Shown piece by piece: positions 1 through 64,000 of a stretch of DNA of 64,000 bases. Numbering within the stretch: the first letter of the stretch is position 1; every line of letters begins with the position of its first letter. The notes below the pieces were generated by a model. The model saw only the letters and a list, made by a program, of their open reading frames with translations, had not been told where the DNA came from and did no database searches. Source of the DNA: Candidatus Binatia bacterium (GTDB lineage: Bacteria; Desulfobacterota; Binatia; Bin18); assembly GCA_963667495.1 (NCBI GenBank), contig OY763426.1, positions 1,347,615 to 1,411,614 of the forward strand, in the 5' to 3' direction. The position numbers and the translations under genes were made by a program.

Positions 1-1172
1 GCTAGATCCGCCACGCTCTCACCGGGGGCTGGGGTGTAGGACAGCGTCGCGCCCATCGGGCTGACGCTCTCCCAAATCGCGGGGTTGTTAAAAATGAGGG
101 ACATCCCCGTGGTGTTCGGGTCTTTTTCCGACAGCAGGGTGGCGCGCAGCTCGAGATCTCGGAGTCGAGCAATTTTCTCTTCGAAGGGGAGCTCTTTGAG
201 TGGCTGAAAGCTCGGGAGGTACTCGAAGGGATTGTCGCCCTGAAAGCTAAAGAGAACGCCGATCGGTCGCCCGGCCACCAGGGGAACGAGAGACACTCCG
301 TCGCGCTGCACCGACTCGCACAAATCGAGCTGGCGGCGCCATTCTTTCGGGTCGAGACTGTGTTGAAGCAGCGGGAGGAGCATGCACTTGCTCTCGCGGG
401 CGATGCGTTCCGCCAGCTCAGTTTCGGCGAACAGTCTGTCGGACTCTCCACCGATCCCGGACGGGACCATTTCGAACACGCCCCCACCGGACCGGACCGC
501 CCGGGCGATGGCAAGTAATTCCTTTTCCGACGCATACGTGCCCGGAACCAACTCCCCCGATACGCTGGTGTGGAGTTCGGTGCGCGAGGTGGAAAAGCCT
601 AGTGCGCCGTCGCGCATCGCTTGTCCGACCAAGGCCGCCATTCGGGCGATGTCTTCGTCGGACGCCTCTTCGTTGGCCGCACCACGCTGGCCCATCACAT
701 AGGCGCGCACCGCTCCGTGGCCGACCAGAGCGCCGACGTCCATGGTACGGGGCATGGCGTCGAGCACATTCAAGTAGTCGCCAAAGGACTCCCAGCCCCA
801 GGGGATGCCTTCGGCCAGGGCCTTGCCCGGGATGTCCTCGACCCCTTCCATCAACTCGATCAGCCACTGGTGTCGATCCGGGGTGGCCGGGGCGAAGCCC
901 ACGCCGCAGTTGCCCATCACCAGGGTGGAGACGCCGTGCCAGACCAAGGGCTGCAGGTCCGGGTCCCACGTCGCTTGGCCGTCGAGATGAGTGTGGTTGT
1001 CGACCCAGCCAGGGGTCACAAGGAGTCCGTCGGCGTCGATGTCTCGCTTCGCGGCGCCAAGCTTGCCGCCGACAGCCGCAATACGGTCGCCCTCAAGCGC
1101 AAGATCTCCGGTGAAGGGCGCTTCCCCACTTCCGTCGACAATCCGTCCCCCGCGAATCACTACGTCAAACAT
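1..1172 (-). CDS. D-aminoacylase / N-acyl-D-amino-acid deacylase family amidohydrolase, 3' partial (runs off the window edge)
   Basis: The reverse-strand translation from the ATG at 1172 gives [36 protein letters not shown]...[13 protein letters not shown], a typical amidohydrolase-3 N-terminus with an HxH metal motif. A GGAGG RBS lies upstream. It is absent from the ORF track because it has no stop inside the window. Confidence 0.8.
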
Positions 1173-1218
1173 ATCTGGCCTCCTGTGGTCTATATCAACG
1201 CCGGCACGTCGCGCTCCT

Positions 1219-2463
1219 TTAGCCCTCGATGCGTTCGAGGGGTGGGAGCCCCAGCGCCGCCCGGAAATTGGTGTGGTAGTTATGCAGCGGGAGCTCGTTC
1301 CGCCCGAACGTCAGGTACTTAAGCTGGCCGCTCTCTGCCGAACGCTGCTGATATTCGCCCATCAGATAGTCTTCCTGGTCGATCGTGCTCGCGAAGATCT
1401 CGGCGACAGCGGACAAGGTCAACGCGGCCTCCGGGTCAGCGAAGTCTTCATAGGCATTCTCGGCCGTCACCTTCACGCTCTCATCGCCGCTCGCATTCTC
1501 CCGGTCAATCATTTCCTGCGTGAAGTAGTGGATGATGCGAGTCAGCGAACGCGACGGATTATCGGGGTGGGCGGGATCGGGGTACAGCTTGATGAGGTTC
1601 ACCGTCCCGTTGCCGACGGTGATCTGGATATTGGGGAAGAGGTAGTACAGGGTGACCGTGGTCTCAAGATAGTTCCATCCGCTTTCGCTCTTGCCGCGGC
1701 ACTCCTCGATGCCCCGATTCGCAAGTACCAAGCGATGGTTACGGCCGAAGGTCTCGTATCCGACGACGTCGCCGATGAGGACATTAGCGAGCGTATCCTT
1801 GTGGAGGCGCGCGAAATGATAGGTCTCGCCGAACGTATCGTTCGCCAGTTTCCAGTTGGCCCGCTTCTCGAGCGCCGTCTCGCCCTTCGGGACCCATTCG
1901 CCGAGGCCAAAGGAGGCGATCTCCGCCCCGAGTTCGCCGAGCTGCGATTCGAGGTCGATCTTGCCGTCTGCTCTCGGGTGGACCCAGAGTAGGCCGCCTT
2001 GCTCAACGGCCGGGAGTTCGATGAGTCCGTTGCATGATTTATCGATCTGCCCGAAGTGGTTCGCCATTGGGATGCCCATGAGCTTGCCGTTGTTTGCGTA
2101 GGTCCAGTTGTGGAACGGGCACATGAATTTGGAGGCCTCACCACTCCCATCGGCCACGCGCGCCCCTCGATGGCGGCATGAGTTGAGGAAGGCGCGAAAG
2201 CGGCCGTCTGCATCGCGGGTCGCAAGCACGGGCACGCCGAAATCATCGACTGTCAGGTATGAGCCGGGTTTCGGCAGAGAGCCGGAAAGGGCGAGGAGCT
2301 GCGGATGATCGCGGAAGAAGAGCTGTCGCTCCTGTTGTGCAATGTCTGGACACGTATAGACATCCGTGGAGTTTCGATACAGGACTCCGGCGTCGACGTT
2401 TTGCTTCTCGTCGATCTGCCGCAGCAACTCCTTCATGATCGAGATCTCGACTTCGCGCTGCAT
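1219..2463 (-). CDS. Rieske non-heme iron ring-hydroxylating oxygenase, alpha subunit
   Basis: 414 aa. The Rieske [2Fe-2S] motif CRHRG...CPFHNW (CxH-x17-CxxH) is present. The C-terminal catalytic domain carries a conserved-looking His/Asp mononuclear iron region. Confidence 0.85.
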   Translation of the reverse strand: MQREVEISIMKELLRQIDEKQNVDAGVLYRNSTDVYTCPDIAQQERQLFFRDHPQLLALSGSLPKPGSYLTVDDFGVPVLATRDADGRFRAFLNSCRHRGARVADGSGEASKFMCPFHNWTYANNGKLMGIPMANHFGQIDKSCNGLIELPAVEQGGLLWVHPRADGKIDLESQLGELGAEIASFGLGEWVPKGETALEKRANWKLANDTFGETYHFARLHKDTLANVLIGDVVGYETFGRNHRLVLANRGIEECRGKSESGWNYLETTVTLYYLFPNIQITVGNGTVNLIKLYPDPAHPDNPSRSLTRIIHYFTQEMIDRENASGDESVKVTAENAYEDFADPEAALTLSAVAEIFASTIDQEDYLMGEYQQRSAESGQLKYLTFGRNELPLHNYHTNFRAALGLPPLERIEG

Positions 2464-2587
2464 GTCTGTCCTCCTTTTCGCTTGCGATGAGCCGGTTTGT
2501 TGACTCTTCAGGCCGGTTGCCGGCCCTCCTTCATCGGCCTTGCAATTTCTAATTGAGAATATATATTACAAGTTAGAGCTTACACAA

Positions 2588-2613
2588 GAGGGGTTTTGTG
2601 CAAAAATCCCCTC
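2588..2613. promoter_or_regulatory. Imperfect 26-bp palindrome GAGGGGTTTTGTGCAAAAATCCCCTC; candidate TetR operator
   Basis: It lies in the divergent intergenic region between the Rieske oxygenase (minus) and the TetR regulator (plus), just upstream of the TetR RBS. An AT-rich patch (ctaattgagaatatatattacaag) sits nearby in an otherwise GC-rich context. Confidence 0.35.
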
Positions 2614-2650
2614 AGAGGGCGAGCACACACATGTGATAGAGGAGGTAGTC

Positions 2651-3253
2651 GTGTCCCCTGGGCCAGCGAAACAGTTTGAAATCGAAAAGGTACTGAACCG
2701 TGCCATGACCGTGTTCTGGGAGAAGGGATACGCGGCGACCAATATGGAGGACCTCCAGAAACGGATGGGCATCGGCGCGCGCAGCCTGTACGACACGTTT
2801 GGCAACAAGCGAGCCCTGTTCATCCGGACGCTTGACCATTACACGGCCACCTTCGTGCACACGCTCTACGGCGATCTGGACGCGACTGAGGCGACGCTGG
2901 ACGTCCTCCCCTCGATGCTGCGGACGCTGCAACACACGCATGAACGCTCCGGGGGGCGCGGGTGTTTCCTGGGGGTGGCGATGGCGCAGGTCCCCCGTGA
3001 CGACACCGAGCTCGTAGCGCTCATCCGCCAACACGTTGGGGTAATGGAAGACGCCTTCTACGCGGTCTGCGTCCGCGCGCAGGATCGGGGACAACTCGAC
3101 CCGGCGGTGCACCCGCGCGACCTGGCACGCTTTTACGTGGCGCTGTTCCAGGGATTAAACCTCGTCTCACGCATCGAGCCGGACGGGGAGCTCTTCCAGA
3201 GCGCCGCCCGGGTCCTGGCTGATAGCCAGCCCACGGCCAGCCGCGCCAACTAG
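2651..3253 (+). CDS. TetR/AcrR family transcriptional regulator
   Basis: The N-terminal HTH KQFEIEKVLNRAMTVFWEKGYAATNMEDLQKRMGIGARSLYDTFGNKRALF is typical of TetR_N. I chose the GTG at 2651 because a GAGGAGG RBS sits 5 nt upstream. The track ORF begins at 2540 with an unlikely N-terminal extension. Confidence 0.8.
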   Translation: MSPGPAKQFEIEKVLNRAMTVFWEKGYAATNMEDLQKRMGIGARSLYDTFGNKRALFIRTLDHYTATFVHTLYGDLDATEATLDVLPSMLRTLQHTHERSGGRGCFLGVAMAQVPRDDTELVALIRQHVGVMEDAFYAVCVRAQDRGQLDPAVHPRDLARFYVALFQGLNLVSRIEPDGELFQSAARVLADSQPTASRAN

Positions 3254-3318
3254 ATAGGTGATTGCCCATTCCCCGTTGGGTCGAGAAACCACTGGATACG
3301 AAAGAGGATACCGGAAAC

Positions 3319-4113
3319 ATGGCTGCGCAAACAGACGAACCAATAGAGCTTCTCACCTATCCGAATAGCCCGTATGGCGCAAAAGTTTATTGGGCACTGC
3401 AATTCAAAGGCGCCAAGTTCGCTCTGAGCTATGTCAATGGATTCACTACGAAAGAAATCGCTTTTTCAAAGCAGAAAGTGGTCCCAGTTCTCAAAATTGG
3501 TGATCGGTGGCTACAGGACTCTCGCGAGAACTGTTTGCGCTTGGAAGAGGTTTTCCCGGAGCGTTCTTTCGCCGGAAAGACTGAGCAGGAACGTGAAGAC
3601 GTCATTGCTGCTGACCAATGGGTAGATCGGAATATATTCGGGCTACACATGCGCGCGTGTATCGATAAACGAGAAAGCGTTCTTAGTAAACGGAACGCGC
3701 GAAGAATGGCAGATGTGGTGCTGCCGAGTTTTTCAGGTCTGCCACCGCTCTGGTTTAGGAATGTCGTACTCAAGCCAACTTGGTGGTTCGTGTTGCGGAA
3801 TGTTGGTTTTGTAAAACGGATGGCGAGTCAGATTGATACACACAAAGACCTTCAATCCGTTCACGCTGAAGTGGTAAGGGCGTTTGAAAAACGTATTGGA
3901 AAAACGGGCTTTCTTGCTGGGACTGAAGAGCCCTCGTTCGCCGATATCGCCGCATTCGCACAAATTGCGTTCTGCACGACGCATGGTTTCGAGGGCACGT
4001 TGAACGCTGACGCATCGCCCGTGGTCAGCGCCTGGTATGACCGGATGCGGACCTATTTCCCAGACAACCCAACCCCTGCCCTCTTTCCGTACTGGCCACC
4101 CGCCGGGTTCTAG
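3319..4113 (+). CDS. Glutathione S-transferase-like protein (thioredoxin-fold N-terminus plus GST C-terminus)
   Basis: LLTYPNSPYGAKVYWALQFKGAKF...VPVL resembles a GST/glutaredoxin-2-like N-terminus. The start at 3319 has a GAGGA RBS. Local GC is lower than the surroundings. Confidence 0.6.
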   Translation: MAAQTDEPIELLTYPNSPYGAKVYWALQFKGAKFALSYVNGFTTKEIAFSKQKVVPVLKIGDRWLQDSRENCLRLEEVFPERSFAGKTEQEREDVIAADQWVDRNIFGLHMRACIDKRESVLSKRNARRMADVVLPSFSGLPPLWFRNVVLKPTWWFVLRNVGFVKRMASQIDTHKDLQSVHAEVVRAFEKRIGKTGFLAGTEEPSFADIAAFAQIAFCTTHGFEGTLNADASPVVSAWYDRMRTYFPDNPTPALFPYWPPAGF

Positions 4114-4208
4114 GTGTGTCCAGTATGTAACACAAGGGGCCTTCACGGTGCAGCACGCCATTTCGGCTTTCGACCTACAACAGTCGCCAACACAAAAGGA
4201 GGACTCCC

Positions 4209-5351
4209 ATGACCACCGTTCAAGAGACGATTCCCGCCTCTCTTCAGCCCGATGTGGACGCCGCGCTGTCCTGGTTCAACCAACGCCAGGACATATCCTT
4301 TGAGGTGACGGGCATTCTCGACCCGGAGGACGCTCTTTCACAGAGCGAGCCCCGCGAGCTCAAGCTCGTACTCTGCGGGGGAGATCGGTGCGAGCAGCGC
4401 TCGTTCCGTGTGACGCGCAGCGCCGAAGGGGCTGCTGTTGCGTTCGCTGAAGAAGTCGCTGTAGCGGCTGGGCAGGACGTCCCGAGCCCCGAGCTTGATC
4501 CACCGCCGGGTGCCCGCCGCGGGTGGCTTGACCGTGCGCTCAGCCAGCATGCATTTGTCGTGCTCGTCTTCTACCGGGGATTCTGGTGACCACCGTGTCG
4601 CTCCGAGTTGCGGAGCTACACGAGTGCCGGGATCGCCGAGAAGGTGCGCGCCGCGGGTGGGGAGATCTATGCCGTCACGAGTGAGCCACAGACGCTGGCC
4701 TCTCGTGCGCAATCGGAGTGGGAGTTCGACTTCGAGTCGGTCGGCGACCCGCACCATGAGATCGCCGGAAGCTGCCGGGAGCGTGGCTGGATCGAGCTAT
4801 TCGTGAATGACAAGCTCGACTTTCTGCGCGAGGGCACGAAGGACGAGCCGGATTGGTCGGCCCAGCATCCGAAGGGTCACTTCCAAGCGGGCGTACTCGC
4901 CGTCACGGCGGAGGGGCGGATTCTGTACCGCTGGCGCAAAGTGCCCACGCGCAAGAACGTTGGCGGTGCGCTGGGGCGGCTGACTCCCGAGCACGCGTGG
5001 TCACAGATCGACGCCGCCCTTCAATCTGACGCTGACGGGGATGCCGCCCTCGACGAGGATGCGGCACTCGATTTCCCCGACGTTTTCTGGCCGATCTTCG
5101 CCGCCGTGCTAGTCGCAAACGGGTGGTTCGTACGGCCCCTCGCTTTCGGCTACAAGGCTCACGACCCCAAGGGGAAGCACCGCCTCCGGCGCGCGGGATT
5201 CCGGTTACTCGGCTTCGTCGCAGCCTGGGCCGCGGCGTTCTGGTGGGGCCCACCGCTCTGGGTGGGCGCGGCCCTCGTGGCCTGGTTCGCCTGGATCACG
5301 CCGAAGCTGCCATTTGTGAACGGCGAGTTTCAGCATATCAAGCCGGCTTAA
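4209..5351 (+). CDS. Redoxin / Prx-like thiol-disulfide oxidoreductase with an in-frame TGA (putative selenocysteine, UPPC motif) and a C-terminal hydrophobic region
   Basis: The track ORFs 4209..4589 and 4608..5351 are in the same frame and separated only by the TGA at 4587-4589. Read through, the sequence is AFVVLVFYRGFW-U-PPCRSELRSYTSAGIAEKVRAAGGEIYAVTSEPQ...FESVGDPHHEIA...VLAVTAEGRILYRW, which matches redoxin/AhpC-TSA family signatures (VLVFYRG.WCP.C, YAVS.D). The TGA occupies the first Cys of the CxxC motif. The native GC is high. Confidence 0.7.
4600..4616 (+). other. Candidate bacterial SECIS hairpin (GCUCCG-AGUUG-CGGAGC), 10 nt after the in-frame UGA
   Basis: The 6-bp stem is a perfect inverted repeat and the 5-nt apical loop contains GU. 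The spacing from the UGA matches bacterial SelB-dependent SECIS elements. Confidence 0.5.
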
Positions 5352-5383
5352 GAGCAACCCAATAGAAAAGAAGGAGAGACCCA

Positions 5384-6397
5384 ATGGACGTATTACGCGC
5401 CCCGGATGAACGATTCGCGAACCTGCCCGGCTACAGTTTCGAACCTCACTACACTGAGGTTTCCGACGGCGAAGGCGGCGAACTGCGACTTCACCACGTA
5501 GAGCAAGGACCTTCCTCGGGTGAGGTCGTACTCTGTTTGCACGGGCAGCCCACCTGGTCCTACTTGTACCGCAAGATGATCCCGGTCTTTGCCCAAGCGG
5601 GTTACCGCACCATTGCGCCAGACTTCGTCGGGTTCGGCCGCTCGGACAAGCCGACGCGAACCGAGGATTACACCTATGCAAGGCACGTCGAGTGGATGCG
5701 GCAATGGCTACAGACAAACCAACTGAATGATATCACGCTGGTGTGTCAAGATTGGGGAGGGCTGATCGGTCTACGCTTGGTGGCGACGCTCCCAGAGCAT
5801 TTCTCCCGGGTCGTCATCGCAAACACGGGCCTCCCGGAGGGCTCTGGTTTTCTAACCTCGTTCGATATTCGTCTAGCACCGAAGATGCATCGGGTGTACT
5901 CCTCGCTGCCCGTGCCCGCGAGCCTAAGCGAGGTCTTTGCGAAAATTCAAAACCCCGGAGAGGTGCCACCGTTTTTTTTCTGGCGAAAATTCGTGGCGCA
6001 AAGTCCTAATTTTCGTCCGCAGGATTTCGTTGAGATGGCTTCGAGCAGCGAACTCTCCGCCGATGTGCTCGCAGCATACGAAGCGCCTTTCCCCGACGAA
6101 CGTTTTCTAGCAGGAGCGAGGCGGTTCCCGAGTTTGGTGCCGATCACGCCCGACGAGCCGGAGGCCACGAGCAATCGAATGGCATGGAATGTATTGCAGA
6201 CGTTTGACAAGCCGTTCCTAACCGCGTTTAGCGACGGTGATATTGGATCCGCCGGCATGGAAAGAGAATTCCAGGAACGCGTTCCCGGTGCTAAGAAGCA
6301 GGCGCACATCACGATCAGAGACGCTGGCCACTTTCTTCAGGAGGACGCGGGGGAGCGGTTCGCTGAAGAGATCGTAAACTTCATGCGTACCAACTGA
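5384..6397 (+). CDS. Haloalkane dehalogenase (alpha/beta hydrolase fold)
   Basis: ERFANLPGYSFEPHY.EV...LRLHHVEQGP..GEVVLCLHGQPTWSYLYRKMIP...APDFVGFGRSDKP...DYTYARHVEWM...DITLVCQDWGG is the canonical haloalkane dehalogenase N-terminus with its nucleophile-elbow context. A GAAGGAGAG RBS lies upstream. Confidence 0.85.
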   Translation: MDVLRAPDERFANLPGYSFEPHYTEVSDGEGGELRLHHVEQGPSSGEVVLCLHGQPTWSYLYRKMIPVFAQAGYRTIAPDFVGFGRSDKPTRTEDYTYARHVEWMRQWLQTNQLNDITLVCQDWGGLIGLRLVATLPEHFSRVVIANTGLPEGSGFLTSFDIRLAPKMHRVYSSLPVPASLSEVFAKIQNPGEVPPFFFWRKFVAQSPNFRPQDFVEMASSSELSADVLAAYEAPFPDERFLAGARRFPSLVPITPDEPEATSNRMAWNVLQTFDKPFLTAFSDGDIGSAGMEREFQERVPGAKKQAHITIRDAGHFLQEDAGERFAEEIVNFMRTN

Positions 6398-6404
6398 CCG
6401 GAAG

Positions 6405-6428
6405 TCGCCGCGACGCGGCGATTTGCAG
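6405..6428 (+). terminator. Hairpin tcgccgcg-acg-cggcga followed by TTTG; weak intrinsic terminator after the dehalogenase gene
   Basis: A perfect 8-bp GC stem sits immediately 3' of the stop at 6397. The U-tract is short. Confidence 0.4.
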
Positions 6429-6452
6429 TATATGGACCAGTGGGCGGATTTG

Positions 6453-7271
6453 GTCACGGTCAGGAGGCGGATTACCCCGCCCCCTGCCGCTGCAAAACCG
6501 TACGTGAGACTTTGGTCTCATACGGCTTGTCAAACCGCTAGTCCCTGACACGGATACCAGACGCGGCATTCCGCAGTGTCTGGCTCGGGATATGAGCTTT
6601 GGGAGCTGGCCGACCCCTCTAGGAGGGCTGACCACGCCTCAGTATGCATCGCTGCATCTGCCATAGCGATAAAGCTCCTACTCGTTCCTATCCTTTCTAG
6701 CGACCTGTGCCCGCGTCAGCATATCTCGCGGCTTTCCCGCGAGCCTTGGCTTCTCGGACAATCCTGCCTCCGGTGAACATACGGCTGACTACCTACCCGC
6801 CCTCCTATTGGAGGGTGGGAGATCATCGAAGGTTATCCCGTTCCTGTTACCTGCTGGTGTGTGACCGTAGGATCGTGCTCTACGCCGGGTCTACTGCGAG
6901 CGGAGTCCCCAGCTCTGCGGTGCTGAGGACCTGAGACCAGTCCCTTTTGGGCCAGCCGCTAAGCCAGAGTCGGCTAGGTCGCAATCACGACGCCTCCATA
7001 CACGTTCGCTTGCGCTATCCCTAGTCACCTGGGTCGAGGGTCACCTGATCTGACTTCGGTGAGTGCCCCTTTGAACCCTTGCACTCCGACGGTTGAGGGT
7101 CAGTCGCGCGCCGTAGGGTTCTCCCGTCTCCCGTCCGCCACGGGGGGAGGACTTGCGAGAAGAGACAGTCTCTTCCGCTCACCTCCGCAGATAACAAGTT
7201 GTCAAAGAGCATGAAGCTCTCCGCCGCTCAGCCTCCCATCTCCCGATGGTTTCGAGCGAACGGGTCGCACC
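6453..7271 (-). mobile_element. ORF-less group II intron (ribozyme only, about 820 nt)
   Basis: On the minus strand a textbook domain V, AAGCCGUAUGAGAC-CAAA-GUCUCACGUACGGUUU, maps to plus coordinates 6496-6528. It has the AGC triad, a 2-nt AC bulge and a tetraloop. A GC-rich domain VI hairpin follows with a bulged A 7 nt before an ...GAC 3' end near 6453. The 5' end, GUGCGAC, is at 7271. No ORF longer than 63 aa lies inside, so no RT/maturase is encoded. Confidence 0.7.
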
Positions 7272-7647
7272 GCAAAAAGTTACGGTTTCAAGTGGACAGA
7301 GCGCCCATCTGAAGTCCCGATTTTGTGTCCGATAAGGCCGTTTCTGTCAAACTCCTCAGAAATATGAGCTCTCGGTGTGGTGCAACACTTTGCTAGTCAT
7401 CTGTTTACGGAGAAGAAAAAGATGACAGGGATGTGGACTTAAAGTGCGGAAAAGTGGGCTTTGGTGCCGAGAAGCCAAAACTAAAAATGAAACACAGACA
7501 GCCGGACTGTTTCACGGCCTTTTTTTCAGGCGAACACCCCGTCTTGTGGGCGATCGCCCTTGCGGCGGCGGGCGACATCCCCTGCTCAATATATCCGCGG
7601 CTTCGGCTATTGACTGATCGCGGCTCTATCGACGATCCTTGATTCCT

Positions 7648-8241
7648 TTAACAGCCCGGCTGTTCCGCTTCTGCCCGCATGTCCTGATGCGCGAATGAAA
7701 GCGGACACGGCTTGCCCACCCCGTCGAGCCCGACGGCGTAGACCAGCCGTCCGTAGCCAATAAAAATCGCCATACGCCAGCCCAGGGCCATGATCTCGGG
7801 CTCGCTGTAATGGGTCCGCAACTCGTCAAACAAATCCTGGGAGACCTGTTTATGATCGCGGGCCAGGGTGTCCGCAAAGCGCAGGGCAGCTTTCTCACGC
7901 GGTGTGAACAAATCGCTGTCCTGAAAATGGGGCAGGGCGTGGATCATTTCCTCCGTCAGACCTTGTTGCCTCGCCGAGGCATACACGGCCGTCATTCAAA
8001 GCTGGCATTCGTTGATCTGGGCCACCTTGTGCCGAATCAGCTCGGTCAGCTTCACGCTGATCCCATCGACGTCGACCATAATATGGGAGTAGTAAAAATC
8101 GACGAAGTGTTTATAGAGGTCCGGGGTATGGGCAAAGACCTGTATCCATTCCGACCCGCCGAGCGCCTCGTCGCTCTGCTGCATGGTTTTTTGCAGCTCG
8201 GGGTCAACCTTCTCAAACGGCACCTTGCTGACACGTAGCAT
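7648..8241 (-). CDS. AhpD-like / carboxymuconolactone decarboxylase family protein with an in-frame TGA (putative selenocysteine, C-x-x-U motif)
   Basis: The track ORFs 7996..8241 and 7648..7995 are contiguous and in the same frame, separated only by a TGA (plus coordinates 7996-7998). Read through, the sequence is ELIRHKVAQINECQL-U-MTAVYA..., which aligns with the CMD-family motif RVSQxNGCxYC in which the TGA replaces the second Cys. Downstream, TPREKAALRFADTLARDHKQVSQDLFDELRTHYSEPEIMALGWRMAIFIGYGRL is typical of AhpD-like proteins. Confidence 0.7.
7967..7981 (-). other. Candidate SECIS hairpin (UGCCUC-GGC-GAGGCA), 14 nt after the minus-strand UGA
   Basis: It is a perfect 6-bp inverted repeat on the minus-strand mRNA. 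The loop is short, so this call is less convincing than the redoxin SECIS. Confidence 0.35.
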
Positions 8242-8372
8242 CGGTCTTCCTCCTTACTGTGCAGTGGGTTTCCTTTGCCAATAAACCAATGCGGACGTAT
8301 TTGGAAGAGCTGAGTCGGTAGTGCCCCAGCTTCGCCTCATCCTTCTGTCTGCGGCACATCCCCCTCCCTGGC

Positions 8373-8430
8373 CCTCCCCTCAAGGGGGAGGGAATGTCTG
8401 CTCCCTCTCCCCTGGAGGGAGAGGGCTGGG
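8373..8430. repeat. Two tandem GC-rich hairpins (CCCTCCCC-TCAA-GGGGAGGG and CCCTCTCCC-CTGGA-GGGAGAGGG) in the 3' region of the S9 peptidase gene
   Basis: Both are perfect inverted repeats seen directly in the sequence. No U-tract follows, so this is either a structured 3' UTR or a REP-like element. Confidence 0.4.
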
Positions 8431-8468
8431 GTGAGGGGGGATTCCAAAGTGAGACACTACCCGAATTT

Positions 8469-10403
8469 TTAGTCCGGCAGATTCTCGATGGTCAGGGGCT
8501 CAACGGCTTCGGCCAAGGGGAACCCGAAAATGCGCGAGTAAAAATATAACTCGCCGTCCAAGGCGCGCCTGATATTCTCGGCCTTGCGAAAGCCGTGCTG
8601 TTCGCCCGCAAACAGGACATAGGCGACCGGCAACCCTTTCTCCCTGAGGGCCGCCACCATCAGTTCGGCCTGATTGGGCGGGACGATCTTATCTTCCGCG
8701 CCCTGGAAGACAATCAAGGGACACGAAAGTTGCTGGGTAAAATGAACCGGCGAGCGCGCCTGATAGACGTCCTGTCGCTCCGGGTAGGGTCCGACCAGAT
8801 TGTCCGGGTAGCGGGACTCGAACTTATGGGTGTCGCGCGCCAACGCTTCGAGGTCGCTGATCCCGTAATGGCTCGCCCCGGCCCGAAACGTATTGCGAAA
8901 GGTCAATGCACACAGGGTCGTATAGCCCCCGGCGCTGCCGCCGGTAATGGTCAGCCGCTCGGCATCGACCTCGCCACGGGCGACCAGATAGTTCGCACCG
9001 TTGACGCAGTCGTCCACATCGACAATCCCCCAGTGGCCGTTCAGGCGTTGCCGATAGGCCCGCCCATAACCGGTGCTGCCCCCATAGTTCACGTCCAGAA
9101 CGGCAAAGCCGCGGCTCGTCCAGTATTGAATACTAAGATCAAGCGCCGTCTGCGCGGCCGAGGTCGGTCCGCCGTGGCTTTTGACGACCAGCGGCGGGCG
9201 TTCCTCTTGTGGAGCAACGTAGTCAGCGTTTGTGGGCGGATAGAACAGACCGTACGCGGTCCGGTCGTGTTCGGTCGGAAAGGCAACGGCCTGGGGCGCT
9301 GAAAGATAACCAGGGTCCAGGTCGAGTTGGCTGGATTGACGCAGGACGGTACAGGCGTGTGTTTCCAGGTCGAGTTGGACGACCGCAGGCGGGGCGACTG
9401 GCGAGCCCGCCAGAAACACCGCCCTACCGGCTGAAGCGTGTACTCCACTCACTTCGGTATACGGCAGCGCAATGGCGTCGCACTGCCGCGTCCCCGGATC
9501 AAGGCCGGCCATATGCCAAGTCCCGTTTTCCGCGTAGGTGCAGATAATCCGGTTGGCAGAAGCGAAGGCATAGGTCGCCATACCAAACATCCACTGCGGT
9601 CGGCCAAAATCCGCGGTCTTTTCCCATAGTGCCTCGATGCTGCCGTTACGGACTCGATACAGATTCCACCAGCCGGAGCGATCCGACACAAAGTATAAGA
9701 TACCGAGCGGAGACCACTCGGGCTGAAAAATGGACTCCGCGTCGCCGCCGGCTACCCGCCTGACTTCCGCCAGGGAACCGTCCGAGCGGACCGTCCCTCC
9801 CCACAGCTCGGTGCCGTCCCATGGCATTTGCGGATGGTTCCACGACAACCAGGCGAGCTGGGTGCCGTCCGGGTTGAGCCGGGGGTTGGAATAAAAATCA
9901 CTCCCGGAGACGATGACCGTCTCTTCCCCGCTGGCGAGATCAATACTGACCAGGGTATTCACCGCTTCCTGTCCCGCCTGTCGGTGATCTTCGCGCACAC
10001 AGATCAAACGGCTACGCTGGGTGTCAACAACGGTATCGGCATAGCGCAGCCCGTCTACTGTGGTTAGGGGCGTGGGCTCGGCCGCTCCGGTCTGACAATA
10101 CAGCCGCTGCTCCGTAAAATTTGAAAAATAGAGTGCGCCGTCCCGGACGGCATATGCCCCGCCCCCATATTCATGCACGCGCGTCCGGGCATTAAAGGGC
10201 GCGGGTGTCAGGTCCGTTATCGTTCCGTCAGGCGTGCGTCGCACGATGACATTCCGCCCGCCCTCGGTCGGTCGTTGTTCTATCCAGTACACCGTCTCTC
10301 CATCCAGCCGAACCTGGCCTAAGCCTACCGTTCCGGCCACGATCAGGTCCGATGTGATAGGTGATTTCCACGAACCGTATGGGGCCGTTTTTTTGTCAGG
10401 CAT
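8469..10403 (-). CDS. S9 family serine peptidase (prolyl oligopeptidase / acylaminoacyl-peptidase type; beta-propeller plus alpha/beta hydrolase)
   Basis: The C-terminus has the GGSAGGY nucleophile elbow, the Asp and His residues of the triad, and a long N-terminal propeller. The start was moved to Met15 (10403) because a GAGGGG RBS lies upstream. Confidence 0.85.
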
Positions 10404-10523
10404 TGATCCCCTCACTGTATTTTGAAGGAAGAGACTGCATAGCAATCTCTATTCGTGTCGAGGTCTGGACTTTTCTCATTTTGTGCGTTTTTGTGAAAGC
10501 TATAGTATAGAGGAGGACATGGT

Positions 10524-10760
10524 ATGCAGTCTGCCTTACGTATCAAGACCACGGTGCTCCCAGGAGGAAAAATTGAAGTTGTTGATGAAACCCTCCAAGC
10601 AGGAGAGGCTGTAGACGTTATCGTTCTCCCCCAGCGAGCATCAACCGCTCGTCAATCGGCTGTCGATATTTTAGCCGGAGCACCAGGGCAACGTCTCTTT
10701 CACACGGCAGAAGAGGTCGATGCCTCCATCAAAAAAGAGCGCGACGCATGGGATCGTTGA
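10524..10760 (+). CDS. vapB: Type II antitoxin (VapB-like), partner of the downstream PIN toxin
   Basis: 78 aa. It overlaps the PIN-domain gene by 13 nt. Local GC is lower than the surroundings. Confidence 0.6.
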   Translation: MQSALRIKTTVLPGGKIEVVDETLQAGEAVDVIVLPQRASTARQSAVDILAGAPGQRLFHTAEEVDASIKKERDAWDR

Positions 10761-11188
10761 CTCTTCCCGCTATTGGTCCCATTTATCTTGATGCCAATGG
10801 ATTTATCTATAGCGTCGAGCGGATTGAACCGTACCGCACTGTACTCGAACCATTGTGGCAGCAAGCCCAAGCAGGACAGTTCCAAATCGTCAGCAGTGAA
10901 TTAACACTGCTCGAAACTCTTGTGAAGCCTTTCCAAAAGGAAGACGCATTACTCGAAAATATCTTTCGCTCCCTCTTTGTATCGCGTGAAGTGCAACTCA
11001 TTCCCGCTACGACAGCCATCTGGGAACAGGCTGCACGTCTTCGAGCCTCGCTCAACTTAAAGACTCCAGATGCACTACATGCCGCCTCTGCTCTTGCTGT
11101 TGGCAGCACTCTGCTTCTCACCAATGATCCGGACTTTCGTCAGATTCCAGACGTGCCGGTCACTGTTCTCGGCGACGTGGTCAGCTGA
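10748..11188 (+). CDS. vapC: PIN-domain ribonuclease toxin (VapC family)
   Basis: 146 aa. The fold pattern is PIN-like with conserved acidic residues (YLDANGFIY...TND). Confidence 0.7.
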   Translation: MGSLTLPAIGPIYLDANGFIYSVERIEPYRTVLEPLWQQAQAGQFQIVSSELTLLETLVKPFQKEDALLENIFRSLFVSREVQLIPATTAIWEQAARLRASLNLKTPDALHAASALAVGSTLLLTNDPDFRQIPDVPVTVLGDVVS

Positions 11189-11268
11189 ACCTCCCTTTCC
11201 ATTCTCCCTTTACTCCTCCCCACCCGCAGCGCTATGCTTCCCGGCAGTAACTCCAAGGAGGCAGGCGT

Positions 11269-12432
11269 ATGGAAACGGTCCAGCCCTCAGCGTGCGGGTT
11301 TGACGCGGCACGACTCGACCATTTCGTGGCGTGTATGCAGAACGATATTGAACGGGAACAGTATGACGGAGCGGTCGTTATTGTGGCGCGGGGGGGACAA
11401 GTCGTGTTGCACCAGGCGCTCGGATTTGCCGAACGGGCCAGCCGGCGCGCCATGCAAGAGGACGATGTTTTCTATCTCTTTTCCGTGACAAAGGCGCTGA
11501 CCGCCACCGCGATTCTTGCCCGCGTTGACCGGGGACAACTCGCCCTGACAACGCGTGTGGCCGAGATTATTCCCGAATTTGCGAGCAAGGGAAAACAGCG
11601 GGTGACTATCGCTCAGCTTCTGACCCATACCGCCGGCATGTCGGCCGGGTTTCCGCCCGTAGCCCAGGAGATGATGGGGAATCTCGAAGCAGTGGTCGCC
11701 GCGATCTGTCAGCAGGGGCTGGATGCCCTGCCCGGAGAGATTGTCAGCTATAGCCCGATTACCGCCCATGCGGTTCTGGGCGAAGTGGTTCGTCGCCTGG
11801 ATGGAGGAGAGCGGTCGCTACGACAGATTTTTGCGGAGGATATCTTTACTCCACTGCGGATGCCCGATACGGCCCTGGGTCTGCGGCCTGACCTGGCCGA
11901 GCGTAGGGTTCCGGTTGTGGTGCGCGACCGGCGGGAGGGGCTCTTTCCACCGGAGGTCCTTGAAGGCTTCAACGTCATGCTTCAGGAGGACACGGAAATT
12001 CCGGGTGGGGGCGGGGTGGGAACTGCCGCCGATATCTTCCGCTTTGCGGAAATGCTGCGGCGTAGCGGAGAGTTGGAAGGAGCCCGCATCTTATCGCCGG
12101 CTGTCATTCGCCTGGCCGCAACAAACCACACCGGTCTCAGGTCGAATAATCTGTGGAATTACACCAGGGAAGTCCGGAACTGGGATGAGTTCCCAGCGTC
12201 GCTCGGCTTGGGCTTTTTCGTGCGCGGAACGGGCATCTTTCCCACCTATTTCGGTACGCTGGCGTCGCCCAACACGTTTGGGGCGGTCGGGGCGGGCTCA
12301 ACCCTGTTCTGGATCGATCCGGAGCGTGACATCACCTGTGTGTGCCTGACCGCCGGGGCCCTGGAAGAGTCGTACAGCATGGAGCGCTTCCAACGTCTGT
12401 CCGATCTCGTTCTCAGCGCGGTCGTGGAGTAA
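11269..12432 (+). CDS. Serine hydrolase, beta-lactamase / esterase (class C-like) family
   Basis: The SxxK motif FSVTK and the family-wide pattern VVIVARGGQVVLHQALGFA are present. Confidence 0.8.
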   Translation: METVQPSACGFDAARLDHFVACMQNDIEREQYDGAVVIVARGGQVVLHQALGFAERASRRAMQEDDVFYLFSVTKALTATAILARVDRGQLALTTRVAEIIPEFASKGKQRVTIAQLLTHTAGMSAGFPPVAQEMMGNLEAVVAAICQQGLDALPGEIVSYSPITAHAVLGEVVRRLDGGERSLRQIFAEDIFTPLRMPDTALGLRPDLAERRVPVVVRDRREGLFPPEVLEGFNVMLQEDTEIPGGGGVGTAADIFRFAEMLRRSGELEGARILSPAVIRLAATNHTGLRSNNLWNYTREVRNWDEFPASLGLGFFVRGTGIFPTYFGTLASPNTFGAVGAGSTLFWIDPERDITCVCLTAGALEESYSMERFQRLSDLVLSAVVE

Positions 12433-12469
12433 GCCTGTCCTGAGTCCGGTCGAAGGGCCCGCCGCCCGC

Positions 12470-13519
12470 ATGATTACCGAAGCGCAGCTCCAGCAGATCT
12501 TTACTCCGCTGACCGGGGACCCGTCCCCGCGTGTTTGCCGGACGCTGTCGGGTAATATCAATACCATCCTCAAGGTTGAAGCCAACGGACGGATGTATGG
12601 CCTGCGTATTCGGAGCCAGGAGCAGGTCTATCGCTACGAGCCGGACCTGATGAAAGAGGTCTTTATCAGTTGGCTGCTTGACCCCGCTCATGCCGGGGCG
12701 GACGATGCGGAAAAGGCGCGGGCGCTGAGCCAACTACGGGAGGCTCAGCGTGGGGCCGGCCGCAAGAGTTCCGGTATTGAGCCCACCGGGCTGGCCTTTG
12801 ATTGGAGCCGGCAGATCCTGCCGCAGCCGTATTTCGTGTATGAGTGGATCGAAGGTGAGCCGCTGTGGGATGACCCGGACGCGCAATTATACCGGGCTGC
12901 GGGCCACGCGCTGGCAAGCCTGCATCGGGTGCGGTTCGATGCCTTCTACGCCGATTTCTTTGCCATAGGCCACACCCCGCAGGCCGGGGTGGACCGCCTT
13001 CGGGCTGCGCTGGACAAGGAAATTGGTGAAGCGCGCAGCCGACTCGACCCGACGCTCTCGCACGCGGTGGAGCATATTCCCATGCCGACCACGTTGCCGT
13101 TCTCCCCCTGTCTTATCCACAATGATTTCTCACCGGGTAATATTCTCGTTCGGGAAGGGCGACTCGTGGCCATTATTGATTGGGATAATGCGGTCGTGGA
13201 TGTGGCGCCGCTCGATTTTGTGAAGATGAAATACTGGACGGCAAAAGACGACCGAGGCCAACTCGGCCACAACCCCGTACTCTTCCGGGCATTTGTCACG
13301 GGTTACGGTCCTCGCGGGCCTGAGATCGTTGAGTCGGAGACCTTTGCCTGGTACGAATTATTATGGCTGTTGCGCGTATGGAATTTTGAAATATCCAAGC
13401 AGGAACGCGGGCTGGAGCGTGCCCCCGGCTACCCGGCCGCGGCCGAGTATGCCGCATTCCTGGAGGGAGCTATTGACCGATTGAACGCTCGCCGCGGCTC
13501 TTCGAGTCCCACCCCCTAA
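12470..13519 (+). CDS. Aminoglycoside / choline-kinase-like phosphotransferase (APH fold)
   Basis: It contains the catalytic-loop and DxD signature of this fold, LIHNDFSPGNILV....IDWD. Confidence 0.75.
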   Translation: MITEAQLQQIFTPLTGDPSPRVCRTLSGNINTILKVEANGRMYGLRIRSQEQVYRYEPDLMKEVFISWLLDPAHAGADDAEKARALSQLREAQRGAGRKSSGIEPTGLAFDWSRQILPQPYFVYEWIEGEPLWDDPDAQLYRAAGHALASLHRVRFDAFYADFFAIGHTPQAGVDRLRAALDKEIGEARSRLDPTLSHAVEHIPMPTTLPFSPCLIHNDFSPGNILVREGRLVAIIDWDNAVVDVAPLDFVKMKYWTAKDDRGQLGHNPVLFRAFVTGYGPRGPEIVESETFAWYELLWLLRVWNFEISKQERGLERAPGYPAAAEYAAFLEGAIDRLNARRGSSSPTP

Positions 13520-13576
13520 TCGGCTCCTTTGAAAAGATGAGAAACGACTCGAAAACCGGTATAATGATCTCTACCT

Positions 13577-14212
13577 ATGAGTCAGGCCGCCGAAGATCGT
13601 GAAGAGACCGCTTCACTCGAAGAAGTGCAGACCGAGACCGTAGTCCCGCGCCGGCTACCGCGTTGGAAGATCGCTCTGGTCAGCCTCGCTCTGCTAATGG
13701 GCGTGGCCGGCATGATGCTGCATCCTCAGTCGCCTTCAGGCGTTCAGGAAACGCGGACCGTGGGGAATCTCTCTGCCTCTGGAACCGATACGCTGCCGGA
13801 CCCACCGACTTTTCAGTCTGACCCGGTTCCAGCCTTTGATCCGGACTTCGATATGATGGAGGAAACGACTGAAGAGCCTCTCCCTCCGGACTGGGAGAGG
13901 CGGCTGGAGGACTGGTCTCCCTTGCTCACGAAGCTGGGCTTCAGTTTTGTCGTCGGATTCAGCATCGGTTATGTGCTACTGATCTTCCTGCGCACGACCG
14001 CTTTTCTGGCCGGCCTAGTCATGTTGGCGTTGTTTGGGTTGCAGTATCTCGGCGTGCTGTATCTCAACTGGCAGAATATCGAGACGAGTTATCAGTCGGT
14101 CCTGAGTTGGGTGTTGCCCCGGGCAGAAAACTTTCGGGACTTTATTACGCAAAATCTCTCTTCGTCCGGTATGGCAGCGATGGGGATTCTGACGGGTTTG
14201 ACGCGACGCTAG
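13577..14212 (+). CDS. Hypothetical membrane protein (FUN14-like C-terminal TM domain)
   Basis: 211 aa. The N-terminus is acidic and low-complexity, and two C-terminal TM helices follow. Confidence 0.5.
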   Translation: MSQAAEDREETASLEEVQTETVVPRRLPRWKIALVSLALLMGVAGMMLHPQSPSGVQETRTVGNLSASGTDTLPDPPTFQSDPVPAFDPDFDMMEETTEEPLPPDWERRLEDWSPLLTKLGFSFVVGFSIGYVLLIFLRTTAFLAGLVMLALFGLQYLGVLYLNWQNIETSYQSVLSWVLPRAENFRDFITQNLSSSGMAAMGILTGLTRR

Positions 14213-14244
14213 GGGGTTGGGGGGAGTATTCCCCCTTGAGATCA

Positions 14245-14958
14245 ATGGCCAATTTTAAAACGCACCTTGGCGTCGCCGCGGTGGGGAGCGGACTCCTGGC
14301 GACGGTCTGCTTGGGCGCGGGGATGAGCAGCCCGCAAGAAGTCGTCACCCTGTCCGTGGTCGGGACGGTCGGCGGGCTCCTGCCTGACATTGATCTCGAC
14401 CACTCCAGTCCGACCAAGCTGATCTTTACCGCCCTGGCCATTGTGTTTGCCTTTCTAGCCGCGTTCAATCGAGTCTCCAGCTACTCGATCGTCGAGCTCT
14501 GGATCGTCTGGGGGGTGGCGTATGGCGCAGTCCGCTATCTCGCCCTGGGCGTCTTCTCTGCGCTGACGGTCCATCGCGGTATTTTTCATTCGCTGGTAGC
14601 TGCCCTCTTTTTCTGGTTCCTGGTCACCAGCCTGAGCTATTATCTGTTTGCCCTGAGTGCGCTGTTCGCCTGGTCCATCGGTTTTTTTCTTTTTTTTGGC
14701 TATATCGTCCATCTGCTGCTCGACGAGCTTTTCAGCGTAGACCTCTTGAACTCGCGCCTCAAAAGCTCATTTGGGACAGCGCTCAAAATCGCCGATTTTC
14801 ACAACGCGCGGACCTCCCTGCTGATGACGGCTGCCGCGCTGCTCATGTTCCTTTCGACCCCGAGTGCCCAGCCCTTCCTCGACTGGGTTACGAACAAACA
14901 AACCTACCTTAATATTGCGGATCGATTTCTCCCCGAAGCGCTGTGGTTTGTGCTGTAG
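14245..14958 (+). CDS. Membrane-bound metal-dependent hydrolase (YdjM/DUF457-like)
   Basis: MANFKTHLGVAAVGSGLL...PDIDLDHSSPTK with multiple TM segments. The start was placed at the Met internal to the track ORF (14107) to avoid overlap with the upstream gene. Confidence 0.6.
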   Translation: MANFKTHLGVAAVGSGLLATVCLGAGMSSPQEVVTLSVVGTVGGLLPDIDLDHSSPTKLIFTALAIVFAFLAAFNRVSSYSIVELWIVWGVAYGAVRYLALGVFSALTVHRGIFHSLVAALFFWFLVTSLSYYLFALSALFAWSIGFFLFFGYIVHLLLDELFSVDLLNSRLKSSFGTALKIADFHNARTSLLMTAAALLMFLSTPSAQPFLDWVTNKQTYLNIADRFLPEALWFVL

Positions 14959-14959
14959 C

Positions 14960-15177
14960 CAGTCCATCCGCTTGCCACGACCGGGGCAACAGGAATTGAT
15001 TCGAGCCTTACTCGTTGCGACGCTCTCCGACAGTCGATTCTCAAAAGAGCCTTTGCGGGTGAGCTTGTCCCGCAGGACCCGCACGACGAACCGGCCTCGG
15101 TTCTTCTGGACCAAATCAGGGCCGAAAGAGAGAAGGCAGTGAAGAACAACCAGCGCTTGCAGCCATCTTCCGAATAA
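14960..15177 (+). pseudogene. Frameshifted 3' remnant of a type I restriction-modification specificity subunit (hsdS)
   Basis: One frame gives ...ALRQSILKRAFAGELVPQDPHDEPASVLLDQIRAEREKAVKNNQ*, the characteristic conserved HsdS C-terminal tail. Upstream sequence continues in a different frame as QQELIRALL. No intact hsdS, hsdM or hsdR is nearby. Confidence 0.55.
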
Positions 15178-15216
15178 TGATATCGCTTTCTCAATATCCT
15201 GATATCGGATGAATCC

Positions 15217-15465
15217 ATGAGCAAAGGGCTTGTCAGAACAGTGATCAGTTTGGATGACGAACAGAAAGCGTGGCTGGACCGGCAGGCCGCGTTGCGCCGT
15301 GTGTCCATGGCCTCGCTGATTCGCCAGGCGGTCAGCGAATTTCAGATACGGGAACAACACGGCTCGGCTGCATCGTTTCAGGAGGTGCTCAAGCAGACGG
15401 CGGGCATCTGGCAGGCTGGGGACGGACTCGAGTACCAGGAGCGTATTCGCAAGGAATGGCCTTGA
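15217..15465 (+). CDS. vapB: Ribbon-helix-helix antitoxin (VapB/CopG-like)
   Basis: 82 aa. It is immediately upstream of a PIN-domain gene, with a 3-nt gap. Confidence 0.6.
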   Translation: MSKGLVRTVISLDDEQKAWLDRQAALRRVSMASLIRQAVSEFQIREQHGSAASFQEVLKQTAGIWQAGDGLEYQERIRKEWP

Positions 15466-15468
15466 GGG

Positions 15469-15864
15469 ATGGCCAGATATCTGCTCGACTCGGTCATCGT
15501 CATCGACCACTTTAACGGCGTTGAGGCGGCGACGGAGTTTCTTGCCGCCCACGGGCGCGATTGCGTGATTTCCGTCATTACCCGCGCAGAGACGCTGGCT
15601 GGATTCCCTGCGGCATCGGAGTCCTTGGCCCGTGAGCTATTGGACACGTTTGCGACGCTGCCCGTCACCGTCGAAGTTGCCGATGCCGCCGCACGGTTGA
15701 GGCGCACCCAGCGCTGGAAACTTCCAGATGCGATTCAGGCGGCCATCGCCATTCAGGAAGGTCTGACATTGGTCACGCGAAACACCCGGGACTTCAAGGC
15801 CGGCGGCCCGGTCGCGGTAGAAACTCCGTATCGAATACCCAATCCGCTCATAAAGGAAGAATAA
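15469..15864 (+). CDS. vapC: PIN-domain toxin (VapC family)
   Basis: MARYLLDSVIVIDHFNG...LVTRNTRDF is a PIN fold. Confidence 0.7.
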   Translation: MARYLLDSVIVIDHFNGVEAATEFLAAHGRDCVISVITRAETLAGFPAASESLARELLDTFATLPVTVEVADAAARLRRTQRWKLPDAIQAAIAIQEGLTLVTRNTRDFKAGGPVAVETPYRIPNPLIKEE

Positions 15865-16062
15865 CACCACAGGAACATCGCTCCTACTGTCTCCAAAATC
15901 ACCATCCCCTCTTGGGAGGGACTTATATACGAAGGTTGACCGCCCGTATCCTGTTCTGGTTGTGATCCCGCAGGCCAGAGGCCCCGCCCGCATCCGTGCA
16001 GATTTAATGGGCAAAACCTATCTCTGCTCCTTGGCCTTGCCCCAGACTGTCAACCTTAACAT

Positions 16063-16221
16063 GTAATCCCCTCCTCGGAGGGGTGCCGCGCTAGCGGCGG
16101 GGTGGGTTATCCCCGGCCTGACAGTCCCACACGTCTGGCGAGCGCTGGTTCCTGGGAATGTGCATCACACGTCCTGTAGGAGTGCGGGCTTCCAGCCCGC
16201 ATGGCGGCCATCCTGGCCGCC
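16063..16221. repeat. Cluster of short GC-rich perfect hairpins in a 560-bp gene-free stretch (CCCCTCC-TCGG-AGGGG; GCGGGCT-TCC-AGCCCGC; GGCGGCCA-TCC-TGGCCGCC)
   Basis: The inverted repeats are seen directly in the sequence. No ORF supports coding, so this may be a structured ncRNA or REP-like elements. Confidence 0.35.
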
Positions 16222-16422
16222 CTCCCAGGCAGAGCACCGCCCCCCGCCCCGCCCACTTGGAGCCGGCCCCTGTCCTTCCCGACGAGCGCGGACTGGCAGG
16301 GCGACAACGTATCGTAAACCGCCCTCTCCTTTCCCTCCTCTTGACCTGCTCCAGACGGCAAGCCATCATGCTCCGATTGTTTTCCACGAGAGGGCAAAAA
16401 CCGATTCTATGCTAGGACTTTC

Positions 16423-16944
16423 ATGTTAGGGCGGCTCGGGGCGGTGTGGGGAATTGGTGGTGTTATCCTCTTACTGGTCTATTCCATCGTCCGACTCTCC
16501 GTCATTACGTTGGATGCCTTTCACTACGAGTTCTCCTGGTACCACTGGCTGGCGCTCGGCCTGAACGTCGGCTGGATGGCCTATTCGGAAGGCTATTACG
16601 GCTTTCAGTGCGGCTTTGCACCGCGAGTCGCAGCCCGTGCAAAATATCTGGCCGCCTATCCGAGTCCGCTGTGTGCATTGTTGGCGCCTGTCTTTTGCAT
16701 GGGCTATTTCTCCATTCACCGACCCCGACAAATCTTCGTCTTCGTTCTCACCGCCATGATCGTCGGCTTTGTCCTGGTCATCCCCTATCTGGCTCAGCCG
16801 TGGCGCGGCATTGTCGATGCCGGCGTGGTCGTTGGCTTGCTCTGGGGGTTGATTACCATTGTGGTGTTTGCCTTTCAGGCCTTTACGTCGGATGATTTTT
16901 CGTATTCGCCCGAGGTGCCGGGCTATACACCGACCCCGGAGTAG
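16423..16944 (+). CDS. Hypothetical integral membrane protein
   Basis: 173 aa with 4-5 predicted TM helices and a good Kozak-less start after the intergenic region. Confidence 0.5.
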   Translation: MLGRLGAVWGIGGVILLLVYSIVRLSVITLDAFHYEFSWYHWLALGLNVGWMAYSEGYYGFQCGFAPRVAARAKYLAAYPSPLCALLAPVFCMGYFSIHRPRQIFVFVLTAMIVGFVLVIPYLAQPWRGIVDAGVVVGLLWGLITIVVFAFQAFTSDDFSYSPEVPGYTPTPE

Positions 16945-17034
16945 CGACCCGCGCTGTCTCGTCGTGCTCCTCCGGCGGCTTCTCAGGCATAAGACCCAAT
17001 AGATTCCCCCAGGACGGTACAATCGTCACTTGTC

Positions 17035-18300
17035 TTGGACCATCCACGCCTTATAGTGTCCAAAGACAATTCGTTCGTCACCATGGACGCCATCAATCTT
17101 GCTCTCCCACTCATTGCGATCTCTGTCGTGGCTCTCTTGCTGCTGCCGGCAATCAAGGAGAGCGCAGTCTGGAGAGCGAGCGTTACGCCGTTGGCCTCGA
17201 TCATTGGCAGTGGCTTTTTGGTGGTCGCGCCGTTGCTCGCCCTGGTCGTTGGCTGGGCTGCTCCTCTGGCGATGTTGGCCATCGTTGTTATTGCCTATGG
17301 CCTGGGTGAAATTTCGCGATTCAATATTCGTCATGGCGAGCCCTTATTGCAAAGCGGCGAAGCGCCGGCCTTGCTGATGATGACCGAGCGTCTCGCGAAT
17401 TTTACCCTTTCGCTGGCCTATATCGTATCCGTTGCGTTCTACATCAGATTGTTAGCCTCCTTTATATTCAGAGGAGTCGGGTTAGACACGGCAATCGGCG
17501 CCCAGGTATTGACCACGCTGATTTTGATATTCATCGGCTATACCGGTTGGCGCCGGGGGCTGGAGGGCCTGGTCCGTGCAGAGGAGTATTCGGTCAGCAT
17601 CAAGCTGGCGATCATCGTGGCCCTGCTGTTCGGACTGGCGGATTATGATGTTTCTGTCGATTTTTCGATCCGTGATTTTCCGGCACCATCAGTGTCAACC
17701 TGGGAACAGCTTTGTCAACTTGCCGGCATGTTATTGGTTGTGCAGGGCTTTGAAACGTCACGCTATCTTGGCAGTGAATTTTCCGCGGAACTGCGTATCA
17801 AGAGTATGCGTTTCGCCCAGATCGTCTCGGGTCTGATCTACGTCGCATTTATTGTCATGTGCATGCCGCTCCTTCTGGGCCTGAAGGGTCTGAGCGTGGA
17901 CGAAACGGCGATGATCGGTCTCTCGGGTCACATCGCGACGGTCCTGCCGGCCATGCTCGTTTTGGCCGCCGCCATGAGCCAATTCAGTGCGGCAGTGGCC
18001 GATACGGCTGGCGCTGGTGGACTGGTCGAAGAGGAAAGCGGCGGTCGGATATCAGCGCGATACGCCTATGTGGCGGTGATCGGTTTGGGTATTGCATTGG
18101 TCTGGATGACCAATGTGTTCGAGATCATCGCCCTGGCTTCGCGGGCCTTTGCCGCCTATTACCTGTCGCAGGCTCTGAGCGCGTTTCAGATTGCCGGCCA
18201 CAGACCTGAGGGCCGGTCACGCCGGGTCGGCAGGATTGCTACGGCCCTGGCCTCCGTTCTGTTGGTCTGGGTCGTCATCTTTGCCGCGCCCGCAGAGTAG
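17035..18300 (+). CDS. Hypothetical polytopic membrane protein
   Basis: 421 aa with about 10 hydrophobic segments. The start may be the Met at 17084. Confidence 0.5.
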   Translation: MDHPRLIVSKDNSFVTMDAINLALPLIAISVVALLLLPAIKESAVWRASVTPLASIIGSGFLVVAPLLALVVGWAAPLAMLAIVVIAYGLGEISRFNIRHGEPLLQSGEAPALLMMTERLANFTLSLAYIVSVAFYIRLLASFIFRGVGLDTAIGAQVLTTLILIFIGYTGWRRGLEGLVRAEEYSVSIKLAIIVALLFGLADYDVSVDFSIRDFPAPSVSTWEQLCQLAGMLLVVQGFETSRYLGSEFSAELRIKSMRFAQIVSGLIYVAFIVMCMPLLLGLKGLSVDETAMIGLSGHIATVLPAMLVLAAAMSQFSAAVADTAGAGGLVEEESGGRISARYAYVAVIGLGIALVWMTNVFEIIALASRAFAAYYLSQALSAFQIAGHRPEGRSRRVGRIATALASVLLVWVVIFAAPAE

Positions 18301-18398
18301 TCCGAAGCATTTTGTGCCCGGTGCCCGTCGCTTGACAGTGCTGGATAGCTTCAGGCAAAACCAGAACTGGAAACTATACCGTACCGAGGAGACGACTT

Positions 18399-19586
18399 AT
18401 GTCAGGACCGTTGGCTGGTTATCGCGTTATTGATGTCACCCAGATGTTGTCAGGCCCCATGGCCACCATGATGCTGGGCGACCAGGGGGCGGATGTCATC
18501 AAGGTCGAACCGCCGGACACGGGCGATCTGACCCGTGCCCTGGGTGGGAAATCGCGGCCTATCTCCCCGTTTTTTTCTACCTTGAATCGGAATAAGCGCT
18601 CGGTGGTCCTGAATCTGAAAGACGAAAAGGGCGTCGGGTTGCTCAAAGATCTCGTCGCCGACGCCGATGTGTTTGTCCAGAATTTCCGGCCCGGTATAGC
18701 CGAGCGTATGGGGATTGGTGAGGACGTCCTGCGCCAGGTGAAACCCGACCTTATCTATGTCTCTATCAGCGGCTTTGGCGAAAAGGGCCCGTATGTCGGC
18801 AAGCGCGTATACGATCCGGTCATCCAGGCGCTGTCCGGCCTGGCCGATATTCAGGCCGACCCGGACTCTGGCCGGCCGCGTATGATACGGCTCATCATCC
18901 CCGACAAGGTCACGGCTCTGACTGCGGCCCAAGCCATTACCGCCGCCCTCCTGGCCCGGGAACGAACCGGGGAGGGGCAGCATGTCCGCCTCGCCATGCT
19001 GGACGCGGTCGTCTCGTTTCTGTGGCATGAGGGCATGACGCAGTACACCTTCATGGGCTCGGATATCGGGCCGGCCCGACCGGCTGACACGCGCGACCTG
19101 ATCTTTGAGACCGCGGACGGCTATATCACCGCGGCCGCGGTCTCGGACAAGGAATGGCAGGGGATGACGCGTGCCCTGGAGCGGCCCGAATGGTTGGAAG
19201 ATGCCCGGTTCAGCACACCTGCCGGGCGGGTCAAATACGCCGACGTACGTTTGGATCTGACGGCCGAGGTCTTGAAGGAAAGAAGCTCGGCCGAATGGCT
19301 GGAACGCCTCGATGCCGAGCAGGTGCCGTGCGCGCCGGTCAATCGCAAGGCCGACGTCTTGACCGACCCGCAGGTTGCGGCCAACAATTTGATTGTTGAA
19401 TCCGACCATCCGCACGCCGGCCACATGCGCCAGGCCCGGCCAGCCGCGCGGTTCGAGGGCACGCCCGCGGAACTCCTGCGTCAACCAGCCCCGCTGCTGG
19501 GCGAGCAGACCGACACGATTCTGGCCGAACTGGGCCTGTCCGCGGACACCCTGGCCGAGTTGCGCGAGGCCGGCACGATTGCCTGA
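18399..19586 (+). CDS. CoA-transferase family III (CaiB/BaiF / formyl-CoA transferase-like)
   Basis: The N-terminus LAGYRVIDVTQMLSGPMATMMLGDQGADVIKVEPP...GD is diagnostic for family III CoA-transferases. Confidence 0.85.
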   Translation: MSGPLAGYRVIDVTQMLSGPMATMMLGDQGADVIKVEPPDTGDLTRALGGKSRPISPFFSTLNRNKRSVVLNLKDEKGVGLLKDLVADADVFVQNFRPGIAERMGIGEDVLRQVKPDLIYVSISGFGEKGPYVGKRVYDPVIQALSGLADIQADPDSGRPRMIRLIIPDKVTALTAAQAITAALLARERTGEGQHVRLAMLDAVVSFLWHEGMTQYTFMGSDIGPARPADTRDLIFETADGYITAAAVSDKEWQGMTRALERPEWLEDARFSTPAGRVKYADVRLDLTAEVLKERSSAEWLERLDAEQVPCAPVNRKADVLTDPQVAANNLIVESDHPHAGHMRQARPAARFEGTPAELLRQPAPLLGEQTDTILAELGLSADTLAELREAGTIA

Positions 19587-19619
19587 GTGCTGATAGGCAG
19601 ATGAGAACGTCGTGGACTA

Positions 19620-19904
19620 ATGAGGGAATTCCGATGGGACCACGAAAAAAATGTTAGACTCCAAAAGGAACGAGGAGTCAGTTTCGAGCAAGCTCAGGTA
19701 GCAATCGAGAGAGACGGCCCGCTGGATGTCCTAGAGCATCCTAACTCGGAACGTTATCCGCATCAGAAGCAATTTGTCATATTACTTCACGACTATGTTT
19801 ACGTCGTCCCTTATGTCGAAGAAGAAAACGATACATATTTTCTCAAGACAATCTATCCAAGTAGAAAACTGGCGAGAAAGTATCTTCGACAAGATGAGGA
19901 CTAG
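19620..19904 (+). CDS. brnT: BrnT-like toxin (DUF497 / ribonuclease toxin)
   Basis: 94 aa. MREFRWDHEKNVRLQKERGVSFEQAQ matches the BrnT family N-terminus. Local GC is low. Confidence 0.65.
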   Translation: MREFRWDHEKNVRLQKERGVSFEQAQVAIERDGPLDVLEHPNSERYPHQKQFVILLHDYVYVVPYVEEENDTYFLKTIYPSRKLARKYLRQDED

Positions 19905-19906
19905 CC

Positions 19907-20608
19907 ATGCCTAACGAACATATCCACGAAGAGCCGCTAGACGAAGAAGAACGACAGTTGGCGAAAGAACTGGAAGCTGGGGAGTGGGTCTCCGATCCCG
20001 CTTTTGTGGTTACAGATGAATTCGAGGAAACAGTCTCTGCGCTTGAAACAACTGCCAACGAGCTTGAACGCGTCAAAGCAGACCCATATCGGTGGAAATG
20101 GGTTATCCTGGCTCTCCACAGTGCCTTGCAGGGCATGATGGCCTTGGCGCTGAGAGGAGGCAATAACTTAAGGGTGCTAAAATCCGAAGATGCCAAACGT
20201 TTCCTTGACGCCTATGAAAATGGCACGCCGATTCCGGCGGATTTGCAAATGGACGATTTCCTCAATCTGTATAAGAAGGCCAAGGGCGACGCTATGCTTT
20301 TTTATGTAGACTCTGAAAAGTTTACGCCCCAAGGAACCCAAGGACGGTCCATAAAACGACTGAACCGGCTTCGGAATCAGTTCATACATTTCACTCCGCG
20401 TACCTTCATGCTCGTACTTAACGAACTTCCCGAAATAACCCTGGATTGCCTCAACATTGCTGAGTTTCTCGCATGGAACTCAAATAACGTTGGCTGGGAC
20501 GTAAAAGACAATGAGGACGAGTTGGTTGAGCGGGCAAAAAAAGCGCTCAAGGCCGCAGCTAAGGCCGCGCAGGAGATAAAAGAAGCCTACGCTCTCCCGC
20601 CTTCGTAG
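19907..20608 (+). CDS. BrnA-like N-terminus (about 30 aa) fused to a 200-aa domain of unknown function; putative cognate antitoxin
   Basis: EEERQLAKELEAGEWVS resembles the BrnA N-terminal motif. The remainder has no family I recognise. It is 2 nt downstream of brnT and lies in the same low-GC island. Confidence 0.45.
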   Translation: MPNEHIHEEPLDEEERQLAKELEAGEWVSDPAFVVTDEFEETVSALETTANELERVKADPYRWKWVILALHSALQGMMALALRGGNNLRVLKSEDAKRFLDAYENGTPIPADLQMDDFLNLYKKAKGDAMLFYVDSEKFTPQGTQGRSIKRLNRLRNQFIHFTPRTFMLVLNELPEITLDCLNIAEFLAWNSNNVGWDVKDNEDELVERAKKALKAAAKAAQEIKEAYALPPS

Positions 20609-20628
20609 GAGCGACGCATGCGTCGCCC

Positions 20629-21831
20629 CTACTTAAGTAAGCGGTCGGCCTTCCAGAGCAGGCTCAGCAGCACGACCCAGAATACCTGGGCACCAATAGC
20701 CGCCGCCCACAGAAACCAGGCCAGTTTACCGGCAATGGCACACAGCAACACGAGCAGAGAATAGTCCCGGCTGGTCAGCCCGGCGACCATTTTTTCAATC
20801 CAGACATCTTCCCAGCCACCCCGCGCCCGTCCGGCGTCTTCGGTTTTCTCGGCCCGGGTCACCAATGGGAAGGAAATGAACGCGGCCGCGGCCAGCAGAC
20901 CGCCGAGCAGCGGAGCGGCGGCCAGTCCATCCTGTTTCCACACCGCCACCCCGACTCCGAGAAAAATGGCAATATGGACAACCGTATCCAGGGTGATGTC
21001 AAGCCACTCTCCCAGCGGCGATTCCAGCATTTTGACCCGCGCCACCTCCCCGTCCACGCAGTCAAGAACGGTCGAGAACTGAAGCAATAGCGCTCCAAGC
21101 ACCGACCCGCCATAACTGCCAAGCAGGAAGCAACTCGCGCCCAGCAGTCCGGTCAGAAACGACAGGACGGTAATCTGATTGGGCGTCAGCGGGGTGCGGA
21201 GAAAAAGACGGGTGAGCAGCCGGGAATACCTGCGGTTGAGATAGGTATCAACCAGACCGTCTCGCGGATTTTCCAGGGTGAGGAGAAAAGTGTGTTCGAC
21301 CGCACCCCAGTCGTCCTGTTGGGTCAAACGATACAAGAAGTGCTGACCGGGGGGCCGCACCGGAAGCTGTTCGATCTGCTCTGCCGGCAGGCTGCCCTCC
21401 TGTGTCCAGGTCGCTACCAGGGACGGGAGTTGCGCCAGCGGGACAACCGCCAGGCTTGCATCATTAGGTCCGCCGCGCACCTGCCAGCCGTCTTTGCCTT
21501 CTCGTCCTACGTCCCGAACCAAGGTCGGGCGGAAAAGTGTCTCGCACGAGAAAACCAGACAGTGCCCGGTGTCGGAAGGGAGATTCGCCGGCAACGGATT
21601 GCACGGCGTGACCCATACTACGTCGGCGGTAAGTCGCAGGTCATTCGCCAGCGAGTTTTGTAGCGCTTCTACTTCTTCATTTTTGGCCAATACATAGCAG
21701 ACCCGTGCGCCCACTCGCCGGGCGGTCAGCAGCGCCCGTTTCAGCAGCGAGAGTCCGCCAAATCGTGCTAACGGAGATGGGGCATCCACTCCTCCGGTTG
21801 AGATCACAGCAGCGTTCACCAGACATGCCAT
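20629..21831 (-). CDS. Bifunctional nucleotidyltransferase / CDP-alcohol phosphatidyltransferase (IPCT-DIPPS-like)
   Basis: The C-terminal motif DCVDGEVARVKMLESPLGEWLDITLDTVVH matches DG-x2-AR-x8-G-x3-D-x3-D, with TM helices. The N-terminus is an NTP-transferase-like fold (MACLVNAAVISTGG). The track ORF extends a further 152 aa upstream without support. Confidence 0.6.
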   Translation of the reverse strand: MACLVNAAVISTGGVDAPSPLARFGGLSLLKRALLTARRVGARVCYVLAKNEEVEALQNSLANDLRLTADVVWVTPCNPLPANLPSDTGHCLVFSCETLFRPTLVRDVGREGKDGWQVRGGPNDASLAVVPLAQLPSLVATWTQEGSLPAEQIEQLPVRPPGQHFLYRLTQQDDWGAVEHTFLLTLENPRDGLVDTYLNRRYSRLLTRLFLRTPLTPNQITVLSFLTGLLGASCFLLGSYGGSVLGALLLQFSTVLDCVDGEVARVKMLESPLGEWLDITLDTVVHIAIFLGVGVAVWKQDGLAAAPLLGGLLAAAAFISFPLVTRAEKTEDAGRARGGWEDVWIEKMVAGLTSRDYSLLVLLCAIAGKLAWFLWAAAIGAQVFWVVLLSLLWKADRLLK

Positions 21832-21987
21832 ACGTGACCCAAACGGATATAGACGGATGCTGCTGCTGGCAAGCAGGGCCGAGCGTCCTTGATTGCCTCG
21901 GTTTGCTTGAACGCCTAGGATGCACTCAGAATGGGGACGGAACGATCTAATATAAAGAGTAAACGTGCCCAGTTTTTTCGTATGGTT

Positions 21988-22794
21988 GGAGGACACCTTT
22001 ACTCTTTGAAGCACTGGTCTGCGGTGTCCCGCCTGGCCGTGTGCGGGCTGAGTGGCCTGCTTCTGATCGCCTGCGCTACGGAGAAAAAAGATTTCATGAC
22101 CTCGGCAAGAGAGCTTGAAAGCCGGACGTTGTTTGCCCCGGCGATGAAACAGTACGAAGAGGCCATCGAGGAGAACCCCAATAACGCCGAAGCCTACTAT
22201 CGCATTGGAGCGTTGGCCAACGAGATAGGCAATACGGAGTTTGCAGCACAAAAGTTTCGCCAAGCGCTGAATATCGATGCCAGTCATCCAGGTGCGAAAC
22301 GGGCGCTGTCAACCTATCATATCAATCGCGGGACCATTGCCCGGCAACAAGGCCGACTGAGCACGGCCCGTAGCGAACTACAAGCTGCGGTGGGAGTTGA
22401 TCCAGGCTCAAGCGTAGCCCAGCTTGAACTCGGACGGGTCCACGAAGCAGAAGGGAGTCTCGACAGGGCCCTGCATGCCTATATCGCCTCGGCTGAGGCC
22501 GACCCTCACAATATTGACACCCAACTGGCACTCGGGCAGAGCTACCTCGCCCAAAAGCAGTACGCTGAGGCAGAGACAGCACTGAAGGCGGTGCTGGATG
22601 CCAATCCGGACAGGGCAGAAGCTTATACTGGTCTGGGGGAAGCCTATTTTCACCAGGGCAAGAAGCAGGCGGCCCGGCAGTCCTTTGAGCAGGCTATTCG
22701 GCACTACCTGCTCGCCGGGCGGCGCGACTTGGCCAAGCAGGTCCAGGAGAAGGCGGACGCCCTCTTCCCACCAGCTTCAGATACAAAAAAATAA
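21988..22794 (+). CDS. TPR-repeat lipoprotein
   Basis: A lipobox (LLLIAC) is followed by TPR repeats (AEAYYRIGALA..., AEAYTGLGEAYF...). Confidence 0.7.
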   Translation, partial: GGHLYSLKHWSAVSRLAVCGLSGLLLIACATEKKDFMTSARELESRTLFAPAMKQYEEAIEENPNNAEAYYRIGALANEIGNTEFAAQKFRQALNIDASHPGAKRALSTYHINRGTIARQQGRLSTARSELQAAVGVDPGSSVAQLELGRVHEAEGSLDRALHAYIASAEADPHNIDTQLALGQSYLAQKQYAEAETALKAVLDANPDRAEAYTGLGEAYFHQGKKQAARQSFEQAIRHYLLAGRRDLAKQVQEKADALFPPASDTKK

Positions 22795-22813
22795 ATCAGA
22801 CGGCCCGAACAGT

Positions 22814-24127
22814 TCACCGCTCCGGGGCAATGTCTTCGAGCGTACGGCCGCTGGTCTCGGGAAAGACCAGCGCGACCAGCACCGGAGTGAAGAGCATGAT
22901 CAGGACCAGGGTTGAAATCGCTGGCCAGTGCGACTGATACACGCCGTACAGGACCGATTCGAGCATCAGCCCGATGCTTCCCCCCACCGTTGCAATAATC
23001 ACCCGCACGCCAGCAGCCGTTGAGCGGTAGGAGGTCGGAAAGAGTTCGGAGCCGTAGGCGGCCAGCACAACGTTGACGCCGAGCAGGGTGAAAATCATCA
23101 AGACCCAACTGGGCACCACAAACAGGGCCGGCACGTTATAGTAGGCAAGGGTGAACGTCACCTGCCCAATCAGAAAGCCAATCGTGACTTTCTTCCGTCC
23201 GATGCGATCGCTCAGCCAACCGGCGAACGTATTACCCACAATCGCAAACGCCCCGGCCCCAAACGTCATCAGGCCCACGCCGCCCGGTGTCCAGCCGTGG
23301 ACGTCCTGGAGATATTTAGGACCGAAAAAATTGGCCGCCGACTCGGCAACGGCAACCACAAACAAAACCGAGGTCACGGCCAGCAGCCGGCCCGGGTACA
23401 TGTGCACAAGATTCACCAGGGGCTGCAGCATGGTGTCCGTGCGTTGCTGGCGATGGGCCTCAAAACGAGCGGTTTCGGGCAGCGCGCGACGCCAGTAGGC
23501 AAGCAGTAGCAGGGGCCCCAGCCCAACCAGATACAGACCCCGCCAGCCATTTTCCATATGTCCGACCAGGGCAAAGAGCAGCGCGGCCAGCCCCGCACCC
23601 GTGGACTGGATGGCGGCTAATGCGCCAACTCCCCACCCACGGACCTCAGGGTCAAATTCCTCGACAATGACGATGACCGCCAGCAGTGACTCGGCCACGG
23701 CAAAGGTCCTGGCGAAAAACTGGCACACCACAAAGGTGACGGCATTGGGCGAAAACGCGGTGGCCCCGGTGAAGACGGTATAGGCCAGAATGGTGAACAA
23801 CAGCACCCGCCGCCGGCCTATGCGGTCGGCGACCAGGGCGACACCAAAGGCCGGCAGCGCCCCAAAACGGACAATGGAGCCGAGATAGCCGAGTTGGTCT
23901 TCGGCAATTCCCAGTCCGGCCTGTATCTGTTTGAGCGACAGGGTGAACAGATACAGGTCGTACATCTCAAAAAAAGAGGCAGCGGCCACGAGACCCAGAA
24001 CGCGCCACTGCCGGCGGGTGAGGGCCGGCGGGCGACCCAGAAACCAGGCGACTCGCAGCCAGCCAGGTCGATAGGTGCGGTCCGTCTCGACAGACGGAAT
24101 CGGTTGGCGATGGGTCGGGTCGGACAT
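22814..24127 (-). CDS. MFS transporter
   Basis: 437 aa with 12 TM segments and the MFS signature region GRKKVTIGFLIGQ in loop 2-3. Confidence 0.8.
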   Translation of the reverse strand: MSDPTHRQPIPSVETDRTYRPGWLRVAWFLGRPPALTRRQWRVLGLVAAASFFEMYDLYLFTLSLKQIQAGLGIAEDQLGYLGSIVRFGALPAFGVALVADRIGRRRVLLFTILAYTVFTGATAFSPNAVTFVVCQFFARTFAVAESLLAVIVIVEEFDPEVRGWGVGALAAIQSTGAGLAALLFALVGHMENGWRGLYLVGLGPLLLLAYWRRALPETARFEAHRQQRTDTMLQPLVNLVHMYPGRLLAVTSVLFVVAVAESAANFFGPKYLQDVHGWTPGGVGLMTFGAGAFAIVGNTFAGWLSDRIGRKKVTIGFLIGQVTFTLAYYNVPALFVVPSWVLMIFTLLGVNVVLAAYGSELFPTSYRSTAAGVRVIIATVGGSIGLMLESVLYGVYQSHWPAISTLVLIMLFTPVLVALVFPETSGRTLEDIAPER

Positions 24128-24314
24128 GGAGGAAAGCTTTCGGCTGCTGGTCTATGCGCATTCTTGAGTCTAGGGGTTATACAACCTGGCCTCTAGTAGG
24201 GAACGCTCCGAAAATGCTAAAGGGAGGAAATGTGCCCAGCTTTTACCGCTGTGGAAAGGACATGCTTCCTCTTCACATGGTAGCGTTTACAGGAAAGTAA
24301 AGGAGGGAATCTGC

Positions 24315-25550
24315 ATGGCTACTGCTGCACTCGACGCACCGCTGACAAACGGAGCGGCCCGGACCTGGCACGAGAAGTACAACTTTGACACCGCCCCCAT
24401 TCCGATTGAGCCGTATATCTCCGAGGACTATTTCAAGCTCGAACAGGAGCGCGTCTTTCGGAAAGTCTGGCTGAATGTCGGTCGGATTGAGCAGATTCCG
24501 AACCCCGGTGATTATTTTGTCAAAGACCTGCCCATGTGCCGCACCTCTCTGATTGTGACCCGTGACAAAAAGGGCCAGGTTCGCGCCTTCCATAATATGT
24601 GTGCCCACCGCGGCAATAAGATAGTGTGGAACGGCAGCGGTTCCTGTCAGAACTTCACCTGCAAATTTCACGGCTGGAGTTATGGACTCGACGGAACGCT
24701 CAAATTCGTGCCGGACGAGGAGAGCTTTTTTGATCTCAAGAAAGAACGCTTAGGGCTGACGCCGGTAGCGATCGATACCTGGGAGGGGTTTATTTTTGTC
24801 AATGTTGATCCCAACCCGACCGAAACCCTCCAGGAATATCTGGGCGAGTTTGCCGAACGGTTGAGCGGCTATCCCTTTGCCGAGACGTCCAACCAGTGTT
24901 TTTCCTGGCAAACGGAGATCAAGTGCAACTGGAAACTGATTAAGGACGCCTTTCAGGAAGCCTACCATGTGGCCTTTCTGCATACCCGCAGCCTGCCCGA
25001 CTCTTTTACCAGTCGGGACAATCCCTTTGGACATGCGCTGGACTTCCGGCTCTTCAAACGCCACTGCCAGCTCTCCGCCTTCGGCAATTCCAAACACAAG
25101 CCCAGCCCGGTTGAGGCCCTGGCGTATAAAGCGGGGGCACTCATCATTCCCAATGAGTTCACACGCGAATCCCTACCGCCGGGGGTGAACCCCACCCGCG
25201 ACCCGCGCTGGTCGCTCGACCTCAACATCTTTTTCCCCAATTTCTTTGTTGATGTGGGCCACGGCACGTATTTTACGTATAATTTCTGGCCGTTGGCGGC
25301 TGACCGGTCCCTCTGGGAAGTGCGATCATATTTCCCAAAGGCGCAGACTGTCTCCCAGCGTTTCAGTCAGGAATACAGCAAGGTCATCTTTCGCGACATC
25401 CTCACCGAAGATGCCAGTACGATGGAGCAGACCCAGCAAATGCTGGCCTCAGGTGCAAAAAAGGAATTCATCCTCCAAGACCAGGAACTCCTGGTGCGTT
25501 TCGGCAACCGGGTGCTGGAAGACCATATCAACGGCGCACAAGCACAGTAG
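24315..25550 (+). CDS. Rieske non-heme iron oxygenase, alpha subunit (second paralog)
   Basis: It carries the Rieske motif CAHRGNK...CKFHGW. It has 411 aa and no adjacent beta, ferredoxin or reductase genes. Confidence 0.85.
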   Translation: MATAALDAPLTNGAARTWHEKYNFDTAPIPIEPYISEDYFKLEQERVFRKVWLNVGRIEQIPNPGDYFVKDLPMCRTSLIVTRDKKGQVRAFHNMCAHRGNKIVWNGSGSCQNFTCKFHGWSYGLDGTLKFVPDEESFFDLKKERLGLTPVAIDTWEGFIFVNVDPNPTETLQEYLGEFAERLSGYPFAETSNQCFSWQTEIKCNWKLIKDAFQEAYHVAFLHTRSLPDSFTSRDNPFGHALDFRLFKRHCQLSAFGNSKHKPSPVEALAYKAGALIIPNEFTRESLPPGVNPTRDPRWSLDLNIFFPNFFVDVGHGTYFTYNFWPLAADRSLWEVRSYFPKAQTVSQRFSQEYSKVIFRDILTEDASTMEQTQQMLASGAKKEFILQDQELLVRFGNRVLEDHINGAQAQ

Positions 25551-25596
25551 CGCAGAAATCTCACCGCGACAGGGGCGACCTCCGGGTCGCCCTTTT

Positions 25597-26397
25597 TTAT
25601 GCAAAGCGCTGTAAAAACGAGACGGCTGCTCGGTTGAAGGTTTCCGGTGCTTCAAGGTTGACCGCATGCCCGGCGTCGGCCTCAACAACTTCCAAATGAG
25701 GCAAGGTCTGCTCGGCAAAGCGGCGGCGTGGCACAAAACGCTCTTCTTGGGTGCCGCATACCAGCAGAGTCGGCACCCGATTGGTTTTCATCAATGCCGG
25801 ATCAATGGGATCGGCGAGTGAGGTATAGCGCGCCGTATAGGCTGCCCCAATAGGATCGTGGCGCGTCGCGTCCGTGCACAGCGCCTGTTTGAATTCCGGG
25901 GCCAGACGGCGCGCGTTCTTTGGGTGGACGGCGATTCTTTCGAGCGCAGCCGCCCCGTCGCGTTTTGCCAGCGCAATCAGTTTGTCGGTCCCCGGTCGTA
26001 TCTCTTGTACCCAGTCCATACTGCTGAACGCGGTCGAGGAATTGGTCACCAGGTGAGCCAGGACCCGGTCCGGATGGGCCAGGACATAACGGAGGGTCAG
26101 GCCGGCTCCCAGCGACTGACCAATGACAAACCAGTCTGCCACGCCGAGCGCTTCCCGGATGCGTTCAAACGCCTCCACGTAGCGCTCCGGAGCGTACTCA
26201 TGGGGATCGTCGGGGGCAGGCGACCGACCGTGGCCGAACAGCTCAACCACCACCGGGCGGCACACCGTAGACAGCGCCTCCAGATTGGGCAGCCACTGCG
26301 CCCGGCTGGAGAGAAAGCCATGCAGCATCAGCGCATACGGTCCCTGTCCGGCCCGGACTTCGTAGTACGGCAGCAGCATGGACGGTGTTCTTAACAC
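25597..26397 (-). CDS. Alpha/beta hydrolase
   Basis: The nucleophile elbow GQSLGAG is present, with a C-terminal His. Confidence 0.75.
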   Translation of the reverse strand: MLRTPSMLLPYYEVRAGQGPYALMLHGFLSSRAQWLPNLEALSTVCRPVVVELFGHGRSPAPDDPHEYAPERYVEAFERIREALGVADWFVIGQSLGAGLTLRYVLAHPDRVLAHLVTNSSTAFSSMDWVQEIRPGTDKLIALAKRDGAAALERIAVHPKNARRLAPEFKQALCTDATRHDPIGAAYTARYTSLADPIDPALMKTNRVPTLLVCGTQEERFVPRRRFAEQTLPHLEVVEADAGHAVNLEAPETFNRAAVSFLQRFA

Positions 26398-26466
26398 GAA
26401 CGCAGGTAAGCGGGATAGTCAGCTCTGGGGAGATACGGTCTGCTTGAAAGTTCCTGTGACTGGTAT

Positions 26467-26937
26467 TTACCATTGCCGGACGGGCGATTCGGGCGACTGC
26501 GGACAGACACCAGGACACCCTTCCTGCTGAGAATAATCCGGCAATCCCTCAATCTGAGCAGGGTTCACCGCGCTGATCAGAAAGGTACGCCTTTTATAAT
26601 ACAGCCGTCCTTCAAAGTGCAGCGGCAGCCCTTCGGCTGCGTCACTTTGTATATATTTCATGATAGGGGCCGGTCCGGTAAAGAAGAGAAAGCGCCCAAA
26701 ATGGCGGAGCACACCCGGCGCATAGTTGCCTGCCATCCGCACCTCAACATCCCGGATGCGCATTTTCCATACTTCGCCGGCCAGACTGATTTCAAAGTAC
26801 GGGTACAGCTCGCCGATCTCGTCGTCCGGGCGAATTAACACACCAGTCAACCGTATTGGGACGCTCTGCGCGGCTACGCTGAGCGCGTCAGACAACAGGA
26901 ACAGAGCGATAAAAAGTACACAAGCGGTCGGTCGCAT
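26467..26937 (-). CDS. Secreted hypothetical protein (paralog of the protein at 47098..47580)
   Basis: It has a signal peptide (MRPTACVLFIALFLLSDALSVAAQS). It shares the PIRLTGVLI / LPVRLSGKLY motif with the second copy. Confidence 0.5.
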   Translation of the reverse strand: MRPTACVLFIALFLLSDALSVAAQSVPIRLTGVLIRPDDEIGELYPYFEISLAGEVWKMRIRDVEVRMAGNYAPGVLRHFGRFLFFTGPAPIMKYIQSDAAEGLPLHFEGRLYYKRRTFLISAVNPAQIEGLPDYSQQEGCPGVCPQSPESPVRQW

Positions 26938-27071
26938 ACATCCTCTGTGTCTTCGGCGTCCACTTGGTGAAGACTGCTGAAGGGCGGCAAGGAATGTGGA
27001 AATACTCTGGTCACATATATGGATTCTGCTACAAGGCAGAGGAATGATACAAGCAAGGAGCCACAGCACCT

Positions 27072-27326
27072 ATGAATACTGAAGAAATCAAGAGTGCGCT
27101 CAATACCGACGGCGCGGCCATGCTGTATTGGATTTGCCTGATGATTGGTGTCCTGATGTGGACGATAGGCGAACTCACTACCACCTCGCACCTCCGACAG
27201 ATATCACGCGATGTCGAGAAGCTGAAGTCGCTTGTAGAGCAAGTCCAGGAGCAGACCGAGTGCGTGGAGATGGCGCGCGGGACCGACCCCAAGCGCAACG
27301 TCTCCAGCCAACCACCGACAATATGA
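27072..27326 (+). CDS. Small hypothetical membrane protein
   Basis: 84 aa with one TM helix. Confidence 0.35.
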   Translation: MNTEEIKSALNTDGAAMLYWICLMIGVLMWTIGELTTTSHLRQISRDVEKLKSLVEQVQEQTECVEMARGTDPKRNVSSQPPTI

Positions 27327-27402
27327 GCAAGACAGCTCCGTCATTCCTGCGCAAGCAGGAAGATGTATTGACAGCACATTTCAAGCGCATCATGATGCGT
27401 AT

Positions 27403-27663
27403 ATGCGTACCACACTAACCATTGACCCCGATGTCGAACGGCTGCTGCAGCGGGAGATGCGGCGTACCGACAGGAGCATGAAGGCCGTCGTAAATGATGC
27501 GTTGCGAGTCGGCCTTGGCACACAGGGGAAGACGGTGCGATTGCCACCCTTCAAAGTCGAACCCCACGCCTTTCACTTCAAACCCGGTGTTGACGTTGAC
27601 AGGCTCAATCAACTCGTGGATGAGTTGGAGGCGGAAGCGCTTTCCCGAAAGCTCGAACGGTGA
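27403..27663 (+). CDS. vapB: Type II antitoxin (VapB-like)
   Basis: 86 aa. It has a 4-nt overlap with the downstream PIN gene. Confidence 0.6.
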   Translation: MRTTLTIDPDVERLLQREMRRTDRSMKAVVNDALRVGLGTQGKTVRLPPFKVEPHAFHFKPGVDVDRLNQLVDELEAEALSRKLER

Positions 27664-28088
27664 TCGTTCCCGACATCAACCTGTTGCTCTATGCCCATGA
27701 TTCGGCATCCCGCCGACACCAAGCTGCACGTCAATGGTGGGAAGCACTCATGAATGGAACAGAGACAGTGGGCCTCCCCTGGATTGCCATTCTGGGTTTC
27801 ATTCGCATCTCGACGCACGCGAAGATCCTCGACAATCCACTCGACGTGAGCGGCGCCTGTCGCCGAGTGCGGTCCTGGCTTGACCGTCCGCAAACGGCCC
27901 TCATCCATCCCGGAACCCGACATGCCTATATCCTGTTTGGTCTGCTTGAGGCGGTCGGTGCGGCGGGCAATCTGACGACGGATGCGCACTTGGCCGCTCT
28001 CGCAATCGAACATCAAGCCGAGATGCATTCCACCGACGCGGACATGGCGCGCTTTCCAGGATTGCGTTGGACAAATCCGCTCATCTGA
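27660..28088 (+). CDS. vapC: PIN-domain toxin (VapC family)
   Basis: MIVPDINLLLYAHDSAS...TTDAHLAALAIEH...STDADMARF is a PIN fold. Confidence 0.7.
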   Translation: MIVPDINLLLYAHDSASRRHQAARQWWEALMNGTETVGLPWIAILGFIRISTHAKILDNPLDVSGACRRVRSWLDRPQTALIHPGTRHAYILFGLLEAVGAAGNLTTDAHLAALAIEHQAEMHSTDADMARFPGLRWTNPLI

Positions 28089-28289
28089 ACCGCCCTATGA
28101 CTTCGTCTCCCTTCTCGAATCGGGAAAGATATGCCCGCAGAAAACAGTCAGTAGGCCGGATGAGCGGAGGGGGGTCCGACCTACAGGACTTTACGGGATG
28201 CCCCCTGCGGAATTTGTTGTTGGCCAATTTGAAACTGCCAGAATGATGCCAAAGGGATTGGCTATCTGACATGCATACAACTGAAGCGC

Positions 28290-29300
28290 ATGATGAATTT
28301 CAAATCTGATCTGGAACAAATCATTAAGGAGCAGTTCGATATCAACGACATCTCCTATGAAGCCAACATGGATGTCGGTCGTCTTGCAGCACGTTATTTC
28401 GAAATGCTCAACAGGTTGATCGTTCCAAGTCCTCGCAATGTTGTTTTTTCTGAAGAAATACACGATTCGTTAGGTAGGCTCGCGCGCGAAACCGAAGCGG
28501 AGGAACGAGAAAAGGTGCTGGAAGCGTGGCGGGCGATTTTTCTCATTCGTCTTCTTCTTGAGGAGGGCAAGAACGTTAATGGCTTTCTGAGCACGAGAAT
28601 CAAATCCGCGACGGGTGAAAAGAGCAAGGACGGTCTCCTGTGGGACTTCGGTATGCATCACTTTCATTTAAGTACTAAATACGAGTCGTCCGGATTTGTC
28701 GAACGCTCGGGCTATTTGCTGTATGCAGTCATCACGCAGGAAGGCGCGTATTTTGTGGATATCGGACCGCACAGAGATCCTCGGGGTCAAGGTCGCGAAT
28801 GGGTTCGGCAAGACCTCCTCCGTATTGTCCATTCAAATTGGCCGGAGTTGATCGAATCTCACGTACTGCGGGGTCTGACAGGATCTGTACTTACAGACGA
28901 AGAAAAGTGGAACCTTAGAAAGAAGAACGCTAATCACGTTACGGATCTGGGTGGTAAGGCGGTTCTCCCCATCGGCGGTGGAACGACAAGTGATGGCTCA
29001 AGCCTTGCGTGTCGAATGTGGGCATCTAGGCTCCTGCACGAGATAGATCATCAGCAAAGGTATTTTGACGAACACCAAGGAGAAGTACGCTCTCAACTGG
29101 AAGCCTCTGGAACAAAGATAGCCGTTGAGTTGGATTTCCAACTCGTCTTGTTGGACAGTCTGAATCCACCGACGGCCCTTAGTGATTCCTTACGAGAAGA
29201 TCGGTGTCTGAGTAGAGATCTTTGTAGAATGGGTTTTGTAATCGTGGAGACCACCACACGGTGGCCTATAGTACTTTTTGATCGAAGAGTAATCCCGTAG
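28290..29300 (+). CDS. Orphan hypothetical protein in a low-GC island
   Basis: 336 aa with no motif I can assign confidently. A possible Rx6H (RLLHEIDH) motif is present. Its GC is clearly below the genome background. Confidence 0.5.
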   Translation: MMNFKSDLEQIIKEQFDINDISYEANMDVGRLAARYFEMLNRLIVPSPRNVVFSEEIHDSLGRLARETEAEEREKVLEAWRAIFLIRLLLEEGKNVNGFLSTRIKSATGEKSKDGLLWDFGMHHFHLSTKYESSGFVERSGYLLYAVITQEGAYFVDIGPHRDPRGQGREWVRQDLLRIVHSNWPELIESHVLRGLTGSVLTDEEKWNLRKKNANHVTDLGGKAVLPIGGGTTSDGSSLACRMWASRLLHEIDHQQRYFDEHQGEVRSQLEASGTKIAVELDFQLVLLDSLNPPTALSDSLREDRCLSRDLCRMGFVIVETTTRWPIVLFDRRVIP

Positions 29301-29441
29301 GCCGGATTAGCGGAGCGGAATCTGACAACTGCTGGTCGATAGCCGTCCAGCTCCCAGGCGGGCTCCTCACGCATAGACGCGACTAAAGCGTTTCCCGTAT
29401 GCTGGGCCCCTGTCAATACACCTGGAAGGAGGACCTCCCTC

Positions 29442-30047
29442 ATGCATCTCTACGATTTTCCACAGTCGCCCAACTGTCGCCGGGTGCGGATGTATCTGGC
29501 TGAAAAAGGGATAACGCTCACTCTCAAGCCGCTCGACTTGTTGAGCGGAGAACAAAAAACGCCGGCCTATCTCCACAAAAATCCCTTTGGCGCAGTCCCG
29601 CTGCTCGAACTCGACGACGGCTCGGTCATTGCGGAATCGCTGGCTATTATCGAGTATCTGGAAGAGCTGCATCCCGACCCGCCGCTGTTTGGCACAACGC
29701 CATTTGAACGCGCCCAGGTGCGGGTGTGGGAGCGCCGGGCGGAGTTTGGCGTCTTGCTCCAGGGGACCCGCCGCTTCTTGCATACCAGCCCGTATTTTGC
29801 CGAGCGGATCGAACAAAGCCCGAAAGTGGTCGAGGAAGCCGGTCAGGTGCTCAGCGAACGGCTCTCCCTCTTCAATACGCATCTGCAAGACAACGAGTGG
29901 CTGGCCGGTGCCTACTCGGTGGCCGACATCTCGCTGTTTGTTGCCATTGAATTTGCTGCCATGTCGAATTTTCAACTCGATCCGGCCTGGGAGTACGTAC
30001 AGCGCTGGTACTCGGCCATACGGCAACGTCCAAGCGTGGAGGCGTGA
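29442..30047 (+). CDS. Glutathione S-transferase
   Basis: MHLYDFPQSPNCRRVRMYLAEKGI...VPLLELDDGSVIAESLAIIEYLEE is a classic GST N-terminal domain. Confidence 0.85.
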   Translation: MHLYDFPQSPNCRRVRMYLAEKGITLTLKPLDLLSGEQKTPAYLHKNPFGAVPLLELDDGSVIAESLAIIEYLEELHPDPPLFGTTPFERAQVRVWERRAEFGVLLQGTRRFLHTSPYFAERIEQSPKVVEEAGQVLSERLSLFNTHLQDNEWLAGAYSVADISLFVAIEFAAMSNFQLDPAWEYVQRWYSAIRQRPSVEA

Positions 30048-30182
30048 TACGTTTTCTCACGTATGCCGAAAATGAGATTGCCCGGCGGCTGACCCGCGGT
30101 TTTGCCCTCACCCCCAGAGCTTGTCGAAAGGCCGGGTGAGGGGTACAAGGACTGCCGATACTGCGTGAGTAAGGAGAGAAAT

Positions 30183-31151
30183 ATGAAAGCCGTTGTTTTC
30201 GACCAGCTCGGTGGGCCGGAGGTTTTACAACTCGGGGATGCACCCGACCCGGAGGTGCGGCGGGGCAAGGTGTTGATCAAGAATCATGCGGTGGGCATCA
30301 ACTTCGCGGACACCCTCTTCCGCCAGGGCCAGTATGCCATGCAGCCCAAGCTGCCGGACATCCCAGGGCTTGAAGCAGCCGGAGTGGTTGAAGCGGTTGG
30401 TGACGGCGTCGAAGGGATCAAACCGGGCGACCGGGTGACGTCGATCGGCATGAAGACGTATGCCGAGTACTCGCTCGCATCAGCCGGCCAGGTCATGGCC
30501 CTGCCCGACTCGGTCAGTTTTGAGCAGGGAGCGGCCTTTCCGATTCAGGTGCTGACCGCCTACCATATGCTCTTTACCTCCCATAATCTGACCGCCGACC
30601 AGTCCGTCATCGTCCATTCTGCGGCCGGCGGTGTTGGCCTCGCCGCGGTGCAGATTGCCAAAGCGGCCGGGGCGCGGGTAATCGGCACGGTCTCGACCGA
30701 TGAGAAAGCAACCCTGGCCAAAGAGTACGGCGCGGACGAAGTTATCAATTATGCCACTCAGGACTTCGCCGAGGAGACGCTCAAACTGACCGACGGCAAA
30801 GGCGTAGACCTGATTCTCGACGCCGTGGGCAAACCAACCCTGGAGAAGGGCCTGAGCTGTCTGGCGCCGTTCGGTCATCTGATCCTCTACGGTCGGTCCG
30901 GCGGTGTGCCTGACCCGCTCAATCTGTTTGGGCTGTTCCAGAAATCCATCAAGGTCAGCGGCTTTATTCTCTATACGGTCTCGGCCATGCCGGAGGTTCA
31001 TCACACAGGTATTCGGCAGTCTCTGCAACTTATGGACGAAGGCAAGCTCAAACTGCTGATCGGCAAGTCCTTTCCCCTGGCTGAAGCGGCCGAGGCTCAT
31101 CGCCACATGGAATCGCGTCAGTCGGTTGGGAAACTCGTCTTGATTCCGTAG
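30183..31151 (+). CDS. NADPH:quinone oxidoreductase / zinc-type MDR family
   Basis: MKAVVFDQLGGPEVLQ...GINFADTLFRQGQY...AAGGVGLAAVQIAKAAGARVIG is the MDR family signature. A strong AAGGAGAG RBS lies upstream. Confidence 0.85.
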   Translation: MKAVVFDQLGGPEVLQLGDAPDPEVRRGKVLIKNHAVGINFADTLFRQGQYAMQPKLPDIPGLEAAGVVEAVGDGVEGIKPGDRVTSIGMKTYAEYSLASAGQVMALPDSVSFEQGAAFPIQVLTAYHMLFTSHNLTADQSVIVHSAAGGVGLAAVQIAKAAGARVIGTVSTDEKATLAKEYGADEVINYATQDFAEETLKLTDGKGVDLILDAVGKPTLEKGLSCLAPFGHLILYGRSGGVPDPLNLFGLFQKSIKVSGFILYTVSAMPEVHHTGIRQSLQLMDEGKLKLLIGKSFPLAEAAEAHRHMESRQSVGKLVLIP

Positions 31152-31188
31152 GCCGTGCGATAGCGAGACAAAGCAAGGAGGCTCCGCC

Positions 31189-32508
31189 ATGACTTGGCAA
31201 GCACAGTGGAGCGACAAACTGGTGGGCGCAGACGCCGCGCTCGGCCGTATCACACCGACCGACCATGTTTTTACCGCCGGCCTGACCGGGACGCCGTTCA
31301 CGCTATGTCGGGCGCTGGTCGAAAACCGGGAACGTTTGCGAGGTCTGCGCCTCAATACGCTGGTGTCCCTGTTTGACTGGAACGTGCCCGGCCTCGATGA
31401 ATACTTTCATTTCGAGTCGTGGTATCTGAGTCGGCGCGAACGACCCCTGCTCCACCAGGGCAAGCTCGACTACGTGCCGGTCTCCTATTTTCGGGCGGAG
31501 GCCCTCCCCTACGGTATTGACGACCTGGACGTGTATCTGGTGGCGGTGTCGCCGCCCGACCGACACGGCAACTGTAGTTTTGGCACGAGTGTGGGCATGT
31601 CGCCGCTGATGACCCAGCAGGCCGCGCGAGTCATTGCCGAGGTTGATCCGAGTTTCATCCGAACCGGCGGGACGAACACGATTCATGTCTCAGAAATTGA
31701 CTGCCTGGTCGAGCGCCAGAGTCCGCCGGCCACGCTGATCACGCCTGAGACCTTTACTCAGGAAAAGCAGGATATGATCGACACCATCTGTATGCAGATC
31801 GCCAACGATTTGCTGGAAGACGGAGACACGATTCAGATTGGAGCGGGGGATATGACCAGCCCGCTGCTCGGCTATGTCTATGGCCGACGTGATCTCGGTA
31901 TGCAGACCGAGATTATTCCGCCGGGGGTTGTGGCCCTGGTGCGGGAAGGGATCATGACCGGAACAAACAAGGCCATTCATCCGGGCAAAGTCGTGGGTAC
32001 CGCCTTCCATCCCCAGTTGAACGCCGAAGAGTTGGATTTTATTGACCAGAACCCGGTCTTTGAGCTGTACGATTTCAACTATACCGACGACATTCGCCTG
32101 CTGAGCAAAGACCCACGCTTTACGGCCATCAATAACGCCTTGAGCGTTGACCTCACCGGACAGGTCGCGTCCGAATCCATCGGCTGGCAGATGTTCACCG
32201 GTACGGGCGGCCAGACGGCGTTCTCCATTGCGGCCTGTCTGGCCGGCGGAAAATCCATTATTGCGGTGCCGTCAAGTTCGTTCCTCGACGGCTCACGGAT
32301 TTCCCGTATCGTGCCCACCCTGGCCTCTGGGACCGTGGTCACGACCCCGCGGGCTTTTGTTGACTATCTGGTCACGGAATACGGAATCGCCACGCTGCGC
32401 GGCAAAAGTCTCCGCCAACGCGCCCAGGCCCTGACCAGCGTGGCCCATCCGGACTTTCGGGCCGGGTTGCAGGAAGAGGCGGAACGGATGTTTTACGGAA
32501 AAGAGTAA
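31189..32508 (+). CDS. Acetyl-CoA hydrolase/transferase family (4-hydroxybutyrate CoA-transferase-like)
   Basis: 439 aa with the family's characteristic architecture. It is a paralog of the gene at 57865..59109. Confidence 0.75.
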   Translation: MTWQAQWSDKLVGADAALGRITPTDHVFTAGLTGTPFTLCRALVENRERLRGLRLNTLVSLFDWNVPGLDEYFHFESWYLSRRERPLLHQGKLDYVPVSYFRAEALPYGIDDLDVYLVAVSPPDRHGNCSFGTSVGMSPLMTQQAARVIAEVDPSFIRTGGTNTIHVSEIDCLVERQSPPATLITPETFTQEKQDMIDTICMQIANDLLEDGDTIQIGAGDMTSPLLGYVYGRRDLGMQTEIIPPGVVALVREGIMTGTNKAIHPGKVVGTAFHPQLNAEELDFIDQNPVFELYDFNYTDDIRLLSKDPRFTAINNALSVDLTGQVASESIGWQMFTGTGGQTAFSIAACLAGGKSIIAVPSSSFLDGSRISRIVPTLASGTVVTTPRAFVDYLVTEYGIATLRGKSLRQRAQALTSVAHPDFRAGLQEEAERMFYGKE

Positions 32509-32645
32509 ACGCGCCCTCCAACAAATCTACAAAGCTGGGTACGTTTACTCTTTCAGGCCTGAGCCTGCGACCTTCGTCCCTCATTGACCCAGCGCGCGCA
32601 AGCTGTCATGAAAAGGGCTTATATATTCACCCTAAGGAGGACGCA

Positions 32646-33488
32646 GTGAAAATTGGTATTACGATGTTTGCAACGGATTATGCCATCCGGCCCGACACCC
32701 TGGCCAAAGAGTGCGAGGACCGGGGCTTCGAGTCTATCTGGTTTCCCGAACACACCCACATCCCGGCCAGCCGCAAGAGCCCGTTTCCGGGCGGCGGGGA
32801 GTTGCCCAAGGAATACTGGCACACCCATGATTTGTTTGTGACCCTGGGTGTGGCCGCGGCTGTGACCAGTACGATCAAAATCGGCAGTGGCATCTGCTTG
32901 GTGATCGAGCGCGACCCGATTACCATGGCCAACGAAGTGGCCACCGTGGACCAACTCTCCAACGGGCGCTTGCTGTTCGGCATCGGCGGCGGCTGGAACT
33001 CTGAGGAAATGGAAAACCACGGCACGCCGTTTAATCGCCGTTGGAAGGTCTGCCGCGAGCGGATCGAAGCCATGAAAGAAATCTGGACCAACGAAGAGGC
33101 CGAGTATCACGGTGAGTTTGTGGACTTCGATCCGATCTGGTCCCACCCCAAGCCGGTTCAGAAGCCCCACCCGCCGATTCTGATGGGAACCTTCAACGGC
33201 GGCCTGAAACGGGTCGTCAACTACTGTGACGGCTGGATTCCGGTCGGCTTCGACACCACGACGCTGCCCGAGTCGATAAAAGAGCTGCACGCCCTGGCCG
33301 AGCAGGCTGGCCGCCCGGTCGACGAAGTGCCGGTCTCGATTTTTGGCTCTTCCGATAAGGAAGAAGCCCTGGCCAGCCACCAAGAGTTGGGCGTTGAGCG
33401 GGCGGTGCTGTTTCTCCCCTCGGCCGGTGCCGATACCGTGCTCCCGCTGCTGGATAAATATCAACCCTATATCGCAAAGTTCGCGTAA
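32646..33488 (+). CDS. LLM-class (luciferase-like) flavin/F420-dependent oxidoreductase
   Basis: MKIGITMFATDYAIRPDTLAKECEDRGFESIWFPEHTHIP...LFGIGGGWN is typical of the TIM-barrel LLM family. Confidence 0.8.
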   Translation: MKIGITMFATDYAIRPDTLAKECEDRGFESIWFPEHTHIPASRKSPFPGGGELPKEYWHTHDLFVTLGVAAAVTSTIKIGSGICLVIERDPITMANEVATVDQLSNGRLLFGIGGGWNSEEMENHGTPFNRRWKVCRERIEAMKEIWTNEEAEYHGEFVDFDPIWSHPKPVQKPHPPILMGTFNGGLKRVVNYCDGWIPVGFDTTTLPESIKELHALAEQAGRPVDEVPVSIFGSSDKEEALASHQELGVERAVLFLPSAGADTVLPLLDKYQPYIAKFA

Positions 33489-33767
33489 GACATTCAGGGG
33501 CGCACGGCCGTGCGCCCCCCGTCGCTCCCAATTGCGGACCCATGCGCCGGCGTGTCTCTTGACATCGCTCTGGCACGAGAGGAAAGTAGATACGCCAACC
33601 CTGGGCGATGCACGCTTATCCTCTTCCTCCTCTCACTAAGCATCTATCCTCCATCGTTGACCGGTTTCTGACACCTCAACCGTGCGGAGGTGTCGCTTAC
33701 CCGGACGCTTGCCGGTCGAGCCGTGAGAAGACCCGGCAGTGCGAGGCGCTCGGAGGAGGATACACAG

Positions 33768-33875
33768 ATGTTCGGCGTACCGCTGGAGGCCATTGGCATA
33801 GTAGGCTTTATTCTGATTGCAGCCTTTGCGATGTATCGTGCGGATCAAAAGCGAAAAAACGAGTCAAGTGACTGA
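33768..33875 (+). CDS. Small hydrophobic peptide (35 aa, single TM helix)
   Basis: MFGVPLEAIGIVGFILIAAFAMYRADQKRKNESSD. A strong RBS, GGAGGAGG, lies 7 nt upstream. A pyrimidine-rich leader of about 200 nt precedes it. Confidence 0.4.
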   Translation: MFGVPLEAIGIVGFILIAAFAMYRADQKRKNESSD

Positions 33876-34035
33876 GTTGATCCGTCTTCACGGGCAGGTC
33901 TGCGCGGGGTTGTTAGCAGTATCTTAGCAGCCCTGCAAGTCAGGCCCAAAGTCCAGGCGGGCGCAACGCAGGAGAACTCGACTGCTTCCGAGTCATGAAC
34001 GAGGACGGGTTTGAGGACTCCTGGTAGGTGTCCGC

Positions 34036-34410
34036 CTATCTCTTCTCTAGTCGGGCGTCCCAGGCAGGCGCTTTCCAATTCCTGGGACCATGCCAGCGAT
34101 ACCGCTCCAGATCAACCTTCCCATTACGGTCGAACGCGACCCCCTCTTCCTCCAGCAGCCAGCGCTGCTCCTCGGCGCGCAGAACGTCACCCCGAAGACT
34201 GATGCCGCCCGAGGCGTTAATCACCCGCTGCCACGGGACTTTTTTTGTCAAAGGGAGCGGCATGTGGCGGAGCGCAGTGCCGACCGCCCGCGCGGCCCGG
34301 GGTGCGCCAAGCAGGGCGGCCACCTGCCCATAGGTCACGACTTTTCCGCGTGGAACCCGCGCGACCAGGCGATAGACATGGGTAAAAAAACGCGGCGAAC
34401 GGTTTGCCAT
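34036..34410 (-). CDS. Alkyltransferase-like protein (ATL; MGMT DNA-binding domain lacking the acceptor Cys)
   Basis: GKVVTYGQVAAL...VPWQRVINASGGIS has Trp in place of the PCHR Cys. This is the hallmark of ATL damage-sensor proteins. Confidence 0.75.
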   Translation of the reverse strand: MANRSPRFFTHVYRLVARVPRGKVVTYGQVAALLGAPRAARAVGTALRHMPLPLTKKVPWQRVINASGGISLRGDVLRAEEQRWLLEEEGVAFDRNGKVDLERYRWHGPRNWKAPAWDARLEKR

Positions 34411-34416
34411 TCTCTC

Positions 34417-34836
34417 TTACGAAGCCAGCACCCCAAGTTGCTTGAATAGCCCGAACACGTCCCACGAGAGCCAGACTTCTTCAATCTTTTCGTCCGCTAT
34501 GCGATACATCGCTACGCCCGCAACCACAACTTCCTTGCCCGTTGGCGCAACACCCATGAAATTGCCGTCGTGCGTGCCGTGGAAGGTCCAACGGGCGACC
34601 ACTTTTTCTCCGCGCGAGACAAAATCCTCTATCGTGAAATGGACGTTCGGAAATCCCCGGCGTACCGAAGCGACGATCTGTTTGACATCGTCCGGCCCGC
34701 CGCCAAGATCATAGCCGGCTGGATAGTGGCTGACATAGGTCGGAGAGATGAGTTCATCGACGCTCTCCATTTTGCCCTGATTGAGACAGTCTTCAAAATA
34801 GCGACGGACGATGGCTTCGTTTTTTGCAATAGACAT
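34417..34836 (-). CDS. SnoaL-like ester cyclase / NTF2-fold protein
   Basis: MSIAKNEAIVRRYFEDCLNQGKMESVDELISPTYVSHYP is the ester-cyclase family N-terminus. Confidence 0.7.
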   Translation of the reverse strand: MSIAKNEAIVRRYFEDCLNQGKMESVDELISPTYVSHYPAGYDLGGGPDDVKQIVASVRRGFPNVHFTIEDFVSRGEKVVARWTFHGTHDGNFMGVAPTGKEVVVAGVAMYRIADEKIEEVWLSWDVFGLFKQLGVLAS

Positions 34837-34883
34837 GAGTAGGCTTCCGATTACGTTTGAAATTTTCCCTGTAGATATAGCTC

Positions 34884-35735
34884 TTATACATCCTGCGCTT
34901 CGGGTGGAAGGGACGGTGCGTCCTGCCGTTTACGGCGCTCGGTCCGCTGAACGCCGGGCACCAGCTTGGACACGGTTGTTGCGCCCTGCCAGTCGCCCTG
35001 GACGTCTGCGGCAATAACGGTGACCCGGACCATTTCACTCACGCCTTGGGGATTCGGGAGGAGATTTGCCTCCAATCGCCCGTCCTCGGGCAGCCGGGCC
35101 TCGACATCCGGCGGGGGGAGCACGCCGGGGTCTTCGGGATAGTTGCCAATGGCCACGCGATACTGGGTCTGGGGCTGCTGTTGCACGACGACGGACACCG
35201 GATAGTCCAGGCCGGTCGGCAGTCGGTCCGGCACCTCAATCGTCACATTCGGCGCCTCCTCACCAAACCGCCCCTCTCGGTAGGTGGCCAGGCGTTTGTC
35301 AGTGTAGATCTGCCACCGCTCTGCGTCCTTCCGCAAAAGATGAGACAGAACGTCGGTAATGACCACCTCGCCCGCGCCGATATTGCGGAAGCGGTCAGTA
35401 TAGCGAAGGCGCATAGAGGTCGTGATGGCTGCGCGCGTGTCGTCCACATCTGTCACATCGACCTTATCCACACGTAGCGACACCTTGCTCTCCCGTAGCC
35501 GTGTGAGCACCTCCCCTACGCCACGCTTTGACCGGCCGGTGCCGCTGATGAAATCATCCGCATAGACGGCAAGCACCTGCTCCGGGTCAAAGGCTTCCAA
35601 CCCATGAGTGAGTTGCTCAAGAGTCTGCCGCAGGTCAGGTGGAACCGATGGATCAGCGGAGCTGTGCGGACGTTCACAGGCACTACCCACGCACAGGGCC
35701 AGTACCACCACGGGGACGAGACGCAACGCGTTCAT
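34884..35735 (-). CDS. Hypothetical secreted/lipoprotein
   Basis: It has a signal peptide with a Cys (MNALRLVPVVVLALCVGSAC). No family was recognised. Confidence 0.5.
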   Translation of the reverse strand: MNALRLVPVVVLALCVGSACERPHSSADPSVPPDLRQTLEQLTHGLEAFDPEQVLAVYADDFISGTGRSKRGVGEVLTRLRESKVSLRVDKVDVTDVDDTRAAITTSMRLRYTDRFRNIGAGEVVITDVLSHLLRKDAERWQIYTDKRLATYREGRFGEEAPNVTIEVPDRLPTGLDYPVSVVVQQQPQTQYRVAIGNYPEDPGVLPPPDVEARLPEDGRLEANLLPNPQGVSEMVRVTVIAADVQGDWQGATTVSKLVPGVQRTERRKRQDAPSLPPEAQDV

Positions 35736-35807
35736 ATGTGAGGCTGTACAGAAAAGTATATCGCTCCACAAGCCTGGAAACGACACCGGCCCACAAAGCT
35801 GCACAAA

Positions 35808-36863
35808 TCAAAACAGGCTGGGCTCCGTCTCCATGTGTAAGGGGCGACGGTCTGGGCGGCAGACGCCACAGGGGGCATAACCAATTGCTTCCGCTCGGGT
35901 CCGTGAGGCAATGAATAGCCGATTCCCCGCCCGGATTCCCTTGGCATCCTCGCAGTGCGGTCGGCAGAATATCCGCTCCGCTTGCCGACCGACATAGAGC
36001 TGATCCTGGGCAATGGCAAAGCCGGAGCGTGATGGAACCGTTGGGATGCCCTCAACCGCCAGAATATCCCGCTTGAGCGCGATTTTATTGCCAGTATAGC
36101 CGGTGAGGCTGCCATTACTGCCGACAATGCGGTGACAGGGAATCCGAATCGGCAGCGGATTGTAACGCAGGGCCTGCGCGACCGCGCGGACGGCCTTGGG
36201 TTGATCGATTCTTTCAGCCAGACCCAAATAGGTCGTCAGGCTGCCATAGGGAATCTCACGTGCCGCCCGTAGGACCTGCCGCTGAAAATCGCTCCGCATG
36301 AGGACATCATCAAGAGCCCAATCAAGCGCTTGGCGCGAGCCGTTCAAGTACGCTTCAAGTTTCCGGGTCAGAGCAGTATGGCCCTCATTTCCTTCAGCCT
36401 GCTCAAAGGAAAACTGAGCAAATTTTTCTCTGAGTCTCCTTGCTCCGCTATCGGGATCGTCGGGAGAAACGAATTCAACTAGCGCCACCCCCCTATCGGT
36501 TGTGCCAATCCGTAGCGGCCCGACAGGAGAATTCCAGATGCTCAGGACAAGGCGCGGACGAGCATCTGCAGTCAAGTGGGTCAACTGTCTATCGAGTGCG
36601 CGTCGAGCTGCGGCGAGGCCGGTCTCCGGGGCGGGCAAGGATCTCAGCTGGAAGTGGACCTGTTTGTACTGTTCCAGGCGCTGAGTGCAGTCCGGACAGG
36701 CGGTCAGATGACTCCGGACTTTCTGCCGGATAAGCTGTGAATTTTCTCCCAGCGCTTCGGCAATAATATCGTCTTCGGCAAATCCACACGCGAGCGTGTT
36801 ACGCTTTTGGGTTGGCATGACATCTCCTTTCTTCTCCTGTCGTGACCCGTTGCCAGTAGGCAC
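35808..36863 (-). CDS. Fusion of an anti-sigma factor (zf-HC2), an O6-alkylguanine-DNA methyltransferase (Ogt/MGMT) and an Ada-type Zn methyl-acceptor domain
   Basis: The N-terminus DIIAEALGENSQLIRQKVRSHLTACPDCTQRLEQY is a zf-HC2 anti-sigma motif. The middle is an MGMT N-domain plus DNA-binding domain with the PCHRIV active site. The C-terminus FCRPHCEDAKGIRAGNRLFIASRTRAEAIGYAPCGVCRP matches the Ada N-terminal Cys4 zinc domain (FCRPSC...N..F..S...A...GFRPCK.C.P). Its start overlaps the 3' end of the ECF sigma gene. Confidence 0.7.
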   Translation of the reverse strand: MPTGNGSRQEKKGDVMPTQKRNTLACGFAEDDIIAEALGENSQLIRQKVRSHLTACPDCTQRLEQYKQVHFQLRSLPAPETGLAAARRALDRQLTHLTADARPRLVLSIWNSPVGPLRIGTTDRGVALVEFVSPDDPDSGARRLREKFAQFSFEQAEGNEGHTALTRKLEAYLNGSRQALDWALDDVLMRSDFQRQVLRAAREIPYGSLTTYLGLAERIDQPKAVRAVAQALRYNPLPIRIPCHRIVGSNGSLTGYTGNKIALKRDILAVEGIPTVPSRSGFAIAQDQLYVGRQAERIFCRPHCEDAKGIRAGNRLFIASRTRAEAIGYAPCGVCRPDRRPLHMETEPSLF

Positions 36864-37359
36864 GCAGCTTCTTCAGGGCTTGATACACATGCGCCCGGGC
36901 ACTGTCTTCGGAGCAGTCCAGGTTTGCGGCAATCTCCCGATAGGCGAGTCCTTCAAGCTGCCGCTGTATCAATGCTGTGCGCTGTCGGAAGGGTAAGGCT
37001 CCAATCGCGTTCAGGAGGAGTTGGGCTATCTCCTGGGAATGAAACGTCTGTTCTGGCGTTGTCGGATGAACCTTTGAGGAAGGTATGGGACCGTCCGCGA
37101 CAAATATTTTTCTATAACGCTGACGGCCACGAATATAATTTTTCACGAGATTTGTGGCAATCCGAAAGAGCCAGGCTCGGCGGTTCGCATCAGTTGGCAG
37201 GTCGGCATAGGCGCGATAGGCTCGAAGGAAGGTCTCCTGAAACAACTCCTGCGCGTCGTCGCTATTGCCCGTACAGCGGATGAGATAGCGATAGACGGAG
37301 CGCTGATGGAGATCGACGATCTCCCCAAACGCGTCCGCCGTTTCGCCTGAAGAAGTCAT
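36799..37359 (-). CDS. ECF (sigma-70 family, group IV) RNA polymerase sigma factor
   Basis: The sigma-2 region VYRYLIRCTGNSDDAQELFQETFLRAY is followed by the sigma-4 region TALIQRQLEGLAYREIAANLDCSEDSARAHVYQALKKLR. It is translationally coupled to the anti-sigma fusion. Confidence 0.85.
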   Translation of the reverse strand: MTSSGETADAFGEIVDLHQRSVYRYLIRCTGNSDDAQELFQETFLRAYRAYADLPTDANRRAWLFRIATNLVKNYIRGRQRYRKIFVADGPIPSSKVHPTTPEQTFHSQEIAQLLLNAIGALPFRQRTALIQRQLEGLAYREIAANLDCSEDSARAHVYQALKKLRAYWQRVTTGEERRCHANPKA

Positions 37360-37557
37360 ACCCAGAACCCTGCTGGCAGGGGGGCGAGCATTCCAAGAAA
37401 GCACGTCAACGAAAACCACACAATGAGCAATGAGCGATAGATAGACATAAAGCGCAACCTCCCTTTCTCTTACGTTCTTTATATAAGACACCGGAGGGTG
37501 CGCTATGTGAAAAGAATTATTGCCTGACAGCGGTTCGGGTCCTATAGTCCGAGTGTC

Positions 37558-38286
37558 ATGCCGCCCATCACCACACCGATCGTTGCCCTCCTCGTTCTAG
37601 GCGCGCTTGTGCACGTCCTGACAGTGCCGTCTCCCGCCAAGCAGGCAAATTTTTTTCCGCTCGCCCTGCATAACACCTGGACGCATGAGGTGAAATTCTC
37701 CGGGGGAGATTATCACTACTATATGACGGAAACCGTGATCCGAGACGATTTTCCGCTGCTTGACGGCGTGTCCTATATTGTTGCCGAGGAGTATGAACCC
37801 TTAACCGACAGAGCGCCTGAGGCGAAAAGCACGGTCGCCTACCTGCGCAAAGACGGCTTTCTCCTCCGCTACCCCTGGCTTGATTCCGAGCATGACACGG
37901 TGTGGGATACAAACCTTGGTGAAGGAATCGAACGAATTCTGCCCAGCCCCTATACCGAAGAGCGAAGTTGGGAGGCCGGGCTCCAAACCAAAGCCTGGCC
38001 GCTTGAGGGCGGTCAGAACGTGACGGCCTCGGCCCACGCGCGGATTGACCCTGTAGCGGTTCGGGTTCCAGCCGGAACGTTCCGCAACTGTCTGCGCGTG
38101 GAAACCCGGACAACCAGCAGGGTCGCTGACCCAAGACGCAAGACTGCTGAATTCCATCTCCACTATACCGAGTGGTACGCCCGAGGGGTGGGCCTGGTCA
38201 AAGCCATTAGCAGCGAAGGCGCGGGCACGCCGGTCAAAAGCGTCACCGAGTTAGTATCATACCGGATTCACACGCCGTTGGATTAA
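37558..38286 (+). CDS. Hypothetical secreted protein
   Basis: It has a signal peptide (MPPITTPIVALLVLGALVHVLTVPSPA). It is divergent from the ECF sigma gene. Confidence 0.5.
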   Translation: MPPITTPIVALLVLGALVHVLTVPSPAKQANFFPLALHNTWTHEVKFSGGDYHYYMTETVIRDDFPLLDGVSYIVAEEYEPLTDRAPEAKSTVAYLRKDGFLLRYPWLDSEHDTVWDTNLGEGIERILPSPYTEERSWEAGLQTKAWPLEGGQNVTASAHARIDPVAVRVPAGTFRNCLRVETRTTSRVADPRRKTAEFHLHYTEWYARGVGLVKAISSEGAGTPVKSVTELVSYRIHTPLD

Positions 38287-38448
38287 TGCTGGTCGCAGAC
38301 TGGAAAACTTGACAATCTCCACTCTCGCGCGACAGTCGCCGTTGGAAATCGATGGGCTTCACATCGACGTCCATATTTTACACGGCGATGTTTTCCCGAG
38401 TAACGGTTAGGGCTACAAATGGCGTGCGGCACGCTTTAGGAGGGTATC

Positions 38449-38667
38449 ATGGCTGATGCAGACGTAGGCTATCCCACAGACGGCCCGGTATGGACCGTGG
38501 TAGGTTATTACGCAGACAATTCCACAACCGGCGTGTACCATATTCATGCACGGGACGCGAAAGACCACATGCTTGAACAGATTGATCGAGGGGTTGAGGC
38601 TGGGGTGATAGACTCTGGTTTTATGACCGTCGCTATCTTTTCAGGAGCGCACCGCGATCTGTCGTAG
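38449..38667 (+). CDS. Small hypothetical protein
   Basis: 72 aa with a TAGGAGGG RBS. Confidence 0.4.
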   Translation: MADADVGYPTDGPVWTVVGYYADNSTTGVYHIHARDAKDHMLEQIDRGVEAGVIDSGFMTVAIFSGAHRDLS

Positions 38668-38832
38668 CTTGAGGATTCCGCATTATGGGGCGGTTTCTTG
38701 GGACTATCGCGTGAGAAACAATAATCCTTTAACCAGAGGAGGTCAGCATTGCTACGAAAACTGACTGACGTGTTGGAGGCTGTCGAGGGTAGAGCATTGG
38801 AGATTTGAGAGACGTTTAAGAGAACACGCAGT

Positions 38833-39672
38833 ATGAAAACGGCCAAGAGCAAAGTGCCTTTCAATTATAGAACTATAAGGGTTACGCAAAGCCGTATTGA
38901 CAAAGGGCTACTAGCCATCCCTGTATCCTTAATTGATTACTTTCCACAAAAAAAGGGGAAGATATATATCGCTTTTGGAGATGAAGAAGAAGGCACCGAG
39001 AAAAATTTCACCCCCTATACAAGTTCAAGCCGAGAGTGCCGAATCGGCGGCATGAGAGACTTCTATGAGAAGTTTCAGATAAAGGACAACGAAGAACTTG
39101 TTATTCAGATGATTGATGAATGCAAATATAGAATTCTCAAGGAAAGCCAATTTCAAATATCTATTGGGCAAGCAGAAAAACGTCTGGATAGGGCGAACGA
39201 CGAAAGAGATGCAGATTTGATGCTTAAACGCCTCTCGTCGATTACCAATTCTGAGTTCGACAAAGTTATGTATGGTGAGTTTTTTCGCTTATCGCAGAAA
39301 AGAATTGAAATAAGGGAATATAAGAGACCAAGAACTATAAGCACTAAAGAGAATGTACCGGCTTCAATACGCACGATCCTAGCTGAAATATACAAAGGTA
39401 AATGCCAAGTAAGTAACTTTGGATTTCTAATGGAAAATGGAAAGCCATATTTCGAATTGCATCACATAAGGGCGGACCTAGGACATCACTTAAAAAATCT
39501 TCTGGTAGTTAGTCCGAATGTCCATGCGCAATTCACATACGCTAAGGTGGAAGAATATTTTGATGAGCAGGGGTGGCTGAGAAAAGTAAAATTCAACGGT
39601 AGGACGTATCCGGTACATCATATTATTGATAATTTACCGGAGAGGTTTGAAAAAGAGACTCACTATACGTGA
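38833..39672 (+). CDS. HNH endonuclease with an N-terminal B3/EcoRII-N-like putative DNA-binding domain, in a low-GC island
   Basis: The C-terminus CQVSNFGF...YFELHHIRADLGHHLKNLLVVSPNVHAQF has HNH spacing (C..., HH, N, H). GC is clearly below the flanks. Confidence 0.6.
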   Translation: MKTAKSKVPFNYRTIRVTQSRIDKGLLAIPVSLIDYFPQKKGKIYIAFGDEEEGTEKNFTPYTSSSRECRIGGMRDFYEKFQIKDNEELVIQMIDECKYRILKESQFQISIGQAEKRLDRANDERDADLMLKRLSSITNSEFDKVMYGEFFRLSQKRIEIREYKRPRTISTKENVPASIRTILAEIYKGKCQVSNFGFLMENGKPYFELHHIRADLGHHLKNLLVVSPNVHAQFTYAKVEEYFDEQGWLRKVKFNGRTYPVHHIIDNLPERFEKETHYT

Positions 39673-39713
39673 TATCTTTAATTAGATAGCTTGAAGCGAG
39701 CCATAGTAAACAA

Positions 39714-39759
39714 CACAGCAAGTGTACGATGATTTATCTATCGTCGTACACTTGCTGTG
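39714..39759. repeat. 16-bp near-perfect inverted repeat (CACAGCAAGTGTACGA ... TCGTACACTTGCTGTG) with a 14-nt loop, immediately 3' of the HNH gene
   Basis: There is one mismatch. No U-tract follows. It could be a terminator, an island boundary or a nuclease site. Confidence 0.4.
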
Positions 39760-39877
39760 TGAGTCGGAGCAAACCGTACAGTATCGACGTGACTATCTCC
39801 TTGCCTCCGTATCTCAACGACCCCTTTCGCTTGACTTCCCATTCCGGTTTGCTAGGCAGCAAGGAGAGGGGGACAGG

Positions 39878-40753
39878 ATGTATCCCAGAGCCATCGAGAA
39901 CTATTTTGCGCCGACTGATGTCGCCGAGGTGCTGACGCTCCTCCAACAACATGGAGAGCAGGCAAAACTCCTGGCCGGCGGTCAGAGTCTGATGCCGCTG
40001 ATGAAACTGCGGCTGGCCGAGCCGCAGACCATTATCGATCTGAACCAGGTAGCGGCGCTTGACGACATCCGTGAGGAGAACGGTCGCCTCCACATCGGCG
40101 CGCTTGCCCGTCATGCTGACGTGGCTACCCACCCGCTCATTCTGCAATCCTATCCGCTCCTGGCGGACGCCGCTCGGAATATCGGCGACCCGCAAATCCG
40201 AAACCGGGGGACGATTGCCGGGAGTCTCGTCCATGCTGATCCTTCGGCTGATTATCCGCCGGCCGTCATGGCCTTGGACGGCCAACTCGTGGTGGCCAAG
40301 GCGGATGGTGGTACGCGGACGGTTGCGCTTGACGACTTTCTGGCCGGCCCGCTAATGAGCGATATTGGCGAGGATGAATTGGTCACGCGGATTGAAATTC
40401 CAGCGCCGGCCGCGCGTTCCGGTGGCGCCTATGCCAAGCACAGTCAGGTCGCCGGTGACTTTGCCATTATCAGCGTGGCGGCCCATATTACGCTCGGCCC
40501 GAGCGGGATATGCCAGCAGGCCAGCATCGTTGTCGGCGGCGTGATGCCCAAGCCGGGCCGGGCCGGGCAGGCTGCCAGTCTGCTGCAAGGAAAAGCCCTT
40601 GATGCGCCGCTCCTGACCCAGGCCGGCGAAGCTGCGGCCGAGGAAGTGGAAACCGAGGATGATGTCAGAGCATCGGCAGCCTATCGCAGCCAGCTTATTC
40701 GTGTCACGGTGCCGGAGGTGGTGCGTCAGGCCAGCACCCGAGCGGGGGAGTAA
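39878..40753 (+). CDS. Molybdopterin dehydrogenase FAD-binding (medium, CoxM/XdhB-like) subunit
   Basis: KLLAGGQSLMPLMKLRLAEPQTIIDL...RNRGTIAGSL is the FAD-binding signature. An AAGGAGAGGGGGA RBS lies upstream, and the start was trimmed from the track ORF. Confidence 0.85.
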   Translation: MYPRAIENYFAPTDVAEVLTLLQQHGEQAKLLAGGQSLMPLMKLRLAEPQTIIDLNQVAALDDIREENGRLHIGALARHADVATHPLILQSYPLLADAARNIGDPQIRNRGTIAGSLVHADPSADYPPAVMALDGQLVVAKADGGTRTVALDDFLAGPLMSDIGEDELVTRIEIPAPAARSGGAYAKHSQVAGDFAIISVAAHITLGPSGICQQASIVVGGVMPKPGRAGQAASLLQGKALDAPLLTQAGEAAAEEVETEDDVRASAAYRSQLIRVTVPEVVRQASTRAGE

Positions 40754-40789
40754 ACGCCCCTTCCATATTTACTCTTGAGGAGAGTCGGC

Positions 40790-41296
40790 ATGAAACGGAG
40801 CATAGGCATAACGATTAACGGCGAAGTCTACGAGGAGACGGTTGACCTGCGTCTCTTGCTGGTTGACTTCATCCGCGAGGTGGCGGGACTGACGGGAACG
40901 CATGTCGGCTGCTCGGTCGAAGGGCGCTGCGGGGCGTGTACGGTGGTTCTGAACGGCAAGGCCGTCAAGGCGTGTCTGCTGTTGGCGGTTCAGGCCGATG
41001 GGGCCAGTGTGCTGACCATTGAGGGCCTGGCGAGGGATGACGCGCTCCATCCCATTCAAGACGGTTTCTGGGAAAAGCACGGTTTGCAGTGCGGGTTCTG
41101 TACGCCCGGCTTGCTGATGACCTTGTACGAGTTTCTCCAGAACCCCAAGCATTCGGACGAAGAGATCCGCACCGCCATGTCGGGGGTCATCTGCCGCTGT
41201 ACCGGCTATGTCCATATCGTCGAGGCGGTCAAGCACGCCATCGCCACGGTCGAAGCGCTGCCGCCACAAGAGCGCAAAGAATGGTTTAATGAGTAA
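40790..41296 (+). CDS. [2Fe-2S] small subunit of molybdopterin hydroxylase (CoxS-like)
   Basis: CSVEGRCGACTV...CGFCTPG...CRCTGY are the two Fe-S motifs. Confidence 0.9.
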   Translation: MKRSIGITINGEVYEETVDLRLLLVDFIREVAGLTGTHVGCSVEGRCGACTVVLNGKAVKACLLLAVQADGASVLTIEGLARDDALHPIQDGFWEKHGLQCGFCTPGLLMTLYEFLQNPKHSDEEIRTAMSGVICRCTGYVHIVEAVKHAIATVEALPPQERKEWFNE

Positions 41297-41312
41297 ACAG
41301 AGGGAGCGCATC

Positions 41313-43679
41313 ATGGCTAGTGCCAATGCCTGGGTCGGACAATCCATTAAACGCAAAGAAGATCGCCGTTTATTAGTTGGGGACGGACAATATCTGCCGG
41401 ATATCGTCCTGCCACGTATGGTCGTCATGGGCTTTGTGCGCAGCATCTACGCCCACGCGAAAATCACGGCCATCGACACTGCTCAGGCGGCTGCCCTGCC
41501 CGGCGTGCGGACTGTGCTCACTGGCGCAGATGTCAAACACCTCGGGTCGGTGCTGTCGGACATGAGTACGCCGAATCTGCCCGGCGAGACCAAACGGCCG
41601 ATCTTCTGGCCGCTGTCGATTGACGAGGTGAAATACGTCGGCGACCCGCTGGCGGTTGTGGTCGCCCGCGATAAATATACCCTCGAAGACGCGCTTGAGC
41701 TGGTAGACGTCGAGTATGATCCGCTCGATATCGTTCTTGACCCCGAGCACGCCCTCCAGCCTGACGCGCCGCGTCTCTATCCCGACTGGGGCGACAATGT
41801 GCTCTACCATCAGCATATTCCCGCCGGCGACCCTGATGCGGCCTTTGCCCAGGCGGACCTGGTCGTCAAGGAACGCTTTCGGTGCCACCGCACCGGCGGC
41901 CAGCCCATGGAGACGCGTGGCTGCCTGGCCATGTATAACCCCGGTGAGGGGCTGACTTTGTGGCTCACTACCCAGCGCCCGCACATCAAACGCCACCTGC
42001 TGGCCGAATACCTCAACATTCCACACAGCCAGATGCGGGTGATTATGCCCAAAGACATGGGCGGCGCGTTCGGGACCAAGGCGCCGCTCTATCGGGAAGA
42101 ACTCCTGGCCTGTCACTTGGCCATGAAACTCCGCCGTCCGGTCAAATGGGTCGAGAACCGTCAAGAAAGTTTGATGAATGTGGGCCAGGGCCGCGATCAG
42201 ATTCATGAGCTGGAACTGGCCGTAAAGAAGGACGGCACCATTATCGGCCTACGGGATCGGATTCTGGCCGATTGCGGCGACGCCCGGACTGCTATTTACG
42301 TCGGCTTTGCCATGCCCTTTTTGGGCGCGATGTACCTTATCAACGGCTATGACATTCCCAACGTGGATATCGACCTCACCTGTGTAGTGACCAATAAAGC
42401 CTGTCTGACGCCAAGCCGGGCGTTCGGTTCGTTCGCCGGGCGCTTCGCACTTGACCGGGCGGTTGAACTGGCCGCCCGCGCTTTGGAGATGGATCCGGTT
42501 GAGATTCGTCTCAAAAACGCCATCAAGACCTTCCCGCACGTCTCAGCGGTGGGCGTCCACGTAGACTCGGGCGACTTTCCCGGCTCGTTTGCCAAGGCGT
42601 GCGCTGCGCTGGATTACGACAATTTTCGTAAAGAACAGTCCGAGGCGTGGCAAAACGGGCGCTATCTGGGCGTCGGCTTCAGCATGGGAGTAGAAATTTC
42701 CGGTGTGCCCTCGGAGGTGCTGGTCCCCATGGAACGGCAGCCCGGCTTTGGCGTGGCAACGGTCCAGTTCGATGCGCACGGCAAAGTTCAGGTGGCCGAG
42801 GGCGACTCGCCGCACGGCCAGGGGCATGAGACGACGATCGCTCAGGTCGTCGCCGACGAACTCGGCCTGTCACCTGAGGATATTTACGTCACATATGGTG
42901 ATACCCATTCCGGTCCCTTTGCCGCGGGTACCATTGGCTCTCGCGGCGCCTCCTATACGCTCAGCGCTGCGGTGCTGGCCGCGCGCGCCCTGCGGCCCAA
43001 GATGGCCAATATTGCCGCCCACCTGCTGCATATCGAGGCCGGCGAGGACGACTTTGTCTTTCGCGACGGATACGCAATTTTGACCAGAGACGAAAGCCAG
43101 CGCGTGCCGATTGCCAAGATTGCCGAGGTGGCGCTGCTCTCTCCGACCGAACTGCCACCGGGCATGGAGGCCGGCCTTGAGCATACGTCCCACTTTGAAG
43201 CCGAAACCGCCGGCATGCATAGCTGTAACGTCCATGCGGCCCAGGTCGAAGTGTTTCCTGAAACAGGTGAGTATAAAATTATGCGCTATGTTGCGGTGGA
43301 CGATGCCGGGCAGCCCATTAATCCCATGGTCGTTCGGGGCCAAATCCATGGCGAAGTGGCCATGGGGATAGGCAATGCGTGTATGGAAGAGTTTATCTAC
43401 GACGAAAACGGCCAGCAACTCACGACCACGCTGTTGGATTACCACATCCCCTCCTCCCTCGATCTTCCGCATATCGAAACCATCGAACACAACGTTCCCT
43501 CGCCGCACACCCCGTTAGGTTCAAAGGGAAAGGGCGAGGGTACCCCCGGCATGGTGCCGGCCGCGGTGGCGAATGCGCTTGAGGACGCCTTGCAACCGCT
43601 GGGCGTCAAAATCACGGACCTGCCGCTCACGCCAGAGCGAATTTGGAAGCTGATTCAGGCGGCGCAGTCAAAGGAATAG
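41313..43679 (+). CDS. Molybdopterin-binding large subunit of the xanthine dehydrogenase / aerobic CO dehydrogenase family
   Basis: 788 aa with a conserved N-terminus (GQSIKRKEDRRLLVGDGQYLPD). Neither the VAYRCSFR nor the AYRGAGR CODH active-site loop was recognised, so this is a generic Mo-hydroxylase. Confidence 0.85.
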   Translation: MASANAWVGQSIKRKEDRRLLVGDGQYLPDIVLPRMVVMGFVRSIYAHAKITAIDTAQAAALPGVRTVLTGADVKHLGSVLSDMSTPNLPGETKRPIFWPLSIDEVKYVGDPLAVVVARDKYTLEDALELVDVEYDPLDIVLDPEHALQPDAPRLYPDWGDNVLYHQHIPAGDPDAAFAQADLVVKERFRCHRTGGQPMETRGCLAMYNPGEGLTLWLTTQRPHIKRHLLAEYLNIPHSQMRVIMPKDMGGAFGTKAPLYREELLACHLAMKLRRPVKWVENRQESLMNVGQGRDQIHELELAVKKDGTIIGLRDRILADCGDARTAIYVGFAMPFLGAMYLINGYDIPNVDIDLTCVVTNKACLTPSRAFGSFAGRFALDRAVELAARALEMDPVEIRLKNAIKTFPHVSAVGVHVDSGDFPGSFAKACAALDYDNFRKEQSEAWQNGRYLGVGFSMGVEISGVPSEVLVPMERQPGFGVATVQFDAHGKVQVAEGDSPHGQGHETTIAQVVADELGLSPEDIYVTYGDTHSGPFAAGTIGSRGASYTLSAAVLAARALRPKMANIAAHLLHIEAGEDDFVFRDGYAILTRDESQRVPIAKIAEVALLSPTELPPGMEAGLEHTSHFEAETAGMHSCNVHAAQVEVFPETGEYKIMRYVAVDDAGQPINPMVVRGQIHGEVAMGIGNACMEEFIYDENGQQLTTTLLDYHIPSSLDLPHIETIEHNVPSPHTPLGSKGKGEGTPGMVPAAVANALEDALQPLGVKITDLPLTPERIWKLIQAAQSKE

Positions 43680-43738
43680 GCGTAGGAAGACTTCGTCGTT
43701 GCTCCTCGGGGAAACAGGGAGCCTCAGACGCAGGTTGT

Positions 43739-44170
43739 TCAGAGACCGGATGAGATTTTGTTTTCTTTCAGTTGCTCCTCAAGACCTTTCAGATCTCCGA
43801 GAACCCAAACATCGGTGATGAGCTCCCCATCGAATGTGAACAACGCACACCCGCCCCAGGTCACCCGCTTGCCGGTTGGTCTGAACCCCATGAAGTCGCC
43901 CCGGTGAAGACCTGAGAAGGACATTTTCGTGAATACCTTGATTTGCTCCGCTACCAATTCCTCAATCGTACAGCAGTATTCTCCAAGGGCATAGTGAACC
44001 ATATCGACATATTCCGCGAACCCCTGATGTCCTCTCTTTTCCTGGCCAAGCGACCCTCGGAATGTGCAATCTTGATGGAGTACCGTTGGGATGGCTTCTT
44101 TATCGTGCGCGTCCCAGAGCACTTCATAGAAGCGGCGGACTTGTTGTTTGTATTTGTTCACTTTCAGATA
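43739..44170 (-). CDS. SnoaL-like ester cyclase (start uncertain)
   Basis: QQVRRFYEVLWDAHDKEAIPTVLHQDCTFRGSLGQ is the ester-cyclase family pattern. The track ORF 43739..44281 probably starts too far upstream. Confidence 0.55.
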   Translation of the reverse strand, partial: YLKVNKYKQQVRRFYEVLWDAHDKEAIPTVLHQDCTFRGSLGQEKRGHQGFAEYVDMVHYALGEYCCTIEELVAEQIKVFTKMSFSGLHRGDFMGFRPTGKRVTWGGCALFTFDGELITDVWVLGDLKGLEEQLKENKISSGL

Positions 44171-44265
44171 CCATGTCACATTCTGACCTGCACTGTCACC
44201 CCGGTCCGAGTGGCCAATTATCAAGGTCTGGCTGAGGTGATACGGCAAGGGCAGAGAAAGGAGGG

Positions 44266-45036
44266 ATGAGTATGGCATCACTGACTGGGAGAGTGGCCAT
44301 CGTGACCGGGGCGGCGCGGGGGATCGGCCAGGAATACTGCTGTGCCTTTGTGCGGGAGGGAGCCCGGGTGGTTGCAGCCGACGTCCTGTCGTGCGAGGAG
44401 ACCGTCGCCAGGGTCCGGGACTCGGGGGGCGAGGTGGTGGTGGTGACCACCGATGTCACGAGTGCCCAGAGCACCGAAGCCATGGCCGCCGCAGCGATCG
44501 AGCGTTTTGGTCAGATCGATATTCTGGTCAATAATGCGGCTTTGTATGGGGGGATGTGGGTCGGCCCGTTCGATCAGATCTCGGAAGCCGACTGGGATCG
44601 GATGATGGAGGTGAATGTCAAAGGCATCTGGCTGTGCTGTAAGGCGGTCGTGCCGACGATGAAAGAACAGGGCAAAGGCAAAATCATTAATGTTTCGTCG
44701 AGTACGATCTGGGCTGGTGATCCGTTTGCTCTCCATTACGTTGCCTCAAAGGGGGCGGTGTTTTCCCTCACGCGCGCGCTGGCGAGAGAACTCGCCGGGA
44801 CGGGGATTAATGTGAACGCCATCACCCCCGGCCACACGATGACCGAAGCGAGCAAGACGATACTCGATCCCGAAACCTTTGAACGGTTCCGGCGGCAGTC
44901 GGTCAAGCGGCAGATTATCAAGCGGAACGAAGAGCCGGCAGACGTGGCGGGGACAGTCCTCTTTTTAGCGTCGGATGCGAGTGACTTTATGAGCGGGCAA
45001 ACGCTCAATATCGATGGCGGGCGGTGCCATTACTGA
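44266..45036 (+). CDS. SDR family oxidoreductase
   Basis: TGRVAIVTGAARGIGQEY, NNAA and the YxxxK catalytic tetrad context are present. Confidence 0.85.
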   Translation: MSMASLTGRVAIVTGAARGIGQEYCCAFVREGARVVAADVLSCEETVARVRDSGGEVVVVTTDVTSAQSTEAMAAAAIERFGQIDILVNNAALYGGMWVGPFDQISEADWDRMMEVNVKGIWLCCKAVVPTMKEQGKGKIINVSSSTIWAGDPFALHYVASKGAVFSLTRALARELAGTGINVNAITPGHTMTEASKTILDPETFERFRRQSVKRQIIKRNEEPADVAGTVLFLASDASDFMSGQTLNIDGGRCHY

Positions 45037-45068
45037 CGACCGACCGGAATAAGCAATTTTCTTCCGCC

Positions 45069-45629
45069 TTACATCTTGACCTGCACCGTCACTCCGGTCC
45101 GAGCGACCAGATTCTTTTTGTCAAGGTCCGGCCCGTGCGCTTCCCCCTCAACGACATTGTCGGGCATGAGGTTCTGCGTGGTCTCCCGGCGCAGGATAAC
45201 GATCACGTTTGACTGATCGACCAGGGCAAACGGAAATTCATGCCAAGTTCCGACCTTCATCGTAAAGCCAGACGAGCCGTCGAACAGGAGCGCTCGGGCC
45301 TGTTCAAGGTCCGGCAGGTCGTTCTCGGTTGGTGGAGCGAGGACAACGACGAACGGCTTTCCCTCAAGCGGAATGAAGGTCTGTGTATGCTTGAAATGGC
45401 GCTCCATCCATTGGACCTGCATCTCGCGGCGGTCAACGCTGGCCAGGGTGAGCATGGTCTCTTCGTCGGACTCGAATGTCACCGGAGCGTAGACGCTGAC
45501 CTTGCCGTCATAGAAGGCGACCGGAAGCGGCTTGGCCTGCTCATGGATGCCGAGCAGTTGTCCGAATGGCGCAACCGTTTTAGGGGTGGCCTGTTCTACG
45601 GGAATCTCATGGATGGTTGGGGTTGTCAT
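45069..45629 (-). CDS. Ureidoglycolate lyase (AllA-like cupin)
   Basis: 186 aa. The AllA family pattern is present (FIPLEG, KVGTWHEFPFAL). Confidence 0.65.
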   Translation of the reverse strand: MTTPTIHEIPVEQATPKTVAPFGQLLGIHEQAKPLPVAFYDGKVSVYAPVTFESDEETMLTLASVDRREMQVQWMERHFKHTQTFIPLEGKPFVVVLAPPTENDLPDLEQARALLFDGSSGFTMKVGTWHEFPFALVDQSNVIVILRRETTQNLMPDNVVEGEAHGPDLDKKNLVARTGVTVQVKM

Positions 45630-45754
45630 ACGAGACCCTCCTTTGTGGAGATTGTGCCTAGCCCGGAGCCATTCGACAACCTGGCATATCCTAGTGCTCT
45701 CTCCAGGGAATAGATATCCTCTGTCAAACCCAACGAGAAGAAGAAGAGGACATC

Positions 45755-46426
45755 ATGGTCGAGACCGATCTATTTGACATCATGTATTCGTGTCGGAGTA
45801 TGCGCCGACTCAAGACCGACCCTGTGCCGTTCGAGCTGATTCACAAAGTGATTGAGGCCGGTACTCAGGGACCGAGTGGTGGTGGTGTGCAGGCCTGGCG
45901 CTTTGTGGTGGTCACCGAACAGCAGATAAAGGAACAGATTGCCGAGATCTATCTGCGCGGCTGGCGCGGTGCGGAAGCTAATTATGCCAAGGCCGGACTG
46001 ACGCCAGAGAATAGCAAGAACGTGCGCGCGGCCGCCTATCTGGCCGAGCACTTGGCTGAGGCTCCGGTCCTGCTTATCCCCTGTCTCCGCGCGCGCAAGA
46101 GTCACGCAGCCCGTCTCAATGGGCCGCACAGAGAAACCTTTTTGCGGATTCTGGGCGGGAGTATCTATCCCGCAATCCAGAATATGCTGCTGGCGTGCCG
46201 AGCCCTCGGTCTCGGTGCCTCGCTCACGACGATTACGACGCTATATGAGGACGAGATGCGGAAAATTCTCGACCTGCCCGAATTTATTACGACCTATGCG
46301 CTCATTCCGATCGGATACCCCAAAGGCAAATTCGGGCCGGTGACCCGCCGCCCGGTCGAAGAGGTGGCCTGGTTGAATCGATATGGGGAGGCGTTTCCAC
46401 AGCAAGGGGATACGAAAAACCCGTAG
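45755..46426 (+). CDS. Nitroreductase family protein
   Basis: RSMRRLKTDPVPFELIHKVIEAGTQGPSGGGVQAWRFVVV is the nitroreductase fold signature. Confidence 0.8.
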   Translation: MVETDLFDIMYSCRSMRRLKTDPVPFELIHKVIEAGTQGPSGGGVQAWRFVVVTEQQIKEQIAEIYLRGWRGAEANYAKAGLTPENSKNVRAAAYLAEHLAEAPVLLIPCLRARKSHAARLNGPHRETFLRILGGSIYPAIQNMLLACRALGLGASLTTITTLYEDEMRKILDLPEFITTYALIPIGYPKGKFGPVTRRPVEEVAWLNRYGEAFPQQGDTKNP

Positions 46427-46496
46427 GGGCGATCCCCCCGTGGTCGCCCAGGTAGGGCGGGCAGCCACAGGGGGCTGCCCCTACGGGTTTTTTTTC
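46415..46496. terminator. Bidirectional intrinsic terminator between convergent genes
   Basis: AAAAACCCGTAGGGGC ... GCCCCTACGGGTTTTTTTT is a long GC stem with internal sub-hairpins. An A-tract lies on one side and a T-tract on the other, so it can act on both strands. Confidence 0.65.
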
Positions 46497-46987
46497 AACT
46501 CGGGGAAAAGGTCGCGCTTGGGGACATGCGCCTTTTTCCAGACCATCACGTTGCGCGTATACTGACACACCAAGGTGCCGTCTTGCTTGACTCCCCGCGT
46601 CTCAACTTTGACGATGCCCCACTGTGGCTTGGACTTGGATTCGCGCTTCTCCAGGACTTCCGACTCGGAATACAGCGTATCGCCGGCAAACACCGGATTC
46701 GGGAGGGTGACGTTGTCCCAGCCCAGGTTAAAACCGTTCTCGCTCACGTCGGCGACACCGAGCCCGGCAACAATAGCCAGGGTGAGCCCGCTGTTAATCA
46801 GGCATTGGCCGAATTCGGTCTGCTTACCGTATTCGTTGTTAAAATGAATTTGATTGGTGTTACAGGTCAGTAAAGTGAACCAGGTATTATCCGTCTCGGT
46901 CACCGTCCGCCCCAAACGACAGCGATAGACATCCCCGATTTCAAAGTCTTCGTAGCATCGTCCTTCCCAGCCAGGTTTGACCGCCAT
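46481..46987 (-). CDS. MaoC-like (R)-specific enoyl-CoA hydratase / hotdog-fold protein
   Basis: FEIGDVYRCRLGRTVTETDNTWFTLLTCNTNQIHFNNEY is the MaoC dehydratase signature. Confidence 0.8.
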   Translation of the reverse strand: MAVKPGWEGRCYEDFEIGDVYRCRLGRTVTETDNTWFTLLTCNTNQIHFNNEYGKQTEFGQCLINSGLTLAIVAGLGVADVSENGFNLGWDNVTLPNPVFAGDTLYSESEVLEKRESKSKPQWGIVKVETRGVKQDGTLVCQYTRNVMVWKKAHVPKRDLFPELKKNP

Positions 46988-47097
46988 AAGAACCTCCTTA
47001 CATAGTCAGGTGTAGGTCGCAGTGTACCACAGGACCTCTGCCCGGAGGAGTATGGGACGGGAGCCCAGGGCTATCCTTCTGAGTAAGGGAGTGCCTC

Positions 47098-47580
47098 TCA
47101 CCAGTAATGTGCCTTTGGCTTCGGAGTCTGCTGGGCGGGAGGCGTCTCCGCTTCTTCTTCAAGGACGGCTGAGACAAGAGTGAGCCGACCACTCATTTGG
47201 TAGAAAAATCCGGCAAGCAGGACGGGCTTCCGAATATGCTCTTCGGTCAGGAGCGGAGCTAAAACCTCTGCATTCAGGATACGCAGATTCGGTTTGTGCC
47301 GACGCATATCTCGGAGTATGGAAAGCTCGCTTTGTGTCCGGCTCGTGGTGTGGAATTCATCGACCTGAAGATAGACTTCCTCTTCTTTGGAAATCCCGAA
47401 GGCCAGGAGGTCGTCATGTCTGCCAGGCTCACCGGTCGGCACGAAATAGAGCTTCCCACTGAGGCGGACTGGCAGCGGAGGACCCTCGGCGCCAGACGCT
47501 GACGGGAGGATAAGTAAAAGGGCGAACACCCAGATCAGGAGGTTGAGAGGTCGAAAATATTGCCTGGACATCGGACGCAT
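47098..47580 (-). CDS. Secreted hypothetical protein (paralog of the protein at 26467..26937), last gene of the two-component operon
   Basis: It has a signal peptide (LLIWVFALLLILPSASGA). It shares a motif with the other copy and lies directly downstream of the kinase gene on the same strand. Confidence 0.5.
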   Translation of the reverse strand: MRPMSRQYFRPLNLLIWVFALLLILPSASGAEGPPLPVRLSGKLYFVPTGEPGRHDDLLAFGISKEEEVYLQVDEFHTTSRTQSELSILRDMRRHKPNLRILNAEVLAPLLTEEHIRKPVLLAGFFYQMSGRLTLVSAVLEEEAETPPAQQTPKPKAHYW

Positions 47581-47603
47581 GTCTGATACGCCTCCCCGCT
47601 GCC

Positions 47604-49067
47604 TCACTCCCCCTGTTCGCCTTCCGGCTGCTGCACCGGAACCAGCGGCAGCCGGACAGTGAAACAGCTTCCTTGTCCAACGCGGCTCTCGACACTGATC
47701 TGCCCTCCATGCGCGAGTACGATTGAGCGGGCGAGGGTCAGGCCGAGGCCAGTGCCTCCGCGGCTCCGGGCTGGGTCGGCACGATAAAAGCGATCAAAGA
47801 TGTGAGGCTGCTCCTCGGCGGCAATGCCGGCTCCGGTGTCTCGGACCGACAGGTAGGCCGCTGCCCCGCGTGGTTCCAGGGCCAGCATCACAGTCCCGCC
47901 CTCCGGTGTGTATTTAATCGCGTTCTCGCCCAGGTTAAATATGAGCCGGAACAGCATGGGCTCACTGCCCCGCGTCCAGAGTTCCACTGGCACGTCATGT
48001 TTGAAGGTAATCTGAGCCGTCTCGGCTAAAGCGTCCAGCGCCGCACTGACGTCGCGCAGGACTGCCGCCAGATTGACCGGCGTACGCGTGATACTCATAT
48101 TGCCGCTGTCAGAGCGGGCCAGAAAGAGCAGGTCCGTGACGAGGGCGCTGAGGCGATCAACTTCTTCAAGGCAGCTGACCAGGACGGAGCGATATTCATC
48201 CGGTGTCGGAGGAGAGCGGAGTGCAACCTCAAGCTCGCCTTTTAAGATGGTCAGCGGGGTACGCAGTTCATGGGCGGCATCGGCGCTAAAGTGCTTGACC
48301 GCAGTAAACGCGCGCTCCAGCCGCGCCAGCATGGCGTTCAATACCGCGGCCAGACGGCCGAGTTCGTCCGTGCTGTCCGCGGCCTCGATCCGGCGCGAGA
48401 GGTCTTCCGCCTCTATCGCCCGGGCCGTATTGACCATTGCATCCACAGGGGCCAGGGCGTGCCGCGCCAGAAACCAGCCTCCCACTCCCGCCCCCCCGAG
48501 CGCCAGCGGGATGAGCCCCAGGAGAATCAAGAGGAAACGGGAACGGGCCGTATCTGCACTCTCAAGGGGCATGGCGACCTGAACGAGATGAATCATGCGG
48601 CCGTGCTCAATAACCGGCAGCGTCAGCAGTCGGACCGGTATCCCCTCCCTCTCCTTCCCCCTAGAAGGAGGAGGTAAGGTGATGGTCTGATAGGTCTCCC
48701 GACCGTGTCGGGCGTTCAACTGTGCTTCCGGGCTGAGCGGGAATTGCATGCGCGTGCGCGGCACAACGCGGGGGTCTGGACGACCGAAAGGATCGAGCAA
48801 ACGAAAGAACCGCGAGGCCGGTCCAGGACCAAACGGACCGAGCAGCGCGTCCAAAGCTGCACTGAAATCCCGTCCCGTCGACGGGGGACGCCGAACTGAA
48901 TCGGCAATGGACACGGCGACCGATTTTAGCGAGGCATCGATATTGTCACGCAACCCCCGGTCGAGGAGGATGAGGGCCGCTGCCCCCAGGATGACCAACA
49001 TGCCGGTCAGGAGAGCCGTATACCACAGCGTCAGGCGGGCCCGCAGGCTGGAAAAGAGGAAACGCAT
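47604..49067 (-). CDS. Sensor histidine kinase (HAMP-HisKA-HATPase)
   Basis: The H-box is FSADAAHELRTPLT. The N, G1 and G2 boxes are present. There are two TM segments. Confidence 0.9.
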   Translation of the reverse strand: MRFLFSSLRARLTLWYTALLTGMLVILGAAALILLDRGLRDNIDASLKSVAVSIADSVRRPPSTGRDFSAALDALLGPFGPGPASRFFRLLDPFGRPDPRVVPRTRMQFPLSPEAQLNARHGRETYQTITLPPPSRGKEREGIPVRLLTLPVIEHGRMIHLVQVAMPLESADTARSRFLLILLGLIPLALGGAGVGGWFLARHALAPVDAMVNTARAIEAEDLSRRIEAADSTDELGRLAAVLNAMLARLERAFTAVKHFSADAAHELRTPLTILKGELEVALRSPPTPDEYRSVLVSCLEEVDRLSALVTDLLFLARSDSGNMSITRTPVNLAAVLRDVSAALDALAETAQITFKHDVPVELWTRGSEPMLFRLIFNLGENAIKYTPEGGTVMLALEPRGAAAYLSVRDTGAGIAAEEQPHIFDRFYRADPARSRGGTGLGLTLARSIVLAHGGQISVESRVGQGSCFTVRLPLVPVQQPEGEQGE

Positions 49068-49759
49068 TATTCCTCGGGCTCCTTGATGACATAGCCCACC
49101 CCACGCACGGTATGGATCAGTTTGGTGGGAAATCCGGCATCGATCTTCTTCCTGAGATAATTGACATACACGTCAATCACATTGGTAAAGGTGTCGAAAT
49201 CTACGCCCCATACATGCTGGGCGATAATGGCGCGGCTGAGCACGCGCCCAGGCTGGCGTAAAAAGAATTCGAGCAGGGCGAATTCTTTTGCGGTGAGTTC
49301 AATTCGAGTTCCCGCGCGGCTGACCGCGCGCGAGATCAGGTCGAGTTCCAGGTCCGCCACGCTCAAGATGGAGGGGGACAGGGGGCTGCCTCGGCGCAGT
49401 AAGGCGCGAATCCGAGCGAGCAGTTCTTCAAAGGCAAACGGTTTTGTCAGATAGTCATCCGCGCCTCGGTCCAGCCCGGCGACTTTATCCGCAACCGTAT
49501 CTCGCGCGGTGAGCATCAGGACCGGCACGCGGAGCTTATGCCGCCGCACCTCCTGGAGGACGCTCAATCCGTCCCGCTTGGGCAGCATGCCGTCCAAAAT
49601 GACCAGATCGTACTCGTGATCGAATGCTTGGGTCAGTCCGACCTCGCCGTCCGGGGCGATATCAACACGATAGCCCTCGGCTTCAAGACCACGGCGGATA
49701 AAACTGGCGACCTTTGCTTCGTCTTCAATCACAAGGATACGCACGGGTATGTCTCTCAA
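49067..49759 (-). CDS. OmpR-family response regulator
   Basis: A receiver domain (LVIEDE...DLVILDGMLP) is followed by a winged-helix trans-reg C-terminus. Confidence 0.9.
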   Translation of the reverse strand: MRDIPVRILVIEDEAKVASFIRRGLEAEGYRVDIAPDGEVGLTQAFDHEYDLVILDGMLPKRDGLSVLQEVRRHKLRVPVLMLTARDTVADKVAGLDRGADDYLTKPFAFEELLARIRALLRRGSPLSPSILSVADLELDLISRAVSRAGTRIELTAKEFALLEFFLRQPGRVLSRAIIAQHVWGVDFDTFTNVIDVYVNYLRKKIDAGFPTKLIHTVRGVGYVIKEPEE

Positions 49760-49882
49760 CTACCTCAGGTTCACGAACGGATTGAATAGGCGTATTGTAG
49801 CAGACACCGCGGGAATCACAGACCCATGCCGGACTTCTTTACTCTGTTCTCTTTTTGCTGACTGCGTGTGAGTGCCGCCGTT

Positions 49883-50194
49883 ATGCCTATCGGACGTCCC
49901 AGCCTGTCTCCTCTTCGCATTCTGAAACTCGTCCGACATCTGCCTCAGTTCGCGAAGCTGTTCTGGAGGCTGTTTCGAGACCGACGGGTGCCGCTACGGG
50001 CCAAGGCCGTGCTGGTCGGGGCGCTGGCCTATCTGCTGCTGCCGATAGACTTACTGCCCGATATTATCCCTTTCGTTGGCGTTGCCGACGATATTACCAT
50101 CCTCTTACTTGCCGGTCGCTGGTTTCTTTCCCTGTGTCCCCCTGACGTGTTACAGGAGCAGGTGAGGGCATTGAGTGAGGAAGCCGCCGGTTAA
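49883..50194 (+). CDS. DUF1232 (YkvA-like) small membrane protein
   Basis: LLLPIDLLPDIIPFVGVADDITILLLA is the DUF1232 signature. Confidence 0.6.
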   Translation: MPIGRPSLSPLRILKLVRHLPQFAKLFWRLFRDRRVPLRAKAVLVGALAYLLLPIDLLPDIIPFVGVADDITILLLAGRWFLSLCPPDVLQEQVRALSEEAAG

Positions 50195-50224
50195 TACCCG
50201 TTTGTCCTATAAAAGGAGTGATCT

Positions 50225-51976
50225 ATGGCATATCGCCCGACTCTGATGAGCACGCGAGGGATGATTTCGACCGAACACTATCTTTCTGCTGAAGCCGGCA
50301 TGCAGGTGCTACGGGCCGGCGGCAACGCCTTTGATGCAGCCGTTGCCGCCGCGCTGGCCGAGGGCGTGCTCAACCCCCATATGCATACATTCGGGGGCGA
50401 ATTGTCCGCGCTCGCCTATAGCGCGTCGGACAGGAAAGTCTTCTCGATTAATGGCAATACTGTTGCGCCCAAAGCGGCAACGCGTGAGTGGTTTCAGCAG
50501 CAGGGTATTCGTCTCATTCCAGGCCGTGGGGTCCTGGCCGCCGGACCGTGTGCGGCGCCAGATGCCTTCATATCCGCGCTGCAACGCTTTGGGACCCGCA
50601 GCTTTGCCCAAGTGGTTGCACCTGCGCTGGAACTGGCCGAGAACGGTTTTCCCATGCACGGTGCTTTACGCGGTCCGGCGCCGGCCTATCTGAATATGGA
50701 TTTTTCGATTGCCGGTAATGCCGGGCATTTCAGGCAGCACTGGCCGTCTTCAGCTAAAGTCTATCTGCCGGGCGGGCATCTGCCCGATATCGGTCAAGTC
50801 ATGACGAACCCGGACTTGGCCCGGACATTTCGGCGTTTGATGGCGGCAGAAGAGCGGGCCGGTGGCGACCGACTCGACGGCCTCACCGCCGCCCGGGCCG
50901 AGTTTTATGAAGGGTCCATCGCTCAGACCATAGCGGCCCATGCAAAAGAACAGGGGGGGCTGCTGAGCGCAGAAGATCTCGCCGACTTTCATATTCAGAT
51001 CGAAGAGCCGACGACCCTCAACTACCGTGGCTACGATGTATACAAATGTGGCCCCTGGAGCCAAGGCCCGGTGTTTCTGCAGCAACTGGCCCTGCTTGAA
51101 GGTTTTGACCTCAAGGGGATGGGCCTGAATAGTGCGGACTATATTCATACGGTCACGGAAGCAGCCAAGCTGGCCTTTGCCGACCGGGAGCAATACTACG
51201 GAGATCCGAATTTTACCGATGTGCCACTGGCAGGACTCCTCTCCAAGGACTACGCGTCAAGGCGGCGTGAGCTGATCGACAACGGACAGGCGTCGTTCGA
51301 GCAGCGACCGGGCAATCCGCGGACCGGGGCTGCGTTGCTCGAAGGCGAAGACATCTTTGCGGCACGGAATTGGGGCCCAGGCACCGTCTATGTGGCAGTG
51401 ATCGATAAAGAGCGGAATATGGCCTCGTTTACCCCAAGCGGTGCCTGGATTCCGTCCTCCCCGGTAATGGACGGACTCGGCTTCCCCCTGGGAACCCGAG
51501 TGCAGACGTTTTTCCTGGATGCAACGCATCCGAACGCCCTGGTGCCGGGCAAACGTCCGCGTACCACCCTGACGCCGACCCTGGTCATGCGAGACGGACA
51601 CCCCTGCATGGTTTTTGGAACGCCGGGGGGCGACCAGCAGGATCAGTGGACGCTCCAGTTCTTTCTGGCGGTGGCTGATTTTGAAATGGAAGTGCAGGAT
51701 GCCATAGAAGCCCCCCGCTTTTCGACCTCCCACTTCCCGAACAGTTTCTATCCACACAATTGTATTCCCGGTCTGCTCCGGGTTGAGGAACGGGTTCCTG
51801 AAGAGGTACAGCATGAACTCAAAGCCCGCGGGCATACGCTCCAGGTCAACCCGGCATGGAGCGAGGGAGACGTGCTGGGTATCCGCATTGATGCCAGGTC
51901 TGGCACGTTATACGGCGGAGCGGATGTACGTGGAGAGCAGAGTAAACGCATGCCGTCACATATCGTGGGCTGGTAA
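50225..51976 (+). CDS. Gamma-glutamyltranspeptidase family protein
   Basis: 583 aa. It has the family's layout, including the catalytic Thr region TPGGDQQDQ... Confidence 0.75.
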   Translation: MAYRPTLMSTRGMISTEHYLSAEAGMQVLRAGGNAFDAAVAAALAEGVLNPHMHTFGGELSALAYSASDRKVFSINGNTVAPKAATREWFQQQGIRLIPGRGVLAAGPCAAPDAFISALQRFGTRSFAQVVAPALELAENGFPMHGALRGPAPAYLNMDFSIAGNAGHFRQHWPSSAKVYLPGGHLPDIGQVMTNPDLARTFRRLMAAEERAGGDRLDGLTAARAEFYEGSIAQTIAAHAKEQGGLLSAEDLADFHIQIEEPTTLNYRGYDVYKCGPWSQGPVFLQQLALLEGFDLKGMGLNSADYIHTVTEAAKLAFADREQYYGDPNFTDVPLAGLLSKDYASRRRELIDNGQASFEQRPGNPRTGAALLEGEDIFAARNWGPGTVYVAVIDKERNMASFTPSGAWIPSSPVMDGLGFPLGTRVQTFFLDATHPNALVPGKRPRTTLTPTLVMRDGHPCMVFGTPGGDQQDQWTLQFFLAVADFEMEVQDAIEAPRFSTSHFPNSFYPHNCIPGLLRVEERVPEEVQHELKARGHTLQVNPAWSEGDVLGIRIDARSGTLYGGADVRGEQSKRMPSHIVGW

Positions 51977-52335
51977 GGTTGCCGTGGGCTGAGGGGGGAT
52001 TTTTATGTCTCCCCGACGTTTGCATTCCTTTATTAGAAAAACTAAAACTCAAATTTAGTCCTTGACTCTCAAAGCGAGGGTGCTAGGTAGGGAAGGGTAG
52101 TGGGTGCGGAAGGCTCGTGGCGAGGGGAAATCGTCCACGGACTGAGGACAGGAGGACAGCTGCTCTATATGCCAACTCGGGAGCAACATCTCAGCTCCGT
52201 TCCTCTCAGCCGGACAATTCGGTTTTTTTCGCCCACCCAATCATCCCGTTTAGATACGATTTCCACCATTCTCTTCCATCCCCGCGCAACGCTGCCCCTT
52301 CGGGCTGTTCACGTCTCTTCTGCTCGGCAAGGCGT

Positions 52336-52363
52336 TGAACAGAGGGGGCGTGTCCTCTGTTCA
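52336..52363. promoter_or_regulatory. Perfect 10-bp inverted repeat TGAACAGAGG-N8-CCTCTGTTCA in the hpf 5' leader
   Basis: It is seen directly in the sequence. It lies about 110 nt upstream of the hpf start, inside a 490-bp non-coding leader that begins with a TTGACT -35-like box near 52063. Confidence 0.35.
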
Positions 52364-52471
52364 CACAGAGCTGTTGACGCGTCTCTTCTGTTAGGGCCCC
52401 GTCCGCCACCACCCAGCAATACTCTGAGGCCGTCCCTTTTCGTGCACCCAAAGAGTTGGAGGAGTAGAATT

Positions 52472-52822
52472 ATGCAACTTCCAGTGCAAATCGTCTCTCG
52501 CGATCTGTATCTTTCCAAGCACCTAGAGACCACCATTCTTGAGAAAGCCAGCAAGCTTGATACCTTTTACAGCCGCATTACACGCTGCCAAGTCGTTATT
52601 GAATCCCAGACGCATCATCACTGGAAGAGTCAATCCTATAGAGTGCGGATCGACCTGAGCGTTCCTGGTGCTGAGCTAGTCGTCAACCACCATGAAAACC
52701 AGGATTTAAAAATCGCTATCCGCGATGCCTTTGATGCAGCCAAGCGTCAGTTGCAAGGCTATGCCCACCAACAACGCGGCGATGTGAAAGCGCATTCCGC
52801 ACTGGCGGAGGCGTGGCATTAG
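52472..52822 (+). CDS. hpf: Ribosome hibernation-promoting factor (HPF/RaiA, short form)
   Basis: MQLPVQIVSRDLYLSKHLETTILEKASKLDTFYSRITRCQVVI is the RaiA/HPF fold. A GGAGGAG RBS lies upstream. Confidence 0.8.
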   Translation: MQLPVQIVSRDLYLSKHLETTILEKASKLDTFYSRITRCQVVIESQTHHHWKSQSYRVRIDLSVPGAELVVNHHENQDLKIAIRDAFDAAKRQLQGYAHQQRGDVKAHSALAEAWH

Positions 52823-52867
52823 AACGAAGAACAGACCGCTACTGTTTCCTGAAGGAGAGGACAAGCT

Positions 52868-53779
52868 ATGGCCGAGGGATTTCGCAAGATTGTGTGTCCT
52901 GTCTATTTGGATGAAACTTCACCCCAGATGTTGTCGTATGCTCGGCACTTCGCCCAACTCGGAGATGGTACCATCTACCTCCTCCATGTTGTGCCCACCG
53001 ATGAACTCCATCTTCTGCGCAAGGTCTATAGGCCGGACGAGGGCGGTGGAGCGGATATCAGCACGGCAGAACGCGTTGCCCGCGAACAGTTAGAGGCGAC
53101 TGCTCATGAACATCTCAACGACATCCACTACGACATTGTAACCCAATTCAACAGCAATCCGGCCGCTGGAATTCTGGAAGCCCAAAAAGAAATAGGCGCT
53201 GACCTAGTAGTGATGTCCTCGCACGGTCGAACCGGACTTGCCCATCTCATTCTGGGCAGCGTTGCCGAAAGGGTCGTCCGGGAGTCCGTCTGTCCGGTGT
53301 TGACCATTCGTCAAGGAGAGGCAGAGGCCACTCCCTCTGCATTCCAGCATATTCTTGTTCCGGTAGATATTGCCGACCGGTCGGCGACCGCTCTTACCTG
53401 TGCCAGACAAATTGCGGAACAGCATGGGGGAACCGTCTATCCGCTCCACGTTGTTCCAACCGAAGACATTTACCTCCAGCGGGACGTATACCGGCTTCAG
53501 GAAGGGGGAGGGACGAATCTTGTCCGGGCGGAAAAGGTAGCCAAAGAGCGATTGGCGGAAATTTCGCAGACCTATCTTGATGGCGTCCGCTATGAACCGG
53601 TTGTTCATGTGAGCAGTGACCCGGCTCGTACTTTTCTTGAAATGGAAAAGGAAGTTGGAGCGGATTTACTGGTTATGGCGACCCACGGGTTTACCGGCCT
53701 GTTTCACCTCTTACTCGGCAGTCTGACCGAAAAAATGATGCGCGAAGCGGGCTGCCCGGTCCTGGCCCTGCATCAGTAG
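52868..53779 (+). CDS. Tandem universal stress protein (two UspA domains)
   Basis: Two repeats are present, each with a VMSSHGRTGL / VMATHGFTGL ATP-binding motif. Confidence 0.85.
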   Translation: MAEGFRKIVCPVYLDETSPQMLSYARHFAQLGDGTIYLLHVVPTDELHLLRKVYRPDEGGGADISTAERVAREQLEATAHEHLNDIHYDIVTQFNSNPAAGILEAQKEIGADLVVMSSHGRTGLAHLILGSVAERVVRESVCPVLTIRQGEAEATPSAFQHILVPVDIADRSATALTCARQIAEQHGGTVYPLHVVPTEDIYLQRDVYRLQEGGGTNLVRAEKVAKERLAEISQTYLDGVRYEPVVHVSSDPARTFLEMEKEVGADLLVMATHGFTGLFHLLLGSLTEKMMREAGCPVLALHQ

Positions 53780-53830
53780 CGGAGAGAAGGAGCAAGGAAG
53801 TCTGCTACACAACACAAGAGAAGGGACACG

Positions 53831-54343
53831 ATGATGAAGGATACGGCCTACAGGATCGTGAGTGAATCTCTGAAAGACGAGCTCCGGGCGATTGATTTCT
53901 ACTTGCTTGCCGCAGATGTCGCCCCCACTCCAGCCGCTCGACTTGCAGCCCGGCAGTTTGCCAGAGAAGAAGAGCAACATTTTGACGACCTTATAGAATG
54001 GATTGAGTGGGAAGACGATCCAGCACTCCGCATGGTCTTACAGAATATCCATCTCCTCCAGTACGATCCGTCACCTCAAACCGATGCCGTGCGGCACTGG
54101 GTAGAGCTCTGTCACCAGCAGGCGGTCTCCGATCCTGTGCGGATGCTCTTTGAGATAGCGCTGGCGAAAGAACAGGAGTCGCTCGGGCACTATCATGCCC
54201 TGGAGCGCAAAGTCACAGAGCCGCTGGCCCGTCGGGTGCTGCACGCAATCTGCCAGGCGGAAGAACAGCACAAGCGGTTCTTGGAAGAGCAGTATCATCG
54301 ACTGGTGTCTGAGCGTGAGGAACCCACGCAGTCCTGGCACTAA
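53831..54343 (+). CDS. Ferritin-like / rubrerythrin-family diiron protein
   Basis: Three E..H-type motifs are present (EEEQHFDDL, EQESLGHYHAL, QAEEQHKRF). Confidence 0.6.
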   Translation: MMKDTAYRIVSESLKDELRAIDFYLLAADVAPTPAARLAARQFAREEEQHFDDLIEWIEWEDDPALRMVLQNIHLLQYDPSPQTDAVRHWVELCHQQAVSDPVRMLFEIALAKEQESLGHYHALERKVTEPLARRVLHAICQAEEQHKRFLEEQYHRLVSEREEPTQSWH

Positions 54344-54570
54344 GGGGAACAGGGCCGCGTGGCCCGCGGATATCTGTGGTAAGGTACTGGCCGAGAAGAC
54401 GGACTGGTCGAAGTCCGGTGAGTCGCTTCTAGCGGGTCCGAAACTCGCCGAGCCGAGTTTGTGTGACAAGTTGATCCAGCGTTTTAACGTCAAGATTTTT
54501 TGGGCAGGCTTGTCGGACAACTTTAAAACGGAAGGCGTGTGAGGCCCACCGGTCTTGCGCTGCCTCCAGG

Positions 54571-55974
54571 TCAAAACTCCATCTCTCTGGCATCTTCCGC
54601 AATATGGAGTGGCGCGGCCGTCGCCGCCCGTACTGCATCGGGAGTGACCCCTGGCGCAAACTCTTTTAAGACAAAGCCCTGGGAGGTCACCTGAAGCAAG
54701 GCCAGATTTGTCAGCACCCACGAGACACACTCACGGGCGGTGAGCGGATAGGTACACCTGGGGAGCAGTTTTGGTTCACCTGCCTTTGTGGTGTGCTGCA
54801 TCACAACAATCAGCCGGCGTGCTCCGGCAGCAAGGTCCATGGCTCCCCCAATTGAGCCGGCCTGCATATGCGGGGCTTTCCAGTTTGCCAGGTCGCCGTT
54901 TGCCGCGACCTGAAAGCCCCCGAGTATGACCGTGTCTATATGTCCCCCGCGGGCCATGGCAAACGCCGCTGTACTATCAAAGAAACTGGCTCCTGGTTGC
55001 AGCGTCACCAATTGAGAACTGGCATTATACAGATCAACATCCTCTTCCCCCGCCGTGGCAAGCGGACCATAGCCCAGCACTCCGTTCTCGGCGTGAAGCG
55101 TCACGTCGTCGGCAATAAAATCCGAGACCAGAGTTGGCAGGCCAATACCGAGATTCACATATTGGCCAGGCTCCAGGAGGCGCGCTGCGCGCAGCGCCAT
55201 GAGTTCCGGCGTCAGGCCGCTTATCTGTCCGGTACTTTCTGCTGCTTTGATCGTCCGACCTTGTGTCCGCATGAGTTCGAACACGCGCTCACGTTCGAGC
55301 GGTTTTTCACGCAGTACAAGCCGGTTCACGAATATGCCTGAGGTAGCAATCGCCTCTGGATCAAGCTTCCCCGGCTCGATAATTTCATCGACCTCAGCGA
55401 TGGTGACCGCAGCCGCAGAGGCGAACGGAGGGTTAAAATTACGCGCCGTACCGCGGTAGATCAGATTCCCGGCCGTATCCGCCTTATGCGCTCGAATGAG
55501 AGCGAAGTCGGCTTGGAGCGCGGTTTCCATGAGATATTCCCGGCCCTCAAAGGTCCGCTTCTCTTTCCCCTGCTCGACAACCGTTCCAACCCCGGTGGGG
55601 GTGAAAAAAGCGGGAATCCCCGCTCCCGCAGCACGAATGCGCTCGACCAAGGTGCCCTGGGGCACTATTTCAAAGGCAACTTCGCCCCGTCCAATCTGCT
55701 CGGACAGCGGCGTTGTGCGGTAGGCATAGCCACCGAAAGAGGCGATCAGTTTCGAGACCTGGCCGTTTTCAGCCAGAATTTGAGGAGACAGTGGTCCAAA
55801 TCCAGGAGAATTGCAGATAATGGTGAGGTCGCTCACGCCGCTACCTCGTAAGGCAAAGAGCAATTCATGCGGCCATCCCTGGAGCACGCCAAACCCGCCT
55901 ATCAGAATACTCGCTCCATCCCGGATATCGGCAATAGCTTCGACCGCGGAGTAGCGGGCCTTTTGTACACTCAT
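54571..55974 (-). CDS. Fused 3-oxoacid CoA-transferase (subunit A plus subunit B)
   Basis: The N-terminal half carries the subunit-A signature (GGFG..G.P). The C-terminal half carries the subunit-B signature (glutamate site region ...ENG...GGF). Confidence 0.8.
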   Translation of the reverse strand: MSVQKARYSAVEAIADIRDGASILIGGFGVLQGWPHELLFALRGSGVSDLTIICNSPGFGPLSPQILAENGQVSKLIASFGGYAYRTTPLSEQIGRGEVAFEIVPQGTLVERIRAAGAGIPAFFTPTGVGTVVEQGKEKRTFEGREYLMETALQADFALIRAHKADTAGNLIYRGTARNFNPPFASAAAVTIAEVDEIIEPGKLDPEAIATSGIFVNRLVLREKPLERERVFELMRTQGRTIKAAESTGQISGLTPELMALRAARLLEPGQYVNLGIGLPTLVSDFIADDVTLHAENGVLGYGPLATAGEEDVDLYNASSQLVTLQPGASFFDSTAAFAMARGGHIDTVILGGFQVAANGDLANWKAPHMQAGSIGGAMDLAAGARRLIVVMQHTTKAGEPKLLPRCTYPLTARECVSWVLTNLALLQVTSQGFVLKEFAPGVTPDAVRAATAAPLHIAEDAREMEF

Positions 55975-56075
55975 ACAAGCCTCATACTCAGTGAAAAAAT
56001 TTTGGCTGACCGTTCGGTCAGGTTGATCTTCGGCTGCCCGCCCCGTAATATAGCCCATCAGGCCGGTCCGCGCTC

Positions 56076-56125
56076 AAAGAGGAAACGTGTCCTCCATCCA
56101 AAAAAGCTGGACACGTTTCCTCTTT
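56076..56125. repeat. Hairpin element A: AAAGAGGAAACGTGTCC-(16-nt loop TCCATCCA...AGCT)-GGACACGTTTCCTCTTT
   Basis: It is a perfect 17-bp inverted repeat 57 nt upstream of the HIT-like gene. A near-identical element B lies at 56743-56796. Confidence 0.6.
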
Positions 56126-56181
56126 CAAGAGGGAGAGCGCCGTCGGCGTGATCGAAAGATAGTGTACAGGAAGGACAACCG

Positions 56182-56742
56182 GTGGCTGACCATCCAGTTT
56201 GGCTCTCACAAGGCGTCCCTGAGAGGGAAACACCGCCGCTCGTGCTATTTCACTATCCACTCGCTTTTACTCTCGTTGGCCGAGAAGCTGGAGTCCCGCC
56301 GACGGTGACGGTAGAAACTCCGCTGGATGATATCAGTGCAGCAGACCTGGCGTATATGGAGAAGGTCCTGAATTTTGTGAGCACGCAGCAACAGAGCGGC
56401 AACGTCCGGCCGTTCGACTCTCGACCCTCCCCGGCGGGAACCATGCCAACGGGTCAGATGTGCGACCTGTGTGAGATGGCCCATTATACGCAATGGTATG
56501 CCGAGTTTTACGCGCCTTTGCGTTTCACCATTCTCGACTGCGACTCCTGTGAGGTGCCCATCGCGGTCCTTGGTGAGCACCGCGTCGATGTGCGCCCGGA
56601 AGAGGTTGCGTTTATGGAAAATGCCCTCAATCTCGTGGCCGAACAAAAGTATACCGGAAAATTCCCGAAGTGGATGTTTGACCACAATATGCGGCAGATT
56701 CCGGATCATTATCATTTTCATGTCCGCCCCTTGCTCTGGTAA
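56182..56742 (+). CDS. Hypothetical protein with a C-terminal histidine-triad-like motif (HYHFHV) and two CxxC pairs
   Basis: It has an HxHxHxx C-terminus and the Cys pairs MCDLCEM / CDSCEV. Copies of a conserved hairpin element flank it. Confidence 0.5.
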   Translation: MADHPVWLSQGVPERETPPLVLFHYPLAFTLVGREAGVPPTVTVETPLDDISAADLAYMEKVLNFVSTQQQSGNVRPFDSRPSPAGTMPTGQMCDLCEMAHYTQWYAEFYAPLRFTILDCDSCEVPIAVLGEHRVDVRPEEVAFMENALNLVAEQKYTGKFPKWMFDHNMRQIPDHYHFHVRPLLW

Positions 56743-56796
56743 AAAGAGGGAACATGCCCTCCAATCATTCACAGAAGCTGGACATGTTTCCTCTTT
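56743..56796. repeat. Hairpin element B: AAAGAGGGAACATGCCC-(loop TCCAATCATTCACAGAAGCT)-GGACATGTTTCCTCTTT
   Basis: It has 2 mismatches in the stem relative to element A. The loop has the same start (TCCA) and end (AGAAGCT). It sits between the HIT-like stop and the ADH start. Confidence 0.55.
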
Positions 56797-56814
56797 GCGG
56801 CGAGGAGAAGTGAA

Positions 56815-57849
56815 GTGACGACTATGCAGGCGGTGTTATTGCTCGGCCCGGGAAAGATTGCCTGTCAGGAATTGCCCGTGCCGGAACCGGGCCCCGAAGA
56901 TGTTGTGCTGAAGGTGGGGTCTGCCCTGACCTGCGGAACGGACCTCAAGGCATTTTTGCGTGGCCATCCCAAGATGCCTCCACCGATCCGTTTTGGCCAC
57001 GAATACTCAGGAACGATTGCCGCACACGGATCGCAGGTCACAAACTTCCGCGAGGGCGATGAGGTCATGCTTGCGCCAACCGGCCCGTGCGGGAGCTGTT
57101 TTTATTGTCGGCGTGACCAGGAAAACCTGTGTACGTCGCTCATGGCGACCATGGCCTTTGGCGGCTATGCCGAATATGTCAGCCTGCCCGGTCGGATTGT
57201 CCGCTCCAATATGTTCCCCAAGCCCAAAAGCCTGCCTTTTGTCGAGGCAGCGCTGTTGGAGCCGGTCTCATGTGTGGTCTTTGGATTACAGCAGGTGGCG
57301 TTCACGCCTGAAGATACGGCGGTGATCATTGGCGCGGGTGGCTTTGGGCTGCTGCATCTCATCCTCTTGAAAATGCTGGGTCTGGAGCGGGTCTATATGG
57401 TGGCTCGGAACCCGGACCGTGCCAGAGTTGCGGGCGAACTTGGCGCAGACCGTGTGATTGCCCGTCCGGCCGAGGAAGCTCGGGCAGCAGTCCTGGAGGC
57501 CACCGGCGGTCACGGGGCCGACCTGGTCATTGAGTGTACGGCCCAGCCGAGCGTCTGGGAAGAATCTCTGTTCTTTGCCCGTCCCGGCGGCCAGGTCATT
57601 CTCTTTGGCGGCTGTCCGCAGGGGACCAAGGTTTCGTTGGACGCGACCCGGCTGCATTATGATCAAGTCCGTTTGTCGAGCCCCTTTCACTTTAACCCCG
57701 CCGCCGTGCGGCAAGCGTCTGAACTGCTCATATCCGGACAGATTCCGACCGAGTACCTGATCAGCGGTCGCTACCCACTGGTTGACCTCTGCCAGGCGTT
57801 TGATCGGATGCAGCGTGGCGAGGGAATCAAATACGAAGTCGTACCCTGA
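56815..57849 (+). CDS. Zinc-dependent alcohol dehydrogenase (MDR family)
   Basis: GHEYSGTIAAHG is the catalytic Zn signature. The structural-Zn Cys cluster CGSCFYCRRDQENLC and a Rossmann GAGGFG are present. Confidence 0.85.
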   Translation: MTTMQAVLLLGPGKIACQELPVPEPGPEDVVLKVGSALTCGTDLKAFLRGHPKMPPPIRFGHEYSGTIAAHGSQVTNFREGDEVMLAPTGPCGSCFYCRRDQENLCTSLMATMAFGGYAEYVSLPGRIVRSNMFPKPKSLPFVEAALLEPVSCVVFGLQQVAFTPEDTAVIIGAGGFGLLHLILLKMLGLERVYMVARNPDRARVAGELGADRVIARPAEEARAAVLEATGGHGADLVIECTAQPSVWEESLFFARPGGQVILFGGCPQGTKVSLDATRLHYDQVRLSSPFHFNPAAVRQASELLISGQIPTEYLISGRYPLVDLCQAFDRMQRGEGIKYEVVP

Positions 57850-57864
57850 GGGCGAAAGGCTGCC

Positions 57865-59109
57865 ATGAAAATTGTTACCCCGAACGAGGCCGTACAAGCC
57901 ATCCCCGACGGCAGCATTGCAATTTTTCCCCACAGCTGTGTCGAACCGACGACTTTCTATACGGCTTTCCAGCACGAGGTCGAGCGATTCAGCAACCTGA
58001 CCGTGTATTCCGGGCTGGCGTTTGGAAAATATCCCTTTCTGGAGAAGGGATTGGGGACGAATTTTCGCTATGTGACTTGGCAGGCTGCTCCCCAGCTTCG
58101 GCGCTTGTTCAAAGAAAACGACCCACGCAAGGTCGGCTTTGCCCCCATGCGGTTTAGCGAGATCACCAGCATTGTGAATAAGAACGGTATCATCAAGCCG
58201 GATGTTGTCGTGACCCAGGTCTCGCCACCCGACCAGGACGGAACGGTCAGTCTGGGTATTTCGGTCAGTATCTATCAAGACTTTATCGACAGCGCGAAAA
58301 TGGTGATCGCCGAGATGAATACCAATATGCCGGTAACGCATGGCAAGAGCCGGGTGCCGGTTGAGAAAATCGATTTCGCCCTAGAGTCTTCCGAACCACT
58401 CGGGACCTATCGCACCCCACACCAAAGCGAGCGTGACGCCAAAATTGTTGACTATGTCCTTGACTTGGTTCCTGACCTGGCTTGGGTGCAACTCGGTATA
58501 GGTTCCGTCCCCGATGCGGTTCTGGGCCGACTGGCGGACAAACGAGGGGTGAACCTCTACTCAGGCATGTTGTCTCAGGGATTGGTCCAGTTTCTTGACC
58601 AGGTGAAACACACTCCAAAGATCCTCACCGGCGAGCTTGCCGGAGACCAGGAGTTCTTTGATTTTTGTGGCCGCAACCCGCTCATAGAAATGGCGACCGT
58701 CGATGTCACCCACAATATTCTGGAGTTGGCAAAACTGCCGCGTTTCGTCTCCATCAATTCTGCCGTGGAGATCGACCTGCACGGGCAGAGCAATGGCGAG
58801 ACCATTGGACCGGTGCAGATCAGCGGCGTCGGCGGCAGCCTCGACTATGTGGAAGCCGCGGCGCTGGCCGAGGATGGCGTGTCTATTATTGCGCTGCCGT
58901 CAACGACCGAAGACGGCAAGCGCTCCAAGATCGTGGCCAGTCTGGCCAGCGGCGCCGTTGTCACGACGCCTCGCTTTTGTACCGACTATATCGTGACCGA
59001 ATACGGCATCGCCCGCATGAAGGGCAAAGACCTCCGCGGACGGGCCGAAGCTCTCATCCGTATCGCTCACCCGGATTTTCGGCCTGCATTGGAGAAACAG
59101 TTAGGATAG
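57865..59109 (+). CDS. Acetyl-CoA hydrolase/transferase family (second paralog)
   Basis: 414 aa with the same family architecture as the gene at 31189..32508. Confidence 0.75.
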   Translation: MKIVTPNEAVQAIPDGSIAIFPHSCVEPTTFYTAFQHEVERFSNLTVYSGLAFGKYPFLEKGLGTNFRYVTWQAAPQLRRLFKENDPRKVGFAPMRFSEITSIVNKNGIIKPDVVVTQVSPPDQDGTVSLGISVSIYQDFIDSAKMVIAEMNTNMPVTHGKSRVPVEKIDFALESSEPLGTYRTPHQSERDAKIVDYVLDLVPDLAWVQLGIGSVPDAVLGRLADKRGVNLYSGMLSQGLVQFLDQVKHTPKILTGELAGDQEFFDFCGRNPLIEMATVDVTHNILELAKLPRFVSINSAVEIDLHGQSNGETIGPVQISGVGGSLDYVEAAALAEDGVSIIALPSTTEDGKRSKIVASLASGAVVTTPRFCTDYIVTEYGIARMKGKDLRGRAEALIRIAHPDFRPALEKQLG

Positions 59110-59245
59110 AAACTGTTCCGTCCGTCCACGTGAGGGATGACCCGTATCAGGGCTCCCGTCGCTCGCCTTTTTTCTCTCCGACCTGTTTGATACGCTCGGT
59201 CCTTCGCTGGCGCTATATGCATCTTTTCTGCGTGAGGGGACGATT

Positions 59246-60529
59246 ATGATCGAACGGGCCGCTATTCTGAGTACGGGGGATGAAATCACGACCGGCAAAG
59301 TCGTTGATACGAACTCCAACTATATTGCGGATAAGCTGATTGAAGCGGGCTTGGACGTGGCCTCGATTGTCACGGTCGGTGACGTTTCGGACCGGATTAT
59401 ATGGGCCTGGGAGCAGGCTATGGTTCACGCCGACGTGATTGTTTCTACCGGCGGCATTGGACCCACGGCTGATGACCTTACAACTGAACTGGTTGCCAAG
59501 GTTGCCGGAGTCGAGCTGACCTTCTCCGAAGAAGTCGCTGAGAATATCCGACGGATTTTTGCCTCGCTGAACCGCACCATGCCGGAGAATAATCTCAAGC
59601 AGGCGCAGTTCCCCGCCGGAGCGACCATTATCCCCAATCATCTCGGGACGGCGCCAGGCTACCGCCTGGAGCTGGAGACACCGCACGGTCGGAAGCATCT
59701 GATCGTCCTGCCGGGTGTCCCGCGCGAGATGAAACCCATGATGGAAGAAAGCGTCCTGCCCTGGATTGGTGAAATGCGGGGTGGGGGCGATGTCTTTCTG
59801 ACCCGGACGTTTCAGACCTTCGGCATTAGTGAGTCCGGACTGGACGAACTGGTGTCCGGCGTGATTACCGAAGACGAAGGGAAGCTGGCCTTTCGAGCCA
59901 ACTTCCCTCAAATTTCCATGCGCGTGACTGTCCGGGGGAAGGCCGGTGAGGTCGAGCGGCGGGTCGAAGGGCTGGCACAACGGCTGCGGGAGAAAATCGG
60001 TGCGTACGTCTACGGCGAGGGTGATGTCAGCATGGAAGGTGTGGTGGGGCAGCTCCTTAAAGATCAGGGAAAAACGGTTGGCTTTGCCGAGGCGTGCTCG
60101 GGGGGATTGAGCAGCCATCGCCTGACGAATGTGCCGGGCAGCTCGGACTATTTCCTGGGCAGCATCATTGCCTATTCGGACACTGCAAAAACCCAACTGC
60201 TTCATGTCAATCCCAACACGCTGAGTCAGCACGGCGCGGTCAGCGAGGAGACCGTCAGGGAAATGGCCAGCGGCGTCCGTACTCGTCTGGGCACCGATAT
60301 TGGTGTCGCGGTCACCGGCATTGCCGGACCGGACGGCGGCACGCCGGATAAGCCGGTTGGGACCGCCTGTCTGGCGCTTGCTATGGAGGGAACGCTGGTG
60401 TCGCGGCAGTATAAGCTCTGGGGCAACCGGGAGTGGATCAAAACCCTGACCTCCCAGTTGTGTCTCGACTGGGTGCGGCGCGCGCTTCTTGAAATTCCGG
60501 TTGCGGAATCAGGGTTTATCCGTCGCTAG
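59246..60529 (+). CDS. cinA: CinA: MoCF-binding domain plus C-terminal NMN deamidase (PncC) domain
   Basis: The N-terminus MIERAAILSTGDEITTGKVVDTNSNYIADKL and the C-terminal CinA domain are present, in the conserved position upstream of recA. Confidence 0.85.
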   Translation: MIERAAILSTGDEITTGKVVDTNSNYIADKLIEAGLDVASIVTVGDVSDRIIWAWEQAMVHADVIVSTGGIGPTADDLTTELVAKVAGVELTFSEEVAENIRRIFASLNRTMPENNLKQAQFPAGATIIPNHLGTAPGYRLELETPHGRKHLIVLPGVPREMKPMMEESVLPWIGEMRGGGDVFLTRTFQTFGISESGLDELVSGVITEDEGKLAFRANFPQISMRVTVRGKAGEVERRVEGLAQRLREKIGAYVYGEGDVSMEGVVGQLLKDQGKTVGFAEACSGGLSSHRLTNVPGSSDYFLGSIIAYSDTAKTQLLHVNPNTLSQHGAVSEETVREMASGVRTRLGTDIGVAVTGIAGPDGGTPDKPVGTACLALAMEGTLVSRQYKLWGNREWIKTLTSQLCLDWVRRALLEIPVAESGFIRR

Positions 60530-60545
60530 GGAAAGAGCCGGGCCC

Positions 60546-61106
60546 GTGTTGATTCGCGCCTTCATCGCAGCTAATCTGGCTACTCCAGTAGGCGAAGAAA
60601 TGACAAAAGTCCAGTCCGTCCTCCAAGAGGCGAAAGGCGATATCCGCTGGGTCAAACCGCAGGGATTTCATCTCACGTTTCGATTTCTTGGCAATATCGA
60701 GCCGGATCGAGTTGCGCCCATCCTGACCGCATTACGAGCAGCCGTGAGACACCAATCGCAGTTCCGAGTCCGCATGCAGGGGCTCGGTGCGTTTCCTTCA
60801 CTCACCCGCCCGCGGGTGCTGTGGGCACGTCTGACCGGTGGTGGACTCCAAGAGCTGCATACGACAATTGAGTCGGCTCTTGGCTCCTGCGGCTTTCCGC
60901 CCGAGGGCCACGCGTTTCGTCCGCATATTACCCTGGGCCGGGTTCGCTCCCAGCGTGGCTGGAACCACGTACTGGAACGAGTCAAGGAATATCTGCAATA
61001 CGATTTTGGTGAGAGCCTTATCGATACCGTGACGTTGTACCGGAGTGATCTTGAACCAGGTGGGGCGGTCTATACAGCCCTCGGCGTTGCCGACCTGAAA
61101 AGATAG
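60546..61106 (+). CDS. thpR: RNA 2',3'-cyclic phosphodiesterase (2H family, ThpR/LigT)
   Basis: Two HxT/SxR motifs are present (FHLTFRFLG and PHITLGRV). A GTG start at 60546 is assumed. Confidence 0.75.
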
Positions 61107-61140
61107 CAATCCACCGTCCACAACAGCAAGGAGTGTACAG

Positions 61141-62193
61141 ATGGCAGAGGACAGAGATCGTGAACGAGCGTTGGACTTAGCGGTCAGTCAGATCGAAAAG
61201 CAGTTTGGCAAAGGCGCGATCATGAAGCTCGGCGAGGACGCTATAGGGCACAATATCCCCTCGATTTCGACCGGCTCGCTGGGTTTGGACCTCGCCCTTG
61301 GCATTGGCGGCCTGCCGCGCGGACGGGTGGTCGAAATCTACGGACCCGAATCATCCGGGAAAACCACGCTGGCCCTGCACGTCGTTGCTCAGGCGCAAAA
61401 AGCAGGTGGCTCATGCGCCTATATTGACGCGGAACACGCCCTGGACATGGGTTATGCCAAGAAACTTGGAGTCAATGTTGAAGAGCTATTGCTCTCTCAG
61501 CCCGACCATGGCGAGCAAGCGCTCGAAATCACGGATACGCTAGTCAGAAGCGGCGCGCTGGATGTTATTGTAGTTGACTCTGTTGCGGCTCTGGTTCCCC
61601 GCGCCGAACTCGAGGGCGATATGGGTGAGCCGCAGATGGGCCTGCAGGCCAGACTCATGTCGCAAGCGCTGCGGAAACTCGTCAGTACGATTTCACGTTC
61701 GCACACCTTGGTCGTCTTCATCAATCAAATTCGGATGAAGATCGGCGTCATGTTCGGCAGTCCCGAGACAACAACCGGCGGCAATGCCCTCAAATTCTAC
61801 GCTTCCGTCCGCATGGACATTCGCCGCACGGGCGCAGTTAAACAAGGCGATCAAGTGGTTGGGAATCACACCCGAGTCAAAGTGGTCAAAAATAAAGTCG
61901 CGCCGCCCTTCAAGCTGGCGGAATTCGATATTTTATACGGGACCGGGATCTCCAAAGAGGGCGAGCTGATCGACATCGGCGTGGACCAGAATATCGTTGA
62001 AAAGGCCGGAGCCTGGTACTCTTTTTCTGAAGATCGCATTGGCCAGGGCCGAGAGAACGCCAAGGCATATCTGCGAGAAAATCCCGAGATCGCAGCCATG
62101 ATAGAGCGCCAAGTCCGCGAGAAGTTCGGTCTCGGTACTCTTCAATCCACAGCGGAAGCGGGACCAGTGGAAGAGGTTGCTGAGAAAGCCTAG
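61141..62193 (+). CDS. recA: Recombinase RecA
   Basis: Walker A (GPESSGKTT), the L1 and L2 loops and the full-length conserved sequence are present. Confidence 0.97.
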
Positions 62194-62202
62194 CTTCCAC
62201 CT

Positions 62203-62661
62203 ATGAGTCTCGCTTGTTCCTCTCAGACACCTCTGAACTATGCCTATAGTCTGCTCGCGCGGGGAGACTATAGCGCGGTGCGTCTAAGCGAGAAATTACG
62301 AGCCAAGGGATTCACGTCGCAGGACGCGAGCGCTACGGTTGAAGCGCTGCAAGCGCGCGGCCATCTGGACGATATGCGGCTGGCCCGTGGTCTTGCCGAA
62401 CGGTTTCAAAACCAAGGCTTTGGCCCGCGCGGTGTGCGGGCCAAACTCAAGCAAAGAGGACTCACGGAAGACGTGATTGCAACGGCGCTGAGCGAGCGGC
62501 TAGAGCAGACGGATATCGAGGTCGCTCGGCGACTTGTGCAGCGCCGTTTCCCCCCTGCTGCACTTGAAGAGCCCAAGACGCGCGCCCGCGCGTATCGATT
62601 ATTATTGCGACGAGGATACTCTGCCAGTGTTGCCGCAAGCGTGCTAGGAAGAGATGAGTAA
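62203..62661 (+). CDS. recX: Regulatory protein RecX
   Basis: 152 aa. It lies immediately downstream of recA and has three-helix repeat character (LSERLEQTDIEVARRLVQRRF). Confidence 0.8.
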   Translation: MSLACSSQTPLNYAYSLLARGDYSAVRLSEKLRAKGFTSQDASATVEALQARGHLDDMRLARGLAERFQNQGFGPRGVRAKLKQRGLTEDVIATALSERLEQTDIEVARRLVQRRFPPAALEEPKTRARAYRLLLRRGYSASVAASVLGRDE

Positions 62662-62745
62662 ACGTGCCTTCAACAGATATTGAGATACTGGCACGTTTAC
62701 TCATTGAAGCGTCCGACGACTAGCCAATGGAAAGAGTAGCCGCCA

Positions 62746-64000
62746 TGACAGGGAACGAGATACGCGACAGCTTCCTGCAGTTTTTTGCCGACCGGGGCCA
62801 TCAGGTTGTCCCGAGTGCGCCTTTGATTCCGGCCAATGATCCAACGCTGCTGTTTACCAATGCCGGCATGGTACCGTTCAAAAATATCTTTCTCGGGATC
62901 GAGCGGCCGGTCCACCGGCGGGTGGTCGATTCCCAAAAATGTTTGCGCGTCTCCGGTAAGCATAACGATCTGGAAGAAGTAGGCCGCGATACCTACCACC
63001 ACACCTTCTTCGAGATGCTGGGGAACTGGTCGTTTGGCGATTACTACAAACAGGAAGCCATCCGCTGGGCCTGGGAATTGCTGACCGAGGTCTGGAAACT
63101 CCCCAAGCAGAAACTCTGGGCGACGGTGTATACGACGGACGACGAAGCGGACGAGTGGTGGCGGACACAGACCGACATCAATCCGCAACAGATCCTGCGT
63201 TTTGCCGAAAAGGACAATTTCTGGGAAATGGGCGAGACGGGCCCCTGCGGACCGTGTTCGGAAATCCACATTGACCGTGGCCCGCAGGCCTGCGCGTTGG
63301 CCAATACACCGGGCCATAGCTGCGCGGTCAACGCCGGCTGTGCGCGTTATATCGAATTATGGAATCTGGTGTTTATCCAATACAACCGGGATGCGGACCA
63401 ATCCCTGGACGATCTGCCCGAGACGCATGTCGATACGGGCATGGGCCTGGAGCGCATTGTCTCCGTTCTCCAGGACGTGCCGGGTAATTATGACTCTGAC
63501 CTGCTGCGCGACATCATTACCTTTACCGAAGGGTTAGGCGATAAGCGCTACGGCGATACGAGTGAACAGGACGTGTCGTTTCGGGTGATTGCCGACCATG
63601 CACGCACGGCAGCCTTTGCCATTGCCGATGGCGTGGTACCGACAAACGAGGGGCGGGGCTATGTGTTGCGGCGAATTATGCGCCGCGCCTTACGACACGG
63701 GCGGCTCCTTGGCTTTGAGGGACCGTTTTTCTCTCAGGTCGCTAGGAGCGTGGTACAGCTCCTGGGCGCGGCCTACCCCGAGTTGGTTGAACGACGGGAC
63801 TATCTGACTGAGGTCATACATAACGAAGAGACCCGTTTTTCGGACACTCTGGACAAGGGCTTGACCCTGCTTGAACAAGAAATCCACGATCTGCGTCAGC
63901 GCAACACGACAACCCTGTCCGGCGAAACCGCCTTTCGTTTGTACGATACCTACGGCTTTCCGCTGGATATGACCGAGGATTTTCTGTCGTCCGAAGGCTT
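62746..64000 (+). CDS. alaS: Alanine--tRNA ligase, 5' partial (continues beyond the window)
   Basis: MTGNEIRDSFLQFFADRGHQVVPSAPLIPANDPTLLFTNAGMVPFKNIFLG is the AlaRS N-terminus. There is no stop inside the window, so it is absent from the ORF track. Confidence 0.95.

Follow-up and report, generated by a model that had tools for sequence, protein, structure and literature searches.

The locus lies in a 64-kb window, by which we mean the whole stretch of DNA analysed, from a sponge symbiont of the Binatota lineage "Bin18". Positions 4209-5351 of this window very probably constitute, as judged from sequence comparisons, one gene for a 380-residue Prx-like thiol:disulfide oxidoreductase selenoprotein of the "Prx-like 1" family. 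A second candidate selenoprotein gene is found nearby. The features are as follows:

4196..4202, + strand: Shine-Dalgarno sequence AAGGAGG, 6 nt before the ATG, seen directly in the sequence
4209..5351, + strand: predicted CDS of the Prx-like (UxxC) selenoprotein, 380 codons, one frame with one internal TGA
4209..4493, + strand: N-terminal domain, aa 1 to ~95, with near-invariant C56 and C61 in LxLCGxxxC
4587..4589, + strand: UGA predicted to be read as selenocysteine, residue 127, first of the UPPC motif (TGA in 81/82 loci, Cys homologs)
4591..4626, + strand: extended lower stem around the core hairpin (MFE fold; partly conserved in the family)
4600..4616, + strand: core bSECIS hairpin, 6-bp stem GCUCCG/CGGAGC with loop AGUUG, within codons R-S-E-L-R-S
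5076..5306, + strand: C-terminal hydrophobic region, aa ~290-366 (hydropathy, charge counts)
7648..8241, - strand: AhpD-like/CMD gene, candidate selenoprotein with motif C-Q-L-U, TGA at 7998-7996 and a hairpin at 7990-7959 downstream of it

The start codon ATG (4209), the internal TGA (4587-4589) and the final TAA (5349-5351) were read from the sequence, and the start is fixed by the M..V.ETIP N-terminus common to the homologs. A first-pass annotation had proposed that the open reading frames 4209..4589 and 4608..5351 are two parts of one gene. Re-reading of the layout agrees: both are in the same frame, the TGA is their sole separator, and the start listed at 4608 is merely the first TTG past this codon in an otherwise unbroken frame. 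The read-through translation, VLVFYRGFW*PPCRSELRSY, likewise places the in-frame UGA inside FYRGFW-U-PPCR, as that annotation had it. In tblastn searches, query residues 1-380 were matched in 80 species. Compared with the related locus L001, dN/dS was 0.09 for the N-terminal half and 0.20 for the C-terminal half; by this sequence measure, both halves of the gene are under purifying selection.

The codon at position 127 is strongly conserved. Across 82 orthologous loci it is TGA in 81 and TGT in one, and never TAA or TAG. The hosts of these orthologs comprise about 80 other species, including Myxococcota, Halieaceae and Acidimicrobiales; a literature search combining HTCC2080 with selenoprotein found nothing. 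At the 81 loci beyond the window the two halves are contiguous in a single frame, with a lone TGA between them at 80 loci and a TGT at the other. Conservation as separate genes, which would have spoken against the first-pass reading, is thus not seen. The Cys homologs that this reading had predicted do exist. Full-length protein homologs are rare; all eight carry FYRGFWCPPCR, with Cys in the U column, and in six Cys-form loci the corresponding codon is TGT or TGC. Sec forms account for 81 of the 87 orthologs recovered. About 110 further homologs, mostly of 240-250 aa, cover just the last ~65% of the query, and the five that were aligned all begin a few residues past the UGA, which points to an identical split annotation everywhere. 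It had been anticipated that gene callers would split the gene, and orthologs in the genomes of at least 80 species are indeed annotated as two "hypothetical proteins".

The hairpin described in the first-pass annotation, a 6-bp stem with an AGUUG loop 10 nt from the UGA, was located at 4600-4616 (GCUCCG-AGUUG-CGGAGC) and folds alone with -9.2 kcal/mol. Its bacterial SECIS geometry also stood up against the published bSECIS model, which specifies a loop of 3-9 nt, a stem of 4-16 bp, a G within the first two loop positions, a UGA-to-loop distance of 16-37 nt and an MFE <= -7.5 (PMC13188914). The hairpin has a loop of 5 nt, with G in position 2 followed by U, a stem of 6 bp and a spacing of 16 nt, the bottom limit of the published range. 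In the fold of the window sequence, it forms part of a 14-bp interrupted stem at 4591-4626 (-27.3 kcal/mol over 64 nt, z = -2.0). This extended lower stem is just partly conserved across the family and is therefore probably a lineage-specific stabilisation. No Rfam SECIS family was matched in the window at the gathering threshold or in positions 4500-4720 at E <= 10; apart from a group II intron fragment at another place in the window, Rfam gave only chance-level matches (rydB, sR51).

By itself, the hairpin is weak evidence, because the window's TGA trinucleotides have a perfect 6-bp stem of bacterial SECIS geometry behind them in 2.6% of cases. It is the comparative data that make it significant. 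A hairpin with an AGUUR loop occurs at the same offset, 10 nt after the UGA, in 80/80 Sec forms, of which 57 have all six pairs and 23 a single G.G mismatch. Overall, 95.2% of cells are paired at the hairpin, compared with 33-50% in slid controls. The two variable stem pairs account for 42 double changes, a figure matched by none of 500 shuffles, and they co-vary as UA, CG, UG or GC (pair 16-28) and as CG, UA, GC, AU or UG (pair 17-27). Between the window and L001, both arms have changed and pairing is kept. The codons of the Sec forms are frozen accordingly, with Arg always CGC, Glu always GAG and Leu always UUR. None of the six Cys forms keeps the perfect stem: each has at least one mismatch, together with relaxed codons and ELL in place of ELR. 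Hence, because the SECIS lies within the CDS, the R-x-E-L-R-x codons are frozen and the two x residues are forced to co-vary. Few examples show so cleanly how an RNA element within a CDS shapes the protein, and with three frozen codons and two co-varying amino-acid positions the family offers a good benchmark for selenoprotein finders.

The CDS encodes three modules: an N-terminal alpha+beta domain, a thioredoxin/peroxiredoxin fold, and C-terminal hydrophobic helices. When the protein was compared with Pfam with Cys in place of U, AhpC-TSA (PF00578) was matched at 33.9 bits (cut-off 26; E = 3.3e-8) over residues 115-187, across the UGA, and neither half alone matched any Pfam family. Structures were modelled for a 49%-identical Cys homolog and for the exact N-terminal fragment of the window protein, and the top Foldseek matches were PrxQ/BCP/AhpC proteins (E ~4e-5, target-normalised TM 0.62-0.67). 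The extension ahead of the redoxin fold had been estimated at 120 aa; it is present, and measures about 95-110 aa. No N-terminal signal-like segment was detected, the maximum hydropathy over the first 60 residues being 0.45. Hydropathy and model helices also recovered the C-terminal hydrophobic region (aa ~290-366) noted in the first pass, in which a short hydrophobic helix is followed by a K/R-rich loop and by a predicted helical hairpin joined by GPP. In the AF2 model of the homolog P0004, the helices span residues 297-307, 325-349 and 352-377.

These properties identify the protein with a known family. Like the published "Prx-like 1" selenoproteins, the product of 4209..5351 combines pfam00578, a UxxC motif and a bSECIS right after the UGA. 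This family was described from the Sargasso Sea by Zhang, Fomenko & Gladyshev in 2005 (PMC1088965) and from GOS by Zhang & Gladyshev in 2008 (PMC2398784), is also named Prx-like thiol:disulfide oxidoreductase (PMC1794560, PMC13188914), and is defined by a UxxC rather than a TxxU motif (PMC1088965, PMC2398784). The W-U-P-P-C of the window protein is UxxC, not TxxU. Moreover, GOS Dataset S1 (PMC2398784) contains 19 instances of FYRGFWUPPC, listed between the headers "Prx-like 1" and "Prx-like 2", and related GOS reads with YYRGLWUPPCR share the same N-terminal domain (..LILCDGEIC..) and the C-terminal hydrophobic tail. Nothing essential differs in the window copy, except its source, which is a sponge symbiont of Binatota Bin18 and not ocean plankton. 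The selenoprotein call is thus correct but ordinary, the family having been in print since 2005-2008. The published family also has short single-domain forms (FYRGHWUPYC, ~130 aa). No NCBIfam model reached its own cut-off for the window protein, so that genome annotation misses the gene; NF040769 (SelL-related redox protein) was considered and rejected at 20.8 bits against a curated cut-off of 120. More generally, genome annotations still split the genes of this family, here and in the genomes of at least 80 species, for want of a family-specific Pfam or NCBIfam model and despite the lists published since 2005-2008. We know of no separate description or characterisation of the three-module architecture of the FYRGFWUPPCR subgroup.

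Other redoxins share parts of this design. The fold and PF00578 are common to the window protein, to Sec-containing Prx (TxxU) and to PrxQ/BCP/AhpC, although solved Prx structures are only 11-18% identical to the window protein in sequence. In a manual alignment to the Prx consensus FYPxDFTFVCPTE, U presumably occupies the Thr position of TxxC and Cys130 the position of the peroxidatic Cys. By the same alignment, the classical Prx pattern PxxxTxxC is absent, since its Thr position is Sec in FYRGFW-U-PPC. The active site therefore corresponds to a thioredoxin-like UxxC site and not to a single peroxidatic Cys or Sec. The first-pass annotation had equated the U with the first Cys of a redoxin-family CxxC; the Cys is there in 8/8 homologs, but by this manual alignment the motif is of the thioredoxin and not of the Prx type. 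An identical distinction between UxxC and peroxidatic centres is drawn in PMC1088965. The active-site string W-C-P-P-C-R-(S/E)-E of TlpA/ResA/CcmG (3kcm, 3or5, 3hdc) also resembles that of the window protein, and membrane tethering, predicted for the latter, is common to both. However, TlpA/ResA/CcmG are periplasmic proteins with an N-terminal anchor or signal, whereas the hydrophobic helices of the window protein are C-terminal. A TlpA/ResA-like identity was rejected, as the PDB sequence matches were non-significant (E 0.085-0.7) and no N-terminal hydrophobic segment is present.

In the mechanism that we propose, the in-frame SECIS hairpin at 4600-4616 would recruit SelB, and the UGA at 4587-4589 would be decoded as Sec by SelB with Sec-tRNA(Sec), following the canonical bacterial pathway. 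The redox centre would then be a thioredoxin-like UxxC site made up of Sec127 and Cys130, placed where helix 1 of a peroxiredoxin-type fold begins; in it, Sec127 would attack as the nucleophile and Cys130 would resolve the intermediate to a selenenylsulfide. Ahead of the catalytic domain, the C56/C61 pair of the small alpha+beta domain may represent a second redox or relay site. Behind it, the hydrophobic helices most likely serve as an anchor that holds the enzyme at the cytoplasmic side of the membrane.

A more specific reading would make the FYRGFWUPPCR subgroup a distinct three-module membrane-tethered selenoenzyme, a bacterial counterpart of GPx4 in function. It would consist of a cystatin/NTF2-like N-terminal domain with its Cys pair, a UxxC domain of Prx fold and a C-terminal helical hairpin; electrons would pass from the N-terminal cysteines to the selenenylsulfide centre, and the substrates would be oxidants that are lipophilic or embedded in the membrane, for example lipid hydroperoxides. 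In contrast to most Sec/Cys families, the orthologs recovered are mostly Sec forms, which suggests a reaction poorly done by Cys. We regard this elaboration as unlikely.

Returning to the "Prx-like 1" selenoprotein reading, a second gene of the window bears on it. The AhpD-like gene 8241..7648 lies 2.3 kb downstream of 4209..5351, on the opposite strand. A scan for TGA-interrupted frames, using GC3 and Cys-proximity heuristics, was too noisy alone, and the gene surfaced via a Pfam match to its downstream half. Its read-through protein matches CMD (PF02627, E = 5.8e-13) across the UGA. Of 47 homologs, about 38 are short proteins of roughly 108-135 aa that correspond to just the part after the UGA, the five short homologs aligned all begin at the residue right after it, and the five full-length homologs have Cys at the UGA position. 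The TGA is kept in L001, and the hairpin at 7990-7959 fits bSECIS geometry. This gene resembles known AhpD-like (CxxU) selenoproteins in its CMD/AhpD domain, its CxxU motif and the Cys of its full-length homologs. Metagenome studies have reported Prx-like and AhpD-like selenoprotein genes lying together; the pair in the window is convergent, not co-oriented, with an alpha/beta-hydrolase gene and the group II intron fragment in between. In L001 the two genes are only 150 bp apart, tail to tail. Among the 82 loci, no conserved neighbours were found except antisense shadow ORFs, and hence there is no operon clue to function; the best real neighbour family, a short-chain dehydrogenase, occurs at 17 of them.

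The presence of a second UGA/Cys gene argues for a working Sec trait in this organism. The published bin18 belongs to the same lineage, with an identical RecA amino-acid sequence and 99.3-99.5% DNA identity around recA. Its annotation counts two SelA, one SelB and no SelD (COG0709), in a bin that is 87% complete (PMC5649159, Table S4). ARAGORN found no tRNA-Sec in the 64-kb window or in any of the locus flanks, and tblastn with approximate E. coli SelA/SelB/SelD probes found no selA, selB or selD in the window or the 81 loci, the one hit being a weak GTPase match at L016.

These data bear on whether the full-length protein is made. UGA decoding is generally inefficient and selenium-dependent, so the gene might be a selenoprotein gene by ancestry in a strain that cannot express it in full and yields mainly a 126-aa truncated product, either through a missing SelD, in line with the zero score for COG0709 in bin18, or through Se limitation in the sponge host. 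Yet the incompleteness of bin18 makes the absence of SelD weak evidence, comparison with L001 shows continuing constraint on both halves and on the hairpin, whose stem has changed on both sides of a pair, and a second Sec gene is maintained nearby; we consider such a deficiency very improbable. No more credible is decoding of the UGA by other means, through a near-cognate Trp or Cys tRNA or a reassigned codon, with the hairpin as a mere stimulator of read-through. Although no Sec machinery was seen within the 64-kb window and SelD is without annotation in bin18, the codon is not reassigned, as TGA is the ordinary terminator of 12 of the 47 long ORFs in the window. Moreover, the homologs' residue is the catalytic Cys of CxxC, a classic Sec/Cys pair, the hairpin fits the SelB-type bSECIS model down to its loop G, bin18 of the same lineage carries SelA and SelB annotations, and curated metagenome surveys list the family as a selenoprotein. 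Finally, that the TGA is a genuine stop, leaving a pseudogene or a 126-aa N-terminal protein followed by a 247-aa membrane protein from TTG 4608, would suit the way in which gene callers split the locus in all genomes examined and the normal termination at TGA elsewhere in the window, but is effectively refuted by the retention of TGA at the same codon across phyla, by a Pfam redoxin match that requires both halves, by a break within an active-site motif where full-length homologs have Cys, by dN/dS far below 1 in both halves, and by a co-varying hairpin confined to the TGA forms.

Altogether, conservation of the TGA, Cys homologs, the co-varying hairpin and purifying selection strongly support the UPPC selenoprotein proposed in the first-pass annotation. 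With two predicted genes in 64 kb, the window would document Sec use in a Binatota sponge symbiont, in keeping with reports that SelA and SelB are enriched among sponge symbionts. The FYRGFWUPPCR subgroup is widespread, and Sec forms predominate in it.

Our results indicate that the Prx-like gene of the window is a single selenoprotein gene of the redoxin (AhpC-TSA) type carrying a UPPC motif, as the first-pass annotation had proposed for two ORFs parted by a TGA alone. The features on which this reading and the discussion below rest are the following.

Features of the Prx-like and AhpD-like genes
4209, + strand: start ATG of the Prx-like gene, with AAGGAGG upstream at 4196-4202
4587-4589, + strand: internal TGA of the Prx-like gene; the same frame runs on to the TAA at 5349-5351
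4600-4616, + strand: hairpin GCUCCG-AGUUG-CGGAGC, 10 nt after the UGA
4591-4626, + strand: longer interrupted stem enclosing this hairpin, seen in the window sequence
8241..7996 and 7995..7648, - strand: AhpD-like split ORF pair (81 aa and 115 aa) in one frame, with TGA 7998-7996 between
7990-7959, - strand: hairpin of the AhpD-like gene after its UGA, in bacterial SECIS geometry

The read-through peptide of the Prx-like gene is ...HAFVVLVFYRGFW-U-PPCRSELRSY.... With Cys in place of U, the 380-aa protein matches PF00578 (AhpC-TSA) in Pfam at 33.9 bits (threshold 26) over residues 115-187, a stretch that spans the UGA, and neither the N half nor the C half alone matched any Pfam family. A comparison of the window with L001, a 93%-identical relative locus, gives dN/dS values of 0.09 (codons 1-126) and 0.20 (codons 128-380); hence, both halves are kept as coding sequence. 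Upstream of the gene lie a TetR regulator and a GST-like gene, and downstream of it an alpha/beta-hydrolase gene; we found no neighbour gene conserved across the related loci of the family.

Searching 5.8 billion proteins, we obtained eight full-length homologs of about 390 aa, in all of which the motif is FYRGFWCPPCR and Cys occupies the U column. More than 100 further matches are shorter products (about 240-250 aa) that align to no more than the final ~65% of the query, and the five that we aligned all begin within a few residues past the UGA position. The same split annotation is therefore found everywhere, in agreement with the earlier expectation that gene callers would break this gene. 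It persists because the family lacks a curated model of its own: in NCBIfam the top match, a SelL-related model, scores 20.8 bits where 120 are required. Scanning one genome per species with tblastn yielded 80 loci, each with both halves matched in one frame, from Myxococcota, Halieaceae/OM60 (including the isolate HTCC2080), other Pseudomonadales, Acidimicrobiales, Thermoanaerobaculia, Bryobacterales and others. Together with L001 and the window, these make 82 loci; PPCR is preceded by TGA in 81 of them, by TGT in one and by TAA or TAG in none, and the two halves never occur apart as separate genes. Across 87 family sequences, C130 is present in all, C56 in 85, C61 in 84 and U127 in 81, with Cys in the remaining six; Sec forms thus predominate in this three-module subgroup of the family (81/87).

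The hairpin by itself is not decisive as SECIS evidence, since among all TGA trinucleotides of the window 2.6% have a perfect 6-bp stem placed downstream as in a bacterial SECIS. Nevertheless, the hairpin previously described (6 bp, AGUUG loop, 10 nt after the UGA) follows every rule of the published bacterial model and is conserved throughout the Sec forms.

Window hairpin 4600-4616 compared with the bacterial SECIS model as quoted in PMC13188914
Apical loop: 5 nt (model, 3-9 nt)
Upper stem: 6 bp (model, 4-16 bp)
Loop G: position 2, followed by U (model, G required in the first two loop positions)
UGA-to-loop spacing: 16 nt (model, 16-37 nt)
MFE: -9.2 kcal/mol (model, <= -7.5 kcal/mol)

A stem GCNNCG/CGNNGC with loop AGUUR lies at the same offset in 80/80 Sec-form sequences. 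In the alignment of these stems 95.2% of cells are paired, whereas sliding the 3' arm by 1-3 columns leaves 33-50% paired. At the two variable pairs, which take the types UA/CG/UG/GC and CG/UA/GC/AU/UG, we counted 42 double changes, a level reached in 0/500 shuffles; all six pairs form in 57 of the 80 sequences, and the other 23 carry one internal G.G mismatch. The window and L001 themselves differ in both arms (GCUCCG/CGGAGC and GCUUCG/CGAGGC) and keep the pairing in both. No SECIS family in Rfam matches the window element, and its longer lower stem shows no conservation across the family.

Because the stem lies within the codons R-x-E-L-R-x (family codons 131-136, window 4599-4616), the RNA constraint appears as amino-acid covariation: residues 132 and 136 occur as S/S, F/S, L/G, R/G, H/G and A/R. 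Synonymous sites are frozen as well in the Sec forms, the first Arg being always CGC, Glu always GAG and Leu only UUA or UUG, never CUN. In the six Cys-form genes used as controls (L059 and L085-L089), by contrast, the Arg and Glu codons differ and every stem has at least one mismatch. Arg135 is invariant only in Sec forms and is lost in 5/6 Cys forms, mostly as ELR to ELL. The co-varying residues and Arg135 are thus an RNA-imposed protein signature, and the gene offers a clean case of an in-frame SECIS shaping protein sequence.

As to Sec decoding, TGA terminates 12 of the 47 long ORFs in the window and is therefore not reassigned. No tRNA-Sec, selA, selB or selD was found within the 64-kb window or the flanks of related loci. 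The RecA protein encoded at 61141-62193 (+ strand) has the same amino-acid sequence (100% identity) as RecA of GCA_002238415.1 (MPMI01000034.1; assembly MPMI01). This assembly is bin18, which derives from the metagenome of the sponge Aplysina aerophoba and is currently assigned to order Bin18 of phylum Binatota; the source of the window is therefore a sponge symbiont belonging to that lineage. DNA around recA is 99.3-99.5% identical to bin18 and 99.8% to a closed 4.92-Mb metagenomic chromosome, and GC content is 57.8% in bin18 and 57.7% in the window. For bin18, at 87% completeness, Table S4 of Slaby et al. (PMC5649159) lists SelA (COG1921) = 2, SelB (COG3276) = 1 and SelD (COG0709) = 0. Two indirect lines, the SelA and SelB of bin18 and a second UGA-containing gene in the window, make it very likely that this genome decodes Sec, with SelD scored 0 in bin18.

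This second gene lies 2.3 kb downstream of the Prx-like gene on the opposite strand. Its read-through product, ...VAQINECQL-U-MTAVYASAR... (motif C-Q-L-U, CxxU), matches Pfam CMD/AhpD (PF02627) across the stop at E = 5.8e-13 with U replaced by C. Of 47 homologs, about 38, some 108-135 aa long, extend over no more than the region past the UGA, and 5/5 aligned short homologs begin at the Met immediately following it; five full-length homologs have N-x-C-x-x-C at the site. The TGA is retained in L001. Judging from these sequence features, the gene is a member of the known AhpD-like CxxU selenoprotein type.

The Prx-like gene, in turn, adds a new member, so far unannotated and from a Binatota sponge symbiont, to a selenoprotein family already described, and is not a new kind of system; its value is that of a sound annotation correction. 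A UXXC "Prx-like protein" is among the selenoprotein families of Zhang, Fomenko & Gladyshev 2005 (PMC1088965), and "Prx-like 1" (pfam00578, UxxC) comprises 225 GOS selenoproteins in Zhang & Gladyshev 2008 (PMC2398784). The string FYRGFWUPPC occurs 19 times in Dataset S1 of the latter, in the part that runs from the "#Prx-like 1" to the "#Prx-like 2" header, and reads in that section with the closely related YYRGLWUPPCR have an N-terminal domain and a C-terminal hydrophobic tail like the window protein. A 2026 review (PMC13188914) describes co-located Prx-like and AhpD-like selenoprotein genes in metagenomes. A Myxococcota MAG (JASMLK010000115.1; L038:2392) has a second in-frame TGA redoxin motif, FFRAHW-U-PYC, 8 kb upstream of its Prx-like copy; this motif is similar to that of the short Prx-like 1 proteins with FYRGHWUPYC among the GOS sequences.

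For the structure we used the AlphaFold model of P0004, a 49%-identical full-length Cys homolog, in place of the window protein (mean pLDDT 85).

Parts of the P0004 model (AlphaFold)
Residues 10-84: N-terminal helix and antiparallel sheet
Residues 109-273: thioredoxin/peroxiredoxin fold
Residues 297-307, 325-349 and 352-377: three C-terminal helices

Its top Foldseek matches in the PDB are PrxQ/BCP and AhpC (E ~4e-5), with target-normalised TM of 0.62-0.67 and 11-18% identity. In sequence, the active-site string is similar to WCPPCR(S/E)E in TlpA-like proteins of the thioredoxin family, at a non-significant E of 0.085-0.7. The classical Prx motif is FYPxDFTFVCPTE; in our manual alignment to it, U presumably takes the place of the Thr and Cys130 that of the peroxidatic Cys. 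Since the protein has no signal-like segment at its N-terminus and the loop preceding the last two helices is K/R-rich (6 K+R), it is predicted to be a cytoplasmic enzyme tethered via a C-terminal helical hairpin.

The Prx-like and AhpD-like genes of the 4.92-Mb relative stand tail to tail with 150 bp between. DNA identity to this relative, otherwise ~99%, drops to 77-90% in the surroundings of the Prx-like gene and upstream of it; the gene therefore lies in a locally variable region. About 2.2 kb between the two genes of the window is absent from L001 (window 5352-7640, L001 10745-10895); this extra DNA holds the alpha/beta-hydrolase gene (5384-6397) and a group II intron fragment. The latter corresponds to an Rfam RF00029 match at 6453-6530 (- strand; 52 bits, a 77-nt catalytic domain model) and is probably a fragment or a degenerate intron, because no large intron-encoded ORF lies nearby. 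Further along, the ORF 15469-15864 (+ strand) is the counterpart of a PIN-domain (VapC-like) gene annotated in L001, where an RHH antitoxin gene lies just upstream; these genes agree with the toxin-antitoxin richness reportedly seen in sponge symbionts.

Follow-up and report, generated by a model that had tools for sequence, protein, structure and literature searches.

Bacterial group II introns that lack an open reading frame (ORF) are rare but have already been described. In Thermosynechococcus elongatus, 17 ORF-less introns of the CL/IIB1 type, TeI3, have been shown experimentally to be mobilized in trans; they are mostly intergenic and display good EBS/IBS pairings (Mohr, Ghanem & Lambowitz 2010, PMC2882425). 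More generally, a bacterial genome containing ORF-less introns nearly always also holds related intron-encoded proteins (PMC4424553); the single independent ORF-less bacterial intron cited there is C.te.I1 of Clostridium tetani. ORF-less introns of class IIC, named HYERs (Liu et al. 2024), are described in bioRxiv 10.1101/2024.08.31.610620, which also covers a IIB1 intron that reverse-splices into DNA without protein.

The element analyzed here is a group II intron whose structure is complete and which encodes no protein of its own, located within a 64-kb stretch of DNA (the window, meaning the whole stretch analyzed), and it represents no new class. It shares with TeI3 a bacterial host, an ORF-less ribozyme of class IIB and about 0.8 kb with complete domains, and relatives with reverse transcriptase (RT)-maturase-HNH proteins in cyanobacteria. 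However, TeI3 introns keep N- and C-terminal ORF remnants flanking one shared deletion, whereas no remnant is detectable in the window intron; 17 copies of TeI3 coexist with 8 ORF-containing copies in one genome, whereas the window intron was seen as one copy; and the host of the window intron is not a cyanobacterium. Like C.te.I1, it is an ORF-less bacterial group II intron for which no intron-encoded protein is within reach. For C.te.I1, the C. tetani genome was shown to be free of such a protein and robust self-splicing was shown, whereas the window intron is known from sequence alone. HYERs likewise derive from group II introns, lack an ORF, and combine an intact catalytic core with a guide sequence. 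In contrast to the window intron, which carries both EBS1 and EBS2, they belong to class IIC, recognize about 7 bp, and have no EBS2; the window intron further differs by its 34-nt domain V and its branch-point domain VI.

The intron spans positions 6453-7270 on the minus strand (818 nt), starting at 7270 with GUGCGACCCGUU... and ending at 6453 with ...CCUGACCGUGAC. Its ends (5′ GUGCGAC ... GUGAC 3′) fit the group II termini 5′ GUGYG and 3′ AY, with GUGCG at 7270-7266 and ...GAC at 6455-6453, and all six group II domains are present. An earlier, sequence-only reading of this DNA had proposed a group II intron of about 820 nt with no ORF, a proposal that holds with support extending well past domain V. 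The same reading had correctly placed a GUGCGAC start about 820 nt from the 3′ end, but the first intron base is 7270, not 7271, since G7271 is the final exon base according to sister locus L059. In place of the gene-free stretch that it said would otherwise look like junk, the region has an intergenic layout in which a 377-nt strain-specific spacer is followed by the 818-nt intron and then by 55 nt. The features are listed below; R1, R2, and R3 are covariance models derived from four protein-encoding relatives (L027, L034, L052, and L018), and the helix table compares the window intron with the same relatives.

6453-7270, minus strand: whole intron, tiled collinearly by the Rfam match and models R3, R2, and R1; its exact removal restores a 30-mer that is contiguous in L059
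7266-7270, minus strand: 5′ splice-site consensus GUGCG, read directly and aligned with GUGCGAC(Y)CGUU in L027, L034, L052, and L018
6837-7265, minus strand: domain I (R3 match 7032-7205, R2 match 6861-7028, helix table)
7264-7259 and 6842-6837, minus strand: domain I closing stem CCCGUU/AACGGG (helix table)
7195-7187 and 6854-6846, minus strand: domain I long-range stem GUUAUCUGC/GCAGGUAAC (helix table)
7155-7178, minus strand: 24-nt extra hairpin interrupting a hairpin loop that in 4/4 relatives is a GNRA cap (GUAA/GAAA) (alignments, fold)
7050-7056, minus strand: loop AAGUCAG, alpha-type loop-loop partner complementary to CUGGCUU at 6961-6967
7017-7028, minus strand: 5′ strand of the presumed tetraloop-receptor stem, GUGACUAGGGAU, homologous to the relatives' UCAACUAUGUCU of the 11-nt-receptor type (R2 alignment)
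6980-6984, minus strand: EBS2 candidate UUGCG, 5 bp (1 G-U) with exon CGUAA at positions -14 to -10, weak evidence by itself
6961-6967, minus strand: loop CUGGCUU, second loop-loop partner, complementary to AAGUCAG at 7050-7056
6914-6919, minus strand: EBS1 CGCAGA in the 8-nt terminal loop ACCGCAGA, 6 bp (1 G-U) with exon UUUGCG
6861-6873, minus strand: 3′ strand of the presumed tetraloop-receptor stem, AUCCUACGGUCAC, homologous to the relatives' AGACUAAGGUUGA (R2 alignment)
6767-6832, minus strand: domain II, inside the R1 match 6705-6844 and supported by fold, with several non-standard pairs relative to the model
6761-6766, minus strand: J2/3 CAGGAU, of which AGGAU is invariant among the relatives
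6708-6760, minus strand: domain III, with no mismatched pair in the R1 alignment, 7 fully compensatory positions in the helix table, and support from the fold
6532-6705, minus strand: domain IV, about 170 nt, base stem CGCUAG/CUAGCG, without ORF or ORF remnant (tblastn null)
6495-6528, minus strand: domain V (34 nt), containing the AGC triad, the AC bulge, and the loop CAAA (Rfam match, fold)
6456-6490, minus strand: domain VI, capped by a GUAA tetraloop, with A6460 bulged as the branch point (Rfam match, fold)
7271-7284, minus strand: 5′ exon target, composed of IBS2 CGUAA (7284-7280), a 3-nt gap, and IBS1 UUUGCG (7276-7271)
6437-6452, minus strand: 3′ exon target CAAAUCCGCCCACUGG, joined without a break to the 5′ exon part in L059 (6389-6418), with C6452 as putative IBS3

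The boundaries are fixed by an uninterrupted copy of the target. Sister loci were reached via homologues of the dehalogenase and of the CMD-family gene, giving 32 loci and 282 kb. In one of them, L059 (on a 4.92-Mb contig), the sequence CCAGCGGGCGGATTTGCGCAGAAAGTTACG lies between the CMD gene and a 247-aa gene. This 30-mer is identical at 28/30 positions (E 4e-9) to the reverse complement of the window exons joined at 7271^6452 (the caret marks the exon junction), so that the intron is a discrete 818-nt insertion bounded by 6453 and 7270, with G7271 in the exon. As read from the sequence, the ligated-exon junction is CUUUUUGCG^CAAAUCC or, in longer form, ...AACUUUUUGCG^CAAAUCCGCC.... The L059 30-mer is inverted relative to its flanking genes and therefore constitutes a homologous target sequence rather than a strict syntenic empty site. 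L059 also has neither the dehalogenase nor the 377-nt spacer. The rest of the window intron flanks was absent from the 32 sister loci, and the target itself was found in L059 only. Downstream of the CMD gene, this lineage has a hotspot of rearrangement.

Domains V and VI are clear both from covariance and from folding. The Rfam family RF00029 (Intron_gpII, domains V and VI) matches 6453-6530(-) over its full length with 52 bits (E 2.6e-7), against a gathering score of 40, and is the sole Rfam family matched in the 64-kb window. Folded alone, domain V (AAGCCGUAUGAGACCAAAGUCUCACGUACGGUUU) forms a hairpin whose bulge is the 2-nt AC and whose loop has 4 nt (z -5.4), and domain VI forms a long hairpin with one bulged A (6460) located 7 nt from the 3′ end ...GAC. 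A domain V with AGC triad, AC bulge, and 4-nt loop, and a domain VI hairpin with a bulged A 7 nt before a GAC end, had both been proposed by the sequence-only reading and are borne out by these results. With CAAA as its sequence, the domain V loop falls outside the GNRA tetraloops. The first base of this loop is G in 50 and U in 2 (L005 and L042) of the 52 domain V-matched introns that were fetched, and C was found at this position in 0/52.

Relatives were sought with domain V patterns. A degenerate pattern yielded 51 loci in a metagenome scan, and a scan of a genome collection yielded one locus, L052, from an uncultured Cyanobacterium metagenome-assembled genome. By blastn and single-sequence nhmmer, the window intron showed similarity to the 51 metagenome loci in domain V only. 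Judged from shared sequence motifs and domain order, its nearest sampled relatives are the protein-encoding cyanobacterial introns L027, L034, L052, and L018, each of which carries a 560-590-aa RT/maturase/HNH ORF in domain IV, an ORF that the window intron lacks. All five introns contain the same motifs in the same order, namely, UUGACAACU, AUAACCC, GGGUUAAA, and GGGAACG..UAACC in the 5′ part of the series and AGGAUUGU..AGAAGC, GAUAUGCUGACG, and GUAYCCAUGACAAGG in its 3′ part. They also share the 5′ end GUGCGAC(Y)CGUU, the order and shape of all domain I-III helices with the loop-loop pairing and an 8-nt EBS1 loop, 31-32/34 identical nucleotides in domain V, and a domain VI that is capped by a GNRA loop and has its branch A 7 nt before the ...AC end. 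Outside the conserved junctions, however, the primary sequence is too diverged for blastn, and the relatives differ in three further ways: their domain V loop is GAAA, their receptor is of the canonical 11-nt type, and no insertion interrupts their GNRA hairpin in domain I. In Pleurocapsa, Gloeocapsa, Cyanobacterium, and Geminocystis, homologues of the L027 protein carry the annotation group II intron reverse transcriptase/maturase, and the 120 homologues among the matches listed were all cyanobacterial or on unrelated contigs. A cyanobacterial origin of the window DNA itself was also considered and rejected, the HIP1 palindrome being seen 2 times against 1.65 expected.

From the four protein-encoding relatives, with the window intron left out, we built three covariance models. 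R3 covers the 5′ half of domain I with an RNAalifold structure; R2, with a structure written from the relatives, covers the domain I arm in which the tetraloop receptor, one loop-loop partner, and both EBS2 and EBS1 lie; and R1 covers J1/2, domain II, J2/3, and domain III. R3 matched 7205-7032 with 37.5 bits (E 3.1e-7; runner-up E 1.1), R2 matched 7028-6861 with 30.6 bits when filters were off (E 2.2e-5; runner-up E 0.8; no match with default filters), and R1 had its sole match at 6844-6705 with 66.9 bits (E 1.4e-13). All three matches are full length, on the correct strand and in the correct order, and nearly abut one another, with domain IV and the Rfam domain V/VI match coming next. GUAYCCAUGA of the relatives has its aligned counterpart in GUAUCCGUG, the conserved 3′ hairpin of domain IV. 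A relatives-only nhmmer profile covers 6849-6490 (E 2e-14), whereas a relatives-only sequence profile without domains IV-VI is weak (E 0.0045); the signal is carried by structure rather than by sequence.

The same conclusion emerges from the pairs themselves. Placed by conserved flanks, 110/110 window pairs checked in 21 helices are standard, in a table that leans towards structure because it was assembled by hand, while R1-R3 independently support the same helices. At 37 positions of this table, both bases differ from those of all four relatives and yet pair. Examples include the long-range domain I stem (GUUAUCUGC/GCAGGUAAC versus the relatives' AAUAUUCAU/AUGGAUAUU), the base of domain III (UGUCCG/CGGGCA versus UGUGUA/UACACA), and the domain VI pair adjoining the branch A (C-G versus G-U). 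The loop-loop pairing AAGUCAG/CUGGCUU is kept in 5/5 introns with differing sequences. Single domains fold as expected, whereas the minimum-free-energy fold of the whole intron misses the canonical long-range architecture and was used for domains V and VI only.

A foldable domain I had been named by the sequence-only reading as something on which its proposal depended, together with EBS-IBS complementarity and an Rfam match past domain V. Domain I is present, with R3 and R2 covering 7205-6861 and with compensatory changes in its long-range stems. Formally, there is no Rfam match past domain V, since the group-II-D1D4 models gave none in the window at E <= 10. The full-length introns L027, L034, L052, and L018 are equally missed by these models, which makes the null result uninformative for the window intron; other-class introns L009, L015, and L028 match D1D4-2 at about 100 bits. 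Thus, Rfam holds no domain I-IV model for the class of the window intron.

Exon recognition could be mapped onto the same framework. A 4-bp stem with an 8-nt loop occurs at the same place in all five introns, and in the window intron this loop contains EBS1. IBS1 of L059, UCUGCG, has no other perfect Watson-Crick complement anywhere in the intron. By eye, the homologous loops of the relatives pair with their own 5′ exons at 6/6 positions in L034 and at 5/6 in L027 and L052. The EBS2 candidate shares an alignment column with the GUAUU:AAUAC pairing of L027, although taken alone its 5 bp are not beyond chance. Complementarity to the exons amounts to 6 bp for EBS1 at the homologous loop and 5 bp for EBS2. 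Two other EBS1 candidates, both CGCAAG and both able to pair with the exon, were rejected: that at intron positions 257-262 belongs to a small GNRA hairpin that every relative retains irrespective of its exons, and that at 114-119 lies inside the window-specific 24-nt insertion.

These features bear on the class of the intron. It has a domain I with EBS2, a 34-nt domain V, and homology to ribozymes with CL-type RT/maturase/HNH proteins, and its predicted structure places it in class IIB, in the chloroplast-like (CL) lineage, the CL assignment being drawn from sampled relatives only. The introns with D1D4-2 matches (L009, L015, and L028) form a separate group. Class IIC introns insert directly behind a terminator hairpin in the 5′ exon, lack EBS2, and have a shortened domain V. 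Assignment to class IIC, to terminator-targeting introns, or to HYERs was considered and rejected in view of EBS2, the 34-nt domain V, and the position of the hairpin near the dehalogenase stop (6405-6421), which is downstream of the intron, in the 3′ exon, on the intron's strand. No terminator-like site was found upstream of the intron on its own strand. The sequence-only reading had the intron inserted just downstream of the dehalogenase terminator; this holds for the position only, because a IIB intron reads its target through EBS1/EBS2 and no IIC terminator targeting is implied.

The intron encodes no reverse transcriptase of its own. Its largest ORF encodes 63 aa (7021-7212), and tblastn with the intron-encoded proteins of two relatives found none in the intron or in the 64-kb window, nor any ORF remnant in domain IV, in agreement with the earlier observation that an RT/maturase ORF is lacking. 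Across 103 kb of sister loci, a search aimed at intron RNA only likewise revealed no helper reverse transcriptase. A second intron copy was found neither in the 64-kb window nor among viral contigs (0) or plasmids (0), and the genome and metagenome scans returned nothing nearer than domain V-level similarity.

We consider it very probable that the element at 6453-7270 is a IIB ORF-less intron that arrived by way of a reverse transcriptase supplied in trans and came to rest in a strain-variable intergenic hotspot without evident host function. The location is indeed such a hotspot, and no function for the host is evident. By analogy with T. elongatus, we infer a normal group II arrival: the lariat RNA, in a ribonucleoprotein with a reverse transcriptase/maturase, would have reverse-spliced into ...CGUAA-CUU-U(C/U)UGCG^C... 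and would then have been copied into DNA. Because the intron encodes no protein, the reverse transcriptase would have been supplied in trans by a related intron. Should read-through occur from the upstream CMD-family gene, the intron could splice out of a non-coding transcript, and its cost to the host would thus be low.

How active the intron still is can be approached from its structure. The splice-site consensus and the catalytic domain V are intact, as are the triad, the bulge, J2/3, the branch A, the domain VI GNRA loop, and both termini, and the intact helices argue against appreciable decay, one of the two options, trans-mobilized or decayed, to which the sequence-only reading had pointed. 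Activity could nevertheless be reduced by the CAAA loop, by the altered presumed receptor (CCUACG/UAGGG versus ACUAAG/UAUGU in the relatives), and by the 24-nt insertion in the GNRA-capped hairpin, where the R3 alignment has 28 nt in the window intron versus 4 in the model. Two of the receptor changes, A to C and U to G, presumably fall at mutually facing positions of the 11-nt receptor, and they look more like a compensated change than random damage.

The same oddities could be taken as early decay, in which case the intron would be a genuine ORF-less insertion stranded after its helper was lost from the genome, immobile and perhaps no longer splicing. We find this unlikely, though it deserves serious consideration: no reverse transcriptase occurs in the window, no second copy turned up wherever one was searched for, the domain V loop is not GNRA and its receptor is altered, a conserved GNRA hairpin is interrupted, and the exons are non-coding and so would exert no selection for splicing. 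Neutral decay, however, should break pairs, and yet 110/110 pairs form and three models match over their full length. The receptor change at two facing positions moreover looks compensatory, and the catalytic elements and both splice sites have been spared.

A more ambitious interpretation is that of an independent, active ORF-less IIB ribozyme in a 4.95-Mb genome free of any group II reverse transcriptase, with CAAA and the altered receptor as a natural non-GNRA tetraloop-receptor pair. The shift from GAAA to CAAA would then go together with one from a CCUAAG/UAUGG type to CCUACG/UAGGG, as a paired change holding the catalytic core together. We regard this as improbable; if true, C.te.I1 would be the sole earlier example of a bacterial ORF-less intron that stands alone, and the window intron would be a compact RNA with a guide of about 11 nt.

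Independence from protein could also take the form of self-splicing like that of C.te.I1, or of RNA-guided DNA cutting or integration like that of HYERs and P.li.LSU.I2, again without a genomic helper. Precedents are offered by C.te.I1 (PMC4424553), by HYERs, and by protein-free reverse splicing of a IIB1 intron (bioRxiv 10.1101/2024.08.31.610620). The intact catalytic core, the guide of about 11 nt formed by EBS1 and EBS2, and the lack of an intron-encoded protein within reach (the 64-kb window) are all compatible with such a role. Set against this, HYERs belong to class IIC whereas the window intron is a IIB intron with EBS2, and it was seen as a single copy in a variable intergenic spot with no conservation seen across sister genomes. 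In addition, most bacterial group II introns require their own protein at physiological salt. Altogether, this form of independence seems very improbable.

Finally, a mere domain V/VI fragment, or a chance resemblance beside unrelated DNA, would fit the restriction of the Rfam match to domains V/VI and of the blastn and nhmmer similarity to domain V, but it is practically untenable, given that Rfam likewise misses domains I-IV of full-length relatives and that it is refuted by the models built from relatives alone, by compensatory changes, by the pairing of EBS with exon, and by the exact junction found in L059.

About 0.8 kb of seemingly empty intergenic DNA can now be named as a mobile ribozyme, of a kind missed when introns are found via their reverse transcriptase ORF, a caution already given in PMC4424553. 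The host belongs to an uncultured bacterial lineage, whereas the nearest sampled ribozymes are cyanobacterial, which hints at horizontal transfer. The exact target in L059, together with the mapped EBS1/EBS2, provides a ready-made donor/recipient pair for a mobility assay. The intron opens no new class and settles no open question; it is unusual only in the lineage of its host, in having a ribozyme with cyanobacterial affinity, and in its loop/receptor variant. As for structure, two oddities can be recorded: the domain V loop is non-GNRA and its receptor is altered, and domain I contains an additional hairpin.

Features in and around the intron were noted at the following window coordinates:

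7648-8241 (-): frame of the carboxymuconolactone decarboxylase/AhpD-like (CMD) family, with a TGA at 7996-7998
5377-7635: strain-variable hotspot separating the CMD gene from the conserved genes that come next, corresponding to the region downstream of the CMD gene in sister loci L055-L084
6405-6421 (+): GC-rich hairpin, TCGCCG-CGACG-CGGCGA
6511-6514, 7019-7023 and 6865-6870 (-): domain V loop of the intron and its presumed receptor
10524-11188 (+): overlapping antitoxin-like ORF (78 aa) and PIN-domain VapC toxin gene (146 aa)

The two called ORFs of 81 and 115 aa that make up the CMD-family gene form a single reading frame, the sole interruption of which is an in-frame TGA, and the Pfam CMD domain runs across this codon. 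The motif at this position reads C-Q-L-[TGA], i.e., CxxU instead of CxxC, and a stable hairpin begins 8 nt 3′ of the TGA. The TGA and its surrounding context were kept in all nine aligned sister loci, and the 81- plus 115-aa gene pair was present in every CMD-gene locus retrieved (30/30). The frame probably encodes a selenoprotein that gene callers have divided in two.

Downstream of the CMD gene, the content of the hotspot differs among sister genomes: the site holds an NYN-domain, DSBA, or ankyrin-repeat gene, a small ORF, or nothing at all. Among the sister loci compared, a cluster comprising TetR, GST, 126-aa, and 247-aa genes was found there only in the window and in L059, the locus carrying the uninterrupted target sequence of the intron, and the dehalogenase gene and the intron occupy the hotspot in the window only. 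On a 3.6-Mb contig from another genome (L054/L075), 1.2 Mb separates the dehalogenase cluster from the CMD gene. The GC-rich hairpin starts 8 nt past the dehalogenase stop codon, with a run of just three T's after it; it was not called as a terminator by the consensus terminator scan, and may be a terminator of one or both convergent transcripts.

Within the intron itself, the domain V loop is CAAA in place of GAAA, and its presumed 11-nt-type receptor carries two changes, one from UAAG to UACG and the other from UAU to UAG, at sites that would face each other in the 11-nt receptor structure. The CAAA loop and the altered receptor may be a co-varied pair.

The nearest sampled relatives of the intron are protein-encoding group II introns. 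One of them, L027, is a nested intron (L027 1-1000 and 240-486), in agreement with the twintron habit described for Thermosynechococcus elongatus: its 5′ exon codes for ...GEKRPLGIPT..., a reverse transcriptase motif from the protein of a different group II intron, and the domain II-III profile matches again upstream, more weakly. In the cyanobacterial relative L052, an A-rich insertion of ~250 nt lies within the first domain I hairpin (intron positions about 30-277), a region that is just a 34-nt hairpin in the window intron. In the metagenome contig L034, positions 3371-3447 match the cyanobacterial sRNA PsrR1 at a score close to the threshold (39.4 bits versus a gathering score of 42), which supports a cyanobacterial origin of this contig.

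The toxin-antitoxin-like pair, whose 146-aa PIN-domain protein owes its VapC name to the NCBI annotation, is patchily distributed, being present in some sister genomes and missing from others.

Follow-up and report, generated by a model that had tools for sequence, protein, structure and literature searches.

The in-frame UGA of an AhpD-like gene in a Candidatus Binatia relative very probably encodes selenocysteine (Sec), which would replace an active-site Cys. The gene was studied in a 64-kb stretch of DNA (64,000 nucleotides, hereafter called the window), and the closest relatives of the window are Candidatus Binatia MAGs with 94-98% protein identity. On the minus strand, ORF 7996..8241 (81 aa plus stop) is followed in the same frame and without a gap by ORF 7648..7995 (115 aa), and the sole break between them is the TGA at 7996-7998. 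The original prediction had described such a pair of in-frame ORFs separated by a TGA, and this is borne out by the single frame of 197 codons. The features of this gene are the following:

7648..8241, minus strand: complete coding sequence of the putative AhpD-like/CMD selenoprotein, 197 codons including Sec82, with ATG at 8241 and TAA at 7650-7648.
7996..7998, minus strand: in-frame UGA, codon 82, at the second position of the C79-x-x-U82 motif; it is the lone stop, and Cys homologs read CHLC and CQLC.
8005..8007, minus strand: codon of Cys79, the putative partner (resolving) Cys of the CxxU centre, which aligns with Cys48 of PA0269.
8249..8255, minus strand: Shine-Dalgarno sequence AAGGAGG, 7 nt 5' of the ATG, read directly from the sequence and rated as strong.

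The read-through translation at the UGA is ...RHKVAQINECQL-(UGA)-MTAVYA... and, over a longer stretch around codon 82, ...LTELIRHKVAQINECQL-(UGA)-MTAVYASARQQG.... The motif at this site is N-E-C79-Q-L-U82. Thus, of the CMD/AhpD core motif that had been proposed, the position of Sec at the second Cys was retained; the N-G-C-x-Y-C sequence was not, the actual one being N-E-C-Q-L-U, and the relay His is missing. An exact look-up of the 115-aa ORF gave no identical entry on record. The whole AhpD-like gene aligned to orthologs over its full length in 37 loci.

A protein search returned two full-length Cys homologs, with CHLC (P0001) and CQLC (P0002) at the site, and about 40 gene calls of 108-122 residues beginning right after the UGA, a pattern typically left by mis-called selenoprotein genes. 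Two public gene calls that are almost identical to each other (P0007 and P0042, one of them on a 9.17-Mb contig) have C-terminal ends out of the frame of the window, which points to frameshifts in these assemblies, either real or due to errors. A contig scan with one genome per species gave 80 loci, and the codons were tallied from a re-alignment of 79 related loci. The aligned codon 82 was TGA in 42/79 loci, TGC or TGT in 32/79, and a Phe codon (TTC/TTT) in 5/79. Homologs of the CMD family therefore do place Cys at the U position, as had been anticipated. The loci with TGA came from Binatia, Gammaproteobacteria, 'delta' MAGs, Methylomirabilota (L044, L046, L047), Chloroflexi (L055, L067), and a Rhodospirillales MAG (L066), and in all 42 of them the TGA was the lone stop in the alignment, with no other stop or frameshift. 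Substitutions relative to the window at codon positions 1/2/3 numbered 235/185/766 on the 5' side of the UGA and 430/261/1175 on its 3' side. This third-position bias on both sides indicates that both halves are translated in frame. It also answers the concern, raised together with the original prediction, that the upstream 81-aa ORF alone might be the conserved unit: both halves show the bias, and the CMD domain crosses the UGA.

The two ORFs could also be read as a split gene, in which translation would stop at the UGA and restart at the AUG that overlaps it (UGAAUG), the 81-aa and 115-aa pieces then assembling into one CMD fold. An AUG is indeed present directly after the UGA in the window and in most orthologs, and gene callers predict two ORFs. 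Nevertheless, the codon after the UGA is AUA, CAG or GGC in several UGA orthologs, which leaves no start codon there, and many Cys homologs likewise have a Met following the second Cys (CMAIR, CMALR), as expected of a family residue and not of a start signal. Hence, the second half is not a gene of its own. In addition, a split would break the active-site helix at a catalytic residue that is conserved in the Cys homologs, and it would leave unexplained the conserved, covarying hairpin described below. This reading is thus highly improbable, and we rejected it.

The Sec reading is further supported by a hairpin located downstream of the UGA:

7967..7981, minus strand: apical hairpin of the candidate SECIS, UGCCUC-GGC-GAGGCA, with a 6-bp stem and a G-rich triloop (from the fold, RNAalifold and comparison).
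7959..7990, minus strand: extended, interrupted stem of 13 bp including the lower part (from the predicted fold of the window sequence).

The stem begins 14 nt after the UGA, and the distance from the UGA to the loop is 20 nt. The 6-bp hairpin reported 14 nt downstream is thus present, and we keep it as a SECIS-type element with covariation. Pairs of the lower stem are poorly conserved, being often unpaired in other sequences. A comparison of the 69-nt fold with shuffles (z = -0.2) revealed no unusual stability for the hairpin alone, and no Rfam SECIS family was matched in a gathering scan of the window or in a scan of 6300-8500 at E<=1. As the single-sequence fold is unremarkable, the significance of the hairpin comes from the comparative analysis only.

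With the U of the UGA numbered as position 1, the same register (pairs 18-32 to 23-27, loop 24-26) was found in 30/30 distinct UGA sequences. All 30 form 5-6 of the 6 pairs, versus 0-5 (median 1) in 37 distinct Cys/Phe sequences (Mann-Whitney p 4e-13, to be taken as an upper-bound indication, as the sequences are not phylogenetically independent). The distant UGA lineages share 32-37% identity with the window and are as diverged from it as the Cys homologs; their hairpin is retained but differs in sequence, as in the variant stems UUCCCCU-GUC-AGGGGAA of Chloroflexi and CGCCUU-GGC-AAGGCG of Methylomirabilota. Independently, RNAalifold finds the same six pairs and no others, and 5/6 of them show compensatory double changes. 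A naming-independent count gave 30 double-change cells versus 9.1 in shuffles, and the proportion of paired cells dropped from 80% to 38-52% once the partner columns were slid. Also, among orthologs of 50-85% identity, codons for the same amino acid were identical to those of the window in 65/71 cases (92%) in the hairpin versus 746/1635 (46%) elsewhere in the gene, a freezing of synonymous sites that includes the Arg codon AGG (Fisher p 1e-15, again an upper-bound indication for the same reason). These tests agree, and the compensatory changes across phyla appear to be the strongest element in favor of a SECIS. According to the bSECISearch rule, bacterial SECIS elements have a distance of 16-37 nt between the UGA and the loop, and a G among the first loop bases. 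With 20 nt to the loop and a loop starting with G, the hairpin fits this rule; across the UGA sequences, the loop is GGC, GGG or GUC.

Only one of the non-UGA sequences had a high pair count. It belongs to the 'delta proteobacterium' MAG MFD04434 (L031:10244) and, at 63% identity, is the sole close ortholog that has TGC at the position of the TGA. This TGC ortholog still forms 5/6 hairpin pairs, and it is probably a recent Sec/Cys switch.

The window contains a second gene interrupted by a UGA at a redox motif:

4209..5351, plus strand: putative Prx-like redoxin selenoprotein gene, with its UGA at 4587-4589 in FYRGFW-U-PPC and a Pfam AhpC-TSA match that crosses the UGA.
About 4591-4626, plus strand: hairpin directly after the UGA of the redoxin gene (from the fold).

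Searching with the redoxin sequence retrieved over 100 truncated public calls of ~240 aa, as well as full-length homologs of 387-401 aa (PF00578) that read FYRGFWCPPC. The UGA is also kept in L081, a close Binatia relative. These Cys homologs and this conservation sustain the earlier proposal that the redoxin gene is UGA-recoded too, and the comparison shows it to be a second genuine Sec/Cys pair. The predicted protein has an N-terminal domain of ~110 aa without Pfam match, and a hydrophobic C-terminal tail. The gene comes after a TetR gene (2540-3253) and a GST gene (3262-4113), in the same orientation. On the 4.9-Mb contig of L081, the TetR, GST and redoxin (U) genes lie on one strand, and the AhpD-like (U) and peptidase S9 genes on the other, so that the two selenoprotein genes are convergent (tail-to-tail), 115 bp apart. 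The gene calls of L081 split both of them, the redoxin into 126 + 247 aa and the AhpD-like protein into 81 + 115 aa.

Neither the 64-kb window nor the 20-kb flanks of the Binatia loci yielded a selA, selB, selD or tRNA-Sec gene in tblastn searches with E. coli SelA, SelB and SelD queries and in ARAGORN scans of the window and all loci. Among the window and all loci searched, selA and selB were found only in L059. This locus (L059:40-2336) comes from an alphaproteobacterial MAG, and its selA and selB lie within 10 kb of a homolog that has Phe (TTT) at the Sec/Cys position. The lack of Sec machinery in the window and in the Binatia flanks would fit a decoding of the UGA that needs no Sec machinery, either through near-cognate suppression, which would insert a standard amino acid such as Trp, Cys or Arg, or through a reassigned genetic code. 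But TGA is the terminator of ordinary genes elsewhere in the same 64 kb (e.g., at 6395 and 57847), the UGA occurs only at the redox-Cys position, in two separate genes, and a SECIS-type hairpin at the canonical distance strictly co-occurs with it. We therefore rejected such a read-through, which is very unlikely. A mechanical scan of the 64 kb, judged by context and not by homology, revealed no further pair of TGA-joined frames with a redox motif. Finally, a pseudogene formed by a TGC-to-TGA nonsense mutation in an ordinary AhpD-like gene would require one substitution, and Cys homologs do exist, but this least probable of the alternatives was also rejected and is effectively refuted, since the TGA is kept in 42 genomes across several phyla without other stop or frameshift, the sequence 3' of the TGA is under purifying selection and hence not neutrally evolving, and the synonymous sites of the hairpin are constrained.

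Concerning the protein family, the Pfam CMD domain (PF02627) spans residues 40-124, across codon 82, when Cys is put for the stop (E 5.8e-13), with a score of 49.1 bits for a gathering cut-off of 23. The domain thus continues past the UGA to residue 124, in agreement with the resemblance to AhpD-like proteins that had been noticed for the downstream part. The best NCBIfam match was NF053654 ('YciW-related (seleno)protein', GroundWater_YciW), nearly full length (residues 1-153 aligned to profile positions 1-152), with 69.3 bits for a cut-off of 310; the Cys orthologs scored 61-93 bits. A nearly full-length match was also obtained with TIGR01926 ('peroxidase-related enzyme'), the window protein scoring 57.3 bits and the orthologs 33-70 bits for a curated cut-off of 81.8. 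The closest solved structure by sequence was PA0269 of Pseudomonas aeruginosa (E 1e-14). Glu67, Cys79 and U82 align to its relay residues Glu36, Cys48 and Cys51, which places both the relay Glu and the CxxC motif. The invariant relay His55 of PA0269 corresponds here to Val86, four residues past the second Cys position, and the Cys orthologs also have Val or Arg at this position. The fold was assessed by proxy on the AlphaFold model of the Cys ortholog P0002 (63% identical to the window protein, pLDDT 76). In Foldseek, this model matched PA0269 with a TM of 0.85 on the target, which indicates, by proxy, an all-helical AhpD-like fold. Its other matches were AhpD of D. radiodurans, several 'peroxidase-related' structural-genomics entries and the debrominase Bmp8. 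From the Pfam result, the sub-cut-off NCBIfam scores, the PA0269 alignment and the Foldseek results, we conclude that the window protein is an AhpD-like/CMD-fold thiol-redox protein, and not a canonical AhpD.

If the UGA at 7996-7998 is decoded as Sec, the frame 8241..7648 (minus strand) would encode a 197-residue, all-helical CMD/AhpD-like protein with the redox center Cys79-Gln-Leu-Sec82. The hairpin would act as a bacterial SECIS recruiting SelB with Sec-tRNA(Sec) to the ribosome, for a presumably SelB-dependent insertion. By analogy to M. tuberculosis AhpD (MtAhpD), the Sec82 selenolate may attack an oxidized substrate, i.e., a protein sulfenate, a disulfide or a hydroperoxide. We propose Sec82 as the attacking nucleophile because in MtAhpD the residue that cross-links to AhpC is the second Cys, Cys133, which is exposed (PMC6626918). 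Cys79 would resolve the resulting adduct by forming an intramolecular selenenylsulfide, to be re-reduced by a cellular thiol reductant, and Glu67 sits at the position of the relay glutamate. Neither the Sec nor the Cys members of the clade have the relay His, and the activation chemistry therefore differs in detail from that of AhpD. Thus, with Val86 in place of PA0269 His55, the detailed AhpD mechanism cannot be transferred unchanged.

The redoxin gene was absent from the 80 other AhpD-like loci, a Prx-like neighbor being present only in the window and in L081. In the other Binatia loci, synteny extends on the peptidase side only, with no redoxin within 10 kb. When the ORFs within 3.5 kb were clustered, no neighbor family was common to more than 4 of 24 loci. 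In the absence of a conserved neighbor across phyla, gene context therefore names no partner. No genetic linkage with ahpC was seen, and the adjoining Prx-like gene is convergent. By analogy with AhpC/AhpD, one could imagine that the AhpD-like protein and the convergent, membrane-anchored Prx-like protein form a two-selenium relay for hydroperoxide reduction, in which the AhpD-like selenol would recycle the oxidized Prx-like protein, but we regard this as unlikely. Still more speculative is the variant in which the CMD-fold selenoprotein would be a reductive dehalogenase, like Bmp8 or the deiodinases.

Several other features of the neighborhood were observed. In the window, both selenoprotein genes are separated by a 2.26-kb insertion (5377-7635) that L081 lacks; besides an alpha/beta-hydrolase gene (5384-6397), it comprises ~1.2 kb free of long ORFs. 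At the end of this ORF-poor stretch, Rfam gave a match of 52 bits to domain V/VI of group II introns (6453-6530, minus strand), and the stretch resembles a group II intron that has decayed or has no ORF. A segment of ~0.8 kb (10404-11204) is missing from L081 and most Binatia relatives. It contains a small ORF (10524-10760) that overlaps a PIN-domain gene (10748-11188, Pfam PIN E 5e-18), and it is probably an inserted VapBC-type toxin-antitoxin module. Between the peptidase S9 and AhpD-like genes, two adjacent G/C-rich palindromes, ccctctccctccaggggagaggg and ccctcccccttgaggggaggg, were found at 8355-8445. Similarity to relatives breaks in this spacer, where L014 aligns inverted. The palindromes look like a REP or Box-C-like repeat element, and we dismissed the miRNA-like Rfam matches obtained there as spurious.

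AhpD-like and CMD-domain selenoproteins with a CxxU motif were reported from the Sargasso Sea in 2005, with 27 and 4 sequences, respectively (PMC1088965). In the GOS study of 2008, 'AhpD-like 1' (COG2128, 299 sequences) and 'AhpD-like 2' (pfam02627, 70 sequences) were among the most abundant families; 'AhpD-like 2' was commoner in non-marine samples, and one read carried neighboring Prx-like 1 and AhpD-like 2 genes (PMC2398784). A 2026 review lists both AhpD-like families and the co-location of Prx-like and AhpD-like genes (PMC13188914). For Binatota, the phylum to which the present gene belongs, our search of the literature on Binatia or Binatota with selenocysteine or selenoprotein found no papers. 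The window protein resembles the published AhpD-like/CMD selenoproteins in its CMD domain, the Sec at the second position of CxxC, the widespread Cys homologs and the SECIS after the UGA, and the Prx-like/AhpD-like pair of the window is similar to the GOS 'AhpD-like 2' located beside a Prx-like gene. It differs from TIGR01926, the model of the review's 'AhpD-like protein', from which it is set apart by score (57.3 vs. 81.8 bits). Its score below this cut-off therefore places it in a separate orthogroup within the AhpD-like selenoprotein kind. The YciW-related family NF053654 likewise has selenoprotein members and matches over nearly the full length; with a score far under the cut-off, the window protein is a relative and not a member.

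Among characterized proteins, PA0269 (2IJC/2O4D/7XW1), an AhpD-like weak hydroperoxidase, and MtAhpD share with the predicted protein an all-helical structure, the helix-turn-helix active-site motif, a relay Glu 12 residues before the first Cys, the CxxC spacing and a second position that is exposed and attacking. The window protein differs from them by Sec instead of the second Cys, Leu instead of Tyr/His at x, Val86 instead of the invariant relay His, an extra N-terminal region of ~40 residues and the lack of an operonic ahpC. The CMD-fold reductive dehalogenase Bmp8 (6OHI/6OHJ) has the same fold (TM 0.73-0.80, sequence E 2e-4) and a thiol-based redox chemistry; at about 20% identity and with no halogenation genes near the window gene, it is a lead only, resting on the fold and a weak sequence match.

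Thus, the gene is a further orthogroup of the CxxU AhpD-like kind known since 2005, which is below every NCBIfam cut-off and lacks the relay His. The expectation that routine annotation misses such genes proved right, since public calls split both the AhpD-like and the redoxin genes, and the split or truncated pieces of the AhpD-like protein are labeled 'hypothetical protein' or 'alkylhydroperoxidase family enzyme'. Because the orthogroup reaches no current NCBIfam cut-off, a dedicated model would be useful and would recover dozens of missed selenoproteins. The value of the finding is therefore one of annotation; selenoprotein biology is unchanged by it, as CxxU AhpD-like proteins are already among the commonest bacterial selenoprotein families described. 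For the organism, it means that UGA most likely codes for Sec in this Candidatus Binatia lineage, and the same most likely applies to many soil and groundwater MAGs of other phyla.
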